A stretch of DNA of 64,000 nucleotides from the NCBI GenBank assembly GCA_902762905.1, contig CACWQE010000006.1, forward strand, positions 113 through 64,112, given 5' to 3'. The notes under the pieces are model-generated. The model worked only from the letters and a program-made list of their open reading frames with translations. It was not told the origin of the DNA and did not search any database. Source of the stretch: an uncultured Lachnospiraceae bacterium (lineage in GTDB: Bacteria; Bacillota; Clostridia; Lachnospirales; Lachnospiraceae). Both the position numbers and the translations under genes were made by a program. This document shows, one piece after another, positions 1 through 64,000 of the stretch (positions are counted from its first letter, which is position 1; each line of letters starts with the position of its first letter).

Positions 1-122
1 TTGCGAGTGATGAGTAGCGAGAGCGTGCCTGCTATGATATGTTATATCCCAAACAACCGATTTGAAACCCAATGTTTCGCGCGTCCGTCTTCACTTACGC
101 TGTGCAAGGGGGTGAGTGCACT

Positions 123-2699
123 TTAGGATGCGATCAGTTGATCGTCTTTCACATCAATTGTAATAACATCCTGTGCTCCTACATTTCCAGCAAGAATCAG
201 TTTTGCAACAAGCGTATCTACATTCTTCTGGATATAACGTTTCAATGGACGTGCACCATAGATTGGATCGTAACCGTGATCCATAATATAACTCTTTGCT
301 TCGTCGGTAATCTTAAGCGTTAATTCTTTGTCCGCTAATCGTTTATTAAGGTCCGTTACTAACAGATCAATAATGTTACCAATATTATCCTTGGTTAATG
401 GCTTGAACATAATCGTCTCATCCAAACGATTCAGGAATTCCGGACGGAAATGCATACGCAGATCTTCCATGACCTTATTCTTGGCATCCTCTGTAATCTC
501 ACCATTCTCACCAATTCCATCTAGCAGATAAGAAGATCCAATATTGGATGTCATGATCAGAATCGTATTCTTAAAGTCAACTGTCTTACCCTTAGAATCG
601 GTAATACGACCATCATCTAATACCTGTAATAATACGTTAAATACGTCCGGATGTGCTTTCTCAATCTCATCAAACAAGACAACGGAATATGGCTTTCTTC
701 TGACTGCTTCTGTCAACTGACCACCTTCATCATATCCAACATATCCCGGAGGCGCTCCGATCAGACGTGCCACAGAATGTTTCTCCATATACTCACTCAT
801 ATCAATACGCACCATATTGGCTTCATTATCAAACAAGGCCTGTGCCAATGTCTTCGCAAGTTCTGTCTTACCAACACCTGTCGGTCCTAAGAACAGGAAC
901 GAACCGATTGGTTTCGTTGGATCTTTGATTCCCGCTTTGGAACGAATGATAGAATCGGATACCAATTCCACTGCCTCATCCTGTCCTACCACACGGGTAT
1001 GCAGGGCATCTGCCAAATGCAAGGTCTTATTTCTTTCACTCTCTGTCAATTTTGAGACCGGAATTCCTGTCCATTTTGATACGATAGAAGCAATCTCTTC
1101 CTCTGATACATTCTCATGTACCATCGCTTTCTCCTTATCACTTTCCTTTGCCTCTAATTCTTCCAATTCTTTCTGTAACTGTGGCAGCTTACCATACTGA
1201 AGTTCTGCTGCCTTATTGAGATCGTAGCCACGCTGTGCAATCTGAATCTCATTATTGACCTGTTCAATCTCTTCCTTGAGTTCCCGGATCTTATCTACAC
1301 CCTTCTTCTCATTATCCCAGTCTGCTTTCATGGAAGCAAACTTCTCACGCAGTTCCCGAAGTTCTTCCTGCAGCTTCTCTAACCGTTCCTTGCTTAACCG
1401 GTCTTCCTCGTTCTTAAGAGCAGCTTCTTCAATCTCCAACTGCATCATACGACGCCGGATCTCATCCAGTTCTACCGGCATGGAATCCAATTCTGTCTTG
1501 ATCAGAGCACATGCTTCATCGACTAAGTCGATTGCCTTATCCGGCAGGAACCGGTCTGTAATATAACGATTTGAAAGGGTAGCTGCAGCCACAATCGCAC
1601 CATCTGTAATCTTAACGCCATGATATACCTCGTAACGGTTCTTCAGGCCACGCAAAATAGATATCGTATCTTCAACGGTTGGCTCATTCACCATAACCGG
1701 CTGGAATCGACGTTCCAGTGCGGCATCCGTCTCGATATACTTCCGGTATTCATCCAGAGTCGTTGCACCGATACAATGCAATTCACCTCTTGCAAGCATT
1801 GGCTTCAACATATTACCTGCATCCAGCGCTCCATCTGTCTTACCAGCACCTACAATCGTATGCAGCTCATCAATAAATAGGATAATCTCTCCATCCGACT
1901 TCTTGATCTCATCTAATACTGCTTTCAGACGTTCCTCAAATTCACCACGATACTTGGCACCTGCAATTAAAGCACCCATATCCAAAGCAAATATCTTCTT
2001 ATCCTTCAAACCTTCTGGTACATCACCTCTGACAATACGCTGTGCCAGACCTTCTACCGCTGCGGTCTTACCAACACCAGGTTCGCCGATCAGCACTGGG
2101 TTGTTCTTCGTCTTACGGGAAAGGATACGGATAATATTCCGAATCTCAGAATCCCTGCCAATTACCGGATCAAGTTTCTGCTCCCTTGCATGTTTAACCA
2201 GATCATATCCATACTTCTCCAGACTGTCATAGGTTGCTTCCGGATTATCGCTCTCTACACGCTGTCCACCTCTTACATCTGCTAATACTTTCAAAAAACG
2301 ATCTTCCGTAATTCCATATTCCCCAAACAAACCTTTCAATGCTTTGTTCGGATGTTTCAATAATGCTAAGAAGATATGCTCAACAGAAATGTATTCATCT
2401 CCCATCTGCTTTGCTTCTTTCTCAGCATTCACAAATGTCTTCTGAAAGTCTGAACTGGTAAACAGATTGCCACCGGATACTTTCGGACGATATGCTACTA
2501 ACTTCTCTGCTTCTTTCGAAAATTGCTCCAAATCTATGTCCATCTTCTCAATCAGTTTGGCAATCAGACTTTCTTCTACTGTCAATAAACTATATAAAAT
2601 ATGCTCCTGATCAATCTCCTGATTATTATATTCATAGGCAAGCTTCTCGCAATTCTCTACTACTTCTAATGATTTCTTCGTAAATTTCTCTGCGTTCAT
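123..2699 (-). CDS. clpB: ATP-dependent chaperone ClpB (two AAA+ modules with a coiled-coil middle domain)
   Basis: The 862-aa ORF has two Walker A motifs ([16 protein letters not shown]), a Clp N-domain and a long M-domain coiled coil. I prefer the ATG at 2699 ([10 protein letters not shown]), which follows AAAGGTGGG, over the track start at 2711. Confidence 0.95.
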
Positions 2700-2798
2700 A
2701 ATAAGTCCCACCTTTCTATCTATGTGATCTGATTTCCGGGATATTCCCCATTCAGACCACCGTTATTTTCTTGAACAATGTTAGAATATCATTTTTTG

Positions 2799-2825
2799 TT
2801 AGCACTGTCAATAGGTGAGTGCTAA
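2799..2825. promoter_or_regulatory. CIRCE-like inverted repeat (HrcA operator) in the clpB upstream region
   Basis: The sequence is TTAGCACTG-N9-GAGTGCTAA, against the consensus TTAGCACTC-N9-GAGTGCTAA (17/18 match). On the clpB strand the spacer contains TTGACA, followed 17 nt later by TATTCT. Confidence 0.75.
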
Positions 2826-3008
2826 AATTGTCAGAAAATTTTATTTTCTTTATATTCTTTTGTTTTTAGGAGATTTGATTGCCCGATATCAGAGACTGTG
2901 CTACAATATCGGAAGATTTTACGGCAGAAAAATTCGCATGATGTTGAGGACAAACAGTATTACACCCTTGCATCATACATATTATTATAAGGACAAGAAG
3001 GTGCAGCA

Positions 3009-3917
3009 ATGAATGAACATAAGAATCAATTAATCGGAATTCCACTTGTACTACTTGCAGGATGTCTCTGGGGATTAAGCGGTGTACTTGGTCAACTACT
3101 CTTTCAAAGTACCGATATTACAATCGGTTTTGTCAGCACGATTCGTATGCTGGAGTCCGGTATCGGTATTCTTGCCCTTTGCATCATCCGAAAAGACTCC
3201 TCCCTTCTTGCCATCTGGAAAGATAAGAAAGCAATTCTACGACTTATGTTCTTTGCCATAGCCGGTGTTATGTCTGTACAATACACTTACTTTTCTGCCA
3301 TTGCTGCATCCAATGCCGCAACCGGTACGGTATTGCAGTATACCTACCCTATACTAATGCTGCTCTATACAGCATTTTATATGAAAAAAATGCCATCCGT
3401 ACAGGAGATTTTTGCCATCCTGTTTGCATTTCTTGGCATTGTACTGATTTCCACTCATGGCAATCTTCACTCATTAAGTATATCCAAAGCGGCTTTGATC
3501 TGGGGACTTTCCTCTGCGGTTGCTTTTGTCATCTACACAGTATCCCCGCAGAAGCTGCACAACCAATATAGCATTTTCTCCGTGACCGGCTGGGGATTCC
3601 TTCTCGCCGGAATCCTGATGTGCATCATTACGAAAAGCTATGCCGCACACATGCAATTTACAACCAGATCGTTCCTACTTGTTACTGCAATCGCTTTATT
3701 CGGAACTTTAATTCCGTTCTTAATCTATGGTTTTGGTGTCCGGCTGTTAGGGAATGTAAAAGCAAGTCTGTTCGCCACGGTAGAACCCGTTGTCAGTGCA
3801 ATCCTTGCTTTCTTTCTTGCTGATGTTACATTCACCAAAGTAGATATTGGGGGATTCATCTGTATCTTAGGTGCTATACAGGTTGTTGCCATGCAGGCGG
3901 TACGTAAAAATACATAA
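3009..3917 (+). CDS. EamA/DMT-superfamily permease
   Basis: The 302-aa product has about 10 predicted TM helices arranged as two EamA-like halves. It is one of the few plus-strand genes. Confidence 0.75.
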   Translation: MNEHKNQLIGIPLVLLAGCLWGLSGVLGQLLFQSTDITIGFVSTIRMLESGIGILALCIIRKDSSLLAIWKDKKAILRLMFFAIAGVMSVQYTYFSAIAASNAATGTVLQYTYPILMLLYTAFYMKKMPSVQEIFAILFAFLGIVLISTHGNLHSLSISKAALIWGLSSAVAFVIYTVSPQKLHNQYSIFSVTGWGFLLAGILMCIITKSYAAHMQFTTRSFLLVTAIALFGTLIPFLIYGFGVRLLGNVKASLFATVEPVVSAILAFFLADVTFTKVDIGGFICILGAIQVVAMQAVRKNT

Positions 3918-3937
3918 TGTAACAACTATTAACAGAT

Positions 3938-3973
3938 AAATGCCCTATCCGAATGGAGTTGGATAGGGCATTT
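3938..3973. terminator. Hairpin between the convergent EamA gene and the ABC operon
   Basis: Arms AAATGCCCTATCC and GGATAGGGCATTT form a 13-bp perfect stem with a 10-nt loop. The T-tract is weak (TTTGCTAT). Confidence 0.5.
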
Positions 3974-4168
3974 GCTATATGTGATCCTATGTAATGTATA
4001 TGTAAGAAGCTGTCGAGATCAGTCTCTTGCATAGTACCGGATAATGCAGGGGACATTACCGGCTTTCATTGACATAGGTTGTCACCCGGTTTTGGATGAT
4101 CTTAGCGGTTTCGTCTGATATGACATTAGAAATTGTAGTGGAATTTCCTTACATAAGTACATCATTCT

Positions 4169-4798
4169 CTATAAAGATTGAAGTTGACCATTTTCAATTT
4201 CATATACTTGATCACAGAGAATATCAATATCTTCCCGATTGTGACTAGTAAAAAGTATAGTTTTTCCCTCTTTTTTATAATTGAGGAGTAACGATCGCAT
4301 TTGTTGAGTTCCCTCTCGATCAAGACCATTGAATGGTTCATCTAAAATTAATATTTCAGGATTTTCCATAAAGGCTTGTGCCAGACCAAGTCGTTGTCGC
4401 ATACCGAGAGAATATTTTTTGACTAGTTTATTTCTATCTTGATATAGTCCTGTAGCTTGAAGGGCTTGTTCAATTTCATCTTTTCCAATCTTGTTTTTTA
4501 ATTTAGCTAACATAAGCAGATTTTTGTAACCACTGTAATATGGTAAAAATCCGGGTGTTTCAATAATAAACCCCATATTTTCTGGAAAATCAATGTCCTT
4601 TCCAATTTCTTTTCCCTGTACAAAAATTTTTCCTGTAAATGTATTATGAAAGCCGCAAATACATTTCATAAGCATGGTTTTCCCTGAACCATTTGTTCCA
4701 ATCAGCCCTGTTATATCACCTTTATTAGCTATAAATGTTATGTCATGTAGAATTTCCTGTTTATGATATTGTAAATAAACATGTTGTATTTCAATCAT
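4169..4798 (-). CDS. ABC transporter ATP-binding protein, ABC-2/LanF-like
   Basis: Walker A is GTNGSGKT, the signature is YSLGMRQR (the SLGMxQR variant typical of lantibiotic/bacitracin-type protection ABC ATPases), Walker B is ILILDEP and the H-loop is TSH. Confidence 0.85.
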   Translation of the reverse strand: MIEIQHVYLQYHKQEILHDITFIANKGDITGLIGTNGSGKTMLMKCICGFHNTFTGKIFVQGKEIGKDIDFPENMGFIIETPGFLPYYSGYKNLLMLAKLKNKIGKDEIEQALQATGLYQDRNKLVKKYSLGMRQRLGLAQAFMENPEILILDEPFNGLDREGTQQMRSLLLNYKKEGKTILFTSHNREDIDILCDQVYEIENGQLQSL

Positions 4799-4818
4799 AT
4801 TTGACCTCCGTAAAAATA

Positions 4819-5685
4819 TTAATTTTGGGAAAGAATATCCAAATGGACACTTGTTGCTTTCTTAAGAATAGAAACATAGATCGTCACAATTAATACTCCG
4901 AATAATAGTAAAGAATTTGAAGGAGAAAAGGCATATGCTCTATAATAATCTTGATAGTGTATCCAAAGGATGGAATGACTGATAGGAAAACACCATTTTT
5001 GCGGGGTGTCTATGGTACAAAAGGCAATTCCAATTATAATATTTGCAATAATTAACCAATACCCAATCAGTTTTCGCCCATATAAAGCAGCCCATAGTAG
5101 GAGGCCGCTCCATAGAATAAGTGACAGTCCAAGTAATAGATATGATAGAGCAAATGCTTTTCCGGGAGTCATTTGAAGGTACAGATTCGGCGGTAATAAG
5201 CTTGACATGCCGATTGATCCATCATTAATATACTTTGAATCGTAATCTGTTGCAACAAGACTCCATGCATTTGCTAAATAGGAAACATGACTGGTTTGTA
5301 TCAGCGTAGTAATAATAATAAACGAAATATATGTCAGAAGACTGGTAAATTGAAATACAATTTCCCCCAATATCCAATTGCATCTTCCTGCTCTAGAAAG
5401 AACAAAGCACATATTAGCATCCATACAGGGAAAATCTGCCATTAATGTTAGATAGGCAAATGGTATCAATAACAGAATTAAACCGGAATTGGCTAAAGAA
5501 ATACACGGTTCTAATATGTTGAGGGGTTGTTGCATCTTATTCGCACAATCTAATATAGGAAGAATAATAGTTTCTCGCAAAGGGACAATTAAAACAAAAA
5601 ATAAAATACTTTTGGGGCTACTAAGCCAACGAATGTATTCTGTCCGTGCAACAGCATATATTGAATTTAAGTTATATTTTGTCAT
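4819..5685 (-). CDS. Polytopic membrane protein, putative ABC-2-type permease subunit
   Basis: The 288-aa product has about 6-7 hydrophobic helices. Its start overlaps the stop of the upstream gene, and it is followed 20 nt later by the ATPase gene. Confidence 0.55.
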   Translation of the reverse strand: MTKYNLNSIYAVARTEYIRWLSSPKSILFFVLIVPLRETIILPILDCANKMQQPLNILEPCISLANSGLILLLIPFAYLTLMADFPCMDANMCFVLSRAGRCNWILGEIVFQFTSLLTYISFIIITTLIQTSHVSYLANAWSLVATDYDSKYINDGSIGMSSLLPPNLYLQMTPGKAFALSYLLLGLSLILWSGLLLWAALYGRKLIGYWLIIANIIIGIAFCTIDTPQKWCFPISHSILWIHYQDYYRAYAFSPSNSLLLFGVLIVTIYVSILKKATSVHLDILSQN

Positions 5686-6395
5686 ATTCCGACCTCCCTA
5701 ACACGATATTTCCAGATTTGGAATCCAACGGCGATAGATAATATTAGGAAAAAGAATGAGGAAGCAACTACATGATTTAAAAAAATATTTTGCATAATAT
5801 AATTTAGTAAAAAAGGAAGAGATAATACAACATATTTACTTGAAAAAATTCCTGCAAATGTCCATGCACACGAAGACATTGCAGCACCCCACAACATCAT
5901 TTGCAATATTAAAATAAACATATTTTTGACTTGAATCAAAAGGGAATCCTGTACACCCACAGCTTTGAGTGCTCCGTATTTTGCATCTATAGGAAACATA
6001 CATTTTGTAAATAATGCGTATATAATAAGTCCTGTACCAATAAGAAGTCCACCGCATAGTATAACACGAAAGTAGGATCTTTTTATATAGTTGTACAAGC
6101 CAATGCGTCCTATGCTAAAGCGATAAAAAGAAGTATATTGTTCATCTAAGAATATAGGTATAGTTGGTATTGCAGCCAGAATCGGTAATAGCAGAATAAT
6201 CCAACTATTAAGTCCAGCAGTAAATGCAGTGTACCAACTATATCTTGTGGAATTCTGTGAAGATACAGAAAATGCTATTTCCGCCACTGAATAGTTTCTA
6301 CCGTTCATATTTGTAATTGTGCCGGTCATACAAGTTAATGTAACTGCTAATATACCAATTATAAAATAGAATACATTTATTCGTGTATGTTTCAT
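5682..6395 (-). CDS. Polytopic membrane protein, putative second ABC-2-type permease subunit
   Basis: The 237-aa product has about 6 hydrophobic helices. It overlaps both neighbouring genes by 4 nt. Confidence 0.55.
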   Translation of the reverse strand: MKHTRINVFYFIIGILAVTLTCMTGTITNMNGRNYSVAEIAFSVSSQNSTRYSWYTAFTAGLNSWIILLLPILAAIPTIPIFLDEQYTSFYRFSIGRIGLYNYIKRSYFRVILCGGLLIGTGLIIYALFTKCMFPIDAKYGALKAVGVQDSLLIQVKNMFILILQMMLWGAAMSSCAWTFAGIFSSKYVVLSLPFLLNYIMQNIFLNHVVASSFFFLILSIAVGFQIWKYRVREVGI

Positions 6396-7585
6396 TTTAA
6401 TGTAAATCCTTTCTCGTTTATATTGGTTGTAACTTCTCCGGTTATCATATTGACATTAATATAACAATAATGATTACCCTCAGAGATTCCAATAGATGAG
6501 TTATCCTTACTATATTCAATCATAAAAGAATATACTGGTGTTCCTGTTACTGTATTGCCTGATGCAGCATAGTATTTCGTGCCACTCGTATAGTCGTAAT
6601 CTACATAGAGCGCATACAAGATTTGTATATCGGCAATTGTAATTTTCTGAAATCCAGATAATGTGTGTTCTACAATTTGTACCGCAGTTGGAAAATCAAT
6701 GACTTCTGTTTGTTCTTCAGAAGCATTAATAGATAACATTCCGTTATTGTTAAATCTGGAAATTTGATTTGGCTGTGTAAGATCAAGATTAATATAATTG
6801 TCCATCTGACGAACATATGGATTGCCGTCTTTTTCCTCGATTCCACCACCAAAATAATCTAAAGAAATCCCTTTGTATTGCCACTGAGCCTGCATGGATA
6901 AATAGTAAGTCCCGTTTTGACGTTTACGAATATATACGGTTTTGATAGGATATGTATAATCATTATCTAGAAGAGGACACCTCAAAAGCCATGTATTGAC
7001 ATATTGTATCTGATCAATAAGCGTAGTCGTTTGTCCATCAATTGCGCAAGCAATTTTTAAATTATTCTCTTTTTCGGGATATATTATATCTGTTATTTGA
7101 TTTGGCATATCAAGTTCCATATCATCATAGCTTTGATCGGAAATATATGAGATAGTGCCATTATTTCCAATAAAAAAATATTTTTTCTCAGTGGCATTTT
7201 CGTATACGACACCTGTATCTCCTTGTAGAGCACCTTCATAATTTTGCCAATTGGGATGAGGGATATCCCAAATTGCTGAATATTCCCCTTTTTTTGAAGA
7301 CATTTCAACAGGAAAGGACAACTTGAGAAGATCAATTTCCTTCACATTAGAAAAATCAATATTTGATGGAAGATTAAGATTTTGAGGTGTGAAAGAAAGC
7401 ATATCAATCGAACTTTGTCTTAGTTCTGAGATGGTACAATAATTTAACGTTGTTTCTTCCATTTGGTTGTTTTCTTGATATTTGCTTTTGCGTTCCAAAA
7501 CTGCAGTTGGTGCCTGCTGACATGCAGCCAGCAGGCATAATATACAGCAGACACACAGTATAAAATACACCTTTTTATTTGCCAT
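6392..7585 (-). CDS. Lipoprotein of unknown function
   Basis: The signal peptide ends in the lipobox LLAAC. The mature part is Asn/Tyr/Gln-rich and I recognise no domain in it. Confidence 0.7.
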   Translation of the reverse strand: MANKKVYFILCVCCILCLLAACQQAPTAVLERKSKYQENNQMEETTLNYCTISELRQSSIDMLSFTPQNLNLPSNIDFSNVKEIDLLKLSFPVEMSSKKGEYSAIWDIPHPNWQNYEGALQGDTGVVYENATEKKYFFIGNNGTISYISDQSYDDMELDMPNQITDIIYPEKENNLKIACAIDGQTTTLIDQIQYVNTWLLRCPLLDNDYTYPIKTVYIRKRQNGTYYLSMQAQWQYKGISLDYFGGGIEEKDGNPYVRQMDNYINLDLTQPNQISRFNNNGMLSINASEEQTEVIDFPTAVQIVEHTLSGFQKITIADIQILYALYVDYDYTSGTKYYAASGNTVTGTPVYSFMIEYSKDNSSIGISEGNHYCYINVNMITGEVTTNINEKGFTLK

Positions 7586-7599
7586 GTGTGTACTCCTTT

Positions 7600-7986
7600 T
7601 TAATAGGTTAAACTACCTGAAGGGTATGAGTTTGAACTTCCCGTACTTTGAAAATTAGCAGATGCATATATCGCAGTTCCTTTTGTTGTTTGTACAGATG
7701 ATGAACCGCTTCCTGAATATAAAGCTGCAATACCGTTACTTGTATAAACCATTATAGTAGCACCGCCACCAACTTTTGATACTTTCATCGTTGTTGTACC
7801 ACATGTTGTAGTTACACTTTTACTCCATGATGAGATCTGATCTGATCCCGGGGCTCCTTTAATATATCTTAAACTCCAGTCCTTTGAAGCAGCTTGAGTG
7901 TTTACACCCGCCATACATAATAAGCATGCCATTAAAGATGCTACAACAAATAAATTTTTAGATATTTTTTTAATATTTTTCATCAT
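7600..7986 (-). CDS. Small secreted Ser/Thr/Gly-rich protein of unknown function
   Basis: The track ORF begins at a TTG. I prefer the ATG at 7986, which is preceded by GGAGGA. It carries a Sec signal peptide (MMKNIKKISKNLFVVASLMACLLCMAGVNTQA|AS). The mature product is about 95 aa and is predicted to be beta-rich. Confidence 0.7.
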   Translation of the reverse strand: MMKNIKKISKNLFVVASLMACLLCMAGVNTQAASKDWSLRYIKGAPGSDQISSWSKSVTTTCGTTTMKVSKVGGGATIMVYTSNGIAALYSGSGSSSVQTTKGTAIYASANFQSTGSSNSYPSGSLTY

Positions 7987-8254
7987 ATGAATTTCCTCCA
8001 ATATCTTGAAAATAGTTAATATACATGTTACAATATGATTTGCAATTTTTGGGGGCTTTCTGCAATCTTATCTCATTAAGAAAACAGAAAGCCTTATTCA
8101 ATTGGTGGACTATCTTCCATTGTACTCCCCCTTTCTTTATGATAATCATCCCCTGTCAACCGTCGCCCCGTACTTATGTTTCATTGTAACAGATTTGATA
8201 CGCAATGAACGTTTTCGGGGGCGAGTGGTCGATATTCAGAGGTGAACAGTAATT

Positions 8255-8425
8255 TTATTTACTATTCTTAGTGTGATTGAGTGCAAATTCTGCAAAACCA
8301 TCCGGTTCTTTTGGCTGATAATACATACCTCTACACACAGAAACTGTAACTGTTGCCAACGCAATTGCTAGATTGCATAGTTTTGCACCGTGCTTGTACA
8401 TAAATGTGGACATCCTTTTTCTCAT
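8255..8425 (-). CDS. agrD: AgrD-like autoinducing-peptide precursor (56 aa, absent from the ORF track)
   Basis: Hand translation gives MRKRMSTFMYKHGAKLCNLAIALATVTVSVCRGMYYQPKEPDGFAEFALNHTKNSK. AAAGGAGGA lies 6 nt upstream of the ATG. The product has a basic/amphipathic N-terminal region, a Cys-containing pentapeptide (CRGMY) directly followed by YQPKEP and a charged tail, and the gene is adjacent to agrB. Confidence 0.75.
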   Translation of the reverse strand: MRKRMSTFMYKHGAKLCNLAIALATVTVSVCRGMYYQPKEPDGFAEFALNHTKNSK

Positions 8426-8490
8426 ACATAGTCCTCCTTTTCATATGTATTGTCCAACTTTATAATCGAACAATCAAATTGTAACACTTC

Positions 8491-8530
8491 ATTCACACTG
8501 ATTGACAAAATCACTGACGAATTGTCAAAA
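8491..8530. promoter_or_regulatory. Imperfect 20-bp direct repeat, candidate LytTR-regulator binding site in the divergent agrD/agrB region
   Basis: ATTGACAAAA (8501-8510) and ATTGTCAAAA (8521-8530) are in 20-bp register. On the minus strand the units read TTTTGACAAT..TCAGTGA and TTTTGTCAAT.CAGTGTGA. An extended -10 (TGTTACAAT, 8478-8486, minus strand) lies downstream. Confidence 0.45.
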
Positions 8531-8578
8531 ACAGGGGACGAAATGCATTGATATAATCTTTTGCATTTCATCCCCTGT
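8531..8578. repeat. Inverted repeat with 17-nt arms (hairpin or palindromic operator) between agrD and agrB
   Basis: Arms ACAGGGGACGAAATGCA and TGCATTTCATCCCCTGT are complementary at 16/17 positions, with a 14-nt loop that contains TATAAT (8552-8557). Read on the minus strand the hairpin is followed by TTTTTG. Confidence 0.6.
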
Positions 8579-8696
8579 TTCTGACCTTTCATCTGGTATA
8601 TGTTATATGTAATTTTCCATATGCTATAATCCCCTTTATAAAATGTTTGCAATACTATATTGCCAACATATAAAAATAAAGGAATGAGGTGCTTAC

Positions 8697-9287
8697 ATGT
8701 TGCTATCCGATCGAATCAGTAACCAGCTTACACAAATATGTATTGACAATCACGTCATAGAATCCGGCGAAAAAGAGATATATCATTATTGTTTTTCCTA
8801 TTTCTTTGATATCCTGTTATACAACATGAACATCTTACTACTCGGTCTCCTGCTGCACCGACCTTTCCAGGCCTTGTTATTTACCACTGTTACCTTTCCA
8901 GGCAAAACCCTTGCCGGTGGTGCACACGCCTCCTCCCCAGAACGATGTCATATTATTTCCTACGGATTATTTCTAATTAGTTTATGGATTGTGAACCGTT
9001 ATTCTATCTCCAAAATATCTGCTATAATCATTTATAGCATTGCCTGTGTTATTGTAATTCACTTAGCACCCGTGGATCACCCAAACAAGCGATTTGATTC
9101 CGAACAGAAACACAAGTTACGAATTGCCTGTCACATCTTTATTATTCCGGTAACCCTTGTATTTTGTGTTATGATTTGTTTTAATAAGATTATCTACTAT
9201 AATCTGATCACGCTATGTATTGTAATCCTCATGTGCAATCAGATCATTGGAATTTTGCAGAACAGGAGGTATTCACATGAAGCTTAA
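8697..9287 (+). CDS. agrB: AgrB-family accessory gene regulator B (AgrD-processing membrane peptidase)
   Basis: The 196-aa polytopic membrane protein carries the AgrB signature region LAGGAHASSPERCHIIS, with the catalytic His and Cys at the expected spacing. Confidence 0.85.
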   Translation: MLLSDRISNQLTQICIDNHVIESGEKEIYHYCFSYFFDILLYNMNILLLGLLLHRPFQALLFTTVTFPGKTLAGGAHASSPERCHIISYGLFLISLWIVNRYSISKISAIIIYSIACVIVIHLAPVDHPNKRFDSEQKHKLRIACHIFIIPVTLVFCVMICFNKIIYYNLITLCIVILMCNQIIGILQNRRYSHEA

Positions 9288-10011
9288 TATTGCCATATGT
9301 GATGACGAGAACCGCATATTAACACATACCTCGTCCCTAATTGACATATATCAATTTCAGCATTTAGATACGAACCTTTCTGTTGATTGTTACACTTCAG
9401 GCGAATCTTTATTAGAGAATTATACGCAACCTCGACAATATCATATTCTATTACTTGATATAGAGATGCCCGGGATGAATGGGATTGAAACTGCACGACA
9501 GATACGTAATACAATTGACCGGAATGCCATTATTGTATTCATCAGCAGTTATCCAGAATATATGCAGGAAAGTTTCTCTGTCCATCCTTACTTCTTCCTG
9601 CAAAAACCTGCAACCCAGAAAAATATGAATCAATTATTAGACGAGATTATAGATGAGATTACCAATTCCACACATATGTACACGCTCATAGATATGGAAG
9701 ATATCCAACATACCATCTATCTCAACGATGTACTCTATATCCATACCTACAATGCCCGGAAAGAATTGCTATCTTTTCATCTTCCGAACAAAGAACTTCA
9801 TACAAAAGGACACCTTGGGGAATGGGAAATGAAACTACAGAATTATCATTATATCTCCTGTTATCGGGGATATCTGGTGAATCTGACTCACATCCACTAT
9901 GTGACAAAGGATCAGTTAATCTTAGACAATAACGAAGCCATTCCTTTAAGCCGCACAAACCGCAAACGTATCCACCAACTCTTCTTAGATCAGGTTGTTA
10001 CAATAGAGTAA
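9277..10011 (+). CDS. LytTR-family response regulator (AgrA-like)
   Basis: The product starts MKLNIAICDDE, has the receiver motif LLLDIEMPGMNG and a C-terminal LytTR domain. The ATG at 9277 follows AGGAGG and overlaps the agrB stop by 11 nt. Confidence 0.9.
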   Translation: MKLNIAICDDENRILTHTSSLIDIYQFQHLDTNLSVDCYTSGESLLENYTQPRQYHILLLDIEMPGMNGIETARQIRNTIDRNAIIVFISSYPEYMQESFSVHPYFFLQKPATQKNMNQLLDEIIDEITNSTHMYTLIDMEDIQHTIYLNDVLYIHTYNARKELLSFHLPNKELHTKGHLGEWEMKLQNYHYISCYRGYLVNLTHIHYVTKDQLILDNNEAIPLSRTNRKRIHQLFLDQVVTIE

Positions 10012-10027
10012 CCGGAAAGGAAAACTT

Positions 10028-11356
10028 ATGCATTATATTCTTACTGTTATATCCTGTATATTTGACGCTTTTATCATTCTGACATATATGAACGGGATCT
10101 TTACAACGCGTAAAAAAGAGGTATCTAGCACTATATTTTATCTGTCTTTTGCTATAATGGAAGTGCTATTATTATGCAACAATTATTCGTTCGTAAAATT
10201 AGATTCCAACACATCCGTAGTTTTCACATCACTGCTCAGTCTCACAACCAATTTCTGCCTTACCCTTTTATACGAATCGAATTGGAAGGAACGTCTCTTT
10301 ACCTGCATTTCATTCCAGTTTTTCTCTCTATCATCCGAATATTTGTTAACAGTTGTGGTGAATCTTATTAAACCAAATCTATCACAATTACTGGGTGTTT
10401 CTACATTTATCGCCATTATGGGAACATTAAATGAAATATCTCTATTTGTAATAGTCCTACTCATCATTTCTTTCTGGAAACGGCAATTCCAGCAATACCC
10501 AAAAGAATATAATGGTCTTCTTTTTGTCACACCCTTTATTACTCTCCTAATTCTGTTGTCTGCACCAATGTCACAGAATAATGCCGTACATTACCGATTC
10601 TTTTTTGAATCACTCTGCACCTTGCTATCCATATTGAACCTCTGCAATTATATCTTATTGCAACGCACATTCCACTATGCGCAATATCAGTTAGAAAATG
10701 CACAATTATCAAAGCAGATTCAGTTTCAGGAAGAGAAATACCAACAAATCGGTGCCGCATATCAGAACTGCCGCCGTATCGTACATGATGTAGACAAGCA
10801 ATATCACACACTCCAAGAACACCTGAGTCACAAATCATATCAGGAACTAGAAGCATTCCTGTCCAATGCCAAAGCTGACTTGAAAGCCAACTCTACAAAA
10901 TATAACACAGGAAATCTGGTCATTGATTCCTTTCTGACCAACTATGATATTCTCGCCCAGAATCACAATATATCATTTGAATCCATTCTGAACGTGGATG
11001 CCGCAGATATTCCTCTCAACGACTACGAATTAAGCATTGTATTAGGCAACCTATTGGATAATAGTCTGCATGCCTGTCAGAAACAAGCTGCACCAAGACG
11101 GTATATTCATATTCATATAGTAACAACCGGGCAAAAACATTTCATAATCAACATCCGCAATACCAAAACGCCAGTTATTCTGCCAAATGTTCGTCCCTCT
11201 TTTCCGGATCTTTCACATGGATATGGTCTTGAAAATGTCAAACGAATCGTAGAAGCCAAATATGGCACAATCGGTTGGGAAGATAACGATGATACCTTTA
11301 TTGTAAAACTCATGGTACCAATCTTTAAGAAAAAGAAAGGACGTTATCTGTATTAG
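10028..11356 (+). CDS. AgrC/ComD-type (HPK10) sensor histidine kinase with a GHKL ATPase domain
   Basis: The 442-aa product has an N-terminal half of about 6 TM helices and a C-terminal ATPase domain with an N-box (NLLDNSLHAC) and a G-box (GYGLENVKRIV). Confidence 0.85.
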   Translation: MHYILTVISCIFDAFIILTYMNGIFTTRKKEVSSTIFYLSFAIMEVLLLCNNYSFVKLDSNTSVVFTSLLSLTTNFCLTLLYESNWKERLFTCISFQFFSLSSEYLLTVVVNLIKPNLSQLLGVSTFIAIMGTLNEISLFVIVLLIISFWKRQFQQYPKEYNGLLFVTPFITLLILLSAPMSQNNAVHYRFFFESLCTLLSILNLCNYILLQRTFHYAQYQLENAQLSKQIQFQEEKYQQIGAAYQNCRRIVHDVDKQYHTLQEHLSHKSYQELEAFLSNAKADLKANSTKYNTGNLVIDSFLTNYDILAQNHNISFESILNVDAADIPLNDYELSIVLGNLLDNSLHACQKQAAPRRYIHIHIVTTGQKHFIINIRNTKTPVILPNVRPSFPDLSHGYGLENVKRIVEAKYGTIGWEDNDDTFIVKLMVPIFKKKKGRYLY

Positions 11357-11371
11357 TTCCTTATTATATTG

Positions 11372-12421
11372 CTATGCCCGGATCGCCCAGCGTAATTTTG
11401 TGGAACGTGCTCTTGGATTCCGGTTACATTCTTCCGCGAAAGGACGTGTTACCTCCTCCGAAATATCAGAATAGATTCCCTGTTTCTTTCCCTGTTTCAG
11501 TGCTTTCTTCACCAGACGGTCTTCTCCCGAATGGAACGTAAGAATTGCTACTCTGGCTCCCGGAGCCAACACCTCCGGCAGACTATCCAGAAAGCTGTAT
11601 AACACTTCAAACTCACTGTTTACATCAATCCGAAGTGCCTGAAAACATCTCTGGCAGGATTTCTTCACTGCCTCTTTTCGGTCTTTGACCGGAACAAATA
11701 CCAATGCCTCCTCAATCACATCCTTAAAATCAATGGTTGTATGGATCGGTCGTTTCTTTCTCTTCCATTCCGTAACCTTAGCCGCAATCTCCGCTGCATA
11801 TGGTTCATCCGAATTCTCCTGCAACATTCCGATCAGTTCTTCCTCTGTTACTTCGTTGAGCCTCTCATATGCCGGTGTTCCCTGTTCCGGGTTCAACCTC
11901 AGATCCAACGGGCCTTCTGCCTTATAAGTAAATCCCCGTTCCGGGTTATCAATCTGCATGGAAGATACCCCAAGATCAGCCAATACAAAGTCAAACTTAC
12001 CAACCTCTTCCGACAACTGTGCAATATTTGCAAAGTTCATCTGCCGAATGGTAAGGATCTCTTCTCCATACCCTTTCTCTTCTAACCGTTGCTTTGTCTT
12101 CTTACTCTCAATGGGATCTACATCCAATGCATAGATATGTCCCTTTCCCTGCAGACACTCTAACATTGCTTTCGTATGTCCCCCATACCCTAATGTTGCA
12201 TCCAACCCAAGCTCTCCCGGCTGAATCTTCAACACATCAAGAATCTCTTTGACCATAATGGATATATGCATTCCCGCCGGGGTACTTCCCTTACGGATGA
12301 CTTTCTCAATCGTATCCTGATATTTCTCCGGATTCTGTTCCTTGTACTTCTCCGCAAACGTCTTTGGATGTGTTCCACTATATCGTTTCCGGCGCTTATG
12401 CACCTGTTCTTTTTCTTCCAT
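11372..12421 (-). CDS. RsmH/MraW-family SAM-dependent methyltransferase paralog with a basic N-terminal extension
   Basis: Recognisable motifs are DATLGYGGH, DLGVSSMQID..RGF, FHSGEDR and NPRARSTKLR. A Lys/Arg-rich extension of about 50 aa precedes the core. No dcw-cluster genes are nearby. Confidence 0.75.
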   Translation of the reverse strand: MEEKEQVHKRRKRYSGTHPKTFAEKYKEQNPEKYQDTIEKVIRKGSTPAGMHISIMVKEILDVLKIQPGELGLDATLGYGGHTKAMLECLQGKGHIYALDVDPIESKKTKQRLEEKGYGEEILTIRQMNFANIAQLSEEVGKFDFVLADLGVSSMQIDNPERGFTYKAEGPLDLRLNPEQGTPAYERLNEVTEEELIGMLQENSDEPYAAEIAAKVTEWKRKKRPIHTTIDFKDVIEEALVFVPVKDRKEAVKKSCQRCFQALRIDVNSEFEVLYSFLDSLPEVLAPGARVAILTFHSGEDRLVKKALKQGKKQGIYSDISEEVTRPFAEECNRNPRARSTKLRWAIRA

Positions 12422-12495
12422 TCTATTCTCCTCTATCCTTTATTCCCTATCTGCGTTGATCGTCTCGAAAAAAAGAAGACAATACATACCATGTT

Positions 12496-13149
12496 CTAAA
12501 GTACTTTCTTACATACCTCTTTCAGACAACAATGCTCACAATCCGGCGTTGTTCTTGCTGTACATACTGCCCGCCCATGATACACCAGACGGTGGCAGAA
12601 ATCACTTCCTTCTTCCGGCGGGATTAACTTCCACAGTGTCATCTCTACCTTTTTCGGCTCTTTGATGCCATCCACTAATCCCATACGGTTTACTAACCGG
12701 ATACAATGCGTATCCGTCACAATTGCAGGTTTGCCAAATACATCTCCCATGATCAGATTTGCACTCTTCCTCCCTACTCCCGGAAGAGATAACAATGCGT
12801 CAAAATCTTCCGGCACTTTGCAATCATACTCATCTCTTAACATCTTCATGCAGGCACTGATATCCCTTGCCTTGCTCTTGCCTAGTCCGCATGGTTTGAC
12901 AATTGTCTCGATGTCCTCCACTGAGGCGTCTGCCAATGCCTGTACCGATGGATACTTGGCAAAGAGTCCCTCTACTACGACATTTACTCTGGCATCCGTA
13001 CATTGTGCCGCTAACCGTACACTTACTAACAGCTTCCATGCATCGTCATATTCTAACGTACATCCTGCATCCGGATACTCCTGCTTCAACAACTCGATAA
13101 TATCCAATGCCCGTTGTTTCTTTGTATATCTTTTCTTTGGTTCTACCAT
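12496..13149 (-). CDS. nth: Endonuclease III
   Basis: The product has a helix-hairpin-helix region (LPGVGRKSANLI) and a C-terminal 4-Cys cluster (C..C..C..C). Confidence 0.9.
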   Translation of the reverse strand: MVEPKKRYTKKQRALDIIELLKQEYPDAGCTLEYDDAWKLLVSVRLAAQCTDARVNVVVEGLFAKYPSVQALADASVEDIETIVKPCGLGKSKARDISACMKMLRDEYDCKVPEDFDALLSLPGVGRKSANLIMGDVFGKPAIVTDTHCIRLVNRMGLVDGIKEPKKVEMTLWKLIPPEEGSDFCHRLVYHGRAVCTARTTPDCEHCCLKEVCKKVL

Positions 13150-13152
13150 AAT

Positions 13153-13944
13153 CTATTCCTCTGTTCTAGTCTGATAATTGTGCATTAATGGCCCTCTTCC
13201 CTGTCCGAGATCAAGCCCTGCTGCAATCGCACCAGCTACATATTCCTTCGCCTTACGCACACTCTCTTCCATTGCATATCCCTTTGCTAAAAAAGTAGCA
13301 ATTGCAGAAGATAACGTACATCCTGTTCCATGCGTATTCTTGTTATCATATCGTTTACCAGAAATCCAGATTGGATTACCATTCATATATAGAAGATCAT
13401 CTGCTGTCTCTGTCAAATGACCGCCTTTGATCAGAATTGCCCCGTTACAATACTCTGCAATCTTCCTTGCTGCCTCTTCCATATCTTCTCTGTCCTGAAT
13501 GGAAATGCCACTTAGCACCTCTGCTTCACTTAAATTCGGTGTAATAATATCTGCTCTTGGAATTAACTTTTCTTTCAGCGTTCTGACAGTGCGGTTCTCC
13601 ATCAGATTACTTCCACTTGTTGCAACCATAACCGGATCCACTACCACATTATCTGCCTGGTATTCATCCAGCTTCTCACAGATTGCCTCCATAATGTCTG
13701 GTGTAGCGATCATACCAAGCTTAACTGCTTCTGGCCGGATATCCTGAAATACCGAATCGATCTGTTCCTTTACCATCTGTACAGAAACCGCTTCTACGCT
13801 CTGCACTCCGGTTGTATTCTGTGCCGTTAATGCCGTAATCGCAGTCATTCCATATTCCCCAAGAGATGTAATTGTCTTAAGATCTGCCTGAATTCCGGCG
13901 CCGCCACTAGAATCCGAACCGGCTATACTTAATACTGTATGCAT
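13153..13944 (-). CDS. thiD: Hydroxymethylpyrimidine/phosphomethylpyrimidine kinase
   Basis: The N-terminus VLSIAGSDSSGGAGIQADLKT and the GxGC motif near the C-terminus match ThiD, and the gene lies in the thi cluster. Confidence 0.9.
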   Translation of the reverse strand: MHTVLSIAGSDSSGGAGIQADLKTITSLGEYGMTAITALTAQNTTGVQSVEAVSVQMVKEQIDSVFQDIRPEAVKLGMIATPDIMEAICEKLDEYQADNVVVDPVMVATSGSNLMENRTVRTLKEKLIPRADIITPNLSEAEVLSGISIQDREDMEEAARKIAEYCNGAILIKGGHLTETADDLLYMNGNPIWISGKRYDNKNTHGTGCTLSSAIATFLAKGYAMEESVRKAKEYVAGAIAAGLDLGQGRGPLMHNYQTRTEE

Positions 13945-14025
13945 ATATTATACTCCTTATCTATATTCCCCAGGATAATTGCAAATCTGCCATATCACTC
14001 AACTGTATCACTAAAACCTTCACCA

Positions 14026-14688
14026 TTATCCCAGCTCCGATACCAGTTCATCCGCTGTCATCCGAAGCTCCTTCGCTGCCTGCTGAATATCCGGTGCTGC
14101 AAAAATAGCAGACACAACAGCCACGCCATCTACTTTTGTGCCTTTTAATTGTAGCATATTATCTTTTTGAATACCACCAATGGCAACAACTGGTATCGAC
14201 ACAGCCTCACATATTTCTTTTAATGTAGCCTTCGATACTGCCTCTGCATCCAATTTGGTTGATGTCGTAAACACAGAACCTACTCCCAGATAATCTGCAC
14301 CATTCTTCTCTGCCTCGATTGCCTCAGCCACGCTATGCGCCGATACTCCAATAATCTTATCCGGGCCTAATACCCTGCGTGCCTCTACTAATGCAAGATC
14401 ACTCTGTCCGATATGAACCCCATCTGCATCAATCTCTTTCGCAAGCTCCACATCATCATCCACAACATAAGGAATGTGATATGCATCTGTTACCGCCTTC
14501 ACTTCGGTTGCTAATTTCACAAATTCCGGATATGCCAGATTCTTCTCCCGGATCTGCAGAAAAGTTGCACCGCCTTCTAACGCTTCCTTTACAACCTCCG
14601 GCAATGTCCGGTTACCCAGCCACATGGAATCTGTTACCGCATATAGACACATGGACTTCTTAATCTCTTCTTTACTAAATGGTTTCAT
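14026..14688 (-). CDS. thiE: Thiamine-phosphate synthase
   Basis: The 220-aa product looks like a TIM-barrel ThiE (LQIREK, GVHIGQSD, GVG.VF.T.TK) and lies in the thi cluster. Confidence 0.9.
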   Translation of the reverse strand: MKPFSKEEIKKSMCLYAVTDSMWLGNRTLPEVVKEALEGGATFLQIREKNLAYPEFVKLATEVKAVTDAYHIPYVVDDDVELAKEIDADGVHIGQSDLALVEARRVLGPDKIIGVSAHSVAEAIEAEKNGADYLGVGSVFTTSTKLDAEAVSKATLKEICEAVSIPVVAIGGIQKDNMLQLKGTKVDGVAVVSAIFAAPDIQQAAKELRMTADELVSELG

Positions 14689-14802
14689 ATAACTTCCTTC
14701 TTTCTATAAGAAATCTTATGCCGGATTCCATCCATATATTTTGATCGATCCGGCATGACTATATTAAAGTTTGCCAAATGCTTCGCGCTTTGCAAACTGT
14801 TT

Positions 14803-15624
14803 TTATATTTCTTCCACTTTTGCACCCTTTACTAAGGTCTCTCCATCTAAATTACTCATTGCATCAATGAGATACATCCGAAGACTGGAAGTACCACTTC
14901 CTTCTGCCTTCACCTTAACTTTGGCAATCTCTCCACAAAGACCTTCTGCTGCAATGGCTGCTACAACTGCATTGGTCTGATTCTCTATATTGGCTGCCAC
15001 ATAGCCGGCAATCACACCGTCTAACATGCAGCCGGTTCCGGTAATCTTTGACATCTCTGCCACACCATTTCTTACAGCATAAGCATGCTCTGCATCTGCG
15101 ATCACATCAATCGCTCCGGTCATGGCAATAATTGCTCCGGTCGTCTTACTTAACTGTCTTGCAAACTCTGCTGATTCCTTCAGATTATCATCTGTAACGG
15201 TATCTGCTACATCTGCATCGACGCCTTTCGTTGATCCACTCCCGGAATATACGGTCTTAATCTCTGAAATATTGCCACGGATTACTGTGAACTTTAATTC
15301 CTCTAACAGTCGAAATGTTGTCTCCGTCCGAAACTTCGATGCTCCTGCCCCAACCGGATCGAGAATAACCGGATGACCTAATGCATTTGCCCTCTTTCCT
15401 GCAAGGATCATCGACTCAATGGATCTTTCGTTAAGCGTTCCTATGTTGATTACTAATGCATTACAGATGGAAGTAATATCCTCAACGTCCCTTTTATCAT
15501 CACTCATGATCGGCGAACCGCCACATGCTAACATCATGTTGGCAACATCATTTACCGTTACATAGTTTGTGATGAAATGAACGAGCGGGGTGCGGCTGCG
15601 CACGTTTTCTAAGATAGTTTTCAT
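14803..15624 (-). CDS. thiM: Hydroxyethylthiazole kinase
   Basis: The PLVHFITNYVT motif and the 273-aa length fit ThiM, and the gene lies in the thi cluster. Confidence 0.9.
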   Translation of the reverse strand: MKTILENVRSRTPLVHFITNYVTVNDVANMMLACGGSPIMSDDKRDVEDITSICNALVINIGTLNERSIESMILAGKRANALGHPVILDPVGAGASKFRTETTFRLLEELKFTVIRGNISEIKTVYSGSGSTKGVDADVADTVTDDNLKESAEFARQLSKTTGAIIAMTGAIDVIADAEHAYAVRNGVAEMSKITGTGCMLDGVIAGYVAANIENQTNAVVAAIAAEGLCGEIAKVKVKAEGSGTSSLRMYLIDAMSNLDGETLVKGAKVEEI

Positions 15625-15636
15625 ATTTTGTCCTTT

Positions 15637-16941
15637 CTAATCCATGATGTCAACATCTTCGCCGCGAAGTATCTTATTGATGTTTCTTACGGCGCACATC
15701 TTACCACACATGGTACAGGTATCTTCTTTCTCCGGTTTTGATTCTGCACGATATCTTCTTGCCTTATCACTATCAATTGCTAACTCAAACTGTTTCTCCC
15801 AGTCAAGCTCCCGACGAGCCTCACCCATCTGGTAATCCCAGTCCTTTGCTCCCGGAACACCTTTTGCAATATCTGCTGCATGAGCTGCGATCTTAGAGGC
15901 AATAATTCCCTCCTTTACATCCTCAACGGTCGGAAGACGTAAATGCTCTGCCGGTGTTACATAACATAAGAAAGACGCACCATAAGTCGCTGCAATCGCA
16001 CCACCAATCGCCGCTGTAATATGATCATAACCCGGTGCTACATCCGTTACTAACGGTCCTAATACATAGAACGGTGCTCCCTTACAGATTGTCTGCTCAA
16101 TCTCCATATTCGAACGGATCTGATTTAATGGCATGTGTCCCGGTCCCTCAATCATAACCTGTACATTCTTATCCCATGCACGCTGTGTCAGCTCACCCAA
16201 TGTTACCAATTCCTCAATCTGTGAAATATCACCGGCATCCTCAATACATCCCGGACGACAGGCATCTCCCAAACTAATGGTTACATCATACTGATTACAG
16301 ATATCTAAGATCTCGTCATAATACTCATAAAATGGATTCTCATTTCCGGTAAGCTCCATCCATGCAAAGATGATCGAACCACCACGTGAAACAATATTCA
16401 TATGACGCTTTGTATTCTTGAAACGTTGTGCTGTTGCCTTATTGATACCACAATGAATGGTCATGAAATCAACACCGTCTTCTGCATGCATTCTTACCAC
16501 GTCAATCCATTCTCTTGATGTGATAGACTTCAATGCCTTGTTATAATAGACAACTGCATCATAGATTGGCACCGTACCGATAATTGCACTACATTCGGAT
16601 GTTAATTTGGTACGGAACTTTCTCGTATCACCAAAGGAACTTAAGTCCATGATCGACTCTGCGCCAAGATTCACAGCCTCTTGTACCTTCTCCATCTCTA
16701 CATCCATATCCAGACAATCCTTAGATGTTCCCAAGTTTACATTGATCTTTGTCTTTAACTTTGTTCCAATTCCGTATGGTTTCAGACATGTATGGTTCTT
16801 GTTCGCCGGAATGGCTACCTGCCCTTTGGCTACCAGATCACGGATCGTCTCTACCGACATATTCTCATAATCTGCTACCTGTTTCATTGCTTCCGTAATA
16901 ATGCCCTTTTTTGCGGCATCCATCTGTGTTGTGTATTCCAT
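15637..16941 (-). CDS. thiC: Phosphomethylpyrimidine synthase (radical SAM)
   Basis: The product has high-identity ThiC hallmarks, including the C-terminal CTMCG..C motif. The start is uncertain. I prefer the ATG at 16941 ([13 protein letters not shown]), which follows AAGGAAGG; the track ORF begins at the GTG at 16986. Confidence 0.92.
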
Positions 16942-17017
16942 TCTTTTCATCCTTCCTTTCCGTAGATCAATAAGAGAACGAGTCACTTACGACTCTTGTA
17001 CACCCGAGTAGGATTGC

Positions 17018-17055
17018 ATAACAAACAGGCTCCCCGCTTTTGCAGAGAGCCTGTA
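17018..17055 (-). terminator. Intrinsic terminator forming the expression platform of the TPP riboswitch
   Basis: The minus-strand RNA ACAGGCUCUCUGC-AAAA-GCGGGGAGCCUGU forms a 13-bp stem with a tetraloop, followed by UUUGUUAU. It lies between the aptamer and thiC. Confidence 0.8.
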
Positions 17056-17087
17056 CTTATTCTTATATCATCTTATTCTTATATCTC

Positions 17088-17175
17088 GAATCCCTACGTT
17101 AGCATTACCTAAATCAGGTTGCGGGTCGAAGTTGATGACTTCCTCTCAGCCTGCTTCACAAGCTCCCCGTTCTTA
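17088..17175 (-). promoter_or_regulatory. TPP (THI-box) riboswitch aptamer
   Basis: The minus-strand sequence is GGGGAGC..GCUGAGAGG..ACCCGCAACCUGAUUUAGGUAAUGCUAACGUAGGGA. This matches the conserved CUGAGA and ACCUGAU...GCUAxCGUAGGGA cores. It lies upstream of thiC. Confidence 0.9.
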
Positions 17176-17189
17176 TTCAGTTCCTGTCT

Positions 17190-17218
17190 AGTGTAACATA
17201 CCCGCTAGGTATTGACAA
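17190..17218 (-). promoter_or_regulatory. Candidate sigma-A promoter for the thi leader
   Basis: On the minus strand, TTGTCA (17213-17218) is followed by a 17-nt spacer and TACACT (17190-17195). Confidence 0.5.
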
Positions 17219-17234
17219 TAGTCAAATACAGAGA

Positions 17235-18779
17235 TCATCCCTCATTCTCCGGTATCTCCACAACCGGCCCACCTGTAATTGACCGCAGAACCATAAGCGT
17301 TCCTAATAACAACGTGAATCCTGCTACAAACGGCACAATCGGATTCTGTACAAATCCGGCAATAATATACGTCACAAAGGATACTGCTGCCACTGTAATT
17401 GCATATGGTAACTGGGTTGATACATGATTCAGATGATTACACTGTGCTCCCGCTGATGCCATGATCGTCGTATCCGAGATTGGTGAACAGTGATCTCCAC
17501 AAACCGCACCTGCCATACAGGCTGACATAGCAATGATCATCATGGTTGGATTCTTATCCTCAAACGTGTGTACTACAATCGGAATCAGAATACCAAAAGT
17601 TCCCCATGAAGTTCCGGTTGCAAATGCAAGGAAGCAAGCAATTAAGAAAATGATTGCCGGCAACAAGCTTAACAGGTTACCGGATACACCATTCACAACA
17701 GAAGCCACATATTCTTTGGCTCCGAGACTATCTGTCATTGCTTTCAACGTCCACGCAAAAGTAAGAATTAAGATCGGTGGCACCATCGCCTTGAATCCTT
17801 CCGGTACACATTCCATTGACTGCTTGAACTTCAATACGTTACGCAGCTTATAATATACAATTGTAATGAGCAGTGCGATAAAGCTTCCATACATCAGACC
17901 AACTGACGCTACACTGTTAGAAAAAGCCTCGATAATACCAGTCCCGCTAAAGAATCCACCCGTATACAGCATTCCAGTAATACAGCATATAATGAGTGCA
18001 ATGATTGGAATCACAAGATCAATCACTTTTCCCTTACCATCATCCGTTGCATTCTCAGCATCTGTATATGGTCGATCCGGTGTAGTAAAGAGATCTCCGT
18101 GCGTTGCATTAATCTCATGTGTTCTCATCTGTCCAAAATCTACTTTCATAAGCACCATTGCAGACATTGCCACAATCGTAAATAATGCATAATAATTATA
18201 CGGAATTGCTTTTAGGAATAGCTGGAATCCATCCTCTCCCTCTACGAATCCGGTAACAGCTGCTGCCCAGGATGAAATTGGTGCAATAATACAGATTGGT
18301 GCAGCTGTCGCATCAATCAGATATGCCAACTTTGCACGGGATACTTCATGCTTATCCGTAACCGGCCGCATAACGCTGCCAACTGTCAGACAGTTAAAGT
18401 AGTCATCTACAAAAATTAAAATTCCAAGAAATATCGTTGCAAGCTGCGCTCCCACTCTTGTCTTAATATGACTTGATGCCCATCGGCCAAATGCTGCCGA
18501 TCCACCTGCCATATTCATCATACATACCATAATTCCTAACACAACCAGAAACACCAGAATACCGACATTATCCGGATCGGACAATACACCGACAATTCCA
18601 TCCTGAAAGACATGTTCCATCGTTAATTCCAATCCAAAGTTAGAATAGAACAAACCTCCAATAACAATTCCAACAAACAGTGAGCTATATACCTCCTTCG
18701 TGATCAATGCTAATCCAATCGCAACGATCGGAGGTACTAACGCCCAGAATGTGGCATACATCTGTGATACGTACTCCAT
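17235..18779 (-). CDS. NhaC-family Na+/H+ antiporter-like membrane transporter
   Basis: The 514-aa product has about 12 TM helices, and its N-terminus FWALVPPIVAIGLALITKEV is typical of the NhaC family. Confidence 0.8.
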   Translation of the reverse strand: MEYVSQMYATFWALVPPIVAIGLALITKEVYSSLFVGIVIGGLFYSNFGLELTMEHVFQDGIVGVLSDPDNVGILVFLVVLGIMVCMMNMAGGSAAFGRWASSHIKTRVGAQLATIFLGILIFVDDYFNCLTVGSVMRPVTDKHEVSRAKLAYLIDATAAPICIIAPISSWAAAVTGFVEGEDGFQLFLKAIPYNYYALFTIVAMSAMVLMKVDFGQMRTHEINATHGDLFTTPDRPYTDAENATDDGKGKVIDLVIPIIALIICCITGMLYTGGFFSGTGIIEAFSNSVASVGLMYGSFIALLITIVYYKLRNVLKFKQSMECVPEGFKAMVPPILILTFAWTLKAMTDSLGAKEYVASVVNGVSGNLLSLLPAIIFLIACFLAFATGTSWGTFGILIPIVVHTFEDKNPTMMIIAMSACMAGAVCGDHCSPISDTTIMASAGAQCNHLNHVSTQLPYAITVAAVSFVTYIIAGFVQNPIVPFVAGFTLLLGTLMVLRSITGGPVVEIPENEG

Positions 18780-19079
18780 AACATTCTCCCTTCTCTTTCG
18801 TATGGCAACTCCATCTTACAGCCGCCCATTTTCTACATAAATGTTATTGTACCATATATATTCTCATATGAAAACAACGAATCCTTTTTCTATTGCAATC
18901 CGCATAACAAATACTCTTTTGCATCATATCTCAAGTAAAAAGACTGCCCTGTCGATTCGTATCCTTTGGGAATGGGAGAACCGGCACGCAGCCTTTTTAT
19001 ACTTCATATTACTATTACATATGCCTAAAATGATTCATTCGATACGATATAATACCAGCCGCTATAATACAGACGGCTT

Positions 19080-19421
19080 CTATGCCTCATGTGGGAAGAT
19101 AACCGTAAGCAGCATCTTAAAATCTTCCTTTGCATATACTGCATGTGGAATCGTAGCCGGCATAACGATTGCTTCCCCGGCGTGACAGATGTGTTCTACC
19201 CCACCAACGGTAAACATACCGGTTCCCTCTAATACATAGACCATTGCATCTCCAAACGAATCGTGTGTTCCGATCTCTTCCCCCTTTGAAAAAGCAAACA
19301 ATGTAACGCTGACTGCGTCATTCTGTGCTAATGTCTTACTGATTACCTGACCCGGTTGAATCTCTAATTCCTTTGCCAGATTCACAACCTTCTCATGTTC
19401 AATGTTCTTAATAAATGCCAT
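19080..19421 (-). CDS. Cupin-domain protein
   Basis: The product shows a cupin beta-barrel pattern (G.H.H....Y.L.G ... G..I..P..IPH). I prefer the ATG at 19421, which follows AAAGGAGAA. Confidence 0.7.
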   Translation of the reverse strand: MAFIKNIEHEKVVNLAKELEIQPGQVISKTLAQNDAVSVTLFAFSKGEEIGTHDSFGDAMVYVLEGTGMFTVGGVEHICHAGEAIVMPATIPHAVYAKEDFKMLLTVIFPHEA

Positions 19422-19502
19422 ACCACATTCTCCTTTCTTCTCTATATCCAGATAATCCATAAAACATACATCGTTTCACAATTATCTTTCCAGCTGAATT
19501 CT

Positions 19503-21101
19503 CTAAACACTTGCTAATAGTTTTGCCAGGTCTTCTTCCGGCGTAATAATCGGTGCAATATGATAATGTTCTACCAGATATTGTAACACATTTGTTGAAA
19601 TAAATGCAGGCAAAGACGGGCCAAGCAATATATTCTCAATTCCAAGATATAATAACGTAAGCAGAATACAGACCGCTTTCTGCTCATACCATGAAAGCAC
19701 CATCGATAACGGCAATTCATTCACGCTACACTCAAATGCCTCAGCAAGAGCAATTGCCACTTTGATTGCACTATAGGCATCATTACACTGTCCCATATCC
19801 ATAATTCTAGGGAGACCATGAATCTCTCCTAAATCCAGATCGTTAAAACGATATTTACCACAGGCAAGTGTCAGGATTACACTATCCTTCGGTGTCTGCT
19901 TCACAAACTCAGTATAATAATTCCGTCCGGCCTTTGCTCCATCACAGCCACCGACTAAGAAGAAATGGCTGATTTCTCCATTCTTTACCGCATCAATCAC
20001 CTGATCGGCAACTCCTAGAACAGCACCCTGACCAAATCCGGTCATAACCGAGGTCCCACCGTTAATTCCGGTACGCTGCTGATCCTCTGTATATCCACCA
20101 AGTTCTAATGCTTTCTCAATAACCGGTGTGAAATCTTTTTCTTCTCCTACATGCACCATTTCCGGATAGGATACTACTTCTGTTGTAAATACGCGATCCG
20201 CATAGCTTTCTTTGACCGGCATCAGACAATTCGTTGTAAATACGATTGGTGCCGGCAGATTATCAAATTCCTTCTGCTGATTCTGCCATGCGGTTCCGAA
20301 ATTGCCTTTCAAATGTGAATATTTCTTCAGGTGTGGGTACGCATGTGCCGGCAACATCTCTCCGTGTGTATAGACGTTAATTCCTTTGTCTTCCGTCTGC
20401 TGTAACAGCAATTCCAGATCTTTGAGATCATGTCCGGTAATCACAATAAATGGTCCCTTTTCAATCTCTAATGACACCTTAGTCGGAACCGGAATCCCGT
20501 AGGTATGGGTATTCGCACGGTCTAACAGTTCCATGCATTTCAAATTCTTTTCTCCCACTTCTAACACAACGGGAAGCAAAGTTTCCATATCAAAGTCTTT
20601 GCTGATCATAGATAATGCCTTATAGAAGAATAAAGTAACTTCTTCGTCTTCATATCCCAATACCATTGCATGATACGCATAGGCTGCCATACCACGGATA
20701 CCAAATAAGATCAATGACTTCAAGGACCGGATATCCTCATCTGCATTCCATATCTTCGATAGATCATAGTCGCTCGTATTACCACATGGAGTCGAGCAGT
20801 TTCCGCATCTTGGCACAATCTTCGCTTTCATTGCATGTACCTGATCGATCATAACCCGAAGCGTATCATCATTGAAATTTACATTCGTCACCGTGGTAAA
20901 TAATCCCTCGATGATCATACGATCGGTTGCTTTAGTTCTTTTATTATTCTCGCAGGCACCTACTAATCCGATTAACGCACCGGTTAATTCATCCTGTAAA
21001 GCAGAGGTAGAAGCACTCTTGCCACACACTCCGGCAGCCCCGGTACATCCACTACAGCCTGCGGTCTGTTCACATTGAAAACAAAACATATTTTGATTCA
21101 T
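19503..21101 (-). CDS. hcp: Hybrid-cluster protein / hydroxylamine reductase
   Basis: The N-terminus MFCFQCEQTAGCSGCTG..GVCGK is the Hcp Cys motif, and the product is 532 aa. Confidence 0.92.
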   Translation of the reverse strand: MNQNMFCFQCEQTAGCSGCTGAAGVCGKSASTSALQDELTGALIGLVGACENNKRTKATDRMIIEGLFTTVTNVNFNDDTLRVMIDQVHAMKAKIVPRCGNCSTPCGNTSDYDLSKIWNADEDIRSLKSLILFGIRGMAAYAYHAMVLGYEDEEVTLFFYKALSMISKDFDMETLLPVVLEVGEKNLKCMELLDRANTHTYGIPVPTKVSLEIEKGPFIVITGHDLKDLELLLQQTEDKGINVYTHGEMLPAHAYPHLKKYSHLKGNFGTAWQNQQKEFDNLPAPIVFTTNCLMPVKESYADRVFTTEVVSYPEMVHVGEEKDFTPVIEKALELGGYTEDQQRTGINGGTSVMTGFGQGAVLGVADQVIDAVKNGEISHFFLVGGCDGAKAGRNYYTEFVKQTPKDSVILTLACGKYRFNDLDLGEIHGLPRIMDMGQCNDAYSAIKVAIALAEAFECSVNELPLSMVLSWYEQKAVCILLTLLYLGIENILLGPSLPAFISTNVLQYLVEHYHIAPIITPEEDLAKLLASV

Positions 21102-21232
21102 TGCTTTCTTCCTTTCTCTTATCCCATTCGGTTCCCTGACATAATATAGCCCATATGTTATCCGAACCGTTGTACATAAGATACTATAAGATGAATCGCA
21201 ATTCTGTTGTTATAACCACATTTTAAAAAAAA

Positions 21233-22441
21233 TTATTCTTCCGATGTATCCGGTTCTTCTACAGACTCGCTTTCTTCTGTATCTTCACTCTCTGTATCAT
21301 CATCCTCGATATCCTCTGTTACTGTCTCATCTTCTGAATCACCCGCATCCTCTGTATCATCATATAACGCTTCCTGCTGTGCATTATAATCCTCTTCTGA
21401 CATCTCTGTAAACTTCGCATGATCATATAAGAAATCGGTAACTTTCTCATATGTGATCTGATATCCAAGCTCATCATCACTGTAATCTTTCAAAAATTCA
21501 TCCGCACTGTCATAACCATAATCTTCATAGTTATCTTTTGCAAACTGCTGAATCTCCTTCTTCGAACAGGTGATATTCTCTGCCTGTGCAATTGCACCAA
21601 TGATTAATTCAGAATTCACATTTGTCTCAATGTCCTGTTTCTTCGTCTCATCGTCTAAACCAAGCATTTCCTCAAATTCATCTAATTCCATTCCATACAT
21701 GGATGCTGAATACTCATTGTCATTGTTATAATTCTCTTCACACTGCTTATATAATTCATCCGGATATCCATTAAATTCTGAATTATCTAACAAGTACTGC
21801 ATGATCTCCTGAACTGCTGCATACTTGTATTCCTCTTCCTTGTTCTGCATCAATTCTTCCTTCTTAGCCGCCTCATATTCTGCCTTATTCTTATAATCTG
21901 TATTCTCTTTGACAAAATCATCATTGTACTCCGGCGTATTCTCCACACTAATCTCATTTAATGTAATATCTACCGTTACTTTCTTACCAGTATCAGCATC
22001 ATCATATGCATAATCTTCCGTGATTGTTGCATCTACCTGCTTACTGTCCCCGGTATTCATTCCGATCAATGCTTCTTCTACTTCCGGAAAAATATACCCC
22101 TCACCGATCACAACATCTTCATCCTCGCCAGAATAGTTGTCATTCTCTGTTCCATCTATGGTTGCTGTATAGGTAACATTCGCATAATCCCCATCCTGTG
22201 CAGGACGGTCTGTAATCTCATCATAGGTGACATACTCATACAGATCCTCACTAATTGCTTCCTGTATCTCTTCATCTGATACATCATATATGACTTTCGT
22301 TGCTTCTACATTCTCGTAATCACATACCTTGACATACTTCGAATACGTAATGTCCATCAGATATGGATTCTTATTGCCACATCCGGTCAACCCTGTCATC
22401 ATCATAACTCCAACTAATCCTAACGCTATCTTTCTATTCAT
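21233..22441 (-). CDS. Lipoprotein with a trigger-factor/FKBP-like PPIase region and a poly-acidic C-terminal tail
   Basis: It has the lipobox LTGC, an FKBP-like segment (DGDYANVTYTATIDG...VIGEGYIFPEVEEALIGMNTGD) and a C-terminal 45 aa made almost entirely of D/E/S/T. Confidence 0.55.
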   Translation of the reverse strand: MNRKIALGLVGVMMMTGLTGCGNKNPYLMDITYSKYVKVCDYENVEATKVIYDVSDEEIQEAISEDLYEYVTYDEITDRPAQDGDYANVTYTATIDGTENDNYSGEDEDVVIGEGYIFPEVEEALIGMNTGDSKQVDATITEDYAYDDADTGKKVTVDITLNEISVENTPEYNDDFVKENTDYKNKAEYEAAKKEELMQNKEEEYKYAAVQEIMQYLLDNSEFNGYPDELYKQCEENYNNDNEYSASMYGMELDEFEEMLGLDDETKKQDIETNVNSELIIGAIAQAENITCSKKEIQQFAKDNYEDYGYDSADEFLKDYSDDELGYQITYEKVTDFLYDHAKFTEMSEEDYNAQQEALYDDTEDAGDSEDETVTEDIEDDDTESEDTEESESVEEPDTSEE

Positions 22442-22463
22442 CGTAATCTCCTTTTATTTTCTC

Positions 22464-24617
22464 TTATGGGAGGTTATATCCCGCTGCCTGATACAATTCA
22501 TACCATTCTTTCCGGTTCAGATGTACATCCGTTGCATCACATAACTGTTGTAAATGTTCCGGATTCATTGTACCGACTAAAACCTGCATATTTGCAGGAT
22601 GCCGCAAGATCCATGCAATCGCAACCGCCGACTTCGTTACACCATTTTCTTTGGCAATCCGCTCAAGAACCGCATTCACTTCCGGGAACTTCTCATTGTC
22701 TACAAAATTGCCTTCAAAAAATCCATACTGTAACGGCGACCATGCCTGAATTGTAATATTGTGTAACTGACAATAAGTAAGTGTTGCCCCATCCCGGTCA
22801 ATTGCTCCATCTGTCAGCATGTTATTCTCAATTCCCTGCCGTATCATTCCCGCATGCATCAGACCAAACTGCATCTGGTTCACCTGTAATGGCACTTTAC
22901 ATACGGATTGAAGTAACTCCATCTGCCCTGCATTAAAGTTGCTCACACCAAACCGCTTGACTTTACCTGTCCGGTACAACTGATGCAATGTATCCGCAAC
23001 TTCCTCTATATCCATCAATGCATCCGGGCGGTGTAACAATAACAGATCAATAAATTCTGTCTGTAACCGTCGCAGGCTGTCATCTACCGAAGACAGAATA
23101 TGGGATTTGGAGAAATCATAATACCCCTCCCGGATTCCACACTTCGTCTGAATCCGCATTCTTTCACGCATTCCTTTATTCTGCGCTAATGCCTGTCCAA
23201 AGACTTCTTCACTTCGTCCACCACCATAGATATCTGCATGATCAAATAAGGTTACTCCATGATCTAATGCCACATTGATAAGTTTTGACACCTCAGATAC
23301 TGTCAGATCTGCCATACGCATACAACCAAGACCAATGCGGCTGGCATCCATGTTCGAATCCCCGATCTCCATTGCCATATCGCCACCAAGCGGTTTCACA
23401 GACTTACTCTCATATCCGACTGTATCCGCTACTTTATTCGCCATCCGCATAAGAATATTGCGGTGTGTCTTAATGACATGGAAGTAAATGTTCTCCACCT
23501 TGTCTGCAAACTGCTGTGTTGAAAACTGCTCTACGCTCTCCATGGCATTGTGGCTATAATCAATATTCTGTGGATTCTTCAAAACCGAATCCATTCCTCT
23601 TGCAAACGTAGTTTCGTCTACAAATTCATATCCATTCCTGCCCTCAAACAGCACACCATCCAGACACGGATCTTTCCTCGCAACCACCGGAATTCCAGAA
23701 GCTAATGCCTCAATGTAAGTAAGCCCCTGTGTCTCACTCGTTGAACCGGATACAAATACATCTGCCACCTGATAATAGTGTGTAATCTCATCCCATGGTT
23801 TCGCACCGGCAAATATCATTTGCTTCCGGTGTTTCATACCTCTTGCCTGACGCTCTAACGTCATCCGCTGTGGTCCATCCCCTACTACTAAGAATGTAAC
23901 ATTCGGATTGGTATCCATATAGCGGTTCAGATACAACATGACTTCATCAATATTCTTCTCGTCCGACACTCTTCCTAAGTATAATACTACTTTATTATTC
24001 TCTGGTATTCCAAGAGCAGCCTTTAACCGGTTCTTCTGCATTGCCGTATCACGTGCCTCAAACCGGCTTAAGTCAATTCCGGTTGGAATGACATTAATGT
24101 CCGGTTTCACACCATACTGCCGCATCAGATCTGCTACTTTCTCCGTTGGCACGATCAATTCCTCTGCACCACGTACACTGAATTTGCTAAACATCTTAAC
24201 AAATGCTTTGGCACGCTTCTCGCTGGATATATATTTCTTAATATAATGTGTATAATCCTCGTAAATTGTGTGATAGGTGTGAACTACCGGCACAAATAAT
24301 TCATGTGCCATAATACGTCCAAACATACCAATGGCAAATTCTGTGTTCGTATGGATGATATCTAACTTCATCTTGTGGATCTTTCTCGCAATCTTTGGAT
24401 GATAGAATAATCCGACCCGTCGTTCCGGCACAAAGGAACATGCCTTAGACGGCACACGAAAAACACCCTTCTCATTCATAGGTGCGTCGGGTGTCTTGGT
24501 TGTGATCACATATACGTTATGTCCCTTTTTCTCTAATACTTTCTTAAGCAAATATACGGAATTGGCTACTCCATTCAATTCCGGATAATAGGTATCTGTA
24601 AATAATCCTATATTCAT
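22464..24617 (-). CDS. Two-domain protein: GT4 glycosyltransferase (residues about 1-385) fused in frame to an aldo/keto reductase (residues about 400-717)
   Basis: The N-terminus MNIGLFTDTYYPELNGVANSV and the downstream E..G.. motifs match GT4 (diacylglycerol glycosyltransferase-like). The C-terminal IGLGCMRM...LFDHADIYGGGRSEE...RFGVSNF matches the AKR family. No stop codon separates the two parts. Confidence 0.8.
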   Translation of the reverse strand: MNIGLFTDTYYPELNGVANSVYLLKKVLEKKGHNVYVITTKTPDAPMNEKGVFRVPSKACSFVPERRVGLFYHPKIARKIHKMKLDIIHTNTEFAIGMFGRIMAHELFVPVVHTYHTIYEDYTHYIKKYISSEKRAKAFVKMFSKFSVRGAEELIVPTEKVADLMRQYGVKPDINVIPTGIDLSRFEARDTAMQKNRLKAALGIPENNKVVLYLGRVSDEKNIDEVMLYLNRYMDTNPNVTFLVVGDGPQRMTLERQARGMKHRKQMIFAGAKPWDEITHYYQVADVFVSGSTSETQGLTYIEALASGIPVVARKDPCLDGVLFEGRNGYEFVDETTFARGMDSVLKNPQNIDYSHNAMESVEQFSTQQFADKVENIYFHVIKTHRNILMRMANKVADTVGYESKSVKPLGGDMAMEIGDSNMDASRIGLGCMRMADLTVSEVSKLINVALDHGVTLFDHADIYGGGRSEEVFGQALAQNKGMRERMRIQTKCGIREGYYDFSKSHILSSVDDSLRRLQTEFIDLLLLHRPDALMDIEEVADTLHQLYRTGKVKRFGVSNFNAGQMELLQSVCKVPLQVNQMQFGLMHAGMIRQGIENNMLTDGAIDRDGATLTYCQLHNITIQAWSPLQYGFFEGNFVDNEKFPEVNAVLERIAKENGVTKSAVAIAWILRHPANMQVLVGTMNPEHLQQLCDATDVHLNRKEWYELYQAAGYNLP

Positions 24618-24716
24618 AATAAGACTCCTTCATTCTTTCATACAGAATCCATTGTAATACATTTCCCTCATAATGTCTTGTTAAATCTTTCTGAACTTTA
24701 TATAACAAACGATTCC

Positions 24717-25544
24717 CTAATCTGTAGTTTCCGGCAGCTGGCGCAATAGAAAACGCCGTTTGTACTTCAATGCCGCATAATCCGTGATTCGTTTCAGGCA
24801 GGTAAAATCTGCTGTTCCACCAATCACTCCGATAAAGGTAGACCCCTGTAGGAACTTGCCATATAACAATTCATGGGATAATGCCTCTGCGGAAGAATCA
24901 ATCTGCCGTTTGATCTGCAATTCGACCACAAACGGATCCGTCTCCATCTCTTCTGTCTCTTCTTCCTCAAAATACCGCCGGATCAGCTTATTCATATCCG
25001 CGTCCTTCTTGCGCAGCACATCCCCACTCTTCAATGCGGTGTCAATCAATTTCAGGATAAATAACTTCTCTTTGTCTGTTGTATAAGTAAAACCATAACT
25101 TAACGCAATCTCATAGATACTCTTGAGCATAACTGACACAAAGATTGGAATATCCGGTATACCCAATCCCACGATACCAAATCCAACGCCCTCTACCGTT
25201 GTAATCGTCAGATTCTTTGCAATAGTACGCTTTGCCTGACGTTCAAACCGCCGCAATGACTTACCACTAAATCCTTCTGCATGAATATCTCTCTCATGTT
25301 CATGGAATAACCGTTCATGCCGTTGTTTGCGGTATGTCTTCTCGATCAGCCCGGAGCCTTTCTCAAACACAGTTACAAATGCCTTGTTAAATGCCGTCTC
25401 CAACGTCTTCTGTAAAGTGGCCGGCACTTTCTTCTCCACAAACTTCACCCACTTCGGAGTCTTGTCCATAATATGTCCAACCATAAAGGATTCTTCTTTT
25501 AACTTTTGTAAACGCCATTCATTTTCCCATGAAAACTGACTCAT
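24717..25544 (-). CDS. EcsC-family protein
   Basis: The size is about 275 aa, and the central hydrophobic GxGxxGxG-like patch (GFGIVGLGIPDIPIF) and overall layout resemble EcsC. I prefer the ATG at 25544. Confidence 0.5.
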   Translation of the reverse strand: MSQFSWENEWRLQKLKEESFMVGHIMDKTPKWVKFVEKKVPATLQKTLETAFNKAFVTVFEKGSGLIEKTYRKQRHERLFHEHERDIHAEGFSGKSLRRFERQAKRTIAKNLTITTVEGVGFGIVGLGIPDIPIFVSVMLKSIYEIALSYGFTYTTDKEKLFILKLIDTALKSGDVLRKKDADMNKLIRRYFEEEETEEMETDPFVVELQIKRQIDSSAEALSHELLYGKFLQGSTFIGVIGGTADFTCLKRITDYAALKYKRRFLLRQLPETTD

Positions 25545-25654
25545 ATTCACCCTTCTTCTCTATGAAATGCTGATTATTATTTCTATTATACTTAGTTTTG
25601 CGTGGATTTACAACCAAGAATCCTATGCTCCCCAGATACAAATGTACATTTTTA

Positions 25655-25706
25655 TATAAAAAAAGCTGTCCTACACAGAGCTTTGTTCTCCTGCACGACA
25701 GCTTTC
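25655..25706 (-). terminator. Intrinsic terminator after trpA
   Basis: On the minus strand, AAAGCTGTC...GACAGCTTT is followed by TTTTTTATAT. Confidence 0.7.
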
Positions 25707-25761
25707 CTTTTCCATAGCCAATTGTATAGTTACGGATTCTCAAATATATACTTCCCAACTC

Positions 25762-26538
25762 TTATGCCTGTAGCACAGCATCTTTCATACTCTTTACATA
25801 ATCCGCTACATATGGCACAGCATCTTTTCCATACTTCGCAACTAACTTCACGATCGCACTTCCGACAATGGCACCATCGGAAAGAGCCGCCATTTTCTTA
25901 GCCTGCTCCGGTGTCGAGATACCAAATCCAACAGCAACCGGCGTATCTGTTACCGCCTTGACATGCTGCACCATGGCTCCGATATCCGTTGTGATCTCAG
26001 AACGCACACCGGTTACACCTAAAGAAGACACGCAATAGATAAATCCCTCTGCCTCCTTTGCGATCCGCTCGATTCTCTCCTTCGAGGTTGGTGCGATCAT
26101 AGAGATCAGATCAACGCCGTATTGCTTACATGCCCCGGACAATTCTGCCTTTTCCTCAAATGGTACATCCGGCACGATCACACCATCAATCCCAACCTCG
26201 GAACACCGCTTCATGAAGCGTTCCGTTCCATACACATAGATTGGATTCATATATGTCATGAATATCAACGGGGTATCAATCTCTTTGCGTAATCTCGTCA
26301 CCATATCAAACAAGGCATCCGTCGTTGTTCCGGCACTTAATGCACGAAGATCTGCCTCCTGAATAACAGGGCCCTCTGCTATTGGATCCGAAAATGGGAT
26401 TCCGATCTCAATAACATCTGCACCCTGCTTTGCCATGGCTTTGATCAACTCATAACTTGTCTCAATATCCGGATCTCCTCCAGTAATAAATGGAATAAAT
26501 GCTTTCTCTTTTGCAAATGCGTCACTAATTCTACTCAT
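25762..26538 (-). CDS. trpA: Tryptophan synthase alpha chain
   Basis: The [11 protein letters not shown] and GxPFSDPxAEGP motifs match TrpA. The gene overlaps trpB by 8 nt. Confidence 0.93.
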
Positions 26539-27718
26539 AAATCTCCACTCCTCTATATCTTGCGATTGCTGCTACATCCTTGTCACCACGTCCGGAAACA
26601 GTAGCAATAATGATCTGGTCTTTATCCATTGTTCCTGCAATCTTCATAACCTGTGCAATAGCATGTGCACTCTCGATTGCCGGAATAATTCCTTCTGTTC
26701 TTGACAGATATTCAAACGCCTCTACTGCTTCCTCATCTGTGATCGGAACATAAGTTGCACGTCCTGTTTCATTTAACCATGCATGCTCCGGCCCGATTCC
26801 CGGATAATCCAGTCCTGCTGAGATCGAATATACCGGTGCGATCTGTCCGTATTCATTCTGGCAAAACAGCGACTTCATTCCATGGAAGATTCCCATAGAA
26901 CCATTTGCAACGGTTGCCGCATTCTTTGGATTATTCACACCAAGTCCCGCTGCCTCACATCCGATCAGTGCAACGCCCTCATCCTTAATATACTCGTAAA
27001 ATGATCCCATCGCATTACTTCCACCACCTACACAGGCTACAACTGCATCCGGGAGTTTTCCTTCTGCTTCTAAGATCTGCTGACGGCTTTCTTTACTGAT
27101 CACACTCTGGAAATCTCTGACGATCATCGGAAATGGATGTGGTCCCATAACCGAACCTAATACATATAATGTATCATCTACACGGGAAGTCCACTCTCTC
27201 ATGGCTTCATTTACTGCATCTTTCAATGTCATGGTTCCGGTTGTAACCGGATGTACTTTTGCTCCAAGCAGCTCCATACGGAATACATTCAGTGCCTGAC
27301 GCTCGGTATCCTCCTTACCCATGAAAATCTCACATTCCATCCCCATCAGGGCCGCTGCCGTTGCAGTTGCCACACCGTGCTGTCCGGCTCCAGTCTCTGC
27401 AATCACACGGGTTTTCCCCATCTTCTTAGCCAACAGTACCTGTCCTAACACATTGTTGATCTTATGGGAACCGGTATGGTTAAGATCCTCTCTCTTCAGA
27501 TAGATCTTGGCTCCACCAAGATCCTTGGTCATCTTCTCTGCATAATATAAAAGCGATGGCCGTCCTGCATAATTCTTCAGCAGATCCTCTAATTCCCGAT
27601 TAAATTCCGGGTCATTCTTATAATGCTCATAGGCATCTTCTAATTCATGTACTGCATTCATTAAAGTCTCTGGAACATATTGTCCGCCATACTCTCCGTA
27701 TCTTCCTGTTTCACTCAT
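26531..27718 (-). CDS. trpB: Tryptophan synthase beta chain
   Basis: The [14 protein letters not shown]-lysine motif and GGGSNA are present. The product is 395 aa. Confidence 0.95.
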
Positions 27719-27780
27719 ATTGAATCTCCTTCTCTATGTTGTCCTATTCCTTGTTCACAACTTTCATTATCTTTTCGCAA

Positions 27781-28428
27781 TTATCTATTATAGATCGAGT
27801 GGACAAGATGCACAAGCTCGTCGATCTTGACGGCATCTTTCACACCGTCTGTCTCAACCGAACTGCTCACATCCACAGCCACTGGCAGGTTATTCTTCTC
27901 TTCTAATATCTGTAATATCTCTATTACGTTATTGCAGTCTATTCCTCCCGCTAACAGATAAGGTTTTGTAAGTGGCGGGATCAGGTTATGATCAAACACC
28001 TTGCCACTTCCACCATATTCATCGGCATGAAATGCATCTAACAACAGATAATCCACTGGCAGCTTCTCTGCTTCCTTGATCTGCTCCTGATTCTGCACCC
28101 GGATTGCCCGAATGACCGGTACTTTATGTGCCCCAAGTGCGTCCTGCAATCTATCAATATAGGCCAGATCTTCATCTCCATGTAATTGCACAATGTTGAT
28201 CGTATCCTCTTTTACCAGTTGTACAATCGTTGAAATCTCTTCATTGACAAAGACACCAACCGTCTGTATATCTGGATTCATCTGCCCCTTTAACTGTCTT
28301 GCATATTCCGGTGTGATACGCCGCTTCGTTCCAGCAAACACAAACCCGGCATATTCCGGCATAGCTGCATTGACATAAGCTACATCCTCCGGCCGCTTTA
28401 ATCCACATATCTTAATCTGCATAGGCAT
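27781..28428 (-). CDS. trpF: Phosphoribosylanthranilate isomerase
   Basis: The KICGL N-terminus, the VQLHG motif and the position in the trp operon support the call. Confidence 0.88.
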   Translation of the reverse strand: MPMQIKICGLKRPEDVAYVNAAMPEYAGFVFAGTKRRITPEYARQLKGQMNPDIQTVGVFVNEEISTIVQLVKEDTINIVQLHGDEDLAYIDRLQDALGAHKVPVIRAIRVQNQEQIKEAEKLPVDYLLLDAFHADEYGGSGKVFDHNLIPPLTKPYLLAGGIDCNNVIEILQILEEKNNLPVAVDVSSSVETDGVKDAVKIDELVHLVHSIYNR

Positions 28429-29215
28429 TTCCTCTAAGCTCTGCTAACTTCTGTACCTTGTCCGGTGCCCGCATCAATGTCTCTCCGATCAGAACCCCAT
28501 TTACGTTCTGTTCTTCAAACGCCTGCACATCGGCACGGTTCTGAATACCGCTTTCTGCCACAAATAAAGTTCCTTCCGGTGCAAAGCTGCGAAGTTTCGT
28601 GCTGTTATGAATATCCACCGAGAAATCTTTGAGATTCCGGTTATTTACGCCGATCACTCTTGCTCCCGCTCTTACCGCCATTGCAATCTCTTCCTCATCA
28701 TGTGCCTCGACCAATGCCGTAAGCCCTAACTCCTGACAGATTCCAATGCATTCCGTAAGAAATGATTCCTCCAACAACGCACAGATCAGTAACACCGCAT
28801 TGGCTCCGATCACCTTTGCCTGATAGATCTGATATACATCTACCGTAAAGTCCTTACGCAGGATTGGTATGGATACCTCTTTGCGAATCTCCTGTAAATA
28901 CCGGTCACAGCCTAAGAAATACTTCGGTTCCGTCAGCACAGACAAGCAGTCTGCTCCAGCCTTCTCATACTCCTTCGCGATTTCTACATATGGGAAATTC
29001 TCTGCGATCACACCCTTTGACGGGGATGCTTTCTTTACTTCACAGATAAATGACATCTCTTTCTTCCGCAATGCATCTTCAAAGGCAAAATCTGGAAGTG
29101 TACTTTGGGTAGCCAATGCCAGCTCTTTCATCTGTGCAAGTGATATCTCTTCCTTTTCCTTTGCAACCTGTATCCGCTTGTCGGCTGCAATCCGTTCTAA
29201 TATATCTGCTGCCAT
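28412..29215 (-). CDS. trpC: Indole-3-glycerol-phosphate synthase
   Basis: The motifs FICEVKKASPSKG, ILRKDF and GVNNRNL are present. Confidence 0.92.
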   Translation of the reverse strand: MAADILERIAADKRIQVAKEKEEISLAQMKELALATQSTLPDFAFEDALRKKEMSFICEVKKASPSKGVIAENFPYVEIAKEYEKAGADCLSVLTEPKYFLGCDRYLQEIRKEVSIPILRKDFTVDVYQIYQAKVIGANAVLLICALLEESFLTECIGICQELGLTALVEAHDEEEIAMAVRAGARVIGVNNRNLKDFSVDIHNSTKLRSFAPEGTLFVAESGIQNRADVQAFEEQNVNGVLIGETLMRAPDKVQKLAELRGNAYAD

Positions 29216-29263
29216 GACAACTCCTTTCTATCCGTTCTCTTCCTTCTGCTTTCCATGTTTTCT

Positions 29264-30283
29264 CTAGGCATTTGTCAATTTCACAAACTGCTCTAATACC
29301 TGCATTGCCTTGCCACTGTCGATCATCTCTTCTGCAACCTTCGCTGCCTCCTGCAGGGTTGGTGCCTTACCAGCCACATAGATACAGGCTGCAGCATTCA
29401 TAACGACTGCATTTCTCTTTGCCCCTGTCTCTTTACCGCTTAAGATATCTCTTGTGATCTGTGCATTTTCTGCCGGATCACCACCTACTAATTCACTCTT
29501 GTCACAGGTCTTAAAACCAAAGTCTTCCGGCTGAATCGTATATTTCTTAAATTCTCCATGATTGATCTCACAAACTGTCGTTGGTGCACTCATAGAGATC
29601 TCATCTAAGCAATCCTGACCATATACAACCATACCACGTTCTACGCCAAGACCTGCAAGTACCGGTGCCATCTGGTCAACCAGTTCTTCCTTATATACAC
29701 CAAGCACCTGCATACTTGCCTTTGCCGGATTGGTCAGAGGACCTAAGATATTAAAAATAGTCGGAATTCCCAATGCCTTTCTGACCGGTGCTACATATTT
29801 CATTGCTTTGTGATAGACCTGTGCAAACATGAAACTCATGTTACATGTCTTCAATACCTCGCCCATCTTCTCCGGCGCGATCGTAATATTTACGCCTAAC
29901 GCTTCTAACACATCCGCAGCTCCGCTCTTGCTGGATACGCTGCGGTTTCCATGCTTGGCAATCGGAACACCCGCGGCAGCGGCTACCATTCCACTTGTTG
30001 TTGAGATATTAAAGGAATTTGCACAATCCCCTCCGGTTCCTACAATCTCTAACACATCCAATCCATCATGTGGTAATTCCTCTGCATGATTCCGCATGCC
30101 ATTGGCACTTGCCGTAATCTCATCTGTTGTCTCACCCTTCATATGTAGTGCAGTCAGATAACCGGCTGTTACAATCTCCGATGCCTCCCCGCTGAATATC
30201 TCATCCATACATGCATATGCCTCATCATATGTCAGGTCTTTGCCTGCCGCTACTTTCTTCAACGCTTCTGTAATCATGTGCAT
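29264..30283 (-). CDS. trpD: Anthranilate phosphoribosyltransferase
   Basis: The motifs GTGGD..NSFNIST and KHGNRSVSSKSGAADVLEALG are present. Confidence 0.93.
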   Translation of the reverse strand: MHMITEALKKVAAGKDLTYDEAYACMDEIFSGEASEIVTAGYLTALHMKGETTDEITASANGMRNHAEELPHDGLDVLEIVGTGGDCANSFNISTTSGMVAAAAGVPIAKHGNRSVSSKSGAADVLEALGVNITIAPEKMGEVLKTCNMSFMFAQVYHKAMKYVAPVRKALGIPTIFNILGPLTNPAKASMQVLGVYKEELVDQMAPVLAGLGVERGMVVYGQDCLDEISMSAPTTVCEINHGEFKKYTIQPEDFGFKTCDKSELVGGDPAENAQITRDILSGKETGAKRNAVVMNAAACIYVAGKAPTLQEAAKVAEEMIDSGKAMQVLEQFVKLTNA

Positions 30284-30366
30284 ATCCTCCTTTCAGTTGA
30301 TCGCTCTGCCCTATCCTAAAGTTTGCAGAATGCTTTACTCTTTACTCACTTTATCAATCCAATTCT

Positions 30367-30978
30367 CTATTGTAAGAAATTTTCTAACATCTCTTTGCCA
30401 TACTCGGTAAGTACGGATTCGGGATGAAACTGGAATCCGTAAATTGCCTTATCTTTGTGCTTAACTGCCATCACCTCACCGTCATCTGTCTTAGCGATCA
30501 CCCGTAGACATTCCGGCATTGCTGCCGCTTCCGCTGCAAGGGAATGATATCTTGCAATCTTAATATTCTCTGGAATTCCCGCAAAAACCGGTTCCTTCTC
30601 ATCAAATGTGATCGTACTCTGTTTGCCATGCATCAGTTCTTTGGCATATACGACCTTGCCACCGAATGCTTCACAGATTGCCTGATGTCCTAAGCACACA
30701 CCAAGGATCTTAACCGGACGATCATATGTTTTTAACAATTCTTCGCAGATACCGGCATCCTCCGGTCTTCCCGGTCCCGGAGATAAAATGATATATTCCG
30801 GTGCCAGCTTCTCGATCTCAGCGACCGTCAGTTCATCATTACGCACCACCCGGATTCCATAATTCTCATCTTCTCCTTCTGCAATCTTACCCTGTTCATA
30901 TCGTTCTTTCTGAATCCCTCCGATCAACTGCACCAGATTGTAGGAAAAGCTGTCATAATTATCAATCAGTAATATCAT
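30367..30978 (-). CDS. trpG: Anthranilate synthase component II (glutamine amidotransferase)
   Basis: The start MILLIDNYDSFSYNL, the catalytic GVCLGHQ and the FHPES motif are present. The ATG at 30976-30978 overlaps the trpE TAA by 1 nt, so the 21-aa N-terminal extension in the track is unlikely. Confidence 0.9.
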   Translation of the reverse strand: MILLIDNYDSFSYNLVQLIGGIQKERYEQGKIAEGEDENYGIRVVRNDELTVAEIEKLAPEYIILSPGPGRPEDAGICEELLKTYDRPVKILGVCLGHQAICEAFGGKVVYAKELMHGKQSTITFDEKEPVFAGIPENIKIARYHSLAAEAAAMPECLRVIAKTDDGEVMAVKHKDKAIYGFQFHPESVLTEYGKEMLENFLQ

Positions 30979-32432
30979 TATCCATTCACCTCCGCTGCAC
31001 GCTTCACCGCTTCGATCACGGCTCCTGCTTTGTTGGCACATTCCATGTACTCACTCTCCGGTACACTGTCTGCCACAATGCCGGCTCCTGCCTGTACATA
31101 TACCTTGTCACCCTTTTTCACTGCGGTACGAATGGCAATGCAGACATCTAAGTTACCAGAAAAATCTAAGTATCCAATGGCTCCACCATATACACCTCTT
31201 GCAACCGGCTCTAACTCGTCAATGATCTCACATGCCCGGAACTTCGGTGCCCCGGATAAAGTTCCTGCCGGAAGCGTTGCCGCAATCGTATCGCATGCAT
31301 CCTTGTCCTTACGGAGCTTACCAACCACCGTGGACGCAATGTGCATCACTTTGGAAAACCGGTGTATCTTCATATATTTTTCTACTTCCACGCTGCCAAA
31401 TTCGGCTATCCGGCCAATATCATTTCTTGCCAGATCCACTAACATGTTATGCTCTGCACATTCCTTCTCATCCGCTAACAGCTCTGTCTCTAATGCCTCA
31501 TCTTCTTCCGTTGTCTCACCGCGTTTTCTGGTTCCTGCTACCGGAAATGTAGTAAGTTTGCCGTTCACTAACTTAACCATTGTCTCTGGAGAGGTTCCTG
31601 CAATCTCCATATCCTCACACCCAATGAAGTACATATATGGTGAAGGATTTGTCGTTCGGAGTACCCGGTAGGTATTGATCAGGCTGCCCTTATAATCTGC
31701 CTCAAATCTTCTGGAAATAACACCCTGAAAGATATCTCCCTCCCGGATATAATGTTTGGTCTTTTCCACCATATCACAATACTCTTCTTCGGAAAGGTTA
31801 CAGGTAAATTCCACATTCTTATCTGCCTCTTCCTCCGCTAATGGCGTGGTATCCTGAATCAGATGGATCATTTTTTCAATCTCGAGTAACGCTTTCTTAT
31901 ATCCCTTCTCGCCATCCTCACTCCGGTAATTGGTGATCACACTGATCTTCTGCTTCAAATGGTCATAAGCAATTACTTTATCAAATAACATTAACTTATA
32001 ATCATCAAAATCACTCTTTTTTAAATGTAGCTTTGGTTCGGCATATCCGATCATCTCATAAGAAAAATATCCGACCAATCCACCGGTGAAGCTTGGCATT
32101 CCCGGAATTGCCGGTGAATGATACCGGTCAAGCAGATTGCGAAGTGCTTCATATGCATCCTGTTTCTGCTCTGTTACCATGGCTCCGCTCTGCATCCGCA
32201 CCACACCATCTTTGCAACTGATCTGTAATAACGGACTCACACCTAAGAAAGAATATTGACCCCATTGCTTGCCACCCTCCACACTTTCCAGTAAATAATA
32301 GCGGTTGTCGATCTCCTTCAGTCTCCGAAGCAGGGTGATCGGTGTCACAACATCTGCGTAGATCTCCTTGCATACCGGAATCATATTGTATTCTTTTTCG
32401 TATTGCTTCGCTGTCTCATAGTTTGGAAACAT
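30978..32432 (-). CDS. trpE: Anthranilate synthase component I
   Basis: The 484-aa product has chorismate-binding-family motifs (GAPK, GxYGGAIGY). Confidence 0.93.
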   Translation of the reverse strand: MFPNYETAKQYEKEYNMIPVCKEIYADVVTPITLLRRLKEIDNRYYLLESVEGGKQWGQYSFLGVSPLLQISCKDGVVRMQSGAMVTEQKQDAYEALRNLLDRYHSPAIPGMPSFTGGLVGYFSYEMIGYAEPKLHLKKSDFDDYKLMLFDKVIAYDHLKQKISVITNYRSEDGEKGYKKALLEIEKMIHLIQDTTPLAEEEADKNVEFTCNLSEEEYCDMVEKTKHYIREGDIFQGVISRRFEADYKGSLINTYRVLRTTNPSPYMYFIGCEDMEIAGTSPETMVKLVNGKLTTFPVAGTRKRGETTEEDEALETELLADEKECAEHNMLVDLARNDIGRIAEFGSVEVEKYMKIHRFSKVMHIASTVVGKLRKDKDACDTIAATLPAGTLSGAPKFRACEIIDELEPVARGVYGGAIGYLDFSGNLDVCIAIRTAVKKGDKVYVQAGAGIVADSVPESEYMECANKAGAVIEAVKRAAEVNG

Positions 32433-32515
32433 ATCTGCACTCCTTTCTTCCTTTTTCTTCTTTCTATCTATTGAGATATGAAACCTCGATTTCGCTTTGC
32501 ACGTCTCAATACTGA

Positions 32516-32790
32516 CATAAAAAAAAGCTCTTGCCCCCTAAGGGACAAAAGCTTTATAAACAACTTCTGCGGTACCACCCAAATTGATGCATTGCATCCA
32601 CTCTTCCTATATACTATCATATATATCCCATTGATAACGGACAGGTTCCCGTTGGCACCTACTCTGCAAATGCATTTCAAGCCACCCTCGTAAGTCCATT
32701 CACCTATTGACCACCCGCTGCATCTCACCACCACAGCTCTCTGTACAGTTTCACAATAGCTTACTCCTCTTACTCATCGGTTTCGTAGTA
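32516..32790 (-). promoter_or_regulatory. T-box riboswitch with a Trp (UGG) specifier and terminator
   Basis: On the minus strand, Stem I carries AGAGAG; the specifier-loop context is GUGAA-UGG-A (UGG = 32696-32698); the T-box motif is AAUUUGGGUGGUACCGC (32567-32585); the terminator is AAAGCUUUUGUCCC-UUA-GGGGCAAGAGCUUU followed by eight U. Confidence 0.88.
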
Positions 32791-32832
32791 CTGTTATAAC
32801 TAATTCTTATTAGTATTTCTCAACCAATTCAC

Positions 32833-32861
32833 AGTATATCGCTCCGGGTTATCATTGTCAA
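32833..32861 (-). promoter_or_regulatory. Candidate sigma-A promoter of the trp leader
   Basis: On the minus strand, TTGACA (32856-32861) is followed by a 17-nt spacer and TATACT (32833-32838). Confidence 0.6.
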
Positions 32862-32953
32862 ACATATAAAAATTATATTGTAATAATTTTATCTTATGAC
32901 GCTGTTATCATAGAATACGACATCCACTAACACCACAGATCTCTATATTATAA

Positions 32954-34135
32954 TCATCTATGTAAGATTCCACTCTCATCCACTGCCTGAACAACCTTGG
33001 CAAGTTCCTCCGGCGGCATTACCAGTGCAAAACGGACATAACCCTCTCCACCGGTTCCGAACGCATCACCCGGTGTACATAACACCCCTGCCTGTTCAAC
33101 CATTGTCATACAGAACTCTCTTGAACTTGTATATCCTTCCGGCACCGGTGCCCACACAAACATCGTTCCCTGACTATCCGGTACATTCCAGCCAATGCTG
33201 CGAAAGCCTCCACACAAGGCATCTCTTCTTTTCTGGTATTCTGCACACTGTGCCTTCACGAATTCATTCGATCCATTCAATGCTGCAATCGCACCATACT
33301 GAACCGGAAGAAAGGTTCCGAAGTCAAACTGGCTACGCAGTAATTTGAGTGCATCCACTGCATCCTTTCTGCCTAAGAAGAAAGAAACTCTTGCACCGGT
33401 CACATTAAACGACTTTGATAAAGAGAAGAACTCTGCTCCGATATCCATAGCACCCGGAACGGATAAGAAGGACTCTCCCACCTTGCCATCATAGATAATA
33501 TCCGAATATGCATTATCATGAATCACGAAAATATTATATTTTTTTGCAAATGCCACCAACTCTTCATAGAAAGATCTTGGTGCTGTCCGGCAGACCGGAT
33601 TATACGGATACGATACGATCATCAGCTTAGCTTTCTTTGCAATCTCTTCCGGAATCTCAGATAACACCGGAAGGAAATCATTTTCTTCCTTCAGATCATA
33701 GAAATACATATCTGCACCACTTAAGTAAGAACCTGCCTCAAAGATGGGATAACCGGGATTCGGCAATAACACAAGATCGCCCTCGTCTAGCAATGCCATT
33801 CCAACATGTCCCATTCCTTCCTGTGTACCATGTACCCCTGTGATCTGATCCGTTGCAATCTCCACACCAAAACGTCTCTTATAATAAGCAGAGACTGCCT
33901 CTAACAGTTCTGGGATATCCCGCAGGGAATACTTGTAATTCTCCGGCTTACTTACAGCTTCTAACACCGCATCCATAATATGCTTCGGCGGCTCAAAATC
34001 CGGTGTTCCCACTGACAGGTTGTAGATGTGCTTGCCTTTTTGCTCCATCTCGTCTTTCTTATCATTTAACTCTGCAAAGATTCCGGTCTGAAAATGATCT
34101 AACCTCTTTGCAGCAATCTTACTCTCATTACTCAT
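32954..34135 (-). CDS. Class I/II PLP-dependent aminotransferase
   Basis: The SLSKSF (PLP Lys) and NPGYP motifs are present, and the product is about 393 aa from the ATG at 34135, which follows a GAGAGGAAG RBS. Confidence 0.8.
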   Translation of the reverse strand: MSNESKIAAKRLDHFQTGIFAELNDKKDEMEQKGKHIYNLSVGTPDFEPPKHIMDAVLEAVSKPENYKYSLRDIPELLEAVSAYYKRRFGVEIATDQITGVHGTQEGMGHVGMALLDEGDLVLLPNPGYPIFEAGSYLSGADMYFYDLKEENDFLPVLSEIPEEIAKKAKLMIVSYPYNPVCRTAPRSFYEELVAFAKKYNIFVIHDNAYSDIIYDGKVGESFLSVPGAMDIGAEFFSLSKSFNVTGARVSFFLGRKDAVDALKLLRSQFDFGTFLPVQYGAIAALNGSNEFVKAQCAEYQKRRDALCGGFRSIGWNVPDSQGTMFVWAPVPEGYTSSREFCMTMVEQAGVLCTPGDAFGTGGEGYVRFALVMPPEELAKVVQAVDESGILHR

Positions 34136-34203
34136 CTTATTCTTCCTCTCTGACAGGCTTTCACGTAAACCACACAAAACTTGCTGCCTGTCTCATATGT
34201 TAT

Positions 34204-35109
34204 CTAGATTCGTCCATTCAATTGGCGATTTCTTTCATGCTCTTCTTTACAATCCATTGCAAACTGAATCAGAAATTCATAGAAATCCTTAACGATCGGA
34301 TTATCCGAAAACTGCGGATTATATGTGATAATAATATCACGCTTACAATCCGGGCTTTTGATCGGTAACAACGCTACATTCGTTGACTTCTGCCAAATGC
34401 TATCCCATGAATATTCCGGCCAGAACCCAATTCCAAGACCTGCACTAATAAGGCTTCGCACAGACTCAAAATTCATACTCTCAAATACGATATCCGGCGA
34501 AAATCCTGCTTCAAAGCAAAACTGGTCACAGATGCTACGAATCGGTCTGGTATTCGCCATCACAATAAATCCTTCCTCTGACACTTCGGAAAGATCAATC
34601 TCATCATAATCTGCATACGGAGAAGACAACGGAACCGCAAGGAAGAATTTCTCCTCTAATATCGTCTGATTTGCTGCCATCGAACGCTTTGGCAAAGTAG
34701 CCGTAATACACAGATCATAATCCAGAGAAGACGGACTCTGCACAAACTGGAAGTTCACATCCGGATGTTTCTCCTTATAGGCAATAATACAATTGGTCAC
34801 CAGGACGGATGCCGCCAATACATTCAAATGAATGGTCATATGCTGCTTTCTTGCCGTATCCGCCAACTTCTTTGGCAGATCATCCAAACTCTTCATGATC
34901 GGCTTGAGTTCTTCTACCAACAGCCTGCCCGGTGCACTTAATGTAATACCACCTTTTCTCCGATCAAACAACTTGACCCCTAATTCCTGCTCTAACCGCT
35001 TGATCGACTGCGAAAGTGCCGGCTGTGCAATATGCAGAGAATTCGCAGCTTTCGTAATGTGTTCGTACTGCGCTGCCACCATAAAATACTGTAACTGTTG
35101 AAGTTCCAT
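34204..35109 (-). CDS. LysR-family transcriptional regulator
   Basis: The N-terminal wHTH MELQQLQYFMVAAQYEHITKAANSLHIAQPALSQSIKRLE is typical of LysR. I prefer the ATG at 35109, which follows GGAGG. Confidence 0.88.
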   Translation of the reverse strand: MELQQLQYFMVAAQYEHITKAANSLHIAQPALSQSIKRLEQELGVKLFDRRKGGITLSAPGRLLVEELKPIMKSLDDLPKKLADTARKQHMTIHLNVLAASVLVTNCIIAYKEKHPDVNFQFVQSPSSLDYDLCITATLPKRSMAANQTILEEKFFLAVPLSSPYADYDEIDLSEVSEEGFIVMANTRPIRSICDQFCFEAGFSPDIVFESMNFESVRSLISAGLGIGFWPEYSWDSIWQKSTNVALLPIKSPDCKRDIIITYNPQFSDNPIVKDFYEFLIQFAMDCKEEHERNRQLNGRI

Positions 35110-35154
35110 ATGCGCCTCCATTTCTATCATTCATGAAATCATCTATTATACCTC

Positions 35155-35188
35155 AGCAAAGAAATAGACTTCTTGTCAGAAGTCTATT
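35155..35188 (-). terminator. Intrinsic terminator after the YitT-family gene
   Basis: AATAGACTTCT and AGAAGTCTATT form an 11-bp stem with a 4-nt loop, followed by UCUUUGCU on the minus strand. Confidence 0.65.
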
Positions 35189-35240
35189 CATAATTTCCGA
35201 TGATTTTATTATAATTTTTATATTATGGAGTGTCAAGTCC

Positions 35241-36122
35241 TCACAAATGCTTCTCATACTTACCTGCGATCCGCATGCCTTCCTTGACCACAACAAACGC
35301 ATGCTCATCAATCTTTTTGAGCTTCGGACGCAGATGTTCACACTCATACTTGGATAGGATCGTCATTACCATGTAGGTCTTATCTTCCGTATAACCGCCT
35401 TTTGCCTCCCACCACGTCGCATCCCGGTGAAATTCATGTACGATACAATCTACGATCTGTTCCGGTGCTTCCTTCGTGAAGATCATAACCTCCACATTGA
35501 TATTCTGGATATGTGCTTTGTCTGTCATCAACGTACTTACCGCCGAGTAAATGATACTATAGATTGCCGTCGGCAGACCAAACAACATCGCACAGATTCC
35601 ATATACCACGCAGTTCACCGCAAGCGATACTTTTCCGACACTGAAATCCTTATACTTCTTCGTAAAATACATTCCAACAATATCCATACCACCGCTCGAA
35701 CCACCCGAACGCAAGGCAATTCCAATTCCTGCACCTGCCATGATGCCGCCGATCATACTCGCTGTCAGCGAATCGGATACGATCGGTGTTGCCGGAATCG
35801 GTATGAAACTAAAGAAGATCGTCTGGCTGATCACACAGATCAAAGTTCTTGTAAAGAAGCTTTTGCTAATAGATACATATGCCAATATAAAAAGGGGAAC
35901 ATTTAGCACCAGATTGATAACACCCGCAATATCGGTCTTGCCCGAAAACAAATGCAGATAATGCACGAATATTGTACGCAGAATCTGACTGATACCAAGG
36001 ATTCCGCCATTATACAGATCTGCCGGTACAATAAACAGGTTAATACCCATGGCAAACAATAGCATGCCAAGTGTCGCAACTCCAATGTGCTGCCAGAACT
36101 TCTTACTCTTTAAGTCTTCCAT
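35241..36122 (-). CDS. YitT-family membrane protein (with a DUF2179 C-terminal domain)
   Basis: The product has about 5 TM helices, the GG(I/M)DI motif (SGGMDIVGMY) and a soluble C-terminal domain. Confidence 0.75.
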   Translation of the reverse strand: MEDLKSKKFWQHIGVATLGMLLFAMGINLFIVPADLYNGGILGISQILRTIFVHYLHLFSGKTDIAGVINLVLNVPLFILAYVSISKSFFTRTLICVISQTIFFSFIPIPATPIVSDSLTASMIGGIMAGAGIGIALRSGGSSGGMDIVGMYFTKKYKDFSVGKVSLAVNCVVYGICAMLFGLPTAIYSIIYSAVSTLMTDKAHIQNINVEVMIFTKEAPEQIVDCIVHEFHRDATWWEAKGGYTEDKTYMVMTILSKYECEHLRPKLKKIDEHAFVVVKEGMRIAGKYEKHL

Positions 36123-36146
36123 AATGATCCCTCCATTTCAGCTTAT

Positions 36147-37502
36147 TTACATCGCATGTACCTTTTTCCTCACAAAATAGAAACAGACAACCTGCATTAC
36201 GATCGTTAACAGCCACGATACCGGATACGATATGAACAGAAAATCCAACGCTCTATGATACGGAAACACCAGGTAGATCCACACAATTCTTGTTCCGACC
36301 GTTCCAATTACCGAAAGGATCATCGGCACGGTAGAATGTCCCATTCCCCGTAATGCTCCGGGAAACAGATCCATGATTCCACAAAGAAAGTATGTTACCG
36401 TCGTATATAACATAATATCCACACCACATGCCACAACGTCTGCACTCTTAGTATAAATGTGCATCAGTTCGGAACCAAACAGGTACGAACCTCCGCCAAG
36501 CACCAATGCAACAACTACCGTCAGTCCCAGGCATTCCAATAACACTTTATCCATCCGCTTGAACTTCCGCACACCATAATTCTGGCTGGTAAAGCTCATA
36601 CATGCCTGTGTAATGGAATTCACTGATACATATAAGAATCCTAAGATATTGTTTGCCGCTGTATAACCTGCCATGGCAACCGAACCAAAGGAATTCACGG
36701 ATGACTGTAATAACACATTCGAAAAATTGATGATCGTACTCTGGATGCCCGCCGGTACTCCAACCTGAAAGATCTGCTTCACATAGCGTGCTTTCATTCC
36801 AAGCTTGGAAAACCGCAATTGGTAACTGCCTTCCGAATCATATAAGCACTTCAACACTAACACACATGATATGCACTGCGAAATGACCGTTGCAATCGCA
36901 ACACCCGCCACACCCATATGAAACCGGATCACAAGAAACATATTAAGGATCGCATTGGTTGTGCCGGACAGAATCAGAGAATACAATGGACGCTTCGTAT
37001 CTCCCACCGCCCGTAAAATGGCAGCTCCATAATTATACAACATGAAAAATGGCATTCCCATAAAATAGATCCTCATATATAGGGTTGCCTGATCCAACAC
37101 ATTGTCCGGTGTATCCATAAGCTCTAAGGCTCCCTTAGCCGCTAAGATTCCCACAAGCCCCATCACAATTCCGCTAATTAGTGCAAGTGTGATCGATGTA
37201 TGCACCGTCTCTGACATCTCTTTATCCTGTCCGGTGGCATAGAATCTTGCTGCCAATACATTGGCACCTAACGAGATTCCCATAAACAGATTCACAAAAA
37301 CATTGATCAGTGCCGTTGTTGAACCAACCGCCGCCAATGCTTCACTTCCGGTAAATCGTCCAACTACGATAATATCCACCGCATTAAATAACAATTGTAA
37401 GATTCCGGATAACATCAATGGAATCGAAAAGGATATCAATTTATCCAATATGGAACCATTGCACATGTCTATCTCATATTTGTTCTTCTTCTCAGTCTTC
37501 AT
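36147..37502 (-). CDS. MATE-family efflux transporter
   Basis: The 451-aa product has 12 TM helices and a typical MATE N-terminus (ILDKLISFSIPLMLSGILQLLFNAVD). Confidence 0.88.
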   Translation of the reverse strand: MKTEKKNKYEIDMCNGSILDKLISFSIPLMLSGILQLLFNAVDIIVVGRFTGSEALAAVGSTTALINVFVNLFMGISLGANVLAARFYATGQDKEMSETVHTSITLALISGIVMGLVGILAAKGALELMDTPDNVLDQATLYMRIYFMGMPFFMLYNYGAAILRAVGDTKRPLYSLILSGTTNAILNMFLVIRFHMGVAGVAIATVISQCISCVLVLKCLYDSEGSYQLRFSKLGMKARYVKQIFQVGVPAGIQSTIINFSNVLLQSSVNSFGSVAMAGYTAANNILGFLYVSVNSITQACMSFTSQNYGVRKFKRMDKVLLECLGLTVVVALVLGGGSYLFGSELMHIYTKSADVVACGVDIMLYTTVTYFLCGIMDLFPGALRGMGHSTVPMILSVIGTVGTRIVWIYLVFPYHRALDFLFISYPVSWLLTIVMQVVCFYFVRKKVHAM

Positions 37503-37521
37503 CTTGTATGCCTTTCTTATG

Positions 37522-38475
37522 TCAATCTTCTGCCATTTCCCCCGAATTTTCCTCTTCTGTCTTCTCCTGTATGATCGGCTCTAACGTATCATAATCATAT
37601 TGCTTGAAACTGCCCCCCGGCATGTCCCAATATCGATTCCAAATTCGTTCCTTCAGTGAATCGCCCTCATCCGATATCTCTTCATTCTGTGGCCCCTTCC
37701 GCACTATATTTACATATTTATCCACCGCGTCATGCCCCTGCACCTGATCACAATATAATTCTATCCTGTATTGCATATCCGAATCCACAATGTAACATGC
37801 TACACCCGAGTATTTTTTAATTATTTCAGGAGAAATGCTATCGATATCAATAGAATCGATGTCTTTCACTAAGAGATATAGCTCCGGCTTATGTAGCCAA
37901 TCTCCCGACAATTTCTGGTAACGATCATCTAAATACTCATATAATTCCTCTTCCGACAATCCATATGGCAGCCGGTCACCCAACGGTGTCTCTCCTTCCC
38001 CCTTTTCCAAATGTTCCTCGTCAATGAAATCATTTTTATATGTTGTAGTATTTACCCATCCATCCAATTCAGCTGCTGCATCTTCATAATCAATACCAAG
38101 ATCCGCAGTATAATGATCTATCAAATACTGTTCTGCCAATGGGGTATCTTCATCTGTATACATCTTATCTTCTTCCGTAATATACAAATAAGCATATTGG
38201 TGTCCGGATAACCGGTAAGTTCCCTTTACCGTATCTGTTAAGCCATATCCTGTCACATCCCCATCTATCACAAGTTCACATTCTAATATCTTCACCTCGG
38301 GCATATTCGTCTCAAACCAATTTGCAGCAATCTCTTTACACTTTTCAAATTGCTCCTGTTTCTGTTCCTCTGTAAATGCATCTCTTGTACACCCGGTTGC
38401 CAGTATCAACATACAACTCAACCCGATATATGCGATCTTTCGAATGTATCTTCCACTTCTATTATACGCCTGCAT
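37522..38475 (-). CDS. Acidic lipoprotein of unknown function
   Basis: It has the lipobox LATGC. The mature part is rich in D/E/Y and I recognise no domain in it. Confidence 0.6.
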   Translation of the reverse strand: MQAYNRSGRYIRKIAYIGLSCMLILATGCTRDAFTEEQKQEQFEKCKEIAANWFETNMPEVKILECELVIDGDVTGYGLTDTVKGTYRLSGHQYAYLYITEEDKMYTDEDTPLAEQYLIDHYTADLGIDYEDAAAELDGWVNTTTYKNDFIDEEHLEKGEGETPLGDRLPYGLSEEELYEYLDDRYQKLSGDWLHKPELYLLVKDIDSIDIDSISPEIIKKYSGVACYIVDSDMQYRIELYCDQVQGHDAVDKYVNIVRKGPQNEEISDEGDSLKERIWNRYWDMPGGSFKQYDYDTLEPIIQEKTEEENSGEMAED

Positions 38476-38574
38476 GATAAAATCCTCTTTCAGCTTTTGG
38501 TATAAGTATACTAAGATTTGTAAGATTATTCAATTCTTCCTAATGAAGAATAACGTGATATACCCAACAAACTT

Positions 38575-39387
38575 TTATTGTATTTCTAAATCATAGGTAT
38601 TACTATTTAACACAATTTGTTTAACATCAATTTCCCTACCCTGTTCTTTTTTATATTCCCCGATCGTATTGCATATTTTTTTAATATTTTCTTTTGTAGC
38701 TCTCGGTCCTAAATATATTGTTTTTACGCAATCAAACTCCATATCTATTGATTCTATGTTATTGGTCTGTTTTTCTATTTCATTTTTCAAAAAAACACAA
38801 CGCCATTCTTTTTCGTATCTCCAATGATTAGCTTTTACATAAAAGAAACCGTTTGAATCCGTAATCCAATCTTCATCTATTATATCATTCGCACTATCTG
38901 CCATGTCGCATATTTCCATCCCACCACTTCTTTTCTTTGAATATATTACCGGCATCATTCTCCGAATGCATTCATTATCCTCCTTTAATAGCGATAAATC
39001 ATATTCAAAGCATAACCCTGAATAATTATCAGCATAATGAGCCCACATAAGATTATTTGTTGGCGTTTCCGTAAAACACTTTATATACGCAAAATGTTCC
39101 AGCCGAGTAATTTGTTCGTTTAATTCATTTCCATCTATATTTGTCTCTGCAATTCCCTCAAAAATATCATTTAATCGACCATTGCAAGATAAAAAAATAT
39201 TTTTCAAATTAATATCATATCCCGGACGAAACCTATCATACCGAAACAAGGATAACTGATCTCTCTTATAACGCGGTCCGGCATAATCATAAAATTTCTC
39301 CACTTCTTTTCCACCAAAACAATATGCAAGCTGTTTCATTTTTCTTAATTTGTCTTTATATTTAGAACAAACATCTCTCTTACTCAT
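38575..39387 (-). CDS. DUF2971-family protein
   Basis: The motifs NDIFEG, NLMWAHYADNYSGLCFEY and WRYEKEWR are characteristic of DUF2971. The gene is visibly AT-rich compared with its flanks. Confidence 0.65.
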   Translation of the reverse strand: MSKRDVCSKYKDKLRKMKQLAYCFGGKEVEKFYDYAGPRYKRDQLSLFRYDRFRPGYDINLKNIFLSCNGRLNDIFEGIAETNIDGNELNEQITRLEHFAYIKCFTETPTNNLMWAHYADNYSGLCFEYDLSLLKEDNECIRRMMPVIYSKKRSGGMEICDMADSANDIIDEDWITDSNGFFYVKANHWRYEKEWRCVFLKNEIEKQTNNIESIDMEFDCVKTIYLGPRATKENIKKICNTIGEYKKEQGREIDVKQIVLNSNTYDLEIQ

Positions 39388-39591
39388 TCGCTTTTATACT
39401 CCTATTTCCCATTCTTAATATTTTTTACTTTCTGAGCTTCACAAACAAATTCTTTTCGACTACCATTATATTGCCATTTGTAACCCGCTAACATCATTCA
39501 TGACCCTCGCTTGCTCTCTACAAGCTATATCGTCTTCTTACGAAACCGGAGTCGTTTCATGTATTTGCGGTTCTTGCTTTGCAAGAACTGA

Positions 39592-39641
39592 ATAAACAAA
39601 AAAGGATGCCATCTGCAAGTACCTTGCGTGGCATCCTTTCC
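39592..39641 (-). terminator. Intrinsic terminator downstream of gdhA
   Basis: On the minus strand, GAAAGGATGCCA...TGGCATCCTTT is followed by TTTTGTTTATT. Confidence 0.8.
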
Positions 39642-39771
39642 ATATTAAACACTATATCAATAATCCTCCATTCGACTACCATTCCAACTTCGCCTTAGGC
39701 TCGTTGCAATGAAGTCTCAGGAAGGGCTTTCACACTAACCTCATGCTTCGCATTCGCTAAGTGTTCAATGC

Positions 39772-41160
<1,389 letters not shown>

Positions 41161-41175
41161 TTAATTATATTAAGT

Positions 41176-41209
41176 AAAAAAAGAACATACGACAGACGTA
41201 TGTTCTTTT
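41176..41209 (-). terminator. Strong intrinsic-terminator-like hairpin about 45 nt upstream of the gdhA start codon
   Basis: AAAAGAACATACG and CGTATGTTCTTTT form a 13-bp perfect stem with a 5-nt loop, followed by seven U on the minus strand. Confidence 0.7.
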
Positions 41210-41577
41210 CACTCAGACGCCTTTGTCTATAAAGTATTATATAGAAATTACTTAATTTATGCAAGTAACCCTCTTTTATAATAAATTTTATAACGCAAAA
41301 ACACCTTTTTATTTAATTTAATTAAGTTGTCATTTATATATTATAGACCATTTCGCATTCAATACTTAATTTTATTAAGTATACCGTGTTATAACACAGA
41401 GACATATCATAATATGTACATTATGTATATATAACAAATTTCACAATTTACGTTGTGTTTTCAAGGCATCTGATATTATTTTTTATTCAATATGCACGAT
41501 ACTTAAGTTATGTGTCTATATCTCACATTAAAGCACCCGTTATGGCAAGACTCATAACCCTTATCAATCTGTCATTT

Positions 41578-42561
41578 CTATACATACCCATACAAGCCAC
41601 GAACCGATACTTCACCAGATATAATGGATCGCTGTACACCCGCCTTATCTTCTACGATCAGACCTCCGCGCTGATCTACGCCAATTGCCCGCAATACCGT
41701 CTCCTGCTCTTTTTCTACTATCTTAACATCTTTCCCACGGTTGATCAGCCTTGCATTATAATCCTCAACTAACCCTTGCAGATCCTCTGTCTCTAAGAAC
41801 TTCTCATAATATACCTCAAAACAATTAAAAAACTCTGCCAGCAAACGGGTTCGATCCACCTTTTTTCCTGTTTCCAGACAGATGGATGACGCTATATCAC
41901 GAATCTCTTCCGGAAACTCTGTCTGGTTGCAATTCACTCCGATTCCAACCACCACATAATTAATATATTCCAAGTCACTGCTGCTCTCTGTCAGGATTCC
42001 GCATAACTTCTTACCATTTGCGATCACATCATTCGGCCACTTGATCATTGTCCGCAGTCCCATCACATTTTCAACTGCCTGTGCTAATGCCAATGCCGAT
42101 ACCAACGTGATCATGGATGCACGGTCTGCATGTACATCCGGTCTTAACAGCACCGTGAAATAACAGTTTCCCATTGGGGATACCCATGTCTTGCCTCTGC
42201 GTCCTTTTCCTGCTGTCTGCTGCTCTGCAATCACAACCGTTCCATTGTCCCCACCGGACTCTCCTAATATCTTCGCCTGCGTATTCGTGGAATCCATCTT
42301 CTTATCATAAACAATATTGTGTGCCAGCCACTGTGTATGAAGATATTCTCCGATACGCTTTGGATCGATCACATCCGGTTCTTCGACTAAATGATATCCT
42401 TTGTTATTCACAGATTCAATCACATATCCATCCTCTTTCAACGCATTAATATTCTTCCATACTGCCGTTCTGGAAATTCCTAACTGGTCGCACAATGTCT
42501 GCCCTGACACAAATGAATCCTGTTGTTGTAACATTTCTAATATCTTATCTTTCGTTGCCAT
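41578..42561 (-). CDS. birA: Bifunctional biotin-[acetyl-CoA-carboxylase] ligase / biotin operon repressor
   Basis: The product has an N-terminal HTH (GQTLCDQLGISRTAVWKNINALK) and the GRGRRGK-type biotin-binding loop (TAGKGRRGKTW). I prefer the ATG at 42561, which follows GGAGGAAGAGG. Confidence 0.9.
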   Translation of the reverse strand: MATKDKILEMLQQQDSFVSGQTLCDQLGISRTAVWKNINALKEDGYVIESVNNKGYHLVEEPDVIDPKRIGEYLHTQWLAHNIVYDKKMDSTNTQAKILGESGGDNGTVVIAEQQTAGKGRRGKTWVSPMGNCYFTVLLRPDVHADRASMITLVSALALAQAVENVMGLRTMIKWPNDVIANGKKLCGILTESSSDLEYINYVVVGIGVNCNQTEFPEEIRDIASSICLETGKKVDRTRLLAEFFNCFEVYYEKFLETEDLQGLVEDYNARLINRGKDVKIVEKEQETVLRAIGVDQRGGLIVEDKAGVQRSIISGEVSVRGLYGYV

Positions 42562-42669
42562 TACCTCTTCCTCCATTCCAATCGTATCCATTTCATTCTT
42601 CCCCAGTATCTCAATCACCAAAAGCATTCCTTCCTGTTACATATGCTTCCCTGTTTCCGATCTATCGTA

Positions 42670-43158
42670 TTACTGCTCTTCTTGTTCTGCCTCTTTCTTC
42701 TTAATCTTCAGCATACCATATAACGCCTCTCCAATCTCCCGATTTGAAGTAAATGGTATCACAAACTGTTCTTTTCCGATGTAGATCTGAATCAGGCTGT
42801 AGTCCATATTCTCATTGGGAACCACATATCCAAGATCCCGAATCTCACCATAAGAGATTGTCATTTCTTTCCGATGCATCTTAAGTGTCATCGTCTTATC
42901 TCCAAACACATATGTAATATCATATGCCTGCGGGCGTAATGTCTGCCGCAGCAGATAGATTCCGTATGCAAGACAGCCCGCACAAAGAACTGCTGTCACA
43001 ATGCGGTTTGTCGGTTCTTTACTCGTTATCACTACAACAATGCGGATTACTGCAATCATAATAAAGATTCCTGCAATCACGCGCATACCAATCCGATTAT
43101 TCTTATTCTTTCTTACTGTATGTTCCATAAAATATCCTTCCCGCCATTTCTTTATCAT
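42670..43158 (-). CDS. Small membrane protein of unknown function
   Basis: It has two N-terminal TM helices and a soluble C-terminal domain. The start is uncertain (43158 or 43128). Confidence 0.5.
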   Translation of the reverse strand: MIKKWREGYFMEHTVRKNKNNRIGMRVIAGIFIMIAVIRIVVVITSKEPTNRIVTAVLCAGCLAYGIYLLRQTLRPQAYDITYVFGDKTMTLKMHRKEMTISYGEIRDLGYVVPNENMDYSLIQIYIGKEQFVIPFTSNREIGEALYGMLKIKKKEAEQEEQ

Positions 43159-43315
43159 TCATTTTCTCATGTGCACATTATAGCTCAAATCCGGAAGAAA
43201 AGCGAGTAGCAATATAAAGCGGCGATAATTTAGGGATCACAATTATCCGTTTATATTTGCTAATATTTGACATGCAGAGACAATAATTGTAAGTTATATA
43301 TCAGAAATACAAGAA

Positions 43316-43361
43316 AAAGCCTGCCGGAGCTTCCACTCTCCAGCAGGCTTTCTCTATAGGA
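43316..43361 (-). terminator. Intrinsic terminator after purA
   Basis: On the minus strand, AAAGCCTGCTGGAG...CTCCGGCAGGCTTT is followed by TTCTTGTATTT. Confidence 0.8.
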
Positions 43362-43380
43362 TAACCTTTATATATTATTC

Positions 43381-44658
43381 TTAACGATAGATAATATCTT
43401 CTCTTCCCGGTCCATTGGAAACCATCGTAATAGGGAATCCAATCTGCTCCTCAACGAACTCGATATACTTTCTACAATTCTCCGGAAGATCTTCATACTT
43501 CTTGATTCCACGGATATCTGTCTTCCATCCTGGCAATGTCTTAAGTACCGGCTTTGCCTTCTCAAGCTTTGCTGTTGTTGGGAAATCTGTTGTAACTTCC
43601 CCATCAATATCATAACCAACGCATACCGGAATCTCATCTAAGTATCCTAATACATCCAATACTGTAAATGCTACATCCGTTGTACCCTGAATACGACATC
43701 CATACTTAGAAGCAACACAGTCGAACCAACCCATTCTTCTAGGACGTCCTGTTGTTGCACCAAACTCACCGCCATCACCACCACGGCGTCTTAATTCGTC
43801 TGCCTCATCGCCAAAAATCTCACTGACAAATGCACCAGCACCAACAGCAGAAGAATATGCCTTTACAACCGTAACAATCTTCTGAATCTCATATGGTGGA
43901 ATACCAGCTCCGATTGCACCATATGCTGCTAAGGTAGAAGAAGAAGTAACCATAGGATAGATACCATGATCCGGATCTTTCAGAGAACCCAACTGACCCT
44001 CTAATAAGATGTTCTTTCCATCCTTGATTGCCTGCCACAAATATGCAGATACATCACATACATACGGCTCTACCATGCTCTTATATTCCATCAATGTGTT
44101 ATATACTTCATCTACTGTAAGCAATGGCTGATGATACAAATGCTCTAACAGGATATTCTTCTGTGCGATCACACGTTCAATCTTATCCTTCAACGCAGCC
44201 TCATCCATAAATAACTCGGATACCTGGAATCCGATCTTCGCATATTTATCAGAATAGAATGGAGCAATACCAGACTTTGTAGAACCAAATGACTTACCTG
44301 CAAGTCTTGCTTCTTCATAAGTATCGAACAATACATGATATGGCATAACCATCTGTGCTCTGTCTGATACTAAGATCTTTGGTGCCGGGACTCCTTTCGA
44401 GGTCACTTCCTGAATCTCTTTGAATAATTTTGGAATATCTAATGCAACACCATTACCAATAATACTTGTGGTGTGATCATAGAATACACCAGATGGTAAT
44501 GTATGAAGTGCAAACTTACCGTAATTGTTCACGATCGTGTGACCTGCATTGGCACCACCCTGAAAACGTACAATAATGTCTGCTTCCTTACTTAACATAT
44601 CGGTAATCTTACCTTTACCTTCGTCTCCCCAATTCGCTCCTACTACTGCTTTAACCAT
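43381..44658 (-). CDS. purA: Adenylosuccinate synthetase
   Basis: The P-loop is GANWGDEGKGK and the TTGRPRR motif is present. I prefer the ATG at 44658 (MVKAVVGANWGDEGKGK). Confidence 0.95.
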   Translation of the reverse strand: MVKAVVGANWGDEGKGKITDMLSKEADIIVRFQGGANAGHTIVNNYGKFALHTLPSGVFYDHTTSIIGNGVALDIPKLFKEIQEVTSKGVPAPKILVSDRAQMVMPYHVLFDTYEEARLAGKSFGSTKSGIAPFYSDKYAKIGFQVSELFMDEAALKDKIERVIAQKNILLEHLYHQPLLTVDEVYNTLMEYKSMVEPYVCDVSAYLWQAIKDGKNILLEGQLGSLKDPDHGIYPMVTSSSTLAAYGAIGAGIPPYEIQKIVTVVKAYSSAVGAGAFVSEIFGDEADELRRRGGDGGEFGATTGRPRRMGWFDCVASKYGCRIQGTTDVAFTVLDVLGYLDEIPVCVGYDIDGEVTTDFPTTAKLEKAKPVLKTLPGWKTDIRGIKKYEDLPENCRKYIEFVEEQIGFPITMVSNGPGREDIIYR

Positions 44659-44902
44659 GTGCATAACCCTTTCTTTGACCATATATATTGTAAATGAGGA
44701 CAGAACCGTCCTTCATCACACTCGTTCAGTATACTGCAATTCAAGACATAAGTAAAATCAATATTTCTAATACTAGCCATAAGCTGTGCTTATATCTCAT
44801 AAGTACAGCTTATACCTAAAAAAAGAACAGCCACCTTCACATTCCCATTCTACGCAAAGGATAGCTGCTCTATATTAAAGAAAGGTTTTCCAATTAGATT
44901 AA

Positions 44903-45175
44903 CTATGCAACCTTAATATTCTTCTCAATAAATGTCTTGATCAAGGTCTTCTCTTTCTCGGTTGTAATTGGATCTAATACGATTCTTCCGTTCTCCTTAC
45001 CGTATACACAAGCATACAGATCCACCTGCTTACCAGTCTCTTCCTTGGCATTATCTGCCTCTGTATAGATCAGATAACGCTGCCCATTCTCCGGATTCTC
45101 TACTACACTCAATCCAACATATACGATCTCCTGACCCTTTTCATTCACTAATTTAAATGTGTTATTTAACTCCAT
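44903..45175 (-). CDS. DUF1292-family small protein
   Basis: The 90-aa acidic product has the DUF1292-like pattern (NEKGQEIVY...QRYLIYTE...LDPITTEKE). Confidence 0.6.
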   Translation of the reverse strand: MELNNTFKLVNEKGQEIVYVGLSVVENPENGQRYLIYTEADNAKEETGKQVDLYACVYGKENGRIVLDPITTEKEKTLIKTFIEKNIKVA

Positions 45176-45278
45176 CTTATCCTCCTATTCACTATCCGCT
45201 TACATTGTGCCCTTCTAAGATTCTCTGATCATGCCACGCTGCAAGACGTTAATAGCTTCCTATTGTGCTATCGGTTCT

Positions 45279-46175
45279 CTAATTGGTACTCGCTTCCCTA
45301 AGTAATTCCAACAACTTAGCTGCTGCTACAGACATCGTAGAACGTTGATCGGTTAGCAGACACATATCCCGTTCCGGAATCTTCTTCTTAAACTCTAACC
45401 GGAACAACTCCCCACTGTCGATCTGCTTCTTCGCAAAATCTTCTACAACACACCCAATTCCCAGATTACGCATTGCAAACTGCACAATCATGTCACTTGT
45501 TGCAAGTTCGAATTCCGGTGTAACAGATACCTTTCTCTCTTCCAAATAGCTATCTACATATTTCCTTGTACTCGTATCACCTTCCAAGCAGATCAAAGGC
45601 AAAGCAGACAGTTCCTTATAGTCCAGCTTCTTTCCCTTCAAATAACGGAACTTTTCCCCCGCCACAAACACATCCTGAATCTTGCGAACGCATGTAATAT
45701 CATACTTCGAATCAATATCTAAGGGTTTGGTCACTACCCCAAAATCAATTCTTCCCTGATTCAGGTGGTCAATGGTCTGTGGCGTAGGTGCATTCGTCAC
45801 AGTAACTTTAATCTCAGGATACAGTTGATGAAAACGTTCCAGATATGGCAACAGATAGAATTGCAACGACATATCGCTCGCACCAATCCGTACCTCTCCA
45901 TATTCCAAATTCATCATCTTCGCAAGCTGTGTCTCACCCGCCAAGATCGTCTCATAACCATTCCCGACATAAGAATACAATAAAGTTCCAGCTCGGGTTA
46001 AACTGACACCTTTCGCACGTCTGGTAAAAAGCTCAATCCCTAATCCCTGCTCGAGCTGTTTCACAGCTTGGGAGACGGCAGGTTGTGATATACAAAGCTT
46101 CTTTGCAGCACCAGTTATGCTTAGTTCGGTGGCTACATGATAGAAAATCTTATAGTATTCCAGATTGATATTCAT
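45279..46175 (-). CDS. LysR-family transcriptional regulator
   Basis: The wHTH is MNINLEYYKIFYHVATELSITGAAKKLCISQPAVSQAVKQLE. I prefer the ATG at 46175, which follows AAGGAGAG. Confidence 0.88.
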   Translation of the reverse strand: MNINLEYYKIFYHVATELSITGAAKKLCISQPAVSQAVKQLEQGLGIELFTRRAKGVSLTRAGTLLYSYVGNGYETILAGETQLAKMMNLEYGEVRIGASDMSLQFYLLPYLERFHQLYPEIKVTVTNAPTPQTIDHLNQGRIDFGVVTKPLDIDSKYDITCVRKIQDVFVAGEKFRYLKGKKLDYKELSALPLICLEGDTSTRKYVDSYLEERKVSVTPEFELATSDMIVQFAMRNLGIGCVVEDFAKKQIDSGELFRLEFKKKIPERDMCLLTDQRSTMSVAAAKLLELLREASTN

Positions 46176-46491
46176 ATAATCTCTCCTTATGCCTAATAGA
46201 TTTCCCATAAGCAGATTATATACCATAAAATTTGATTTGTACACCCCTAAAATGCATTTTTTATTTCATTTTTTCAAAAAAATCATGTTAATATGTATGC
46301 TTATTGCCTTATAAATATACATAATATTTTGTTCTTATATTTATTAATTTCTCTGCCATAATCTTGGCTTATACCTCACACTTATTTCCTCTCAAACAAT
46401 CGAGTAGGCTAGCTCCTACTCGATGAACATTGGCCGTCATATAGAAATTTGTGCAAGCACAATTTCTATATGACGGCTTATTGCACAAACA

Positions 46492-46521
46492 GGGCACCAT
46501 AGCTTTCCAGCTATGATGCCC
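46492..46521 (-). terminator. First hairpin downstream of the GH16 gene (probable terminator)
   Basis: GGGCACCATAGCT and AGCTATGATGCCC are complementary at 12/13 positions with a 4-nt loop. The minus-strand tail is UGUUUGUG. Confidence 0.55.
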
Positions 46522-46553
46522 CGTTATAATACGAATTCCTATCTTTAAAATAA

Positions 46554-49500
46554 TTATTCTGTTATTTCTGTTAATACAAAGTCAGATAATGTAATGACTG
46601 CAGCTTCTGTTGGTTTATATGTTGTTTTACCTTCAGAAGTGTATGTATCAATTACTCCCATATTTACATTCATCTGGATTGCATTACAAGTATCCTTATC
46701 AGTCAAATCTACCGTATAATTAACAACCTTTTCAACACCCGCTTCTAACTCCAATGACTCTCCACCGTACCATGTATATTTGTTCTCTGTCGGATCCTGA
46801 AATACATACTTGATGGTGCGGTTTGTTGAAGAAGTAACCTTAAATGTAAAATGGTACTTCTTTCCTGTCTCCAATGTTAACGGCTCCTGTGTCAGTTTTA
46901 CATTCCACTCCTCTGTTCCAGGGTTATTTACAGTATAGGTTATTTTTCTATCTGCAACACTGATACTTCCCAATTCTTCTGAAAGAATATATGGCTTCCA
47001 GTTTGTTGTTCCATCAGCAAAATTACCATTTGCAATGATATTAGTTGTCTCTGTACCTGCAGATGTTTTCTCAACTAAAGAGATATTAGAAAGTGTAACT
47101 GTATGCTCCGCTGTAATCTGTGCACCCTCTTCTTCACCGATTTTACCTAATGAGAAGCTGAGTACTGCATATTTATCATTCTCTGTCATTGTAAATTCAT
47201 CTTCTACATGCTGAGACTCTGAAGTCAAATCCACATCCGCTTCCTTATATACACCCCAAACTCCACCATTTTTATCACCGTTTTTCTGAACGGCATAATG
47301 CATCTTACGATTCATACTAGACTGCACATCATATGACAATACATAGGTTTTACCTGCCTGAAGTGGTATATCATTCTGCTTAAGCTGTACGTGCCAGTCC
47401 TCGGTGCCTGTGTTCTTGATTGTATAGGTAATTGCTCCATTTGCAATTGCACTGGAAGCATCTGCAACAACATCACTATCCCAGTTTGCAATGGTTTCAA
47501 CCCATGCAGAATCTTTACCAACACCTTTGGCAAAATCTGCTTCCTGAACCAGATTCGTTCCTGCCGGAATATCCGGGAACACATCCTCCGGCTCTGCAAT
47601 CTTCTCCAGAGAAATATCATCAATACAGATTCTGTGCTGGGTCGTAATCTGTTTATCAACATTACCCATCGCAATATTGAAAATAGAACCTTTATCTGTT
47701 TCATAATTCATCTTGAAGTTCACACTAATGGTCTGGTATTCTCCGTTCACGTCAACCGTATCCTGTACATAAGGAGTCCAGTCTTCCTTACCTGCTTCGG
47801 TCTTGTGCACCGCACCGTTTCTCTGAATTGCATAAGATACCTTTCTGCCACCGGCAAGATCTGTCTTAATCTTAAACTTCAGATTGTACCACTGTTCCTT
47901 CTCCAGTACCACATCTGACTGCTTTAACTGGATATGCCAATCCTGGTCTCCGGTATTCTTGATTGTAATATCAAATGCATTATTTTCTTTCTGACTGTCT
48001 ACAACATAAGTCACATTACTTGGCGTATAGGCATATACTTCATAGCCTGCAAGCCCTGCATTAAAGGAACCATTCTTAATCAAGGTATCCTCTACCAAAC
48101 GAATGTTGTCTAATAATACGGTACCATTAACACCAAGTGCGAATTCGATATCGTCGATTGACTCAATATTTGCCTCTGCACCAATTGTAAGCTTCAGTGT
48201 ATAGCTCTGACTCTTCTTGCCAATTGTAAATGTACGTGTAGCACCTGCCACCTTAACAGTAATATCCTTTGTCTCCTCAGCATTCTCTGTATCCAGACAT
48301 GCATCAAAGCTTAACGCATATTTACCCGGTGTCAGCGGAAGCCCAGTCTGCTTCAACACAACCTCATTTGCAGCTTCGCAGCCCTTTGTTGTAATCTTAA
48401 ATCTTCTGTTGTCCAGGACTCCTGTAACCCCGTAGTTCGCCTTGCTGCCTGCATCTTCAATATCCCAATACTGCAGGTTCTTCTTTCCGGTTTCTGTCCC
48501 CTCCTGGAACTTGCCATTGTACACATAGTTGCCATCTGTCAATACCTTCTTGCTGTCATCGATTTTCACATCGCCAATTCTTGTGAAATTCACATTGGTG
48601 ATAAATACATCAGAAATTGGATCTGTTTTACCAAGGTTAAACTCTAAACGTGCATTGGCATCGTCATGGTCTGTCACCTCAAATGTATATGTATATGTCT
48701 GCTTGGTTGTTGTAAGTGCTACTTCCGTATCATTCAAATATCTTGCGTAATTGTAATCCGGAGCGGAAACATCCACAATCATCTTTCTGTCACTTTCCGC
48801 ATATGCATCAAAGCTTATCTGATACTTACCGCCTCTCTTCACAGGAAGGTTCGCCTGTACAAACTGAACGGCATAGCTTTCTGTACCGGCTGCTGTGGTC
48901 TTAATCTGTACAGCCTTGGCACCTTCACCGAACGCAGGGGCCTCTACGATAGCAGCCGTTGCCTTGCCACCCTTATCAGTCATAAACTGCCATTTAGAAC
49001 CATTTTCGCCTGACAGGTCATCTTCTTTAGAAAAATCATTATTCGTTAAGTAGTTCTCGCCTTTTCCCGGCTCTTCAACCTCCGGCTTTACCGGCTTTTC
49101 TACTGTGGCCTCTTTTTCCGCGTAGTATTCCGGTGACTTCTGATATGCCTTTACATAGTCTACAGTAAATGCCTGGTCATCATAAGTTGTTGTTCCATCC
49201 GGATAACCAACCCACGAGCCGCCGATTGCCAAATTCAGAATCATATAAAACGGCTGGTCAAATGGTGCCGGATAGGCAACGGTACCCTGTCCTTCTGTTG
49301 TAGAATACCAGTCCTTTGCTTCATGGTACTTGATACCATCTACATACCATACAATCTTGCCCGGCTCCCACTCTACCGCATAGGTATGATACTGACTGGA
49401 GAAATCTCCCTCTGTTATCACTTTTGTTCCCTGTGCCTGACCGTGAGGGTTACCATAGTGAATGGTTCCATAGGCTTTCTTGGTATTATCACCCATAACC

Positions 49501-50438
49501 TCCATAATATCTATCTCACCACATCTTGGCCACTGTCCGTACAGATTCTCGTTGGTAGGCATCATCCAAAATGCAGGAAGATATCCTTTTCCTGTTGGAA
49601 CCTTTACTCTTGTCTCAAATAAACCATAGGTAAAGTCATGCTTGCCCCGTGTGTTGATACGTCCTGACGTATATGTAGCATTTCCTTCTCCATCCACTGT
49701 CTTAATTGGCTTGATAACCAGATTGCCGTCCTTCACATAGATATTATCTGTGCTGTCTACATATTCCTGAAGCTCCGCATTTACCCATCCCGGCTCATGT
49801 GTCTCTACATTCCAATCCTTACGATTTAACTCCTCACCATCAAACTCATCCTTCCATTTCAAGGTATATCCCTCATAAGAAAGATCTTTCTTCTCTGGAT
49901 TTTCAGGTTTTTCAGGCTTCTCAGGTTTTTCAGGCTTGTCCTGCTTATTATCTTCAGATGGTTTCTGCTCTTCGTTCTTTTTATCCTCTGAGGGCTTTGT
50001 AACCTCATCCTTTTTATCTGTTGTTGACTCTGTTGTACTTGTCTGTGTCGTACTCTGCGTTGTTGTATTCGTCTCTTTCTTTCTTACAACAACTTTTATC
50101 CGTGTCTTCTTCTTGGAATTTGCCACACTTTTAATGGTTATAACAGCCTTTCCTTCCTTTACCGCTTTAATCTTACCAGACTTGTTCACCATCGCTACAG
50201 ACTTCTTAGAAGACGCATAAGTTACCTTCTCACTAACCGCTCCTTTCTTTTTCACCTTAACCTTCAAGCGGAAAGACTGCTTTGGTTCTAACTCAAGCTT
50301 CTTGTTTTTCACGTTCTTAACTACGATTCCTTTAACATTACCTTTATTCTTAGCCGATACTGATGTAGCTGGTACAATACTAACAATCATCACTGCCATA
50401 AGCAGCCACGCTATACTCTGTTTCAAAATACCTTTCAT
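46554..50438 (-). CDS. Secreted multi-modular GH16 beta-glucanase (laminarinase/lichenase type) with a Big_2 domain, a PEK linker and about five CBM4/9-like modules
   Basis: The product has a signal peptide, a Big_2-like Ig module and a Thr-rich plus PEKPEKPEKPENPEK linker. The GH16 catalytic motif is GEIDIME. Five repeated modules of about 150 aa resemble CBM_4_9 (for example NTGDQDWHIQLKQ, NTGTEDWHVQLKQ, NPGTEEWNVKLTQ). Confidence 0.88.
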   Translation of the reverse strand: MKGILKQSIAWLLMAVMIVSIVPATSVSAKNKGNVKGIVVKNVKNKKLELEPKQSFRLKVKVKKKGAVSEKVTYASSKKSVAMVNKSGKIKAVKEGKAVITIKSVANSKKKTRIKVVVRKKETNTTTQSTTQTSTTESTTDKKDEVTKPSEDKKNEEQKPSEDNKQDKPEKPEKPEKPENPEKKDLSYEGYTLKWKDEFDGEELNRKDWNVETHEPGWVNAELQEYVDSTDNIYVKDGNLVIKPIKTVDGEGNATYTSGRINTRGKHDFTYGLFETRVKVPTGKGYLPAFWMMPTNENLYGQWPRCGEIDIMEVMGDNTKKAYGTIHYGNPHGQAQGTKVITEGDFSSQYHTYAVEWEPGKIVWYVDGIKYHEAKDWYSTTEGQGTVAYPAPFDQPFYMILNLAIGGSWVGYPDGTTTYDDQAFTVDYVKAYQKSPEYYAEKEATVEKPVKPEVEEPGKGENYLTNNDFSKEDDLSGENGSKWQFMTDKGGKATAAIVEAPAFGEGAKAVQIKTTAAGTESYAVQFVQANLPVKRGGKYQISFDAYAESDRKMIVDVSAPDYNYARYLNDTEVALTTTKQTYTYTFEVTDHDDANARLEFNLGKTDPISDVFITNVNFTRIGDVKIDDSKKVLTDGNYVYNGKFQEGTETGKKNLQYWDIEDAGSKANYGVTGVLDNRRFKITTKGCEAANEVVLKQTGLPLTPGKYALSFDACLDTENAEETKDITVKVAGATRTFTIGKKSQSYTLKLTIGAEANIESIDDIEFALGVNGTVLLDNIRLVEDTLIKNGSFNAGLAGYEVYAYTPSNVTYVVDSQKENNAFDITIKNTGDQDWHIQLKQSDVVLEKEQWYNLKFKIKTDLAGGRKVSYAIQRNGAVHKTEAGKEDWTPYVQDTVDVNGEYQTISVNFKMNYETDKGSIFNIAMGNVDKQITTQHRICIDDISLEKIAEPEDVFPDIPAGTNLVQEADFAKGVGKDSAWVETIANWDSDVVADASSAIANGAITYTIKNTGTEDWHVQLKQNDIPLQAGKTYVLSYDVQSSMNRKMHYAVQKNGDKNGGVWGVYKEADVDLTSESQHVEDEFTMTENDKYAVLSFSLGKIGEEEGAQITAEHTVTLSNISLVEKTSAGTETTNIIANGNFADGTTNWKPYILSEELGSISVADRKITYTVNNPGTEEWNVKLTQEPLTLETGKKYHFTFKVTSSTNRTIKYVFQDPTENKYTWYGGESLELEAGVEKVVNYTVDLTDKDTCNAIQMNVNMGVIDTYTSEGKTTYKPTEAAVITLSDFVLTEITE
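49896..49938 (-). repeat. Tandem 9-nt coding repeat (PEK linker) inside the GH16 gene
   Basis: On the plus strand, units of ttcaggttt / ttcaggctt occur 4-5 times and encode (K)PEKPEKPEKPENPEK. Confidence 0.7.
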
Positions 50439-50488
50439 TTTCTTATATTCCTTTCTTCCCTTTCATGACACTTTTGTGTTCCTCTTCT

Positions 50489-51514
50489 TTACTTCCTATC
50501 CGTCCACAGATCGAGCAACTTTCCTCTGATCAGACTATAATGGTCATCCACAAAACCGAAATCCATTCCCTTATAATTCCAAACAGCGCAGCCAATATGA
50601 TTCTCACGAAATACTGTATTCACATCCTTGAACCATCTTAATGTATCAATTAACGGAGCTTGATCAATAACACCAAATTCCCCACAATATAAACCTACAC
50701 CTGCATTTGCCGCTGCTTGAACTGCTTCCTGGACCATTTCTCGTATAAATTCTACCCCCATTGTATTCGAATGCGACTTAATCACTACTTCCCCTTGATA
50801 TCCCAACACTTCGGATTCTTTACGATAATCCTGCATCTGTCCCGGATATACAATTGTCTTATTTTTATCCATCGCTTCTACCCAATGTGCTTTCTGATGA
50901 GTAAATAACAGCGGTTCGTAAAAATGAAACGTAAATATCGTGTTAGAATCCATTGGTACTTCCAATAACTTCAATGTCTTAACACTGTTCCACTGAATAC
51001 CACCATATATGACCGGCGTATCATTTGTAATCTGACGAATCGTTGTTACTGTCTTTCTAATCAAATTATTCCACGCCTGTGCATTCTCTTTTTCGACCAC
51101 TTCATTCAATAATTCAAACGCAACGTTATCATAGTGTCCAAAATGCACTGCAATCTGTGCCCATAAGTTTAAGAAACGTTGCTGCAAAGATTCATTTGAA
51201 AATAAGTTATTCTTTTCATTATTTCCTGCATCATTAAAATCGTACCCATATGCTTTATGCAGATCCAACACTACATTCAATTTATAAAGTTTACTCCATT
51301 CCAGAACTCCCTTGATCACAGCATATCCTTCTTCAAGAGTATTCCCCTCTTCATCTTCAAGCACTTCATAATCAATGGGAAGACGAACATGATCAAATCC
51401 CCATCGCGCAATCTGTCTCAGATCACTTTCCTGTATAAATGTCACATAATGTTTCATTGAATGTTCACACTACGATAAATATCCTCCCAGATTAATGCCA
51501 CATTCTAATTTCAT
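50489..51514 (-). pseudogene. GH5 (CelC-like) glycoside hydrolase interrupted by an in-frame TAG at codon 15
   Basis: The track ORF (50489-51457) lacks the conserved GH5 N-terminus. Upstream and in frame, GGAGGAAGA-ATG encodes MKLECGINLGGYLS, then TAG (51470-51472), then CEHS-MKHYVTFIQESD...GFDHVRLP. The catalytic NEV (FELLNEV) is present. Confidence 0.7.
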
Positions 51515-51693
51515 TCTTCCTCCTTTCCGGTCTTAAGACTCTTCACTTTATTGTAGTAATAGTTATACCATGTTATTTTAATCCATTATATCTTTTTCTT
51601 GTGCAATATGTCGTTTTCATGCTATAATCAAACAAGTCATTTTTACCAAAAAAATAATATAAATTTCATCAATCACACCAAGGAGATTTTACT

Positions 51694-52449
51694 ATGTCGC
51701 TTCATAAGGAACTTGTCTACAAAGAATTTGTACAAAGAGAAAATGATATCTTGCGGGCCCCTTACAACGCAGAATTAGAATTTTATGATGCTATCAAATC
51801 CGGAAATCTAAAAAAGGTCCGAGAACTATGTCTCGAACCTTTAATGGATAAAGCAGGGCTTGGAACCCTTTCTCTGAATCCTCTACAGAATATGAAATTT
51901 CATTTTGTTATTACAACTGCTCTCGTAGCCCGTTATTGTATTGAAGGCGGCATGGAGTTATCCGCCGCTTATAGTCTTAGCGACTTCTATATTCAAAAAG
52001 CAGATTCCTGCAAAACTGCAAAAGCAGTCTCAGATCTGCATCCAGTCATGTGCGAAGACTATACCAAACGTATGCGTTCCCTTCGCAAGAAAAAAATCTG
52101 TTCCAAACAGATTGCTGAATGCCTGGATTATATTTACGATCATTTACATACCCGAATTACCATAGATACATTAGCTGCTCACGTTCACCTAAGTCCTGCT
52201 TATCTTTCTAAATTATTCAAAAAAGAAACCGGTAGTACAATCAGCAGTTACATTCTATCTACCAAGATTGAAACAGCTCAGAATATGCTAACTTACTCCA
52301 ACTACAGTATCTCACAGATTGCTTCCACCCTAGCATTTCCAAACCAAAGCTATTTTGCAGAAAATTTCCGTAAGCAGACCGGTACTACACCCAGTCAATA
52401 TCGTTCCAATGCACTCCGGTCTACCACACTTGGCAAACACAACTTATAA
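51694..52449 (+). CDS. AraC-family transcriptional regulator
   Basis: The C-terminal double HTH (TIDTLAAHVHLSPAYLSKLFKKETG...SISQIASTLAFPNQSYFAENFRKQTGTTPSQYR) matches the AraC family. The gene is divergent from the GH5/GH16 genes. Confidence 0.88.
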   Translation: MSLHKELVYKEFVQRENDILRAPYNAELEFYDAIKSGNLKKVRELCLEPLMDKAGLGTLSLNPLQNMKFHFVITTALVARYCIEGGMELSAAYSLSDFYIQKADSCKTAKAVSDLHPVMCEDYTKRMRSLRKKKICSKQIAECLDYIYDHLHTRITIDTLAAHVHLSPAYLSKLFKKETGSTISSYILSTKIETAQNMLTYSNYSISQIASTLAFPNQSYFAENFRKQTGTTPSQYRSNALRSTTLGKHNL

Positions 52450-53172
52450 TTGTTCAAATACTTCGCCAATCTTCTCCCGGATCAACAGATCTGCATGCAC
52501 ATCTTTCGTCGTACGATCCATGTTGATCACTACCAAATGCTTACCGTGGAAATAATCAATGAATCCTGCTGCCGGATATACCGCAAGTGATGTACCTCCA
52601 ATGATCAATACTTCTGCATCCTTAATATACTGTACTGCCTTCTGCATTGTCTCATAATCAAGTCCTTCTTCATATAACACGACATCAGGTTTCACAATTC
52701 CACCGCACTCACATCTTGGTACGCCTTCGGATTCCACAATATATTCTACTGGATAGAACTTACCGCACTGTTCACAATAGTTGCGATGTACACTTCCATG
52801 CAATTCTAATACTTCCTTACTTCCTGCGGCATAATGCAGACCATCTATATTCTGCGTGATCACCGCCCGAACTTTGCCTTCCTGTTCTAACTGTGCTAAC
52901 TTCTTATGTGCCGCATTCGGCTTTGCATCTAATGCGATCATCTTATTCTTATAGAATTCAAAGAACTCATCCGTATGCTGCCGGAAGAAACTATGGCTAA
53001 CCATCACTTCTGGTGGATACTTATACTTCTGGTTATACAAGCCGTCTACACTACGGAAATCCGGTATTCCACTTTCCGTGGACACTCCCGCACCTCCAAA
53101 GAATACAATATTATCACTCTCTGCAACAATCTCTTGTAACTGTGCGATCTTCTCCTGTGATTCTTCTCTCAC
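52444..53172 (-). CDS. cobB: NAD-dependent protein deacylase (Sir2 family)
   Basis: The motifs GAGVSTESGIPDFRS, ITQNIDGLH and a Zn ribbon (C..C...C.CGG) are present. Confidence 0.9.
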   Translation of the reverse strand: MREESQEKIAQLQEIVAESDNIVFFGGAGVSTESGIPDFRSVDGLYNQKYKYPPEVMVSHSFFRQHTDEFFEFYKNKMIALDAKPNAAHKKLAQLEQEGKVRAVITQNIDGLHYAAGSKEVLELHGSVHRNYCEQCGKFYPVEYIVESEGVPRCECGGIVKPDVVLYEEGLDYETMQKAVQYIKDAEVLIIGGTSLAVYPAAGFIDYFHGKHLVVINMDRTTKDVHADLLIREKIGEVFEQL

Positions 53173-53223
53173 AAGACATCACCTCCAACTGTAATATGCA
53201 CTTCACACCCACCAACTAAAACT

Positions 53224-53496
53224 CTATATCTGTGGCAAGCCAAATCCATCCTGAAATGCTTTGCTGATATGTGCCATGGCTTCCTGCTCGTCCGTGCCTT
53301 CACATATAATCTCTATCTCATCTCCCTGCTGGATTCTTGCCGCTAATACCCCTAACACACTCTTTGCATTTGCTGTCTGATATCCTTTCTTAATCTGAAT
53401 CTTTGATTCAAACTTAAGACACAACTCACACAACTGCCCTGCCGGACGCAAATGTAAACCAGAAGGTTCGGTAACCACAATCTTTTGTGCTACCAT
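53224..53496 (-). CDS. HPr-family phosphocarrier protein
   Basis: The 90-aa product has the His15 context GLHLRPAG and the Ser46 context AKSVLGVL. Confidence 0.85.
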   Translation of the reverse strand: MVAQKIVVTEPSGLHLRPAGQLCELCLKFESKIQIKKGYQTANAKSVLGVLAARIQQGDEIEIICEGTDEQEAMAHISKAFQDGFGLPQI

Positions 53497-53519
53497 ATCA
53501 ATCCCTCCTCCTATTCTGC

Positions 53520-54749
53520 CTATTGTATTTGTGTGATCTCCAACTCAGTCTCTATGCTGTCTAATATCTCAATTCCTTTTAATTCTTTGAAACTTACTGT
53601 AAACTTATAAGTTCCGGCTCCATATCCCGTCACATCAATACTTGGAATCAGATTGGTCACTTTAAGACTCTCCAGATCCTGACTTAATCCTTTCACCTTC
53701 AAGGTATAACTGATATTCTGTGTAAAATCATAATTCAGATCATCTGACTTACCAACAATATTAATCTCATCCGCATTGATCACTAATGTCTTCTCTTCTA
53801 CCTTCTCAATTGCTACCTTAACCATGACTTCCTGCGTATCTTCCGCAAGCGTAATACCACTCGGCAGATAATCCGCCAACGTGATCGGTGTCTCCAAGTC
53901 TTTTGCACGATCTGTCACATCAATATCGTCAATTACCACTTCGTCTACTTTTGCAAGATCTGCTGCTTCGCCCACTACTAAAATACTGGTTGGTTGATAA
54001 TCCACACTGGCAATCGCATATCCGGCTTTCGGTTCCCCGGTTGTCTTGACTCTTACATCCAATTCTTTCGTCTTAAGAACTTCTACCGAAACCTCTACTT
54101 CCTTCACATCATAATCAAACTTGGACGAATCAATCTCATCACCGCTCTTATCTAAAAATACTGGTGTCGCGTATGCAGAAAGGCTTGAACTTGCCCCCTT
54201 CACATCTACATCTACAACAACCTCTTCAATCGTATTCACAACACTCTCTGCGCCTTTCACCGTAATCAGATTCGGCGATGCCGTCTTATTACGGATCGCA
54301 TATCCATCTGCCACATCAGACTTGGCACGAACTGTGATTGGAAGCTGTTTTTCTAACTTATCCTCTACCGCAACATTAATTGCACTCTCTGTATAGGAAA
54401 TTGTAAGCTCCTTCGCTACATAACTGCTAACCGCTGACACGTTAATTGCAACTGCATTTGTTACCGACATCTTCGACAGATCTGCAACCGCCTTGAAATC
54501 TTCATTCGTCAATTTCTCAACAACACTTCTCCGTCCTTTCACAACAATATCTATCGTTGTTCCATCCGGTACCTCGTATACTTTATTCTTTTCCGTAATG
54601 GCATCCCCATTTGTAAATTCAATCTGTATTCCGGAAATCTGTTTCGTCGTTGTATAATCATCTACATTCGCAACAATAATCCATATCAAAATAGCAATGA
54701 TTAACGATAACACTTTCAATCCGAAATGATCAAGAATTCGATTTTTCAT
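53520..54749 (-). CDS. cdaR: YbbR-domain protein (CdaR-like regulator of diadenylate cyclase)
   Basis: It has an N-terminal TM anchor followed by repeated YbbR-like beta modules. It lies immediately downstream of cdaA and overlaps it. Confidence 0.8.
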   Translation of the reverse strand: MKNRILDHFGLKVLSLIIAILIWIIVANVDDYTTTKQISGIQIEFTNGDAITEKNKVYEVPDGTTIDIVVKGRRSVVEKLTNEDFKAVADLSKMSVTNAVAINVSAVSSYVAKELTISYTESAINVAVEDKLEKQLPITVRAKSDVADGYAIRNKTASPNLITVKGAESVVNTIEEVVVDVDVKGASSSLSAYATPVFLDKSGDEIDSSKFDYDVKEVEVSVEVLKTKELDVRVKTTGEPKAGYAIASVDYQPTSILVVGEAADLAKVDEVVIDDIDVTDRAKDLETPITLADYLPSGITLAEDTQEVMVKVAIEKVEEKTLVINADEINIVGKSDDLNYDFTQNISYTLKVKGLSQDLESLKVTNLIPSIDVTGYGAGTYKFTVSFKELKGIEILDSIETELEITQIQ

Positions 54750-55605
54750 GTTTACCAAGACCTTTCCACCACTTCATTTTTCCGGTAATTGGTTCATTCT
54801 TACTTAATTCTTCTATCTTCTTTGGGAAACTCTCTCTTGTAAGTCCCCGATACAGGGTTCCATTATACGCAAGAGATACTCCACCGGTCTCTTCCGATAC
54901 AATAACTGTAATACTGTCTGACACCTCACTGACACCGATTCCTGCCCTGTGTCTGGTTCCCAACGACTTGTTGATATCCAGATTATCCGATAACGGCAGA
55001 TAACACGTTGCACTGACAATCCGGTTATCCCGAATTAGCACCGCTCCATCATGCAACGGTGTATTATGTTCAAAAATATTGATCAAAAGCTGACTAGACA
55101 CTTCTGCATCAATCGTAATGCCGGTTCTTTCATAATCTCCTAATCGGACATCCTGTTCTAAGACAATCAACGCTCCTGTCTTTACTTCAGCCATTGCAAA
55201 TGTCGCCTTTGTAATCTCATTGAGCATCTTACGATCCAACACTCTTCCCGATTTTGAATCATCCATTGTAAACAATGAAGATATGAAATTCTTACGTCCA
55301 AGCTGTTCTAACGCTCTACGAAATTCCGGCTGAAAAATGATAATAACCGCAATAACACCTACACTGATCGTATTCTTAAATATCCATAAAATAGTATTAA
55401 ATTGGAATATCATCGCGATCCCCGTAAATAACAATAACACCAATATACCTTTGATCAATGTCCATGCACGGGTCTTCTTAAACCAGTCCATAATGTAATA
55501 GATTAAAATTGCAATAATCGCAATCTCGATCACATCCGTTACCGTCACATGCGGAATATAGAACCAGTCAAAATATGTTTTAAAAAAATTCACTAATTGC
55601 TTCAA
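54730..55605 (-). CDS. cdaA: Diadenylate cyclase CdaA
   Basis: It has three N-terminal TM helices and a DAC domain (DGAVLIRDNRIV, GTRHRAGIGVSE.SD...VSEETG). Confidence 0.92.
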   Translation of the reverse strand: MKQLVNFFKTYFDWFYIPHVTVTDVIEIAIIAILIYYIMDWFKKTRAWTLIKGILVLLLFTGIAMIFQFNTILWIFKNTISVGVIAVIIIFQPEFRRALEQLGRKNFISSLFTMDDSKSGRVLDRKMLNEITKATFAMAEVKTGALIVLEQDVRLGDYERTGITIDAEVSSQLLINIFEHNTPLHDGAVLIRDNRIVSATCYLPLSDNLDINKSLGTRHRAGIGVSEVSDSITVIVSEETGGVSLAYNGTLYRGLTRESFPKKIEELSKNEPITGKMKWWKGLGKHEKSNS

Positions 55606-55621
55606 CTGTTAACATCTCCAT

Positions 55622-56560
55622 CTAATTATGAGTCTTGGAATTAATATGTTTCACATTCTTATTGGATTCTGAAACTGACAACTTTGGAATTGCCTTAACA
55701 TAGTAATAATAATCATCATCTTCAAACTGAAGCACTTCTGTTCTCTGATAATCCACAATTCCTTTCCAAAATTGAAACAGAATTGCAATCAGTACTCCTA
55801 CAATGCTTTCCAACAGGATTGCTCCGATTGACATCTCTATTGTTAGTGTAATACTTCCAACCAAAAATAAAACAATATTCAACACACCTGCTACTAAAAA
55901 GGATACCATCCAAGCGTGTTCAAATGATGAACGATGAATCAGATATGCAATCAAAATCACAACAGCAAACACTACAATCGTTAAGATCATTTCTTTGTTG
56001 CCGACTAATTCAGCCAGCACATATTGAAATCCCTGCACTGCTTCGTCATCTTCCGTAGCCGCAGCCAGCACTTTGACCAGATCAGCAACTGCCCCTTCAT
56101 AATAATACAGAATCACACCAAATCCCATAGGAACAATTGCTGCCGGACCAACTAAAACCCCGATTATAACCGGCAATGCATATGCAAGATGACACACATA
56201 AAATATTGGCACTAACAATGCAATTACCCCGGACTTCGGAATAAACCGCATATATCCACAATAGAATACCATGATCAATGCAAAACTTAACAGTGCCACA
56301 TCAATGGACACTTTAAATGACTGCAATACAATCAGAATTGCAGAAATCCCGGTAATAATCTCCAATGGTAAAAATGCACAGACCAATGCAAGTAAAGCCA
56401 AAAGAATTCCCTTACTAAGCACTGCAAGATATCCGAACTGCGTACTAATTGAAAAGAAAATACACAACGCAAGTATCCCCTTGCCGATTGGAGTAAATAT
56501 ATAATCGTAGCGGCTGATAAAAGCCTTCACGTTATCTCTAAAAGTCAATAAAGCCGTCAT
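55622..56560 (-). CDS. Polytopic membrane protein of unknown function
   Basis: The 312-aa product has about 8 TM helices. It overlaps the upstream small membrane-protein gene by 23 nt. Confidence 0.55.
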   Translation of the reverse strand: MTALLTFRDNVKAFISRYDYIFTPIGKGILALCIFFSISTQFGYLAVLSKGILLALLALVCAFLPLEIITGISAILIVLQSFKVSIDVALLSFALIMVFYCGYMRFIPKSGVIALLVPIFYVCHLAYALPVIIGVLVGPAAIVPMGFGVILYYYEGAVADLVKVLAAATEDDEAVQGFQYVLAELVGNKEMILTIVVFAVVILIAYLIHRSSFEHAWMVSFLVAGVLNIVLFLVGSITLTIEMSIGAILLESIVGVLIAILFQFWKGIVDYQRTEVLQFEDDDYYYYVKAIPKLSVSESNKNVKHINSKTHN

Positions 56561-56978
56561 CGATCACTACTCCTCCTTTCGCCTTCACAACTTCCTTCTC
56601 TGCTTCTTCCTGCAACTTCTTCAGGTTATGATTATAGATAATAATATCCGATCTGCTATTCTCATACTTCTTAGCATAGATTACTCGTGCGATCAGCCAA
56701 TATACAAAGATCCATATTCCATAGATCAATAAAATACCCGCCACCATCTTCTTATAATCATATTTCAGTATATTACTCAAAATGTCATCCAGCCGATAAA
56801 CTACTATGATTGCCGCAAGAAGTACAAATGCAATCGATGCGTATACGACCGTCTTCAAAGCATTCAATCTGACATAATCAGCCTTGTAATAACAATGCAT
56901 CGGAATCTCTGTCTTGCCTTTTCTTTTCTCATAAATGGCAATCCGACTCATTAACTTGACATTCTCTTCCCGAACCAT
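56538..56978 (-). CDS. Small two-TM membrane protein of unknown function
   Basis: The 146-aa product has two hydrophobic helices flanked by basic segments. Confidence 0.5.
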   Translation of the reverse strand: MVREENVKLMSRIAIYEKRKGKTEIPMHCYYKADYVRLNALKTVVYASIAFVLLAAIIVVYRLDDILSNILKYDYKKMVAGILLIYGIWIFVYWLIARVIYAKKYENSRSDIIIYNHNLKKLQEEAEKEVVKAKGGVVIDDGFIDF

Positions 56979-57090
56979 AGGTTGCCTCCCAGCTTCTTAC
57001 TATCAACTGTTTCTTAGGCAGGTTCTGTAAAACCTACCCCAAAATATTCTATTATATTTACTTTCAAAAAGCAATAGATTTTACAGAGAA

Positions 57091-57564
57091 TCAATCATCC
57101 CTTGAACATTTTTCTGCGTCTATTGCCAAAACAAACATCAGTACATAAAATGCATCCTCTGAATTCACAACATCTAATACATACGTATCAGACAGATGAA
57201 AATATTCTTTTGATATAGAAGCAATCTTTCTACCATCTGCCCCTGTAATTATATAATCCCATTCCAACCAGTTTCCCTCTACGTGCCAGCCTCTATATTC
57301 GATATTATATTTAGGTTTGAAAAACGTCCACTCTTTACTGATGCAACCAAGGTATCTTCCCTGTTCATAAATCTCAAACTTTGGAAGAAAGGTAAGAATC
57401 TTTTCTTTTACCATCCCGACTTCCCTACCGTATATGTCGAATATTTTAAGGCAATGTCCCCATGCCAACTGCCCCTTCACCTCATACACCTTATTCCCAT
57501 CTTCATCTGTAATATCATAGCTGTCAAGCCATGAAAATATCCGTTGTTTAAATAATAAACGCAT
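57091..57564 (-). CDS. LURP-one-related / YxjI-like (tubby C-terminal-like fold) protein
   Basis: The start MRLLFKQRIFSWLDSYDITDEDGNKVYEVKG and the repeated beta pattern are typical of the family. The product is 157 aa. Confidence 0.6.
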   Translation of the reverse strand: MRLLFKQRIFSWLDSYDITDEDGNKVYEVKGQLAWGHCLKIFDIYGREVGMVKEKILTFLPKFEIYEQGRYLGCISKEWTFFKPKYNIEYRGWHVEGNWLEWDYIITGADGRKIASISKEYFHLSDTYVLDVVNSEDAFYVLMFVLAIDAEKCSRDD

Positions 57565-57575
57565 TCTTCCGCCTC

Positions 57576-59291
57576 CTATCTTTTATCCATATACGCCGCA
57601 GCCTTCTCCATTATCTCTTTCATAATTTCAAGATCCTTTCCTACATTTCCTGTCTCCATGGAATGATTGGCATTCTCAGTAAGATACAACGGCAATCCTC
57701 TTTTTTCACATTCTTCCTGAATCTTTGCCGTCTCCGCCCACGGATCAGCAGTCCCATGAAATACAATCCCCTCTTGTCCGATTGCATCAAAGGATTCTGC
57801 AACTGGTGTATAATATATCTGTCTTGCATTTATGTTATATTGCTTCGCATAAGCAGCCGCGACCGCAGTTCCCACACTTTTGGAAATAAACAGCACTTCA
57901 TTATATGTATTAAATTTAACTGCAGTTAATTGTTCCGTCGCATAGTGTAATGCCTTGCGAAATGCCTCTATCATCTTATCTGGATTACCTTTCACTCCGG
58001 ACGGTAATTCCCCATACTTTATCTCTATAATCTCATATTCCCGCTCCTTGGCAAGTTTCTTACTATAATATAATAATGGCTTATCTGTATGATATCCGAT
58101 TCCCGGAAATAGTACCGCCACTTTCTTTTCATCCAGACATTGAGTGATCAATCGCTGTAGATTCGCAATGGCAAACTCCTTTTCCATCGCATGCTTTTTC
58201 TCCTCCTCCGTCAATATATCATCCACTGCAAAACAGGCATCAAACAAATCACTTTGTTCACACTGTTCTACGCCTTCTCCAAAACAGCCTGCAACTGCAA
58301 TCACTTGTTTTCCATATTTCTTAGCAAGCTGTGCAACTCCTGCAGGGGTCTTTCCCATCAAAGTCTGTGCATCTAACCGGCCCTCTCCTGTAACCACAAG
58401 ATCGACATTCACAATTGCCTGTTCTAAACCAACCTCATCCAACACGATACTGATTCCCGACCGAAGCTCTGCATTTAGAAACATCAAAAATGCATATCCT
58501 AATCCTCCCGCTGCTCCTGCTCCCGGTGTATTACGGGTCCCATTCGGATGAATCGGCCCCATATCACACATTGCAATATGCTCCACCAGATCTGCAAACC
58601 GCTTCATAGATGTATCCATCGTATCTATCATATCTGCATCTGCTCCCTTTTGAGGACTATATACAACACTACATCCATTCGTCCCAACTAAGGGGTTGGT
58701 CACATCACATGCAATCTGAAATCGACAAGACGAAAGTTCCAACAATACATCCTCAAATCCAATATCCGCAATCTTAGAGAGTCCCTCTGCTCCATAAGCG
58801 ACCTCCTTTCCATTCTGATCAAAGAAATGATATCCTAATGCCTGCAACATACCAATCCCCGCATCATTCGTTGCGCTTCCTCCAATTCCAATAAGGAATC
58901 TTCTGCATCCCTGCCAGATAGCATCCCGGATCAATTCTCCGACTCCATATGTTGTTGTATGCATAGGATTGCGTTTCTCTTCCGGCACAAGCGGAAGTCC
59001 CGCTGCCGCTGACATCTCAATCACTGCTGTTCGTCCATTTTCCCCTTCATACCATATATAAGAGGATTCAATCCGTTCTCCTAACGGTCCTGTCACCATA
59101 CAGGTACGTTCCTTTATCTCCTTTTTGTAAGTCAACGCCTCTACCGTTCCCTCTCCTCCATCCGCAACCGGATAGACCTCTACCTTCCAATCTGAATGTA
59201 TCTTATGTATACCCGTTTTCACTGCATTGCCTGCTTCAAGAGAAGTCATACTCCCCTTAAAAGAATCAACTGCTACAACAATTTTTTTCAT
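57576..59291 (-). CDS. Glycerate kinase (residues about 1-380) fused to an alpha/beta-hydrolase-like C-terminal domain (about 190 aa)
   Basis: The N-terminus KIVVAVDSFKGS, PVADGGEGT and GGSATNDAG match the glycerate kinase family. The C-terminus has VAVLFPGIGY, a nucleophile-elbow-like ISKSVGT, HGTADPW and NANHSME. Confidence 0.8.
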   Translation of the reverse strand: MKKIVVAVDSFKGSMTSLEAGNAVKTGIHKIHSDWKVEVYPVADGGEGTVEALTYKKEIKERTCMVTGPLGERIESSYIWYEGENGRTAVIEMSAAAGLPLVPEEKRNPMHTTTYGVGELIRDAIWQGCRRFLIGIGGSATNDAGIGMLQALGYHFFDQNGKEVAYGAEGLSKIADIGFEDVLLELSSCRFQIACDVTNPLVGTNGCSVVYSPQKGADADMIDTMDTSMKRFADLVEHIAMCDMGPIHPNGTRNTPGAGAAGGLGYAFLMFLNAELRSGISIVLDEVGLEQAIVNVDLVVTGEGRLDAQTLMGKTPAGVAQLAKKYGKQVIAVAGCFGEGVEQCEQSDLFDACFAVDDILTEEEKKHAMEKEFAIANLQRLITQCLDEKKVAVLFPGIGYHTDKPLLYYSKKLAKEREYEIIEIKYGELPSGVKGNPDKMIEAFRKALHYATEQLTAVKFNTYNEVLFISKSVGTAVAAAYAKQYNINARQIYYTPVAESFDAIGQEGIVFHGTADPWAETAKIQEECEKRGLPLYLTENANHSMETGNVGKDLEIMKEIMEKAAAYMDKR

Positions 59292-59467
59292 TTTATATTC
59301 TTCCTTTTTATACTTAATAAATTACTTTCTGACATAAGATTATTCTTTTTATGTACATTTCTATTTTATCACACCCTTTTATAATGTGCTATCTTTTCCC
59401 TATTCCACCACTTCGCCGAATACAAATTTTCGTGCAAGCACGAATTTGTACCCAACTTGTTATCTAC

Positions 59468-59497
59468 ACAAAAAGAGCGTCTCCTTTCGAAGACGCC
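59468..59497 (-). terminator. Intrinsic terminator after metQ
   Basis: The minus-strand RNA GGCGUCUUC-GAAA-GGAGACGCU forms a 9-bp stem with a GAAA loop, followed by CUUUUUGUGU. Confidence 0.8.
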
Positions 59498-59542
59498 CTA
59501 TCTTACTTATCTAGTAACAAAATGATTTAATTGTACGAAACA

Positions 59543-60439
59543 TTACTCCTCAAATGGAATTACAGCTCCATCGTAAGTCTTATTGATAAAGTCTTTGATC
59601 TCATCTGACTTCAATACATCTACTAATGCTTTCACACCCTCGTTATCTTCATTTCCTTCTTTGACTACGATAACATTTACATAAGTCTTAGCTGCTTCGG
59701 AATCTGACTTCTCATAAGCAAGAGAATCCTTTGCGACAGAGAAACCTGCCTGCAATGCATAGTTACCATTCAATACTACATAAGCAACCTCATCTGCAAC
59801 TCTTGCTACCTGCTCTGCTGCTAACTCTTCAATCTTGATGTTATGAGGATTCTCTGCAATATCATTAACCGTTGCTTCTAATCCTGCACCATCCTTTAAC
59901 GTAATGATTCCGTTATCCTGTAATAAAAGCAATGCACGTGCCTCATTTGTAGTATCATTTGGTACTGCGATCGTATCGCCATCTGCAATATCATCCAAGC
60001 TCTTCTTTGTTCCCGGATAGATACCAAATGGCTCATAGTGGATCTTGCCAACCTGCACTAAATGGGTTCCCTTTTCTTCGTTGAAACTATCAAGATATGG
60101 TATATGCTGGAAGTAATTTGCGTCAATCTCGCCACCTTCTACTACTTCATTTGGTAATACATAATCGTCATACTCCGTTACTTCCAGATCCCATCCCTCT
60201 TTTGCAAGAATTGGCTTTGCTGCTGCAAGAATCTCTGCGTGTGGGGTTGCAGATGCCGCTACCGTAATGGTTCCCTTAGATTCTACATTGGCATCGTCGC
60301 CACTCTCAGAAGCTTCCTGTGTCGTCTGCTTATCCTCTGTTGCTGCAGTTGTGCTCTCATCTGCACTGCTTCCGCATCCGGTTAATACTCCTAATGATAA
60401 TACACTTACTAAAATACCTGCTAAAATCTTCTTTTTCAT
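59543..60439 (-). CDS. metQ: Methionine ABC transporter substrate-binding lipoprotein
   Basis: It has the lipobox LTGC and an NlpA/MetQ-family pattern (ATPHAEIL, NYFQH.PYL). It lies in the metNIQ operon. Confidence 0.88.
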   Translation of the reverse strand: MKKKILAGILVSVLSLGVLTGCGSSADESTTAATEDKQTTQEASESGDDANVESKGTITVAASATPHAEILAAAKPILAKEGWDLEVTEYDDYVLPNEVVEGGEIDANYFQHIPYLDSFNEEKGTHLVQVGKIHYEPFGIYPGTKKSLDDIADGDTIAVPNDTTNEARALLLLQDNGIITLKDGAGLEATVNDIAENPHNIKIEELAAEQVARVADEVAYVVLNGNYALQAGFSVAKDSLAYEKSDSEAAKTYVNVIVVKEGNEDNEGVKALVDVLKSDEIKDFINKTYDGAVIPFEE

Positions 60440-60533
60440 AATTCTTTCCTCCTGATTTTGATAATTAATTTATATGAAAGTAATATAACATCTCTGCTTT
60501 CCCCTGCTCTTTTGTCATATCACTATCATTTAC

Positions 60534-61196
60534 TTATTTTCTGCGATCAAACCGATCCGCTAATTTCATTCCTACAGTCTGGAAGATCTGGAATAAAATG
60601 ATCAATAATAACACCGTTACAATCATGATATCTGTCTGCCATCTGGTATATCCGTAACGGATTGCAATGGCACCAAGTCCACCACCGCCAACGGTTCCTG
60701 CCATAGCGGAATAACCTAAGATGGTTCCCAAGCTGATGGTTGCTCCCACGATCAGGGAAGTTCTTGCTTCTACCAACATTACCTTCATGACAATCGTAAA
60801 ATTGGAAGCTCCCATAGAACGGGCTGCCTCAATCACTCCGGCATCCACTTCTTTCAGTGAAGATTCTACCATTCTGGCAATGTATGGTGCTGCAGCGATC
60901 ACAAGTGATACGATCATGGCAGTTGGCCCGTAACTCTTACCTACCAACAATCTGGTAAATGGAATCAATACAACCAGCAGAATAATAAATGGAATACTTC
61001 TTACCAGGTTGGCTATGAAATCTAGTATCTTATATACGACTGCATTTGGATGAATCCCATCCCGGTCTGTCACGGTTAATACAATTCCCATCGGAAGTCC
61101 TAACACATATCCAAGCAATGTAGATACCAGCGTCATGTAAAGTGTCTCTCCGATTCCTACTATGATCATGTTTGTTACTTCACTACTCCACATCAC
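60534..61196 (-). CDS. metI: Methionine ABC transporter permease
   Basis: The 220-aa product has 5 TM helices and an EAA-type loop (EAARSMGAS). It overlaps metN by 14 nt. Confidence 0.88.
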   Translation of the reverse strand: MMWSSEVTNMIIVGIGETLYMTLVSTLLGYVLGLPMGIVLTVTDRDGIHPNAVVYKILDFIANLVRSIPFIILLVVLIPFTRLLVGKSYGPTAMIVSLVIAAAPYIARMVESSLKEVDAGVIEAARSMGASNFTIVMKVMLVEARTSLIVGATISLGTILGYSAMAGTVGGGGLGAIAIRYGYTRWQTDIMIVTVLLLIILFQIFQTVGMKLADRFDRRK

Positions 61197-62220
61197 CGGT
61201 CACCTCCTCAATCTCTAATCCACAATCCGTCAGATACTGTTCCATATCTACCTGCAGATGCTTATCTTCCGGCAATCCTAATATCATTTCACCCTTGGCT
61301 ACGCCACCGACATTCTTTGTATCCGCCCGGAGAATATTGACCGGTGTTCCAAACTTTAAGATCATATTGGCGATAACCGGTTCAAATGCGGAATTATCTG
61401 AAAAGACAATCCGTATCTTACGTTTGCTTCTTAACTGCTCTACTAAAGCATCCTGTTTACTTTCTATCTCCGTATCCGGGCGATCCCGTAGGATCAGTTC
61501 CTTTGCGGCCTTCGATTTCGGATGATTAAAGATATCTGTCACCAATCCATCTTCTACCAAGGCACCCCGTTCAATGATTGCTACCCGGTTACAGATCTCC
61601 CGAATCACGGACATCTGATGTGTAATGATCACAATCGTAATTCCGAACTGTTCATTGATCTGCTTCAATAATTCCAGAATCGATGCCGTTGTCTGCGGAT
61701 CCAACGCACTCGTTGCTTCATCACAAAGCAGGATCTTTGGATTGGCTGCCAGCGCTCTTGCAATCGCAACTCTCTGCTTCTGTCCACCGGACAGCTGTGC
61801 CGGATACGCTTTCTCTTTCTCTTCTAACCCGACTGTCTTCAGAAGATCTCTTGCCTTTGCTCTCGCTTCTTTCTTCTTCACTCCCTGAATCTGTAATGGG
61901 AAACAGATATTATCTAACACACTCTTTTGCATCAACAGATTGAAATGCTGAAAGATCATTGCAATATCACTTCTCTGTTCCCGAAGTTCTTTCTCATTCA
62001 AAGTTCCCAGATCTTTTCCCTCAATCAACACCTGACCTTCTGTTGGTCGTTCTAAGTAATTCAGACATCGTACCAGGGTACTCTTACCTGCACCTGACAT
62101 TCCAATAATTCCGTAGATATCACCCGATTCAATATTTAAGTTAATGTCCTGTAATGCATGAACCGTAATTCCCTTTTGTTCAAATGTCTTAGACAGATTC
62201 TTTACTTCAATCTCTACCAT
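61183..62220 (-). CDS. metN: Methionine ABC transporter ATP-binding protein with a C-terminal NIL domain
   Basis: Walker A is GMSGAGKST, the signature is LSGGQKQR and Walker B is ILLCDEATSALD. The C-terminal regulatory domain of about 100 aa is typical of MetN. Confidence 0.92.
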   Translation of the reverse strand: MVEIEVKNLSKTFEQKGITVHALQDINLNIESGDIYGIIGMSGAGKSTLVRCLNYLERPTEGQVLIEGKDLGTLNEKELREQRSDIAMIFQHFNLLMQKSVLDNICFPLQIQGVKKKEARAKARDLLKTVGLEEKEKAYPAQLSGGQKQRVAIARALAANPKILLCDEATSALDPQTTASILELLKQINEQFGITIVIITHQMSVIREICNRVAIIERGALVEDGLVTDIFNHPKSKAAKELILRDRPDTEIESKQDALVEQLRSKRKIRIVFSDNSAFEPVIANMILKFGTPVNILRADTKNVGGVAKGEMILGLPEDKHLQVDMEQYLTDCGLEIEEVTGDVE

Positions 62221-62249
62221 ATATCTCTTCCTTCCTGCTCAACGATTCG

Positions 62250-62283
62250 CATAAAAATAAGAACCATCGCGAAGATGGTTCTT
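62250..62283 (-). terminator. Intrinsic terminator in the metN 5' leader
   Basis: The minus-strand RNA AAGAACCAUC-UUCGC-GAUGGUUCUU forms a 10-bp perfect stem followed by AUUUUUAU. It lies about 30 nt upstream of the metN ATG. Confidence 0.8.
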
Positions 62284-62314
62284 ACTGATCCATGATGTTA
62301 TATTCTATACTCAA

Positions 62315-62446
62315 TCAAACCGAAGCATCTAACGCATATTCTCTATTATTCCATTTCACACAACAATCCATACCGCAGCACATACCCATAGTGCCGCCCA
62401 TCATATTGCATGTCATTATGTGATTCATAGAAAATGTTGTTCTCAT
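62315..62446 (-). CDS. 43-codon Met/Cys-rich leader ORF upstream of metNIQ (absent from the ORF track)
   Basis: Hand translation gives MRTTFSMNHIMTCNMMGGTMGMCCGMDCCVKWNNREYALDASV. It has 8 Met and 5 Cys in the first 29 codons. AAAGGAGAA lies about 9-10 nt upstream of the ATG, and the stop lies 32 nt before the terminator stem. Confidence 0.55.
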   Translation of the reverse strand: MRTTFSMNHIMTCNMMGGTMGMCCGMDCCVKWNNREYALDASV

Positions 62447-62516
62447 ATCTCCGGTTCTCCTTTCTGTAATGTCTTACTGTCTTACTGTCATCCGGTAATT
62501 CCTTTTGACATTGCCT

Positions 62517-62546
62517 ATTATAACAAGCTCTCACAGAAAGTGTTAA
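62517..62546 (-). promoter_or_regulatory. Candidate sigma-A promoter of the met leader
   Basis: On the minus strand, TTAACA (62541-62546) is followed by an 18-nt spacer and an extended -10, TGTTATAAT (TATAAT = 62517-62522). Confidence 0.5.
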
Positions 62547-62628
62547 TACTTAAAACCTTTTGTTTGCCATAGTCTTATCCTATAGCAAAACTTTCCTCTC
62601 TCTCCTGCCTTTCATCGTTTACTACTGT

Positions 62629-63999
62629 TTATAATTGTGCCAGATATCCCGGCTCTAAACATTCCAATACCTTTTCCTTCGGCAACGGCTTGGAATAATA
62701 ATAACCCTGGATATAATCCGCTCCCATCTCTGTAATGAGCTGTGCCATGGTAAGATCTTCGATTCCCTCCGTTACCACATCCAGATGAATCTTCTTAAAC
62801 ATAGCAATAATATTCTCTAATATCACCTTTGAAGTCTCATTCTTCATTGCCGCCCATACCAGATATTTATCAATCTTCACGATTGAAAATGGCAGATCAA
62901 CCAGATAATTGATATTGGAATAACCAGAGCCATAATCATCTAAAGAAAAGGACAATCCCGCTGCCTTCATCTTCTTCATATTCCGTATCAGCCGCTCTTC
63001 TGAATACGCCGCTGCACTTTCCGTAATCTCTAAATTGATCATTGCCGGATCAATCTCATATTTACGAAGAATCTGTAAAATATCCTCTCCGATATGCTCC
63101 TGCATACACTGTACAACCGACAGATTCACTTCAATAAATGCAATTCCCTTCTCCTGCAGATGACACTCTTTATAGAATTTACACACCTCTTCTAATACCA
63201 ATAAGCCAATCTTAAGGATCGTACCATTCTTCTCTGCAATGCGTATGAATTCTTCCGGTGACACATAGCCATATCCCGGCACCTCCAATCTAGCCAATGC
63301 TTCCATGGAATGAAATCTTCTCTGCTTTGTATCATAGATTGGCTGATAATGTACTTCAAAAGTATCCCGCTCAATGGAATTGATGATCGCCTGTTCAATT
63401 GCCGCATGACGCGATATTTCCGTTGCACTACTCTCGGTTATCTCGACAAACTGACCTTTTCCCACCTTCTTGGCTTGTTCTACACTGTATTCAATTGCAT
63501 CCTCCAAGCTCTCCTCGGAATGATGAATCGAATGTACCAGACAGATACAGGCACCAAGCTCGGTATCACTGTCATTAAGATGCCACTTCTGATGCAATAT
63601 GTTCTGAATAGTCTCCAACTCCTTCGCTCCCTCTGTTGTCTCCTTCAAGACAATTGCAAACTTGTCCCCACCAAAACGATAGACCGACGAGGTAGAATAC
63701 TGCTTTTGTAATGCCTCCACCAGCATGCGCATCAATTCATTACCACCTGCGATTCCATACACCTCATTAATGATCTTGAAATTATCAAGTGCCAGAACAA
63801 AGATCTGCTCTGGAAAGCTCTTTTTCTTATATGTCTTAATATGATGGGAAAATGCCTGCCGGTTCAATGCTCCTGTTGTGGCATCCACATACATGATCGA
63901 ATTCTCATTTGTCAGATACATAATAAAAATCGTAAGCGCTGTTCCAATTCCTGACAACATGTACTCCGGGATTACAAACTGCACAAGCGTTGGCAGCAA
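62629..63999 (-). CDS. GGDEF-EAL domain protein (N-terminus beyond the window edge)
   Basis: The GGDEF-like domain has the motif RFGGDKFA (E to K). The EAL domain has EALAR, DDYGSGYSN, KIDK and EGIE. The ORF is open to the end of the window. Confidence 0.85.
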   Translation of the reverse strand: MLPTLVQFVIPEYMLSGIGTALTIFIMYLTNENSIMYVDATTGALNRQAFSHHIKTYKKKSFPEQIFVLALDNFKIINEVYGIAGGNELMRMLVEALQKQYSTSSVYRFGGDKFAIVLKETTEGAKELETIQNILHQKWHLNDSDTELGACICLVHSIHHSEESLEDAIEYSVEQAKKVGKGQFVEITESSATEISRHAAIEQAIINSIERDTFEVHYQPIYDTKQRRFHSMEALARLEVPGYGYVSPEEFIRIAEKNGTILKIGLLVLEEVCKFYKECHLQEKGIAFIEVNLSVVQCMQEHIGEDILQILRKYEIDPAMINLEITESAAAYSEERLIRNMKKMKAAGLSFSLDDYGSGYSNINYLVDLPFSIVKIDKYLVWAAMKNETSKVILENIIAMFKKIHLDVVTEGIEDLTMAQLITEMGADYIQGYYYSKPLPKEKVLECLEPGYLAQL

Positions 64000-64000
64000 C

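Follow-up and report, generated by a model that had tools for sequence, protein, structure and literature searches.

What does a full set of agr-type quorum-sensing genes control when its peptide gene lies upstream of an operon that encodes a small secreted protein together with a lipoprotein and an ABC transporter? The locus that raises this question occupies positions 4169-11356 of the window, by which we mean the whole 64,000-nucleotide stretch of DNA analysed, from an uncultured Lachnospiraceae bacterium of gut or rumen. Re-deriving the open reading frames confirmed 9 genes (Table 1), and all coordinates, gaps and overlaps in an earlier note on this DNA matched on recheck. The five cassette genes on the minus strand are separated by gaps of 14, -4, -4 and 20 nt, and the regulator gene overlaps agrB by 11 nt. 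As the note had judged by eye, the block is AT-rich, with a G+C content of 0.30-0.39 across 4000-11000 versus 0.42-0.47 in the flanks. Its suggestion of an accessory island found no support: the arrangement is identical on all conspecific contigs reaching that far (two look-ups, in which 17 and 18 contigs were read), and no empty site was found among them.

Table 1. Features of the locus, by position in the window
Feature	Position	Strand	Basis
GC-rich hairpin between the convergent EamA and ATPase genes	3938..3973	-	fold of 3918-4168, minus strand
ABC transporter ATPase, 209 aa	4169..4798	-	PF00005 at 2e-28; signature YSLGMRQR
Putative permease 1, 288-aa membrane protein	4819..5685	-	six hydrophobic segments
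Putative permease 2, 237-aa membrane protein	5682..6395	-	hydropathy, five or six segments
397-aa lipoprotein	6392..7585	-	lipobox LLAAC
128-aa precursor of Sec-secreted protein (small gene)	7600..7986	-	signal peptide and predicted signal-peptidase site TQA/AS, read from sequence
Sigma-70-like promoter candidate directly 5' of the small gene, TTGCAA-16-TATATT	8018..8045	-	consensus match only
17-bp-arm hairpin in the agrD-to-small-gene spacer	8054..8093	-	no T run
Possible second, weaker LytTR-dependent promoter	8183..8249	-	composite-motif scan; CTGTTCACC-N12-CCACTCGCC (8249-8220), 31 nt 5' of extended -10 TGTTACAAT (8191-8183)
agrD, 56-aa autoinducing-peptide precursor	8255..8425	-	TIGR04223
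Candidate autoinduced agrD promoter	8478..8545	-	repeats CATTTCGTC-N12-CAATTCGTC (8545-8516), 32 nt 5' of extended -10 TGTTACAAT (8486-8478)
Candidate autoinduced agrB-regulator-kinase promoter	8564..8630	+	repeats CATTTCATC-N12-CCTTTCATC (8564-8593), 31 nt 5' of extended -10 TGCTATAAT (8622-8630)
agrB, 196 aa, AgrD-processing membrane peptidase	8697..9287	+	PF04647 at 1.1e-30
LytTR-family response regulator, 244 aa	9277..10011	+	Response_reg at 2e-13, LytTR at 9e-14
AgrC-type histidine kinase, 442 aa, GHKL domain	10028..11356	+	HATPase_c_5 at 1.3e-14

Judged by their Pfam and NCBIfam matches, AgrB, AgrD, the LytTR regulator and the AgrC-type kinase are genuine agr components, in agreement with the earlier assignment. 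AgrD scores 22.8 bits against TIGR04223 (cut-off 19), and its core aligns with those of the AgrD proteins of two related loci, L058 (CLGFM/YEPKKP) and L020 (CAGFI/YQPRRP); its predicted ring, C-R-G-M-Y, precedes YQPKEP, with ring boundaries that we infer. The AgrB motif GGAHASSPERC places seven residues from His to Cys, a spacing that we take to match the catalytic His77/Cys84 of Staphylococcus aureus AgrB. The regulator's start agrees with the gene calls on conspecific contigs, and the N-terminal half of the kinase is membrane-spanning, with at least five hydrophobic segments within residues 1-181. The order B-A-C with a lone agrD on the opposite strand is present as described, but "rearranged" makes too much of it, nearly every order being found among relatives.

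In the 271-bp agrD/agrB intergenic region, 9-bp direct repeats with 21-bp phasing form two pairs, one on the agrD side and its mirror image on the agrB side; either pair lies 31-32 nt 5' of an extended -10 (TGnTAnAAT). By its sequence, this layout has the geometry of divergent promoters that depend on a LytTR regulator. With up to two mismatches, the only box-pair matches in the whole 64-kb window are these two facing ones, for a box consensus derived from the same region that it describes. A composite motif was matched only 4 times in 64 kb, where shuffles lead one to expect 0.09 matches, and two of these are the sites that defined it; the possible weaker promoter downstream of agrD differs from the consensus of the two strong sites at five positions. 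Rfam matches to microRNA-like hairpins in the intergenic region were rejected as mis-scored, the palindrome with 32-nt arms being built from the two facing 30-bp repeat elements.

The same four protein families make up the agr locus of S. aureus, where P2 agrBDCA is divergent from P3 RNAIII/hld. There too, the LytTR regulator has paired 9-bp direct repeats, 12 bp apart, as its target, and one intergenic region holds two divergent autoinduced promoters, for the signalling genes and for the output. The window differs in its order B-A-C, in having agrD on the output side, and in an output that is a secreted-protein/lipoprotein/ABC operon and not a regulatory RNA; its box, CWWTTCRTC, presumably also differs from the AgrA consensus. 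By analogy with these families, AgrB would cut AgrD to yield a cyclic thiolactone peptide, with CRGMY as the predicted ring, which the AgrC-type kinase would sense before phosphorylating the LytTR regulator. The regulator would bind the two mirror-image repeat pairs and switch on both extended -10 promoters, one driving agrB-regulator-kinase and the other agrD.

Against a transcript that joins agrD to the cassette stands the 268-nt spacer that follows agrD, which is long and structured (z = -3.1). The hairpin within it lacks a T run and is therefore not a canonical terminator, and the consensus terminator scan found no terminator-like site between agrD and the small gene. With no terminator after agrD, read-through into the five cassette genes is most likely, and the weaker box of the same geometry just 5' of the small gene may boost expression. 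The cassette transcript probably ends at the GC-rich hairpin beyond the ATPase gene, which may act as a terminator in both directions; the scan missed this hairpin for want of a strong T run. Since the spacer also holds a sigma-70-like promoter, the cassette could be transcribed independently. If it is expressed from that promoter, the adjacency may have no regulatory meaning here, with agrD upstream by chance, as both occupy a recombination-prone stretch of low G+C. The promoter match directly 5' of the small gene, the structured spacer and the occurrence of the cassette elsewhere without agr would fit this explanation, but promoter-like matches in the AT-rich region are no commoner than in shuffles (43 versus 38.4 +/- 6.6). 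Together with the missing terminator and the recurrence described below, this makes a chance adjacency improbable in our view.

The earlier note had proposed that agr is wired to the five-gene block and had set co-occurrence of the two in other genomes beforehand as a test. The pairing does recur: the cassette has agr or LytTR two-component genes beside it in 6 of the 10 lineages with the small gene, versus no direct linkage in any of the 6 cassette lineages without it. The six linked lineages are independent and show five gene orders. The agrD-cassette unit is divergent from agrB-A-C in the window and from C-A-B in L058; L020 has agrB-agrD-cassette with a 13-nt gap, L023 has agrB-agrD-cassette divergent from regulator and kinase, L025 (Agathobacter ruminis JK623) has regulator-kinase-cassette and no agrBD, and L026 has agr plus regulator-kinase-cassette. 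In both L020 and L023, the small gene directly continues agrB-agrD. Each linked locus has LytTR-type direct repeats 5' of the small-gene transcription unit, in 5 of the 6 lineages with 20-21-bp phasing, including L058 (GTCGTTCGC-N12-GTCGTTCGC, perfect), L025 (two 14-nt copies, one position different), L026 (two copies of an 11-nt repeat) and L023 (two 18-nt copies, 14 positions alike); those of L025 and L026 stand immediately 5' of the small gene. Such repeats, and a pairing repeated in five orders that include the direct fusion in L020, speak against chance adjacency. In the permease tree, the linked loci are spread over three separate clades. In roughly half of the lineages, no agr genes stand within 8-10 kb of the cassette, and cassettes without agr are present in L010/L024, L014, L017, L021, L030, L055 and the human-gut lineage L033-L051. 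The linkage is therefore frequent, not obligatory: co-occurrence stands, exclusivity does not, and the wiring of agr to the cassette is supported comparatively, from gene neighbourhoods. Since linkage is confined to cassettes with the small gene, the small protein is the probable payload under regulation.

Signalling itself might instead be the cassette's task, e.g. to export, re-import, sequester or degrade the peptide, with the lipoprotein binding it and the ABC system as the pump. The route by which mature agr peptides cross the membrane is only partly understood, and agrD or agrB-agrD heads the operon in four lineages. However, the many cassette lineages without nearby agr genes and the regulator and kinase of L025 without agrBD sit poorly with such a role, which moreover leaves nothing for a conserved small secreted protein to do; we regard it as very improbable.

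The mature small protein (about 95 aa, 9.7 kDa, pI 9.6, Ser/Thr/Gly 49%) is modelled as an eight-strand all-beta sandwich (pLDDT 76-89), for which Foldseek returned no match at E<=1e-3. Across cassettes, the mature proteins are all cationic, about 96-101 aa long with pI 9.1-10.0. We favour a density-controlled secreted effector, possibly bacteriocin-like. Lactococcin 972 loci likewise have a small cationic, Sec-dependent, unmodified all-beta protein beside ABC ATPase and membrane genes. In contrast to them, the window has no Pfam Lactococcin_972 match and different membrane components, and lactococcin 972 is absent among the 50 Foldseek matches listed for the small protein; we know of no lipoprotein or quorum-sensing genes described for Lcn972.

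Searches with sequences and structures found no resemblance of any cassette protein to a known bacteriocin, immunity protein or ABC-2 permease. The four non-ATPase proteins have no Pfam match, and the cassette has no relatives in Pfam or the PDB that would assign them to a family, apart from a remote link to DUF6034 for the lipoprotein family: 3 of its 74 members match (best 1.3e-6), the window's protein not among them. DUF6034, whose proteins are presumably similar in size to this family, is a Pfam family without known function and had no mention in the literature searched. The lipobox Cys22 is invariant across the 74 homologues, and the mature lipoprotein is acidic (pI 4.5), as are those of all other cassettes; its AlphaFold model is poor (pLDDT 44.7). 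The family comprises 237 clusters at 50% identity from 1.84 billion proteins. Neither membrane protein had a match in Pfam, including its ABC-2 family, or in the PDB, and relatedness between the two was not detectable (hhalign probability 3%). The 288-aa protein is the best conserved of the cassette-specific proteins; its family has at least 900 clusters, every one annotated as hypothetical and, wherever named, from Lachnospiraceae. The ATPases of cassettes at other loci share 48-61% identity. Judged by these relatives, the cassette is a conserved module confined to Lachnospiraceae.

The note had seen in this module the layout of bacteriocin self-immunity systems such as LanFEG with LanI. The parts list (ATPase, two membrane subunits, lipoprotein) is indeed alike, the SLGMxQR-type signature it reported is there, and the best NCBIfam match of the ATPase is TIGR03740, the lantibiotic-protection ATPase. 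As family membership, the proposal finds no support: the ATPase scores 162.8 bits, about half the cut-off of 309.75, the membrane proteins match no ABC-2 family and are mutually unrelated, the lipoprotein has no LanI relative (and is presumably 4-5 times as large as LanI-type proteins), the gene order puts the ATPase last and not first, and lantibiotic genes are absent. A functional analogy, i.e. a secreted effector with self-protection, is plausible.

The main rival to an effector is that the core, made up of the lipoprotein, the ATPase and both membrane proteins, serves to protect the envelope or to resist antimicrobial peptides, with a logic like that of BceAB or LanFEG detoxification units and with sensors that vary by lineage (ECF sigma, OmpR-type or LytTR two-component, agr). 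The small protein would then be an accessory, e.g. a surface-binding or sensing partner and not a toxin. The core is found far more often without the small gene than with it (at least 900 permease clusters versus a handful of small-protein clusters), and the ATPase is closest to lantibiotic-protection and drug-resistance ATPases. Moreover, one copy in L021 is preceded by an ECF sigma/anti-sigma pair and another by an OmpR-type two-component system, ECF sigma genes lie just 3' of the cassette in L058 and L057, and L017 and L021 have an ECF-type promoter before the cassette, with the common promoter-like element GGAACC-N16-GTCTAATAT; other copies have no visible regulator. The ECF-type promoters fit a role in envelope stress no less well than one as a bacteriocin. 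However, resistance modules are usually induced by drugs and not by the cell's own density signal, BceB/FtsX or ABC-2 permease homology is absent, and the restriction of agr/LytTR linkage to lineages with the small gene suggests that the small protein is what is regulated. We consider this alternative tentative.

The reading we prefer, to which we give a probability of about 0.5, is that of a complete agr-type quorum-sensing circuit with its own output operon. The small protein would be a density-controlled payload, antagonistic (bacteriocin-like) or surface-acting, and the two unrelated membrane proteins would form an ABC transporter with the LanF-like ATPase, which together with the lipoprotein would protect the producer from the small protein or handle it at the membrane. 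Elements of such a circuit have precedents. In Enterococcus faecalis, the agr-type cyclic-peptide system fsr directly activates genes for Sec-exported proteins, one of them antimicrobial; it controls gelE-sprE and the Sec-secreted bacteriocin precursor EntV (ef1097). EntV is unrelated to the small protein in sequence or fold, the fsr targets are not fused to the signal gene, and they have no dedicated lipoprotein/ABC unit. The class II bacteriocin regulons (pln, spp, cbn, blp) share a peptide pheromone, an HPK10-type kinase, a LytTR regulator, and direct repeats 5' of operons for secreted antagonists with immunity and transport proteins. Unlike these regulons, the window has an AgrD/AgrB-type pheromone and not a double-glycine peptide, no C39-peptidase exporter, and a 10-kDa Sec substrate as payload. 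Nothing in the literature searched matches the arrangement, bearing out the earlier impression that it is undescribed. Repeated in several gene orders among relatives, the pairing of agr and cassette looks like a real, undescribed density-controlled function of these Lachnospiraceae.

All nine genes of the block, and the gaps of 14, -4, -4 and 20 nt, are as the earlier note gave them, and the overlap it claimed between agrB and the regulator gene amounts to 11 nt with the 244-aa regulator start used by gene callers. Pfam and NCBIfam models bear out the agr identity of the signalling genes. AgrB matches PF04647 (1.1e-30; 106.8 bits against a cut-off of 23) and carries the motif GGAHASSPERC, with His and Cys seven residues apart, a spacing like that in S. 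aureus AgrB. The 56-aa AgrD ORF scores 22.8 bits with TIGR04223, above the cut-off of 19. The membrane-spanning, HPK10-type kinase combines a hydrophobic N-terminal half with a HATPase_c_5 domain (1.3e-14), which is typical of AgrC-type kinases, and the regulator has receiver (Response_reg) and LytTR domains in Pfam. The AgrD precursor has a predicted five-residue ring that includes a Cys, and a conserved follower on its C-terminal side; its core, CRGMY/YQPKEP, aligns with and is clearly related to those of two loci from other genomes, L058 (CLGFM/YEPKKP) and L020 (CAGFI/YQPRRP), while that of a third, L023 (CAFLW/GEVEMP), is different.

The layout is indeed non-canonical, with agrB-regulator-kinase on the plus strand and agrD alone on the minus strand instead of the single operon agrB-agrD-agrC-agrA. 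Such gene orders are ordinary for agr systems in Clostridia; five occur among the relatives here, four of them further to that of the window locus. The lower G+C content that had been judged by eye is confirmed by computation (0.30-0.39 inside the block vs 0.42-0.47 outside), but the accessory island suggested on that basis finds no backing: two look-ups (17 and 18 contigs read) yielded no conspecific contig without the block, and every one reaching that far has the same arrangement, so that the block is not visibly an insertion polymorphism. The sequence belongs to a metagenome-assembled genome of the Lachnospiraceae. On either side of the block are genes for ClpB, EamA, an rsmH-like methyltransferase, Nth and thiamine functions and, as the earlier note held, no lantibiotic biosynthesis genes. 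In Agathobacter ruminis, the cassette ATPase gene is followed after 17 nt by a same-strand, 66%-identical copy of the rsmH-like gene; the two genomes are not alike in how this gene is placed and oriented with respect to the cassette, and this neighbour could reflect residual synteny or be a functional one.

The 271-bp agrD-agrB intergenic region contains two 30-bp elements as mirror-image pairs. Each comprises two 9-bp direct repeats that are 12 bp apart, which is the geometry of LytTR regulator binding sites, and the distance from the end of each repeat pair to the downstream extended -10 is 31-32 nt. At up to two mismatches, the pair pattern has only these two matches in the 64-kb window. 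By sequence, the region therefore has the direct-repeat pairs upstream of candidate autoinduced promoters that mark agr-type systems. In S. aureus agr, the divergent promoters P2 and P3 are arranged in a parallel way; here the place of RNAIII is taken by agrD and whatever comes after it. Rfam returned microRNA-precursor models only (8515-8604), which we rejected as an artefact of a DNA palindrome with 32-nt arms: the two mirror-image box pairs form this long palindrome, which explains the spurious matches, and because the predicted transcription starts lie outside it, the palindrome is probably not an RNA element.

A scan of the window found no terminator-like site between agrD and the small gene, the first of the cassette. 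The 268-nt spacer between them is structured (z = -3.1) and holds a hairpin without a T run, a sigma-70-like promoter match and a degenerate box pair followed 31 nt later by a second extended -10. For a composite motif (box pair with up to five mismatches, separated by 29-34 nt from a following TGnTAnAAT), the window has four matches vs 0.09 expected in shuffles, and three of the four are in the agr/cassette locus. Since the consensus was taken from the two strong sites, only the third, the degenerate pair in the spacer, counts as independent evidence, and it is weak. The remaining match (24343-24411, plus strand, five mismatches) is antisense within a gene for a 717-aa glycosyltransferase/aldo-keto-reductase fusion (22464-24617, minus strand) and probably due to chance. 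The spacer also contains an 8-codon ORF, MEDSPPIE, with a strong ribosome-binding site and the hairpin directly after it, which may be an element of the leader-peptide or attenuator type or a chance occurrence.

Features of the window locus and of the loci compared with it (L numbers denote loci or contigs of other genomes; linked, cassette abutting or fused to agr or LytTR two-component genes)
Sequence	Feature	Position	Strand	Detail
Window	Cassette	7986-4169	-	small secreted protein (128 aa), lipoprotein (397 aa), membrane proteins (237 and 288 aa), ABC ATPase (209 aa)
Window	Small gene	7600-7986	-	
Window	agrD	8255-8425	-	
Window	agrB	8697-9287	+	
Window	LytTR regulator	9277-10011	+	
Window	AgrC-type kinase	10028-11356	+	
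Window	rsmH-like Methyltransf_5 gene	11372-12421	-	next to the agr/cassette block; 349 aa, of which about 50 form a basic N-terminal extension
L010/L024	rsmH-like copy (A. ruminis)	13295-14362		
Window	Minus-strand element	8545-8516	-	30 bp, CATTTCGTC-CCCTGTTTTTGA-CAATTCGTC
Window	Plus-strand near-copy	8564-8593	+	CATTTCATC-CCCTGTTTCTGA-CCTTTCATC
Window	Extended -10 towards agrD	8486-8478	-	TGTTACAAT
Window	Extended -10 towards agrB	8622-8630	+	TGCTATAAT
Window	Degenerate box pair in spacer	8249-8220	-	CTGTTCACC-N12-CCACTCGCC
Window	Second extended -10	8191-8183	-	TGTTACAAT
Window	MEDSPPIE ORF	8094-8120	-	ribosome-binding site AAAGGGGGAG
Window	Hairpin without T run	8054-8093		17-bp arms
Window	Sigma-70-like promoter match	8045-8018	-	
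L058	Repeats upstream of agrD			GTCGTTCGC-N12-GTCGTTCGC, perfect
L025	Repeats directly upstream of small gene			CTAATTTCGCCATG and CTATTTTCGCCATG, then TGCTATAAT
L026	Repeats directly upstream of small gene			TTTTCTGCAAT twice
L023	Repeats upstream of agrB-agrD-small gene			TGCCGTTTGTGTCGTTTT and TGCAGTTTACGTCGTTTT
Window	Small gene, linked			agrD-cassette, divergent from agrB-regulator-kinase
L058	Small gene, linked			agrD-cassette, divergent from kinase-regulator-agrB
L020	Small gene, linked			agrB-agrD-cassette, tight string, 13-nt gap before small gene; contig ends 132 nt upstream
L023	Small gene, linked			agrB-agrD-cassette, divergent from regulator-kinase
L025 (A. ruminis JK623, cultured strain)	Small gene, linked			regulator-kinase-cassette; no agrBD nearby
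L026	Small gene, linked			agr locus, then second regulator-kinase pair, then cassette
L010/L024 (second A. ruminis copy)	Small gene, not linked			
L014	Small gene, not linked			
L017/L022 (Roseburia)	Small gene, not linked			
L029, L033-L051 (human-gut lineage)	Small gene, not linked			
L021 (three copies), L028, L030, L055	No small gene, none directly linked			

Among 1.84 billion proteins, the lipoprotein family makes up 237 clusters (50% identity); for the 288-aa permease family there are at least 900 (90% identity), none of them named. Every named source belongs to the Lachnospiraceae (Roseburia, Agathobacter, Jutongia, Frisingicoccus). Genomic contexts come from look-ups of encoding contigs plus a genome scan and a metagenome scan, with annotation by tblastn and Pfam. 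The order of the core (lipoprotein, two membrane proteins, ATPase) is constant, and the small gene stands in front in a subset. The pairing of cassette and agr-type genes proposed in the earlier note recurs, in 6 of 10 lineages with the small gene; cassettes also occur unlinked, however, in the other four of these lineages and, as far as direct linkage goes, in all six without it (0/6 directly linked). The closest relative of the window locus is L058, with a permease 53% identical. In a neighbour-joining tree of the permease, linked loci fall into three separate clades interleaved with unlinked ones; the association is either old and often lost or has arisen repeatedly, and in either case the pattern speaks for a functional link and against chance.

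Several of the loci have features of their own. In L026 (5167-7206), two genes without Pfam matches come after agrB-agrD, one for a protein of 171 aa with a signal peptide and one for a protein of 205 aa; beyond them lie the second regulator-kinase pair and the cassette. Here, too, agrBD heads genes for secreted proteins. L028/L032 (317-8760) follow the same logic in a second architecture, with agrB-regulator-kinase on one strand, divergent from a different module that encodes a 493-aa lipoprotein, a 380-aa protein, a 669-aa membrane protein and a 300-aa ABC ATPase; in L028, where the agr locus faces this module, a cassette relative without the small gene lies 7 kb off. The human-gut loci L033-L051 carry the small gene, then one to three tandem lipoprotein paralogs, then the two membrane proteins and the ATPase (e.g., L050 2353-6452, L047 2708-8043 and L035 8265-14892), and contigs that are nearly identical in other respects differ in lipoprotein copy number; the flanks of these loci, up to about 10 kb (L051), showed no agr or LytTR genes. 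A close core relative without the small gene, L055-L057 (6627-11496; permease 46% identical, 621 member sequences), has an AI-2E_transport (PerM/TqsA-family) gene before it on the same strand and a FliB_C-domain gene after it. Phage carriage was considered, as four 'UNVERIFIED Bacteriophage sp.' virome records match the permease, and L066 (MT835572.1) and L067 (MT835787.1), so labelled and from human faecal viromes, carry the cassette core. In the one examined, MT835787, the cassette is flanked by pgk, tpi, gpmI, rnr (RNase R), prs (PRPP synthetase) and engA; it is a bacterial chromosome fragment, so the phage label is misleading. A plasmid search gave no matches.

Strong direct repeats with 20-21-bp phasing lie upstream of the small-gene transcription unit in five of the six linked loci; L020 has just a weak 6-of-9 repeat candidate, found by eye. 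The boxes of the window, L025 and L058 have a TTCG(Y)C core in common. The unlinked loci L017 (about 9870-9905) and L021 (about 9895-9930) share GGAACC-N16-GTCTAATAT instead, which looks like an ECF sigma-type promoter, and an ECF sigma/anti-sigma pair (8529-9828) lies just upstream of the cassette in L021. Sigma70_r2 genes are found immediately downstream of the cassette in the agr-linked L058 (7422-9178), followed there by a DUF4179 protein gene, and in L057 (13438-14630). Taken together, the comparisons support well the reading that the signal gene of this agr circuit heads, or immediately precedes, a conserved, putative output operon, a pairing that recurs in different gene orders. That the cassette is under the control of the LytTR regulator in this genome has, in our estimate, a probability of about 0.75.

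The small protein has a predicted signal peptide with a TQA/AS site, and its mature part (about 95 aa, 9.7 kDa, pI 9.6) is 49% Ser/Thr/Gly without a conserved cysteine; in all 11 homologues examined, the mature part has 96-101 aa and a pI of 9.1-10.0. AlphaFold models it as an eight-strand beta-sandwich (pLDDT 76-89 over the mature part). The top 50 Foldseek neighbours are all generic beta-sandwiches, among them carbohydrate-binding modules, pre-peptidase C-terminal domains, GOLD domains and endospore-appendage subunits, none at E<=1e-3, and a profile search of PDB sequences gave a single weak match, to a DNRLRE-domain protein (E 0.045). On the same fold and PDB results, and with no Pfam match in 10 of 10 family members tested, we rejected the lactococcin 972 family. 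A small-protein pattern scan of metagenomes found nothing; a 74-sequence alignment was too diverse for deriving a pattern. The lipobox cysteine of the lipoprotein is invariant, and all homologues are acidic (pI 4.1-5.6). Three of its 74 homologues match Pfam DUF6034 (best 1.3e-6); the window's protein does not, and its AlphaFold model from five sequences (pLDDT 44.7) is too poor for use. A PepSY-like reading of the C-terminal 'NVxMxTGEV' was dropped, as neither the protein nor the 74 homologues match Pfam PepSY. On the conspecific contig L064 (7234-8411), the lipoprotein gene is split into ORFs of 158 and 238 aa, by a frameshift (pseudogene) or an assembly error.

The earlier note had likened the cassette to LanFEG and LanI immunity systems. 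The best NCBIfam match of the ATPase is TIGR03740 (lantibiotic-protection ATPase), but its 162.8 bits are about half the family cut-off of 309.75. LanFEG permeases are two related ABC-2-type subunits, whereas the two membrane proteins here, with about six (288 aa) and five to six (237 aa) hydrophobic segments, lack Pfam matches and are not detectably related to each other (profile-profile probability 3%). Nor was a relation to ABC-2 permeases detected in a comparison with an ABC2_membrane protein (probability 1.4%); the amphipathic 'IYAVARTEYIRW' stretch at the N-terminus of the 288-aa protein resembles the ABC-2 permease N-terminus in L017 at pattern level only. The lipoprotein has no Pfam, NCBIfam or PDB relative, LanI-type or other. 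LanFEG/LanI and lactococcin 972 are thus analogies only. Apart from the ATPase, no cassette protein matches Pfam, NCBIfam, PADLOC or PHROGs; among PADLOC anti-phage and PHROGs models, the generic ATPase alone gives matches, to ATPase models. PDB-sequence profile searches with the other four proteins returned nothing significant.

While the regulatory half of the earlier note's idea is well supported by comparison, for its functional half we infer that the small protein may be a secreted antagonist, with self-protection by the rest of the cassette. This reading is suggested by the way that density-sensing linkage tracks the presence of the small gene, by the small protein being conserved, cationic, Sec-exported, unmodified and about 10 kDa, and by an ATPase nearest to protection-type ATPases. 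In addition, copies of the core alone and the tandem lipoprotein arrays, which vary from one to three copies, look like immunity loci that are orphaned or expanded, and control of bacteriocins by HPK10/LytTR systems is a well-known design. The main rival is an envelope-protection module recruited by various sensors, to which the linkage of some cassettes with ECF sigma factors or with an OmpR-type system points, as does the much greater abundance of core-only modules; the tracking of linkage with the small gene speaks for the secreted antagonist. More specifically, and rather doubtfully, the small proteins may form an unrecognised class of unmodified, Sec-exported antagonists of gut and rumen Lachnospiraceae, ~10-kDa cationic Ser/Thr/Gly-rich beta-sandwiches under agr/LytTR density control, neutralised in the producer by a new immunity pair, an acidic lipoprotein related to DUF6034 and an ABC transporter of a new type. 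If so, the many copies without the small gene and the tandem lipoprotein arrays would be orphan immunity loci.

Secreted effectors under density control, encoded along with transporter or immunity genes, follow a known design. What appears new here are the payload families, without Pfam entries or literature, and their recurrent physical fusion to agrD or agrBD; we found no paper that treats DUF6034 or describes a lipoprotein/ABC cassette linked to agr in Lachnospiraceae. Genes of the agr type are common in this family, the third-largest source of AgrD among Clostridia in one RefSeq survey, whose count of characterised peptides is only 43, from six species (PMC12180512). We found no description in the literature of what agr systems control in gut commensals, and the cassette appears to be the first candidate for an output of agr signalling in Lachnospiraceae from gut and rumen. 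The window locus and its relatives offer a concrete, physically linked output with predicted regulator-binding sites, and the cultured relative A. ruminis JK623 makes the link open to testing. If the small protein is an antagonist, abundant butyrate producers of the gut would have a new family of secreted protein weapons, together with the immunity genes; otherwise, the finding still defines a lipoprotein/ABC module that is widespread in Lachnospiraceae and specific to them, and the signals that control it.

Follow-up and report, generated by a model that had tools for sequence, protein, structure and literature searches.

A 56-residue AgrD-family autoinducing-peptide precursor encoded divergently from agrB in an agr-type locus of an uncultured Lachnospiraceae bacterium

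Clostridial agr loci have been listed in a 2025 primer as agrBDCA, as agrBD plus agrCA, as agrD1B1 or as agrBD alone, and a divergently transcribed agrD is absent from that list (PMC12312760). The Pro-X-X-Pro motif of clostridial AgrD has been proposed as the region recognized by AgrB (PMC8748961). Autoinducing peptides (AIPs) most commonly, and by far, have five-membered rings (PMC10301443), and the clostridial reference rings include [CLWFT] of C. perfringens and the six-residue [CVLVTL] of C. acetobutylicum (PMC12312760). In S. aureus the catalytic dyad of AgrB consists of His77 and Cys84 (PMC10482373). AgrD/AgrB pairs from Lachnospiraceae have been catalogued by genome mining with PF04647 and TIGR04223, and some Lachnospira AIPs have been synthesized (PMC11953309; PMC12180512). 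The text of these two reports, as searched, contains no description of a divergent agrD layout or of the conserved leader described below, and the second gives the number of chemically characterized AIPs as 43 across six species (PMC12180512). The locus analysed here lies in a stretch of 64,000 nucleotides from an uncultured Lachnospiraceae bacterium, referred to below as the window.

A preliminary description of the window proposed a 56-aa ORF on the minus strand at 8255–8425. The ORF is present and its translation is exactly MRKRMSTFMYKHGAKLCNLAIALATVTVSVCRGMYYQPKEPDGFAEFALNHTKNSK. The Shine-Dalgarno sequence AAAGGAGGA (8432–8440, minus strand), read off the sequence, was likewise found where it had been placed, 6 nt upstream of the ATG (8423–8425; spacer CTATGT), and the alignment of relatives shows a GGAG-type sequence at the equivalent position. 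The gap that holds the ORF, from the ORF of a small secreted protein (TTG start at 8001) to agrB (8697), is indeed 695 nt long, and the distance to agrB on the opposite strand, measured from ATG to ATG, is 272 nt as had been claimed. The product consists of a leader (residues 1–30), a predicted ring spanning Cys31 to Tyr35 (CRGMY) and a tail (residues 36–56) with P38-x-x-P41. The N-terminus, described earlier as basic and amphipathic, has a charge of +5 in residues 1–15 followed by a hydrophobic stretch in residues 16–30. All three parts of an AgrD precursor are present, namely the leader, Cys31 followed by RGMY, and a tail with three acidic and three basic residues and P38-K-E-P41.

The AgrD-like identity proposed for the ORF was supported by TIGR04223, by a family profile, by the shared layout and by the linkage to agrB. 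TIGR04223, the NCBIfam model titled 'AgrD family cyclic lactone autoinducer peptide', matched residues 16–42 at 22.8 bits (curated cut-off 19; E 7.4e-5). PF05931, the second model suggested for this check, gave no match to the 56-aa peptide at E <= 1. We read this as the limit of a staphylococcal-specific model, because PF05931 is titled 'Staphylococcal AgrD'; 3 of 66 relatives matched it weakly, the best at E 0.027, and the window peptide is outside the staphylococcal AgrD subfamily. As a control for chance, an HMM built from 61 distant members, with the window's own group excluded, was run against the 1,426 six-frame stop-to-stop segments of the window. The agrD ORF scored 81.7 bits (E 1.8e-24) while the runner-up reached only 13 bits, and by this distant-relative profile the 64-kb window contains only one such AgrD-type ORF. 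The runner-up, a weak AgrD-profile match at 48436–48525 on the plus strand, was dismissed, as it runs antisense within a 1,294-aa glycoside-hydrolase-like gene.

The ORF encodes an AgrD-family member by TIGR04223 and stands head-to-head with agrB. Its earlier designation as unannotated needs qualifying, since the gene has already been called publicly as HCJ07029.1, 'hypothetical protein', although a functional label is absent. HCJ07029.1 is the identical protein from a Lachnospiraceae bacterium MAG and is present on 120 contigs; its neighbours in the public record, AgrB included, are likewise labelled hypothetical. That ORF 8255–8425 is the agrD of a complete agr-type quorum-sensing locus is the reading we favour, with a probability of roughly 0.85.

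The gene on the other side of the divergent region, agrB (8697–9287, plus strand), encodes a putative membrane peptidase/cyclase, and the claim of an AgrB homologue was confirmed by a full-length match to PF04647 (E 1.1e-30). The signature that had been written as GGAHA..S....C does not occur literally, but GGAHASSPERC is present and corresponds to His77 ... Cys84, two residues that are invariant in six AgrBs of 26–98% pairwise identity. A PDB sequence search with AgrB returned no solved relative and only a spurious K+ channel match (E 0.74). The agrB stop overlaps the start of the gene for an AgrA-like response regulator (9277–10011, plus strand) with a receiver domain (PF00072; phospho-acceptor context LLLD61IEMPG, with Asp61) and a LytTR DNA-binding domain (PF04397). 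This is followed by an AgrC-like sensor histidine kinase (10028–11356, plus strand) with a GHKL ATPase domain (PF14501 HATPase_c_5), for which hydropathy gave at least five hydrophobic segments in residues 1–181 and whose H-box is RRIVHDVDKQYHTL (His253). An AgrB with the His/Cys dyad is therefore found beside agrD, and this linkage is kept in six divergent loci. The locus also holds what appear to be the canonical companions, that is an AgrC-type kinase, an AgrA-type LytTR regulator and candidate direct-repeat operators. The canonical co-transcription of agrD directly downstream of agrB is not seen, agrD being read from the other strand, where it has a predicted promoter of its own.

Six related loci (L001, L004, L008, L014, L015 and L025) keep the order kinase < regulator < AgrB <-> AgrD > small secreted protein. 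AgrB identity to the window in these loci is 28–35%, save for L008 (98%) and L014 (72%), and AgrD identity across them spans 31–88%. As the layout is kept in six loci, a divergent agrD is the rule in this subfamily. A literature search for such a layout returned nothing relevant, an absence that is no proof of novelty.

Several relatives depart from this arrangement. In L018 (8969–9720, plus strand) a 51-aa AgrD with ring CTLWY and tail EPKAPE is encoded directly upstream of agrB and co-oriented with it, followed by the same repeat-pair promoter, a MEDSPPIK mini-ORF/hairpin and a small secreted protein. In Clostridium sp. CAG:590 (L007, 4619–4717), and also in L023, agrB survives as a remnant of its last 33 codons, which in L007 is 82% identical to residues 165–197 of the L001 AgrB; agrD (ring CKGRY, altered tail end), regulator and kinase are retained in CAG:590. 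L026 has no agrB between regulator and agrD. Since agrD is intact in two lineages without an adjacent agrB, its persistence is not strictly dependent on a neighbouring agrB; CAG:590 and L026 may be AgrB-less lineages or may rely on an agrB elsewhere in the genome. L012 (2513–2737) and L013, of the same species, are 97% identical to window positions 8361–10967. Near codon 22 of agrD their homology to the window ends, and from there the agrD leader continues in frame into a sequence rich in Thr, Ser and Gly (P0033). Across the alignment, which takes in agrB, there are 32 gap positions, and ORF calling gave 82 codons there in place of a full-length agrB (the public protein has 145 aa). The agr allele of these two loci seems to be defective or rearranged. 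In P0006, a peptide from an ENA contig that is 98% identical to the window peptide, Cys31 is replaced by Gly. The substitution would abolish ring formation and points to a sequencing error or to a null allele of natural origin.

The extent of the family was assessed by searching a profile against 1.84 billion representative proteins (E <= 0.001). At least 139 clusters, formed at 50% identity, share the AgrD layout of a basic start followed by K-x-G-x-x-L-C-x-x-A and a hydrophobic stretch, a ring of Cys and four residues that is most often C-R-x-x-[Y/F/W], and a tail of the form Y-Q-P-x-E-P-x-G-[L/F]-x-x-F. Cys31, Pro38 and Pro41 are the sole invariant columns of a 66-member alignment, and TIGR04223 matched 52 of the 66 members at E <= 0.01. 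A scan of a genome collection with the AgrD alignment returned one species representative, Clostridium sp. CAG:590. The conservation checks put forward in the preliminary description came out in favour of its reading, in that the frame is open in all related loci, with no stop or frameshift in the codon comparison, and that close relatives show next to no change in Cys31 or in the 21-residue tail.

The ring varies between these fixed parts. The alleles CRGMY, CRGKF, CHRKY, CKYKY and CKGRY were observed among close relatives, in peptides that are 54–88% identical (50% for the CAG:590 allele). Differences in the ring codons of the more divergent alleles are non-synonymous save for one synonymous change (L001 versus L007), and between the window group and the others 2–3 synonymous changes stand beside 2–3 non-synonymous ones. 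A hypervariable ring between a fixed Cys31 and a fixed tail is, as we interpret it, the AgrD signature of a variable signal with conserved processing determinants. The expectation that third codon positions would drift held only in part. Tail codon differences are synonymous in several pairs (in L011 versus L004 four are synonymous and none non-synonymous), but against distant lineages the tail codons are over-conserved. In agrD codons 36–56 (8255–8320) identical codons are used at 16 of 19 positions versus L001 and at 19 of 21 versus L004, whereas in agrB, agrA and agrC, compared between the same loci, roughly 40–44% of the codons for identical residues agree (Fisher p of 2e-4 and 4e-5 versus the tail). 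Given this excess over the neighbouring genes, part of the tail conservation lies at the nucleotide level. Protein-level selection thus accounts for only part of the tail's conservation against distant lineages, and the codon identity points to a constraint on the nucleotides themselves or to recent recombination of the stretch that runs from the agrD tail to the leader.

The 271-nt spacer between agrD and agrB contains a 32-nt inverted repeat with arms at 8516–8547 and 8562–8593, both of which consist of two 9-nt direct repeats in a 21-nt register. On the minus strand, the LytTR-type pair GACGAATTG-12 nt-GACGAAATG (8516–8547, 21-nt register) is located 29 nt upstream of the predicted extended -10 element of the agrD promoter, TGTTACAAT (8478–8486), in which TA-AAT is invariant in five aligned loci. 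The mirror-image LytTR-type pair on the plus strand (8562–8593) would serve the agrB promoter, and the predicted extended -10 element of agrB-agrA-agrC, TGCTATAAT (8622–8630, plus strand), is found 28 nt after it. A third predicted promoter (8183–8250, minus strand), between agrD and the secreted-protein gene, consists of the repeat pair ACTGTTCACC-N-CGACCACTCGCC at 8218–8250, an interval of 28 nt and a further copy of the agrD -10 sequence at 8183–8191, and is conserved in L008, L011, L006 and L018–L022. Its repeats are closer to the operators of L001, L004 and L007 than to the agrB/agrD operator of the window itself.

The three predicted promoters share one geometry, a direct-repeat pair followed after 28–29 nt by TGNTAYAAT. 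A degenerate two-unit repeat pattern occurred three times in 64 kb, each time at the agr locus, against 0.05 occurrences expected, a chance estimate that is not independent, since the three window sites themselves served to define the pattern. Independent of this fitting, the pattern recurs at homologous positions in divergent loci, and the palindromic operator architecture is kept in relatives though its sequence differs. We take the window repeats to bear only a loose resemblance to the published AgrA consensus, and we infer that the regulator binds at the repeat pairs. In a consensus promoter/terminator scan sigma-70 sites were not in excess, and the interval from agrD to the following gene showed no terminator; the proposed promoters rest on the conserved extended -10 elements and the repeat geometry. 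An Rfam search over 7800–8800 (E <= 10) returned only chance miRNA-type hairpin matches, all on the palindromic operator.

A nucleotide-invariant leader was recognized after the third promoter by multi-locus comparison and folding (8054–8120, minus strand). It consists of a mini-ORF of eight codons at 8094–8120, ATGGAAGATAGTCCACCAATTGAATAA, which reads MEDSPPIE and is preceded by a GGGGGAG Shine-Dalgarno sequence, and of a stem-loop at 8054–8093, GGCTTTCTG...CAGAAAGCC, that abuts the mini-ORF stop codon. The conserved block of ~90 nt (~8045–8135) hardly varies at the nucleotide level across more than 10 loci with flanking proteins of 30–55% identity, differences being confined to the loop at the apex of the hairpin and to the final sense codon (E or K). 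It matched no Rfam family in the interval searched (7800–8800, E <= 10). The fold of the whole leader, with a z-score of -0.9, is not significant; the hairpin at 8054–8093 taken alone is robust. We regard the block as a candidate for a leader-peptide attenuator, or for a small regulatory RNA, that belongs to agr loci, and the mini-ORF with its hairpin is the most unusual item found, adjoining agrD rather than lying within it.

The leader is followed by a putative output operon (4169–7986, minus strand), described from its ORFs, an ABC_tran match, synteny in L001 and L007 and a structure model. It encodes a 128-aa secreted protein (7600–7986), a 397-aa lipoprotein-like protein (6392–7585), two membrane proteins (5682–6395 and 4819–5685) and an ABC ATPase (4169–4798; ABC_tran, E 2e-28). 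The 128-aa protein matched neither Pfam nor NCBIfam nor DUF2712, has four homologues only and is fast-evolving. AlphaFold modelled it as a beta-sandwich (pLDDT 72.6), and Foldseek against the PDB gave no informative neighbour, the best being no better than E 6e-3 with TM < 0.5. In L020, a strain 98.5% identical, homology with the window breaks at 7962, and in other lineages the gene after agrD encodes a different secreted protein (DUF2712, CBM_2 or a protein of 600–800 aa).

A tentative and, in our estimate, rather unlikely extension is that the agr circuit has been re-wired so that agrD is uncoupled from agrB and placed on the effector side of a symmetric operator, the true output being the mini-ORF and stem-loop after the third, AgrA-type promoter. 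If this were true, the leader would act as a translation-coupled attenuator or as an RNAIII-like element gating the hypervariable secreted protein and the ABC transporter. The MEDSPPI[E/K] leader is also found beside the differently built agr locus of L018, and would on this view be a conserved cis-regulatory RNA, or a leader peptide, new to the description of clostridial agr systems.

The mature product of agrD is predicted to be a five-residue CRGMY thiolactone in which Tyr35 would be joined to Cys31. The reference clostridial rings are flanked by HQPEEP and YEP, and the C. acetobutylicum ring [CVLVTL] ends directly before Y-E-P. In C. botulinum AgrD1, YQP adjoins the Cys region (...CYWCVYQP...), and in the window AgrD exactly five residues, Cys included, precede Y-Q-P. 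The CRGMY ring is predicted because the reference rings end one residue before [Q/E]-P. The [H/Y]QPxxP motif had been named in the preliminary description as the AgrB recognition region, which agrees with the role proposed for Pro-X-X-Pro in clostridial AgrD (PMC8748961). The calculated [M+H]+ of the CRGMY ring is 611.243 in the tail-less form and 710.311, 797.343 and 896.412 with 1–3 tail residues (V-, SV- and VSV-); for a six-residue ring the series is 774.306 and 873.375. Since the residues before Cys31 are variable, the N-terminal cleavage site cannot be read from the sequence, and both the ring register and the N-terminal tail length are to be taken as predictions. A tail-less form with a free N-terminal Cys could rearrange to the lactam, an all-amide cyclopeptide.

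The mechanism that we propose for the locus follows by homology. The basic and hydrophobic leader (residues 1–30) would take the AgrD precursor to the membrane, where AgrB (His77/Cys84) would recognize the tail YQPKEPDGF..., cut between Tyr35 and Tyr36 and join the Tyr35 carbonyl to the Cys31 thiol, forming the five-residue CRGMY thiolactone. A protease would remove the leader and leave an N-terminal tail of 0 to ~4 residues. The exported peptide would be sensed by the multi-pass kinase, which would phosphorylate the LytTR regulator at Asp61. The regulator would in turn bind the 9-nt direct-repeat pairs (21-nt register) located 28–29 nt upstream of the three TGNTAYAAT -10 elements, and agrB-agrA-agrC, agrD and the downstream operon with its mini-ORF leader, variable secreted protein and ABC transporter would be switched on.

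The ORF could be an agrD and still give rise to another signal, either a six-residue ring CRGMYY or a tail-less S-to-N-shifted cyclo(CRGMY). Six-membered rings and rearranging tail-less AIPs are documented in clostridia (PMC12312760; PMC10301443; PMC11953309), and the residue preceding Cys31 is V, F, G or N in relatives. Most members, however, keep exactly four residues between Cys and the start of the aromatic-Q/E-P tail, and five-membered rings are described as far commoner (PMC10301443); we hold such an altered signal to be somewhat unlikely. A more radical departure from the AgrD reading would be a small exported protein or lipoprotein, with residues 1–30 as signal peptide, a lipidated Cys31 and a 26-aa mature peptide. 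The N-terminus does resemble a signal peptide, its +5 charge (residues 1–15) being followed by a 15-residue hydrophobic stretch, and in L012/L013 the first ~22 codons are fused in frame to Thr/Ser/Gly-rich sequence similar to that of the secreted proteins whose genes follow downstream. This explanation is highly improbable given that relatives carry V, F, G, N, I, C or K at position -1; with that residue variable there is no lipobox and the lipoprotein reading fails. The window sequence V-S-V-C does not fit the pattern [LVI][ASTVI][GAS]C, and the TIGR04223 and family-profile matches and the conserved agrB linkage also count against it.

The 3' third of the ORF and ~200 nt beyond it are conserved at the nucleotide level well above the neighbouring genes, as would be expected if the frame were open only through DNA or RNA conservation, for instance of a regulatory region of the downstream operon, with no peptide made. 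The 5' two-thirds, on the other hand, diverge freely while every locus remains free of stops and frameshifts, the layout of the peptide persists in 139 clusters (50% identity) whose amino acids have been substituted, and the strong Shine-Dalgarno sequence is conserved, all of which makes a non-coding origin of the frame extremely doubtful. It is also conceivable that a genuine agrD sits in a locus that no longer functions, as a decaying or 'cheater' agr. Decay of this kind is seen in some other strains, where agrD is truncated and fused and the agrB-containing region carries indels (L012/L013), where agrB is deleted (CAG:590) and where Cys31 is changed to Gly (P0006). The four genes of the window are nevertheless full length with intact catalytic and phospho-acceptor residues, and the identical peptide recurs on 120 contigs, and we consider a non-functional locus very unlikely.

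Judged from its sequence, the peptide is a bona fide precursor of the AgrD family whose ring sequence is new. As a category it is not new, because the gene has been called publicly, mining studies use TIGR04223 and the head-to-head layout recurs in the subfamily. The divergent layout with its triple promoter is a modest architectural variant that is typical of the family. To our knowledge, gut commensal Lachnospiraceae are the source of almost no characterized AIPs. The window peptide stands for a large and coherent subfamily, at least 139 clusters in size, whose ring is cationic and of the form C-R-x-x-aromatic, and it comes with a clean prediction, in the form of a peptide sequence, masses, a neighbouring cognate receptor and three promoters that are candidates for reporter use. 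The alleles of the ring (CRGMY, CRGKF, CHRKY, CKYKY and CKGRY) look like pherotypes, which opens cross-talk and interference among related gut bacteria to testing. The understanding of agr as such is unchanged; what is gained is a function for a 'hypothetical protein' and a pointer to a conserved leader element.

Compared with the AgrD proteins of C. perfringens, C. botulinum (AgrD1) and C. acetobutylicum, the window precursor has the same signal-peptide-like leader and single ring-forming Cys, the same five-residue ring followed by aromatic/His-[Q/E]-P-x-x-P and the same match to TIGR04223. It differs in that the ring is new and cationic (CRGMY), the Arg at ring position 2 being a hallmark of the subfamily, in that the tail, at 21 aa, is longer and hardly varies, and in that agrD is divergent from agrB instead of forming the agrBD or agrDB arrangement listed for clostridia (PMC12312760). 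No RNAIII homologue was found at the window locus in the Rfam search. In S. aureus, P2 drives agrBDCA and the divergent P3 drives RNAIII; both systems have a divergent regulatory region with two direct-repeat pairs and a LytTR regulator, an AgrB with His77 and Cys84 at the same residue numbers, an HPK10-type kinase and a hypervariable ring that gives specificity groups. In the window, by contrast, agrD has left the P2 side, where agrB lies, for the divergent 'P3' side, agrB is followed by agrA and then agrC, and a third promoter of the same type precedes a protein-coding operon.

Follow-up and report, generated by a model that had tools for sequence, protein, structure and literature searches.

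The window analyzed here, a 64-kb stretch of DNA from an uncultured Lachnospiraceae bacterium, carries a metNIQ operon on its minus strand (59543 to 62220) that consists of metN (62220-61183), metI (61196-60534), and metQ (60439-59543). The identity of the operon follows from Pfam, with ABC_tran and NIL domains in MetN, BPD_transp_1 in MetI, and an NlpA lipoprotein domain in MetQ. Upstream of the metN ribosome-binding site (GGAAGGAAGAG, 62235-62225) lies a leader that an earlier note on this DNA had described as a candidate attenuator. All of its elements were confirmed on the minus strand, at the positions where they had been placed. Among them are the promoter and the Shine-Dalgarno (SD) sequence, which were found at 62546-62517 and 62463-62457, respectively. 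The promoter is of the sigma-70 type and combines a -35 element TTAACA (62546-62541), an 18-nt spacer with a TGn motif, and a -10 element TATAAT (62522-62517). It agrees with the consensus at 11 of 12 positions, is one of only two promoter-like sites that a promoter scan returned for the 1-kb region, and is situated 71 nt upstream of the leader ATG. The arrangement GTATTAACAC...TATAAT also precedes the leaders of three related loci (L003, L009, and L020). Transcription probably starts near 62510, and the 5' UTR of the leader open reading frame (ORF) is roughly 50 nt long. The SD sequence AAAGGAG stands 10 nt before the leader AUG; nearly every related leader likewise has a GGAG-type SD ahead of its start codon, and the most obvious departure is the weak AAAGGAU of L051.

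The leader ORF comprises 43 codons plus UGA (62446-62315, MRTTFSMNHIMTCNMMGGTMGMCCGMDCCVKWNNREYALDASV), and its neighbors are a GGDEF-EAL gene and metNIQ. The hairpin and U-tract that had been reported between the ORF and metN were also found, in the form of a 12-bp hairpin, GUAAGAACCAUC-UUCGC-GAUGGUUCUUAU (62285-62257, -15.3 kcal/mol in an RNAfold-based search), which is followed by UUUUAUG, an interrupted U-tract (UUAUUUUUAUG). We regard this element (62285-62250) as an intrinsic terminator. The hairpin is present in the minimum free energy (MFE) fold of the leader as well, although it was missed by a generic simple terminator scan. The series of promoter, SD, ORF, terminator, and metN leaves no gap in which a second promoter could lie. 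The distance from the end of the terminator to the metN ATG (62220) is 36 nt, and the sigma-70-type scan lists no promoter-like site in between, so that a separate metN promoter would have no room.

Search for known RNA sensors

In Firmicutes, metNIQ and metNPQ operons are usually controlled by S-box (SAM-I) riboswitches and Met-specific T-boxes. The earlier note had recognized neither in this leader, and its claim was borne out by Rfam searches in gathering and permissive modes. At gathering thresholds, the only matches in the window were a T-box (32538-32786) and a TPP riboswitch (17074-17179). In permissive mode, the segment from 62150 to 62700 returned nothing but noise (E values of 0.1 to 8), with no SAM family or T-box at E values up to 10. 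The negative T-box result is not a failure of the search, because the same model (RF00230) detects the Trp T-box before trpE in the same window (32538-32786) with 101.7 bits. Likewise, when 60 related metN loci were scanned whole at gathering thresholds, there was no riboswitch or T-box anywhere, SAM families included, and no Rfam family of any kind matched before metN.

The Met/Cys-rich leader ORF and its recurrence

In the leader peptide of the window, Met occupies codons 1, 7, 11, 15, 16, 20, 22, and 26, and Cys occupies codons 13, 23, 24, 28, and 29; a recount thus agrees with the earlier tally of 13 Met or Cys codons among the first 29. The 42 residues after the initiator Met include 12 internal Met or Cys, which is far more than expected from local protein composition (binomial P = 7e-8). 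All 12, seven Met and five Cys, fall within codons 7 to 29 (62428-62360), a tract that we regard as the putative sensor, where ribosomes would stall. For comparison, we scanned 592 kb, consisting of the window and 80 related loci, for frames with at least 8 Met plus Cys in a 15-codon window. Only 34 of 21,458 stop-to-stop frames reached this density, and 24 of the 34 were on the coding strand, 128 to 281 nt upstream of the metN start. The remainder were mostly Cys-only antisense or off-frame artifacts. Within the 64-kb window itself, the leader ORF attains 9 Met plus Cys per 15 codons, and no other frame exceeds 6. In the 592-kb control scan, Met/Cys enrichment is specific to the position before metN. 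Apparent poly-Cys ORFs located 3' of metI in four loci (L059, L060, L073, and L078) were discarded, as they are artifacts of metQ read off-frame.

The same layout is common among relatives. From GTDB species genomes we compiled the 80 metN loci of highest similarity, about 79 of which could be assessed. Of these, 26 share the succession of SD, Met/Cys-rich short ORF, intrinsic terminator, and transporter genes. In 24 of the 80 loci the ORF lies 79 to 220 nt upstream of metN, and in L072 and L076 it precedes a gene for a fused SBP_bac_3+NlpA binding protein that is itself upstream of metN. A further 115 metagenome contigs have the same leader layout; although these matches were obtained with a DNA pattern that imposed no reading frame, an intact in-frame ORF is present in 113 and a terminator in 113. 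Carriers include Roseburia, Coprococcus, Hominiventricola, and relatives, which are abundant in the human gut; those in culture include Roseburia inulinivorans DSM 16841 (L009), Coprococcus catus (L027), and Hominiventricola filiformis (L004). The peptides, 31 to 54 amino acids in length, fall into roughly 16 sequence families that have little in common beyond composition. Across 18 representatives of these families, Met accounts for 17.9% and Cys for 10.7% of residues, compared with 2.9% and 1.2%, respectively, in neighboring proteins. The earlier note had pointed to orthologous leaders as a place to examine the idea, and there both the ORF and its Met/Cys bias are kept despite near-complete divergence of the peptide. 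Finally, a seemingly conserved noncoding element before metN in L040-L079, where off-frame ORFs looked conserved, turned out to be the 3' end of the cysK (PALP) gene.

These data bear on whether the ORF encodes a genuine small sulfur-rich peptide with a metal-binding, redox-active, or sulfur-storage function, in which case the terminator would be its own and metNIQ would be reached by leaky read-through or from an unrecognized promoter. Public annotations list the ORF as a protein, and it occurs on hundreds of contigs, with homologs of the window peptide that are 77 to 89% identical, and Cys/Met clusters such as MCCGMDCC presumably resemble metal-binding motifs. Yet for this exact peptide the only annotation is that of a hypothetical protein (MDD5999944.1). 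Pfam contains no match to it, and homology searches returned close relatives only, with no named family. The roughly 16 families share almost no sequence apart from composition, and in every case the ORF has a promoter on one side and a terminator on the other, with metN or a gene of the MetQ type coming next. The neighboring GGDEF-EAL and metNIQ genes encode no modifying enzymes, exporters, or immunity proteins of the kind expected for a RiPP, and the lack of a promoter-like site between terminator and metN likewise speaks against independent expression of the operon. Together with the conservation of synonymous sites described below, these observations make a functional small peptide highly improbable.

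A second possibility is that the leader is an undescribed metabolite- or protein-binding RNA, either a new SAM or Met aptamer or a target whose AUG and UGY triplets are bound in a TRAP-like manner, with the ORF being incidental. TRAP recognizes repeated triplets, the ribosome-free leader folds somewhat better than shuffled sequences (z = -2.44), and a new class of RNA would be compatible with the absence of an Rfam match. We nevertheless consider this very unlikely. The Met/Cys tracts of different families have only their one-frame codon content in common and share no sequence or structure. The AUG and UGY triplets keep strict phase with the upstream SD and AUG, in a frame that remains open to a stop adjoining the terminator, which an array of binding sites would not need; in addition, related leader ORFs tolerate in-frame indels.

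In all 27 of the 27 leaders of the window's type, a hairpin and U-tract separate the leader ORF from the next gene, with energies of -9.8 to -20.5 kcal/mol. This argues against a third scenario, in which the ORF senses Met and Cys through stalling and acts mainly on metN translation or mRNA stability. There is a precedent in the poly-Cys upstream ORFs (uORFs) of mycobacteria, which act on translation (bioRxiv 10.1101/834739). Two loci, L032 and L053, also favor it, having a Met/Cys-rich ORF before cysK-metN and no recognizable terminator, so the sensor can occur without one. In the window, however, the metN ribosome-binding site lies outside the predicted structures, and a duplex between it and the Met/Cys tract is no better than in shuffles (z = -0.06). 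With no signal for the mycobacterial mechanism, sequestration of the metN SD by the tract, we rejected that candidate and judge an effect mainly on translation or stability to be unlikely.

Predicted alternative RNA structures

The leader contains segments that could form the mutually exclusive pairings of a classical attenuator. Region 1 is the spacer between SD and AUG (AACCGGAG, 62456-62449), which pairs with CUUCGGUU at the end of the ORF in a 1:2 helix, a proposed anti-antiterminator. Region 2 (GCG UUA GAU GCU UCG GUU UGA UU, 62335-62313) extends over the final six codons and the stop to 2 nt past it; it would serve as the downstream strand in the 1:2 helix and as the upstream strand in the antiterminator. 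The 3' strand of the antiterminator is region 3 (GGAUCAGUAAGAACCAUCUUCGC, 62290-62269), which overlaps the 5' arm and loop of the terminator. In the window, the pairing energies are -13.4 (1:2), -14.6 (2:3), and -16.7 (3:4) kcal/mol. In the 2:3 antiterminator, GCG...GAUG.UUC...UUGAUU is matched with GGAUCA...GAA.CAUC..CGC. The earlier note had placed an antiterminator in the pairing of GAUGCUUC with GAACCAUC. The location of GAUGCUUC (62329-62322) is correct, and this pairing forms the invariant core of the antiterminator that RNAalifold independently predicted for the family; the antiterminator is longer than had been thought, however, and is joined by a conserved 1:2 helix.

That helix belongs to the ribosome-free MFE fold, which is composed of the 1:2 pairing and the terminator. 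It is found in all subfamilies of the window's group (-9.6 to -16.9 kcal/mol) with a G-C/A-U exchange at one position. When the sequence from the SD through the stall site was masked and the 3' arm of the terminator had not yet been made, the MFE structure was the 2:3 hairpin. With one stalled ribosome masked, folding still preferred 1:2 plus the terminator, without a structural flip, and the model for this reason needs the assumption that region 1 is occluded by queued or initiating ribosomes. Region 2 (62335-62313) lies 25 nt or more beyond the last Cys codon and within the footprint of a ribosome terminating at the stop codon, a geometry that suits an antiterminator strand covered at the stop and free during stalling.

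For the window sequence, the antiterminator was no better than shuffled controls (duplex z = -0.27; fold z = -1.2; pre-terminator fold z = -1.0). Support for it comes instead from conservation and from sister families. The same architecture was predicted independently in six subfamilies. In alignment A1, 92.6% of antiterminator cells are paired, compared with 30 to 59% in slid controls, and A61 pairs in all 19 sequences in the antiterminator, whereas the terminator leaves it unpaired in 10 of these 19. The GAA of the terminator 5' arm and the CGC of its loop, although unpaired or looped there, are conserved and pair in the antiterminator, CGC doing so with the GCG codon. The last codons of the ORF, synonymous sites included, are conserved across subfamilies, even in loci that were found through MetN similarity rather than the DNA pattern. 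That the most conserved stretch of the ORF is kept at synonymous sites points to constraint at the RNA level. In the window's family, the end of the ORF, the GAA of the terminator, and the CGC of its loop are conserved independently of the peptide sequence. The terminator itself has three covarying pairs in alignment A1. Covariation in the antiterminator is scarce, with two pairs showing a double change, and RNAalifold recovers only an 8-bp core (-4.4 kcal/mol); in alignments A1 and A2 the antiterminator is conserved, and its variation is too small to prove structure.

The antiterminator is unequivocal in five sister loci (L017, L019, L034, L072, and L076), where an upstream segment pairs extensively with the 5' arm of the terminator, with duplex z scores of -3.5 to -6.7. 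In most of them this segment sits inside the ORF just 3' of the Met/Cys codons, and in L076 its sequence is identical to that of the terminator 3' arm (UCCCGGGCC). In a combined test of 15 families, the pre-terminator segment outperformed its shuffles in 14 (mean z = -1.64; Stouffer Z = -6.4).

Discussion

Our analysis establishes the sequence elements of the metNIQ leader, their conservation, and the energetic feasibility of three competing pairings. We consider it likely that the leader attenuates transcription in the manner of the trp, his, and leu leaders, with the ribosome as mediator and the charging of tRNA-Met and tRNA-Cys as the signal that is read. In this model, ribosome stalling, the occlusion of region 1 while it lasts, and the response to Met and Cys supply are inferred. 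Given that the layout recurs in many gut Lachnospiraceae, the leader most likely turns the transporter on when ribosomes stall at Met or Cys codons. Transcription would begin near 62510, and the leader ORF would be translated while RNA polymerase proceeds. When Met and Cys are plentiful, the ribosome would reach the UGA (62317-62315), and its footprint would cover region 2, leaving region 3 to pair with region 4; the terminator would then form and transcription would end before metN. When Met-tRNA or Cys-tRNA is scarce, the lead ribosome would presumably stall within codons 7 to 29, while following or initiating ribosomes would keep region 1 occupied. Region 2 would be naked as region 3 emerges, and the 2:3 antiterminator would take up the 5' arm and loop of the terminator, permitting read-through into metNIQ. 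Without any translation, 1:2 would pair and the terminator would form, making off the default state. One aspect of Met sensing counts against the model: Met starvation also limits the charging of initiator tRNA, which would reduce leader translation and favor termination.

The proposed mechanism has much in common with trpL, hisL, leuL, thrL, ilvL, and pheL of E. coli and Salmonella. Like them, the leader has a short ORF, here with predicted translation, that is rich in codons for the regulated amino acids, four RNA segments with predicted 1:2, 2:3, and 3:4 pairings of similar energy, and an intrinsic terminator close upstream of the operon's first gene. It would sense more than one amino acid, which thrL and ilvL also do. 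There are also differences. The leader precedes an uptake ABC transporter instead of a biosynthetic operon, and it is found in Clostridia (Lachnospiraceae), which normally rely on T-boxes and riboswitches. Its peptide is long (43 amino acids), its regulatory codons are spread over about 23 codons and not gathered in a tight run, and it is the SD-AUG spacer, not the regulatory codons, that constitutes region 1. The amino acids that it would sense, Met and Cys, likewise set it apart. We know of no characterized Met or Cys attenuator of the classical leader-peptide type, literature searches yielded none, and the leader is probably a real and undescribed variant of classical attenuation. It resembles S-box riboswitches and Met T-boxes in being the 5' leader of a transporter operon with a predicted choice between terminator and antiterminator as its output. 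It differs from them in that sensing is proposed to fall to a translating ribosome instead of to a SAM aptamer or an RNA that binds tRNA, and it has no covariance-model match.

The literature offers two points of comparison, both actinobacterial. The earlier note had suggested that a leader of this kind was without precedent for metNIQ. This is true as far as we found for the Firmicutes, for which we encountered no described Met or Met/Cys leader peptide, but it does not hold in general, since 'metL' has been predicted before metNIQ in Streptomyces lividans (PMC8079986). In strain TK24, metL is a short ORF that lies immediately upstream of metN, contains Cys and Met residues in an alternating cluster (…CMCRRMCAF), and was read as an attenuator (Front Microbiol 2021, PMC8079986). 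Its transcript is leaderless, its three Cys and two Met are at the C terminus, and according to the authors a typical intrinsic terminator is missing; the prediction was made from RNA-seq only, without a comparative or functional test (PMC8079986). By inspection without alignment, metL, from an actinobacterium, has no obvious sequence relation to the Lachnospiraceae leaders. The other comparison is with leader ORFs containing runs of Cys, which have been predicted in Actinobacteria (PMC1262725). In mycobacteria, leaderless poly-Cys uORFs (Ms5788A) lift the repression of the sulfur-metabolism genes that follow them when ribosomes stall at their Cys codons (bioRxiv 10.1101/834739). Those uORFs have consecutive Cys only, sequester the downstream SD, and lack an intrinsic terminator, whereas the leader described here is SD led, mixes Met and Cys codons, ends in a hairpin and U-tract, and has no complementarity between its tract and the ribosome-binding site.

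More broadly, we lean toward the view that gut Lachnospiraceae use an undescribed class of attenuator, in which a Met/Cys-rich leader ORF may read the charging of tRNA-Met and tRNA-Cys and switch on the MetNIQ importer, together in some lineages with a fused cystine/Met-binding protein or cysK. Such a class would replace the S-box and T-box of other Firmicutes and would be the first classical attenuator to sense Met, despite the need for Met in initiation. Sensing of both amino acids would make biological sense: many relatives have cysK immediately before metN, and in L072 MetQ carries a fused SBP domain of the cystine type. It is generally thought that Firmicutes rely on S-box riboswitches, T-boxes, and LysR-type regulators for Met and Cys. 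To our knowledge, classical ribosome-mediated transcription attenuation is essentially undocumented for either amino acid. If our interpretation is true, hundreds of "hypothetical small proteins" would become regulatory leaders in annotation, and the leader would offer a small, naturally occurring reporter of Met/Cys-tRNA charging. A further mechanistic question is how a Met-sensing leader can be translated when initiator Met-tRNA is limiting, which is directly testable because cultured carriers exist. For the Lachnospiraceae that abound in the human gut, the finding would add a new sensor to the regulation of sulfur amino acids, and it would mean that RNA sensors have repeatedly been replaced by translational ones.

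Anatomy and composition of the metNIQ leader

The leader upstream of metNIQ carries a promoter, a Shine-Dalgarno (SD) sequence, an ORF rich in Met and Cys, and a terminator, all of which had been described in the earlier note and all of which were reproduced when we read the minus strand of 61900-62900 and listed its ORFs. The observation is confirmed. The promoter (minus strand) consists of TTAACA (62546-62541) and TATAAT (62522-62517) separated by an 18-nt spacer with a TGn element, and matches the consensus at 11 of 12 positions. It is followed on the same strand by the SD sequence AAAGGAG (62463-62457) and by an ORF of 43 codons (62446-62315) encoding MRTTFSMNHIMTCNMMGGTMGMCCGMDCCVKWNNREYALDASV, the first 29 codons of which contain eight Met and five Cys, the 13 that had been claimed. 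Downstream lies a 12-bp hairpin, GUAAGAACCAUC-UUCGC-GAUGGUUCUUAU (62285-62257, minus; -15.3 kcal/mol), then UUUUAUG, and the metN start at 62220 (minus). Although missed by a generic terminator scan, the hairpin is present in the minimum free energy (MFE) fold and is conserved with covariation. Based on Pfam, the operon encodes MetN (ABC_tran and NIL), MetI, and MetQ (NlpA), while the gene upstream of the leader encodes a GGDEF-EAL protein. Two tandem copies of the motif CAGUAAGA lie in the 5' UTR (GACAGUAAGACAGUAAGACA; 62464-62510, minus), and a third is found where the terminator 5' arm has its base (AUCAGUAAGAAC; 62279-62286, minus).

The composition of the ORF is rare. Our chance control covered 592 kb, made up of the window and 80 loci retrieved through MetN similarity, with 21,458 stop-to-stop frames. 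At least 8 Met plus Cys per 15 codons were found in 34 of them. Twenty-four of these 34 are coding-strand frames located 128-281 nt before a metN start, and the others are mostly Cys-only readings of the antisense strand. Within the 64-kb window, the leader ORF scores 9 per 15 codons and every other frame 6 or fewer.

Known RNA sensors

As the earlier note had expected, the metN leader contains no known riboswitch or T-box. At gathering thresholds, Rfam matches in the whole window were limited to a T-box (RF00230, 32538-32786, minus, 101.7 bits) and a TPP riboswitch (RF00059, 17074-17179, minus, 67.7 bits); a permissive search of 62150-62700 returned noise only, and Rfam found no riboswitch or T-box upstream of metN in the 60 related loci scanned. 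The specifier loop of the T-box reads GAA-UGG-A, in which UGG is the Trp codon, and the ORF downstream of it (30978-32432, minus) is trpE, encoding anthranilate synthase component I (Anth_synt_I_N and Chorismate_bind). Because this Trp T-box was detected, the Rfam search works in this genome. In this organism, trp is thus under the control of a T-box and metNIQ, in our judgment, quite likely under that of a leader peptide.

Related leaders in other genomes

Scanning one genome per GTDB species for MetN yielded 80 Lachnospiraceae loci (MetN identity, 65-95%), and in 24 of them metN is preceded by an ORF of 31-54 codons that is rich in Met and Cys and has its own SD sequence. In two further loci, L072 (ORF at about 910-1030; MRTSVKSVKTMCMCCCCRMLNSQ...) and L076 (about 730-850; MRTLFNNYISMCMCCCRMLFSRACM...), such an ORF stands before a gene of 572-606 aa that precedes metN. 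In L072 this gene encodes a fused SBP_bac_3 and NlpA lipoprotein (cystine type plus MetQ type); that of L076, similar in size, probably encodes the same fusion. Leaders related to this type stand directly before metN in L017 and L019. Cultured carriers include Roseburia inulinivorans DSM 16841, Coprococcus catus, Coprococcus intestinihominis, Hominiventricola filiformis, and Ohessyouella blattaphilus, and public annotations call the peptides "hypothetical protein."

An intrinsic terminator separates the ORF from the next gene in all 27 leaders (-9.8 to -20.5 kcal/mol). A metagenome scan with a pattern that took the SD-spacer and the ORF end as anchors and imposed no reading frame retrieved 117 loci, 115 of them real leaders and two new peptide subfamilies among them; the ORF was intact and in frame in 113 of the 115, and a terminator was likewise present in 113. 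The comparison with metN orthologs thus bore out the prediction of sulfur-rich short ORFs with a retained Met/Cys bias.

The leader peptides can hardly be aligned to one another, yet all are strongly rich in Met and Cys (for example, MKTTFHQNMNQNMMMTGCVDMCMMCMMNMAY; MVALGHQHSWSTDMMMCSCGIMCGMHMVDDTVIFDAQ; MRTLFNNYISMCMCCCRMLFSRACM...; MRNNNITATNMMMCCGMQMNVCMDVFRVCHKA). Pooled over 18 representatives, Met makes up 17.9% and Cys 10.7% of residues, versus 2.9% and 1.2% in neighboring proteins. Because composition, frame, SD sequence, and terminator are conserved without the peptide sequence, we favor a regulatory leader peptide over a functional sulfur-rich protein, a reading further disfavored by conservation at the RNA level, the fixed position of the ORF, and the absence of partner genes. 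We also disfavor a new riboswitch or a TRAP-like protein site, since in-frame codon content alone is common to the leaders, always behind an SD sequence and AUG and in an open frame.

Several variants accompany the family. Most peptides start M-R/K-T (AUG AGA ACA or AUG AAG ACN; seen in the window's leader and in L001, L003, L017, L034, L039, L046, L072, and L076), with the remainder unrelated, which could stem from shared ancestry or from a constraint acting on initiation or early elongation. The closest relative, L001 (95% MetN identity), has an insertion of ~126 nt between leader terminator and metN (about 2840-2970; also in L128) that is hairpin rich, includes a second terminator-like stem (AAAGAGUCGCAAGCGACUCUUU), and could represent a small repeat or a mobile element of small size. 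In L086 (metagenome contig OLZB01005668.1), an R. inulinivorans-type leader, unrelated sequence replaces the terminator region, and both the ORF and the distal spacer remain intact; this reflects either a natural variant lacking the terminator (constitutive?) or an artifact of assembly. Frameshifts occur within the ORFs of L082 and L120.

Alternative RNA structures and proposed attenuation

Three pairings among four leader segments (minus strand) are comparable in strength. Region 1, the SD-AUG spacer AACCGGAG (62456-62449), pairs with CUUCGGUU at the ORF end (1:2, anti-antiterminator; -13.4 kcal/mol); GCG..GAUG.UUC...UUGAUU (62335-62313) pairs with GGAUCA...GAA.CAUC..CGC (62290-62269) (2:3, antiterminator; -14.6 kcal/mol); and the terminator with its flanks (3:4) reaches -16.7 kcal/mol. 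The MFE of the ribosome-free leader combines 1:2 with the terminator. When the leader was masked from the SD sequence to a stall site within codons 16-29, before transcription of the terminator 3' arm, the MFE is the 2:3 hairpin. With a ribosome at the stop codon, region 2 falls within its footprint and the terminator forms in the masked fold. Masking a single stalled ribosome did not abolish 1:2 in silico, and the model consequently relies on the assumption that initiating or queued ribosomes occupy region 1.

The earlier note had proposed an antiterminator formed by the ORF end and the terminator 5' arm. For the window alone, the antiterminator scores no significantly better than shuffled sequence (duplex z, -0.27; fold z, -1.2; third test z, -1.0); across the family, it is conserved. 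Six subfamilies of the window's leader group, folded independently, gave the same architecture (-12 to -17.5 kcal/mol). In alignment A1 (19 sequences of this family), 92.6% of antiterminator cells pair, versus 30-59% in slid controls, and RNAalifold recovered the core AGAUG:CAUCU and UUC:GAA unprompted from the antiterminator-only alignment. Three features for which the terminator has no need are conserved: the GAA of its 5' arm, where A61 is unpaired in 10 of 19 terminators and paired in all 19 antiterminators; the CGC of its loop; and synonymous positions in the last codons, GAU GCU UCG GUU UGA. Loci that were retrieved through MetN and not with the pattern show all three as well. Covariation proper is scarce in the A1 and RNAalifold alignments because the antiterminator segments hardly vary.

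Modeling of the sister families L017, L019, L034, L072, and L076 predicts an unambiguous antiterminator: the terminator 5' arm pairs extensively with a segment upstream of it, which in most of them lies within the ORF immediately 3' of the Met/Cys codons (duplex z, -3.5 to -6.7), and the ORF segment UCCCGGGCC of L076 reproduces the terminator 3' arm exactly. The segment from stalled ribosome to terminator loop folds more stably than mononucleotide shuffles in 14 of 15 independent families (mean z, -1.64; Stouffer Z, -6.4). Finally, in 17 of 18 representatives the preterminator fold ties up part of the terminator 5' arm, and in most cases the greater part of it, the partner being the ORF 3' end or the vicinity of the stop codon.

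Taken together, the strong comparative evidence supports the earlier proposal, and we consider the leader to be probably a ribosome-mediated Met/Cys attenuator of the classical kind; the modeled 1:2, 2:3, and 3:4 assignment in the window could equally well prove right or wrong in its specifics. When Met and Cys are replete, the ribosome would reach UGA and cover region 2, letting the terminator form and keeping metNIQ off. Under scarcity of Met-tRNA or Cys-tRNA, it would stall in codons 7-29, leaving region 2 free to form 2:3 and allowing polymerase readthrough, with region 1 presumably held by initiating or queued ribosomes. Without translation, 1:2 and the terminator would form together.

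Known systems and sulfur metabolism

Full-text literature searches turned up no account of leader-peptide attenuators for Met or for Met/Cys in Firmicutes, where reports of leader peptides are so far sporadic, one example being the His leader in bacilli (PMC2965389). Among the closest precedents are Cys-run leader ORFs, which have been predicted in Actinobacteria (PMC1262725). The "metL" peptide (…CMCRRMCAF) of Streptomyces lividans, an RNA-seq prediction that is experimentally untested (PMC8079986), likewise precedes metNIQ but is leaderless and without a typical terminator. The poly-Cys uORFs of mycobacteria, which have been studied experimentally, are leaderless and act on translation (bioRxiv 10.1101/834739). 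A purely translational mechanism of this type is disfavored for our leaders, in which hairpin and U-tract are universal and the Met/Cys tract lacks complementarity to the ribosome-binding site. The attenuation we propose follows the same logic as that of trp, his, and leu; what would be new is the amino acid specificity (Met plus Cys), the target (an importer), and the clade.

A translational mechanism may apply to variants near cysK. In L032 (1720-1840; MKKKNGILCKVAKDGKNVMCCCCMMIK) and L053 (about 1700-1845; MRPRTGSRDLCSEKRMCRIRKEKRMEVMCCFMCR), an SD-led Met/Cys-rich ORF lies upstream of a cysK-like PALP gene followed by metN, with no recognizable intrinsic terminator after it; here the same sensor may exist in a form that is translational or depends on Rho. 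Other conserved "ORFs" of the cysK-metN region were rejected as off-frame readings of cysK. The short cysK-metN spacer contains a conserved promoter-like block, TTGAYAAAT-N-C-N-GC-N-WTTCATRCTAAAGTAGTCA (L040, L042, L045, L050, L053, L055, L057-L061, L067, L070, and L078), which may combine a promoter with the operator of a sulfur regulator. Dual sensing of Met and Cys makes biological sense, since cysK adjoins metN upstream in many relatives, a cystine-type binding domain is fused to MetQ in L072, and a Met/Cys ORF precedes cysK-metN in two loci.
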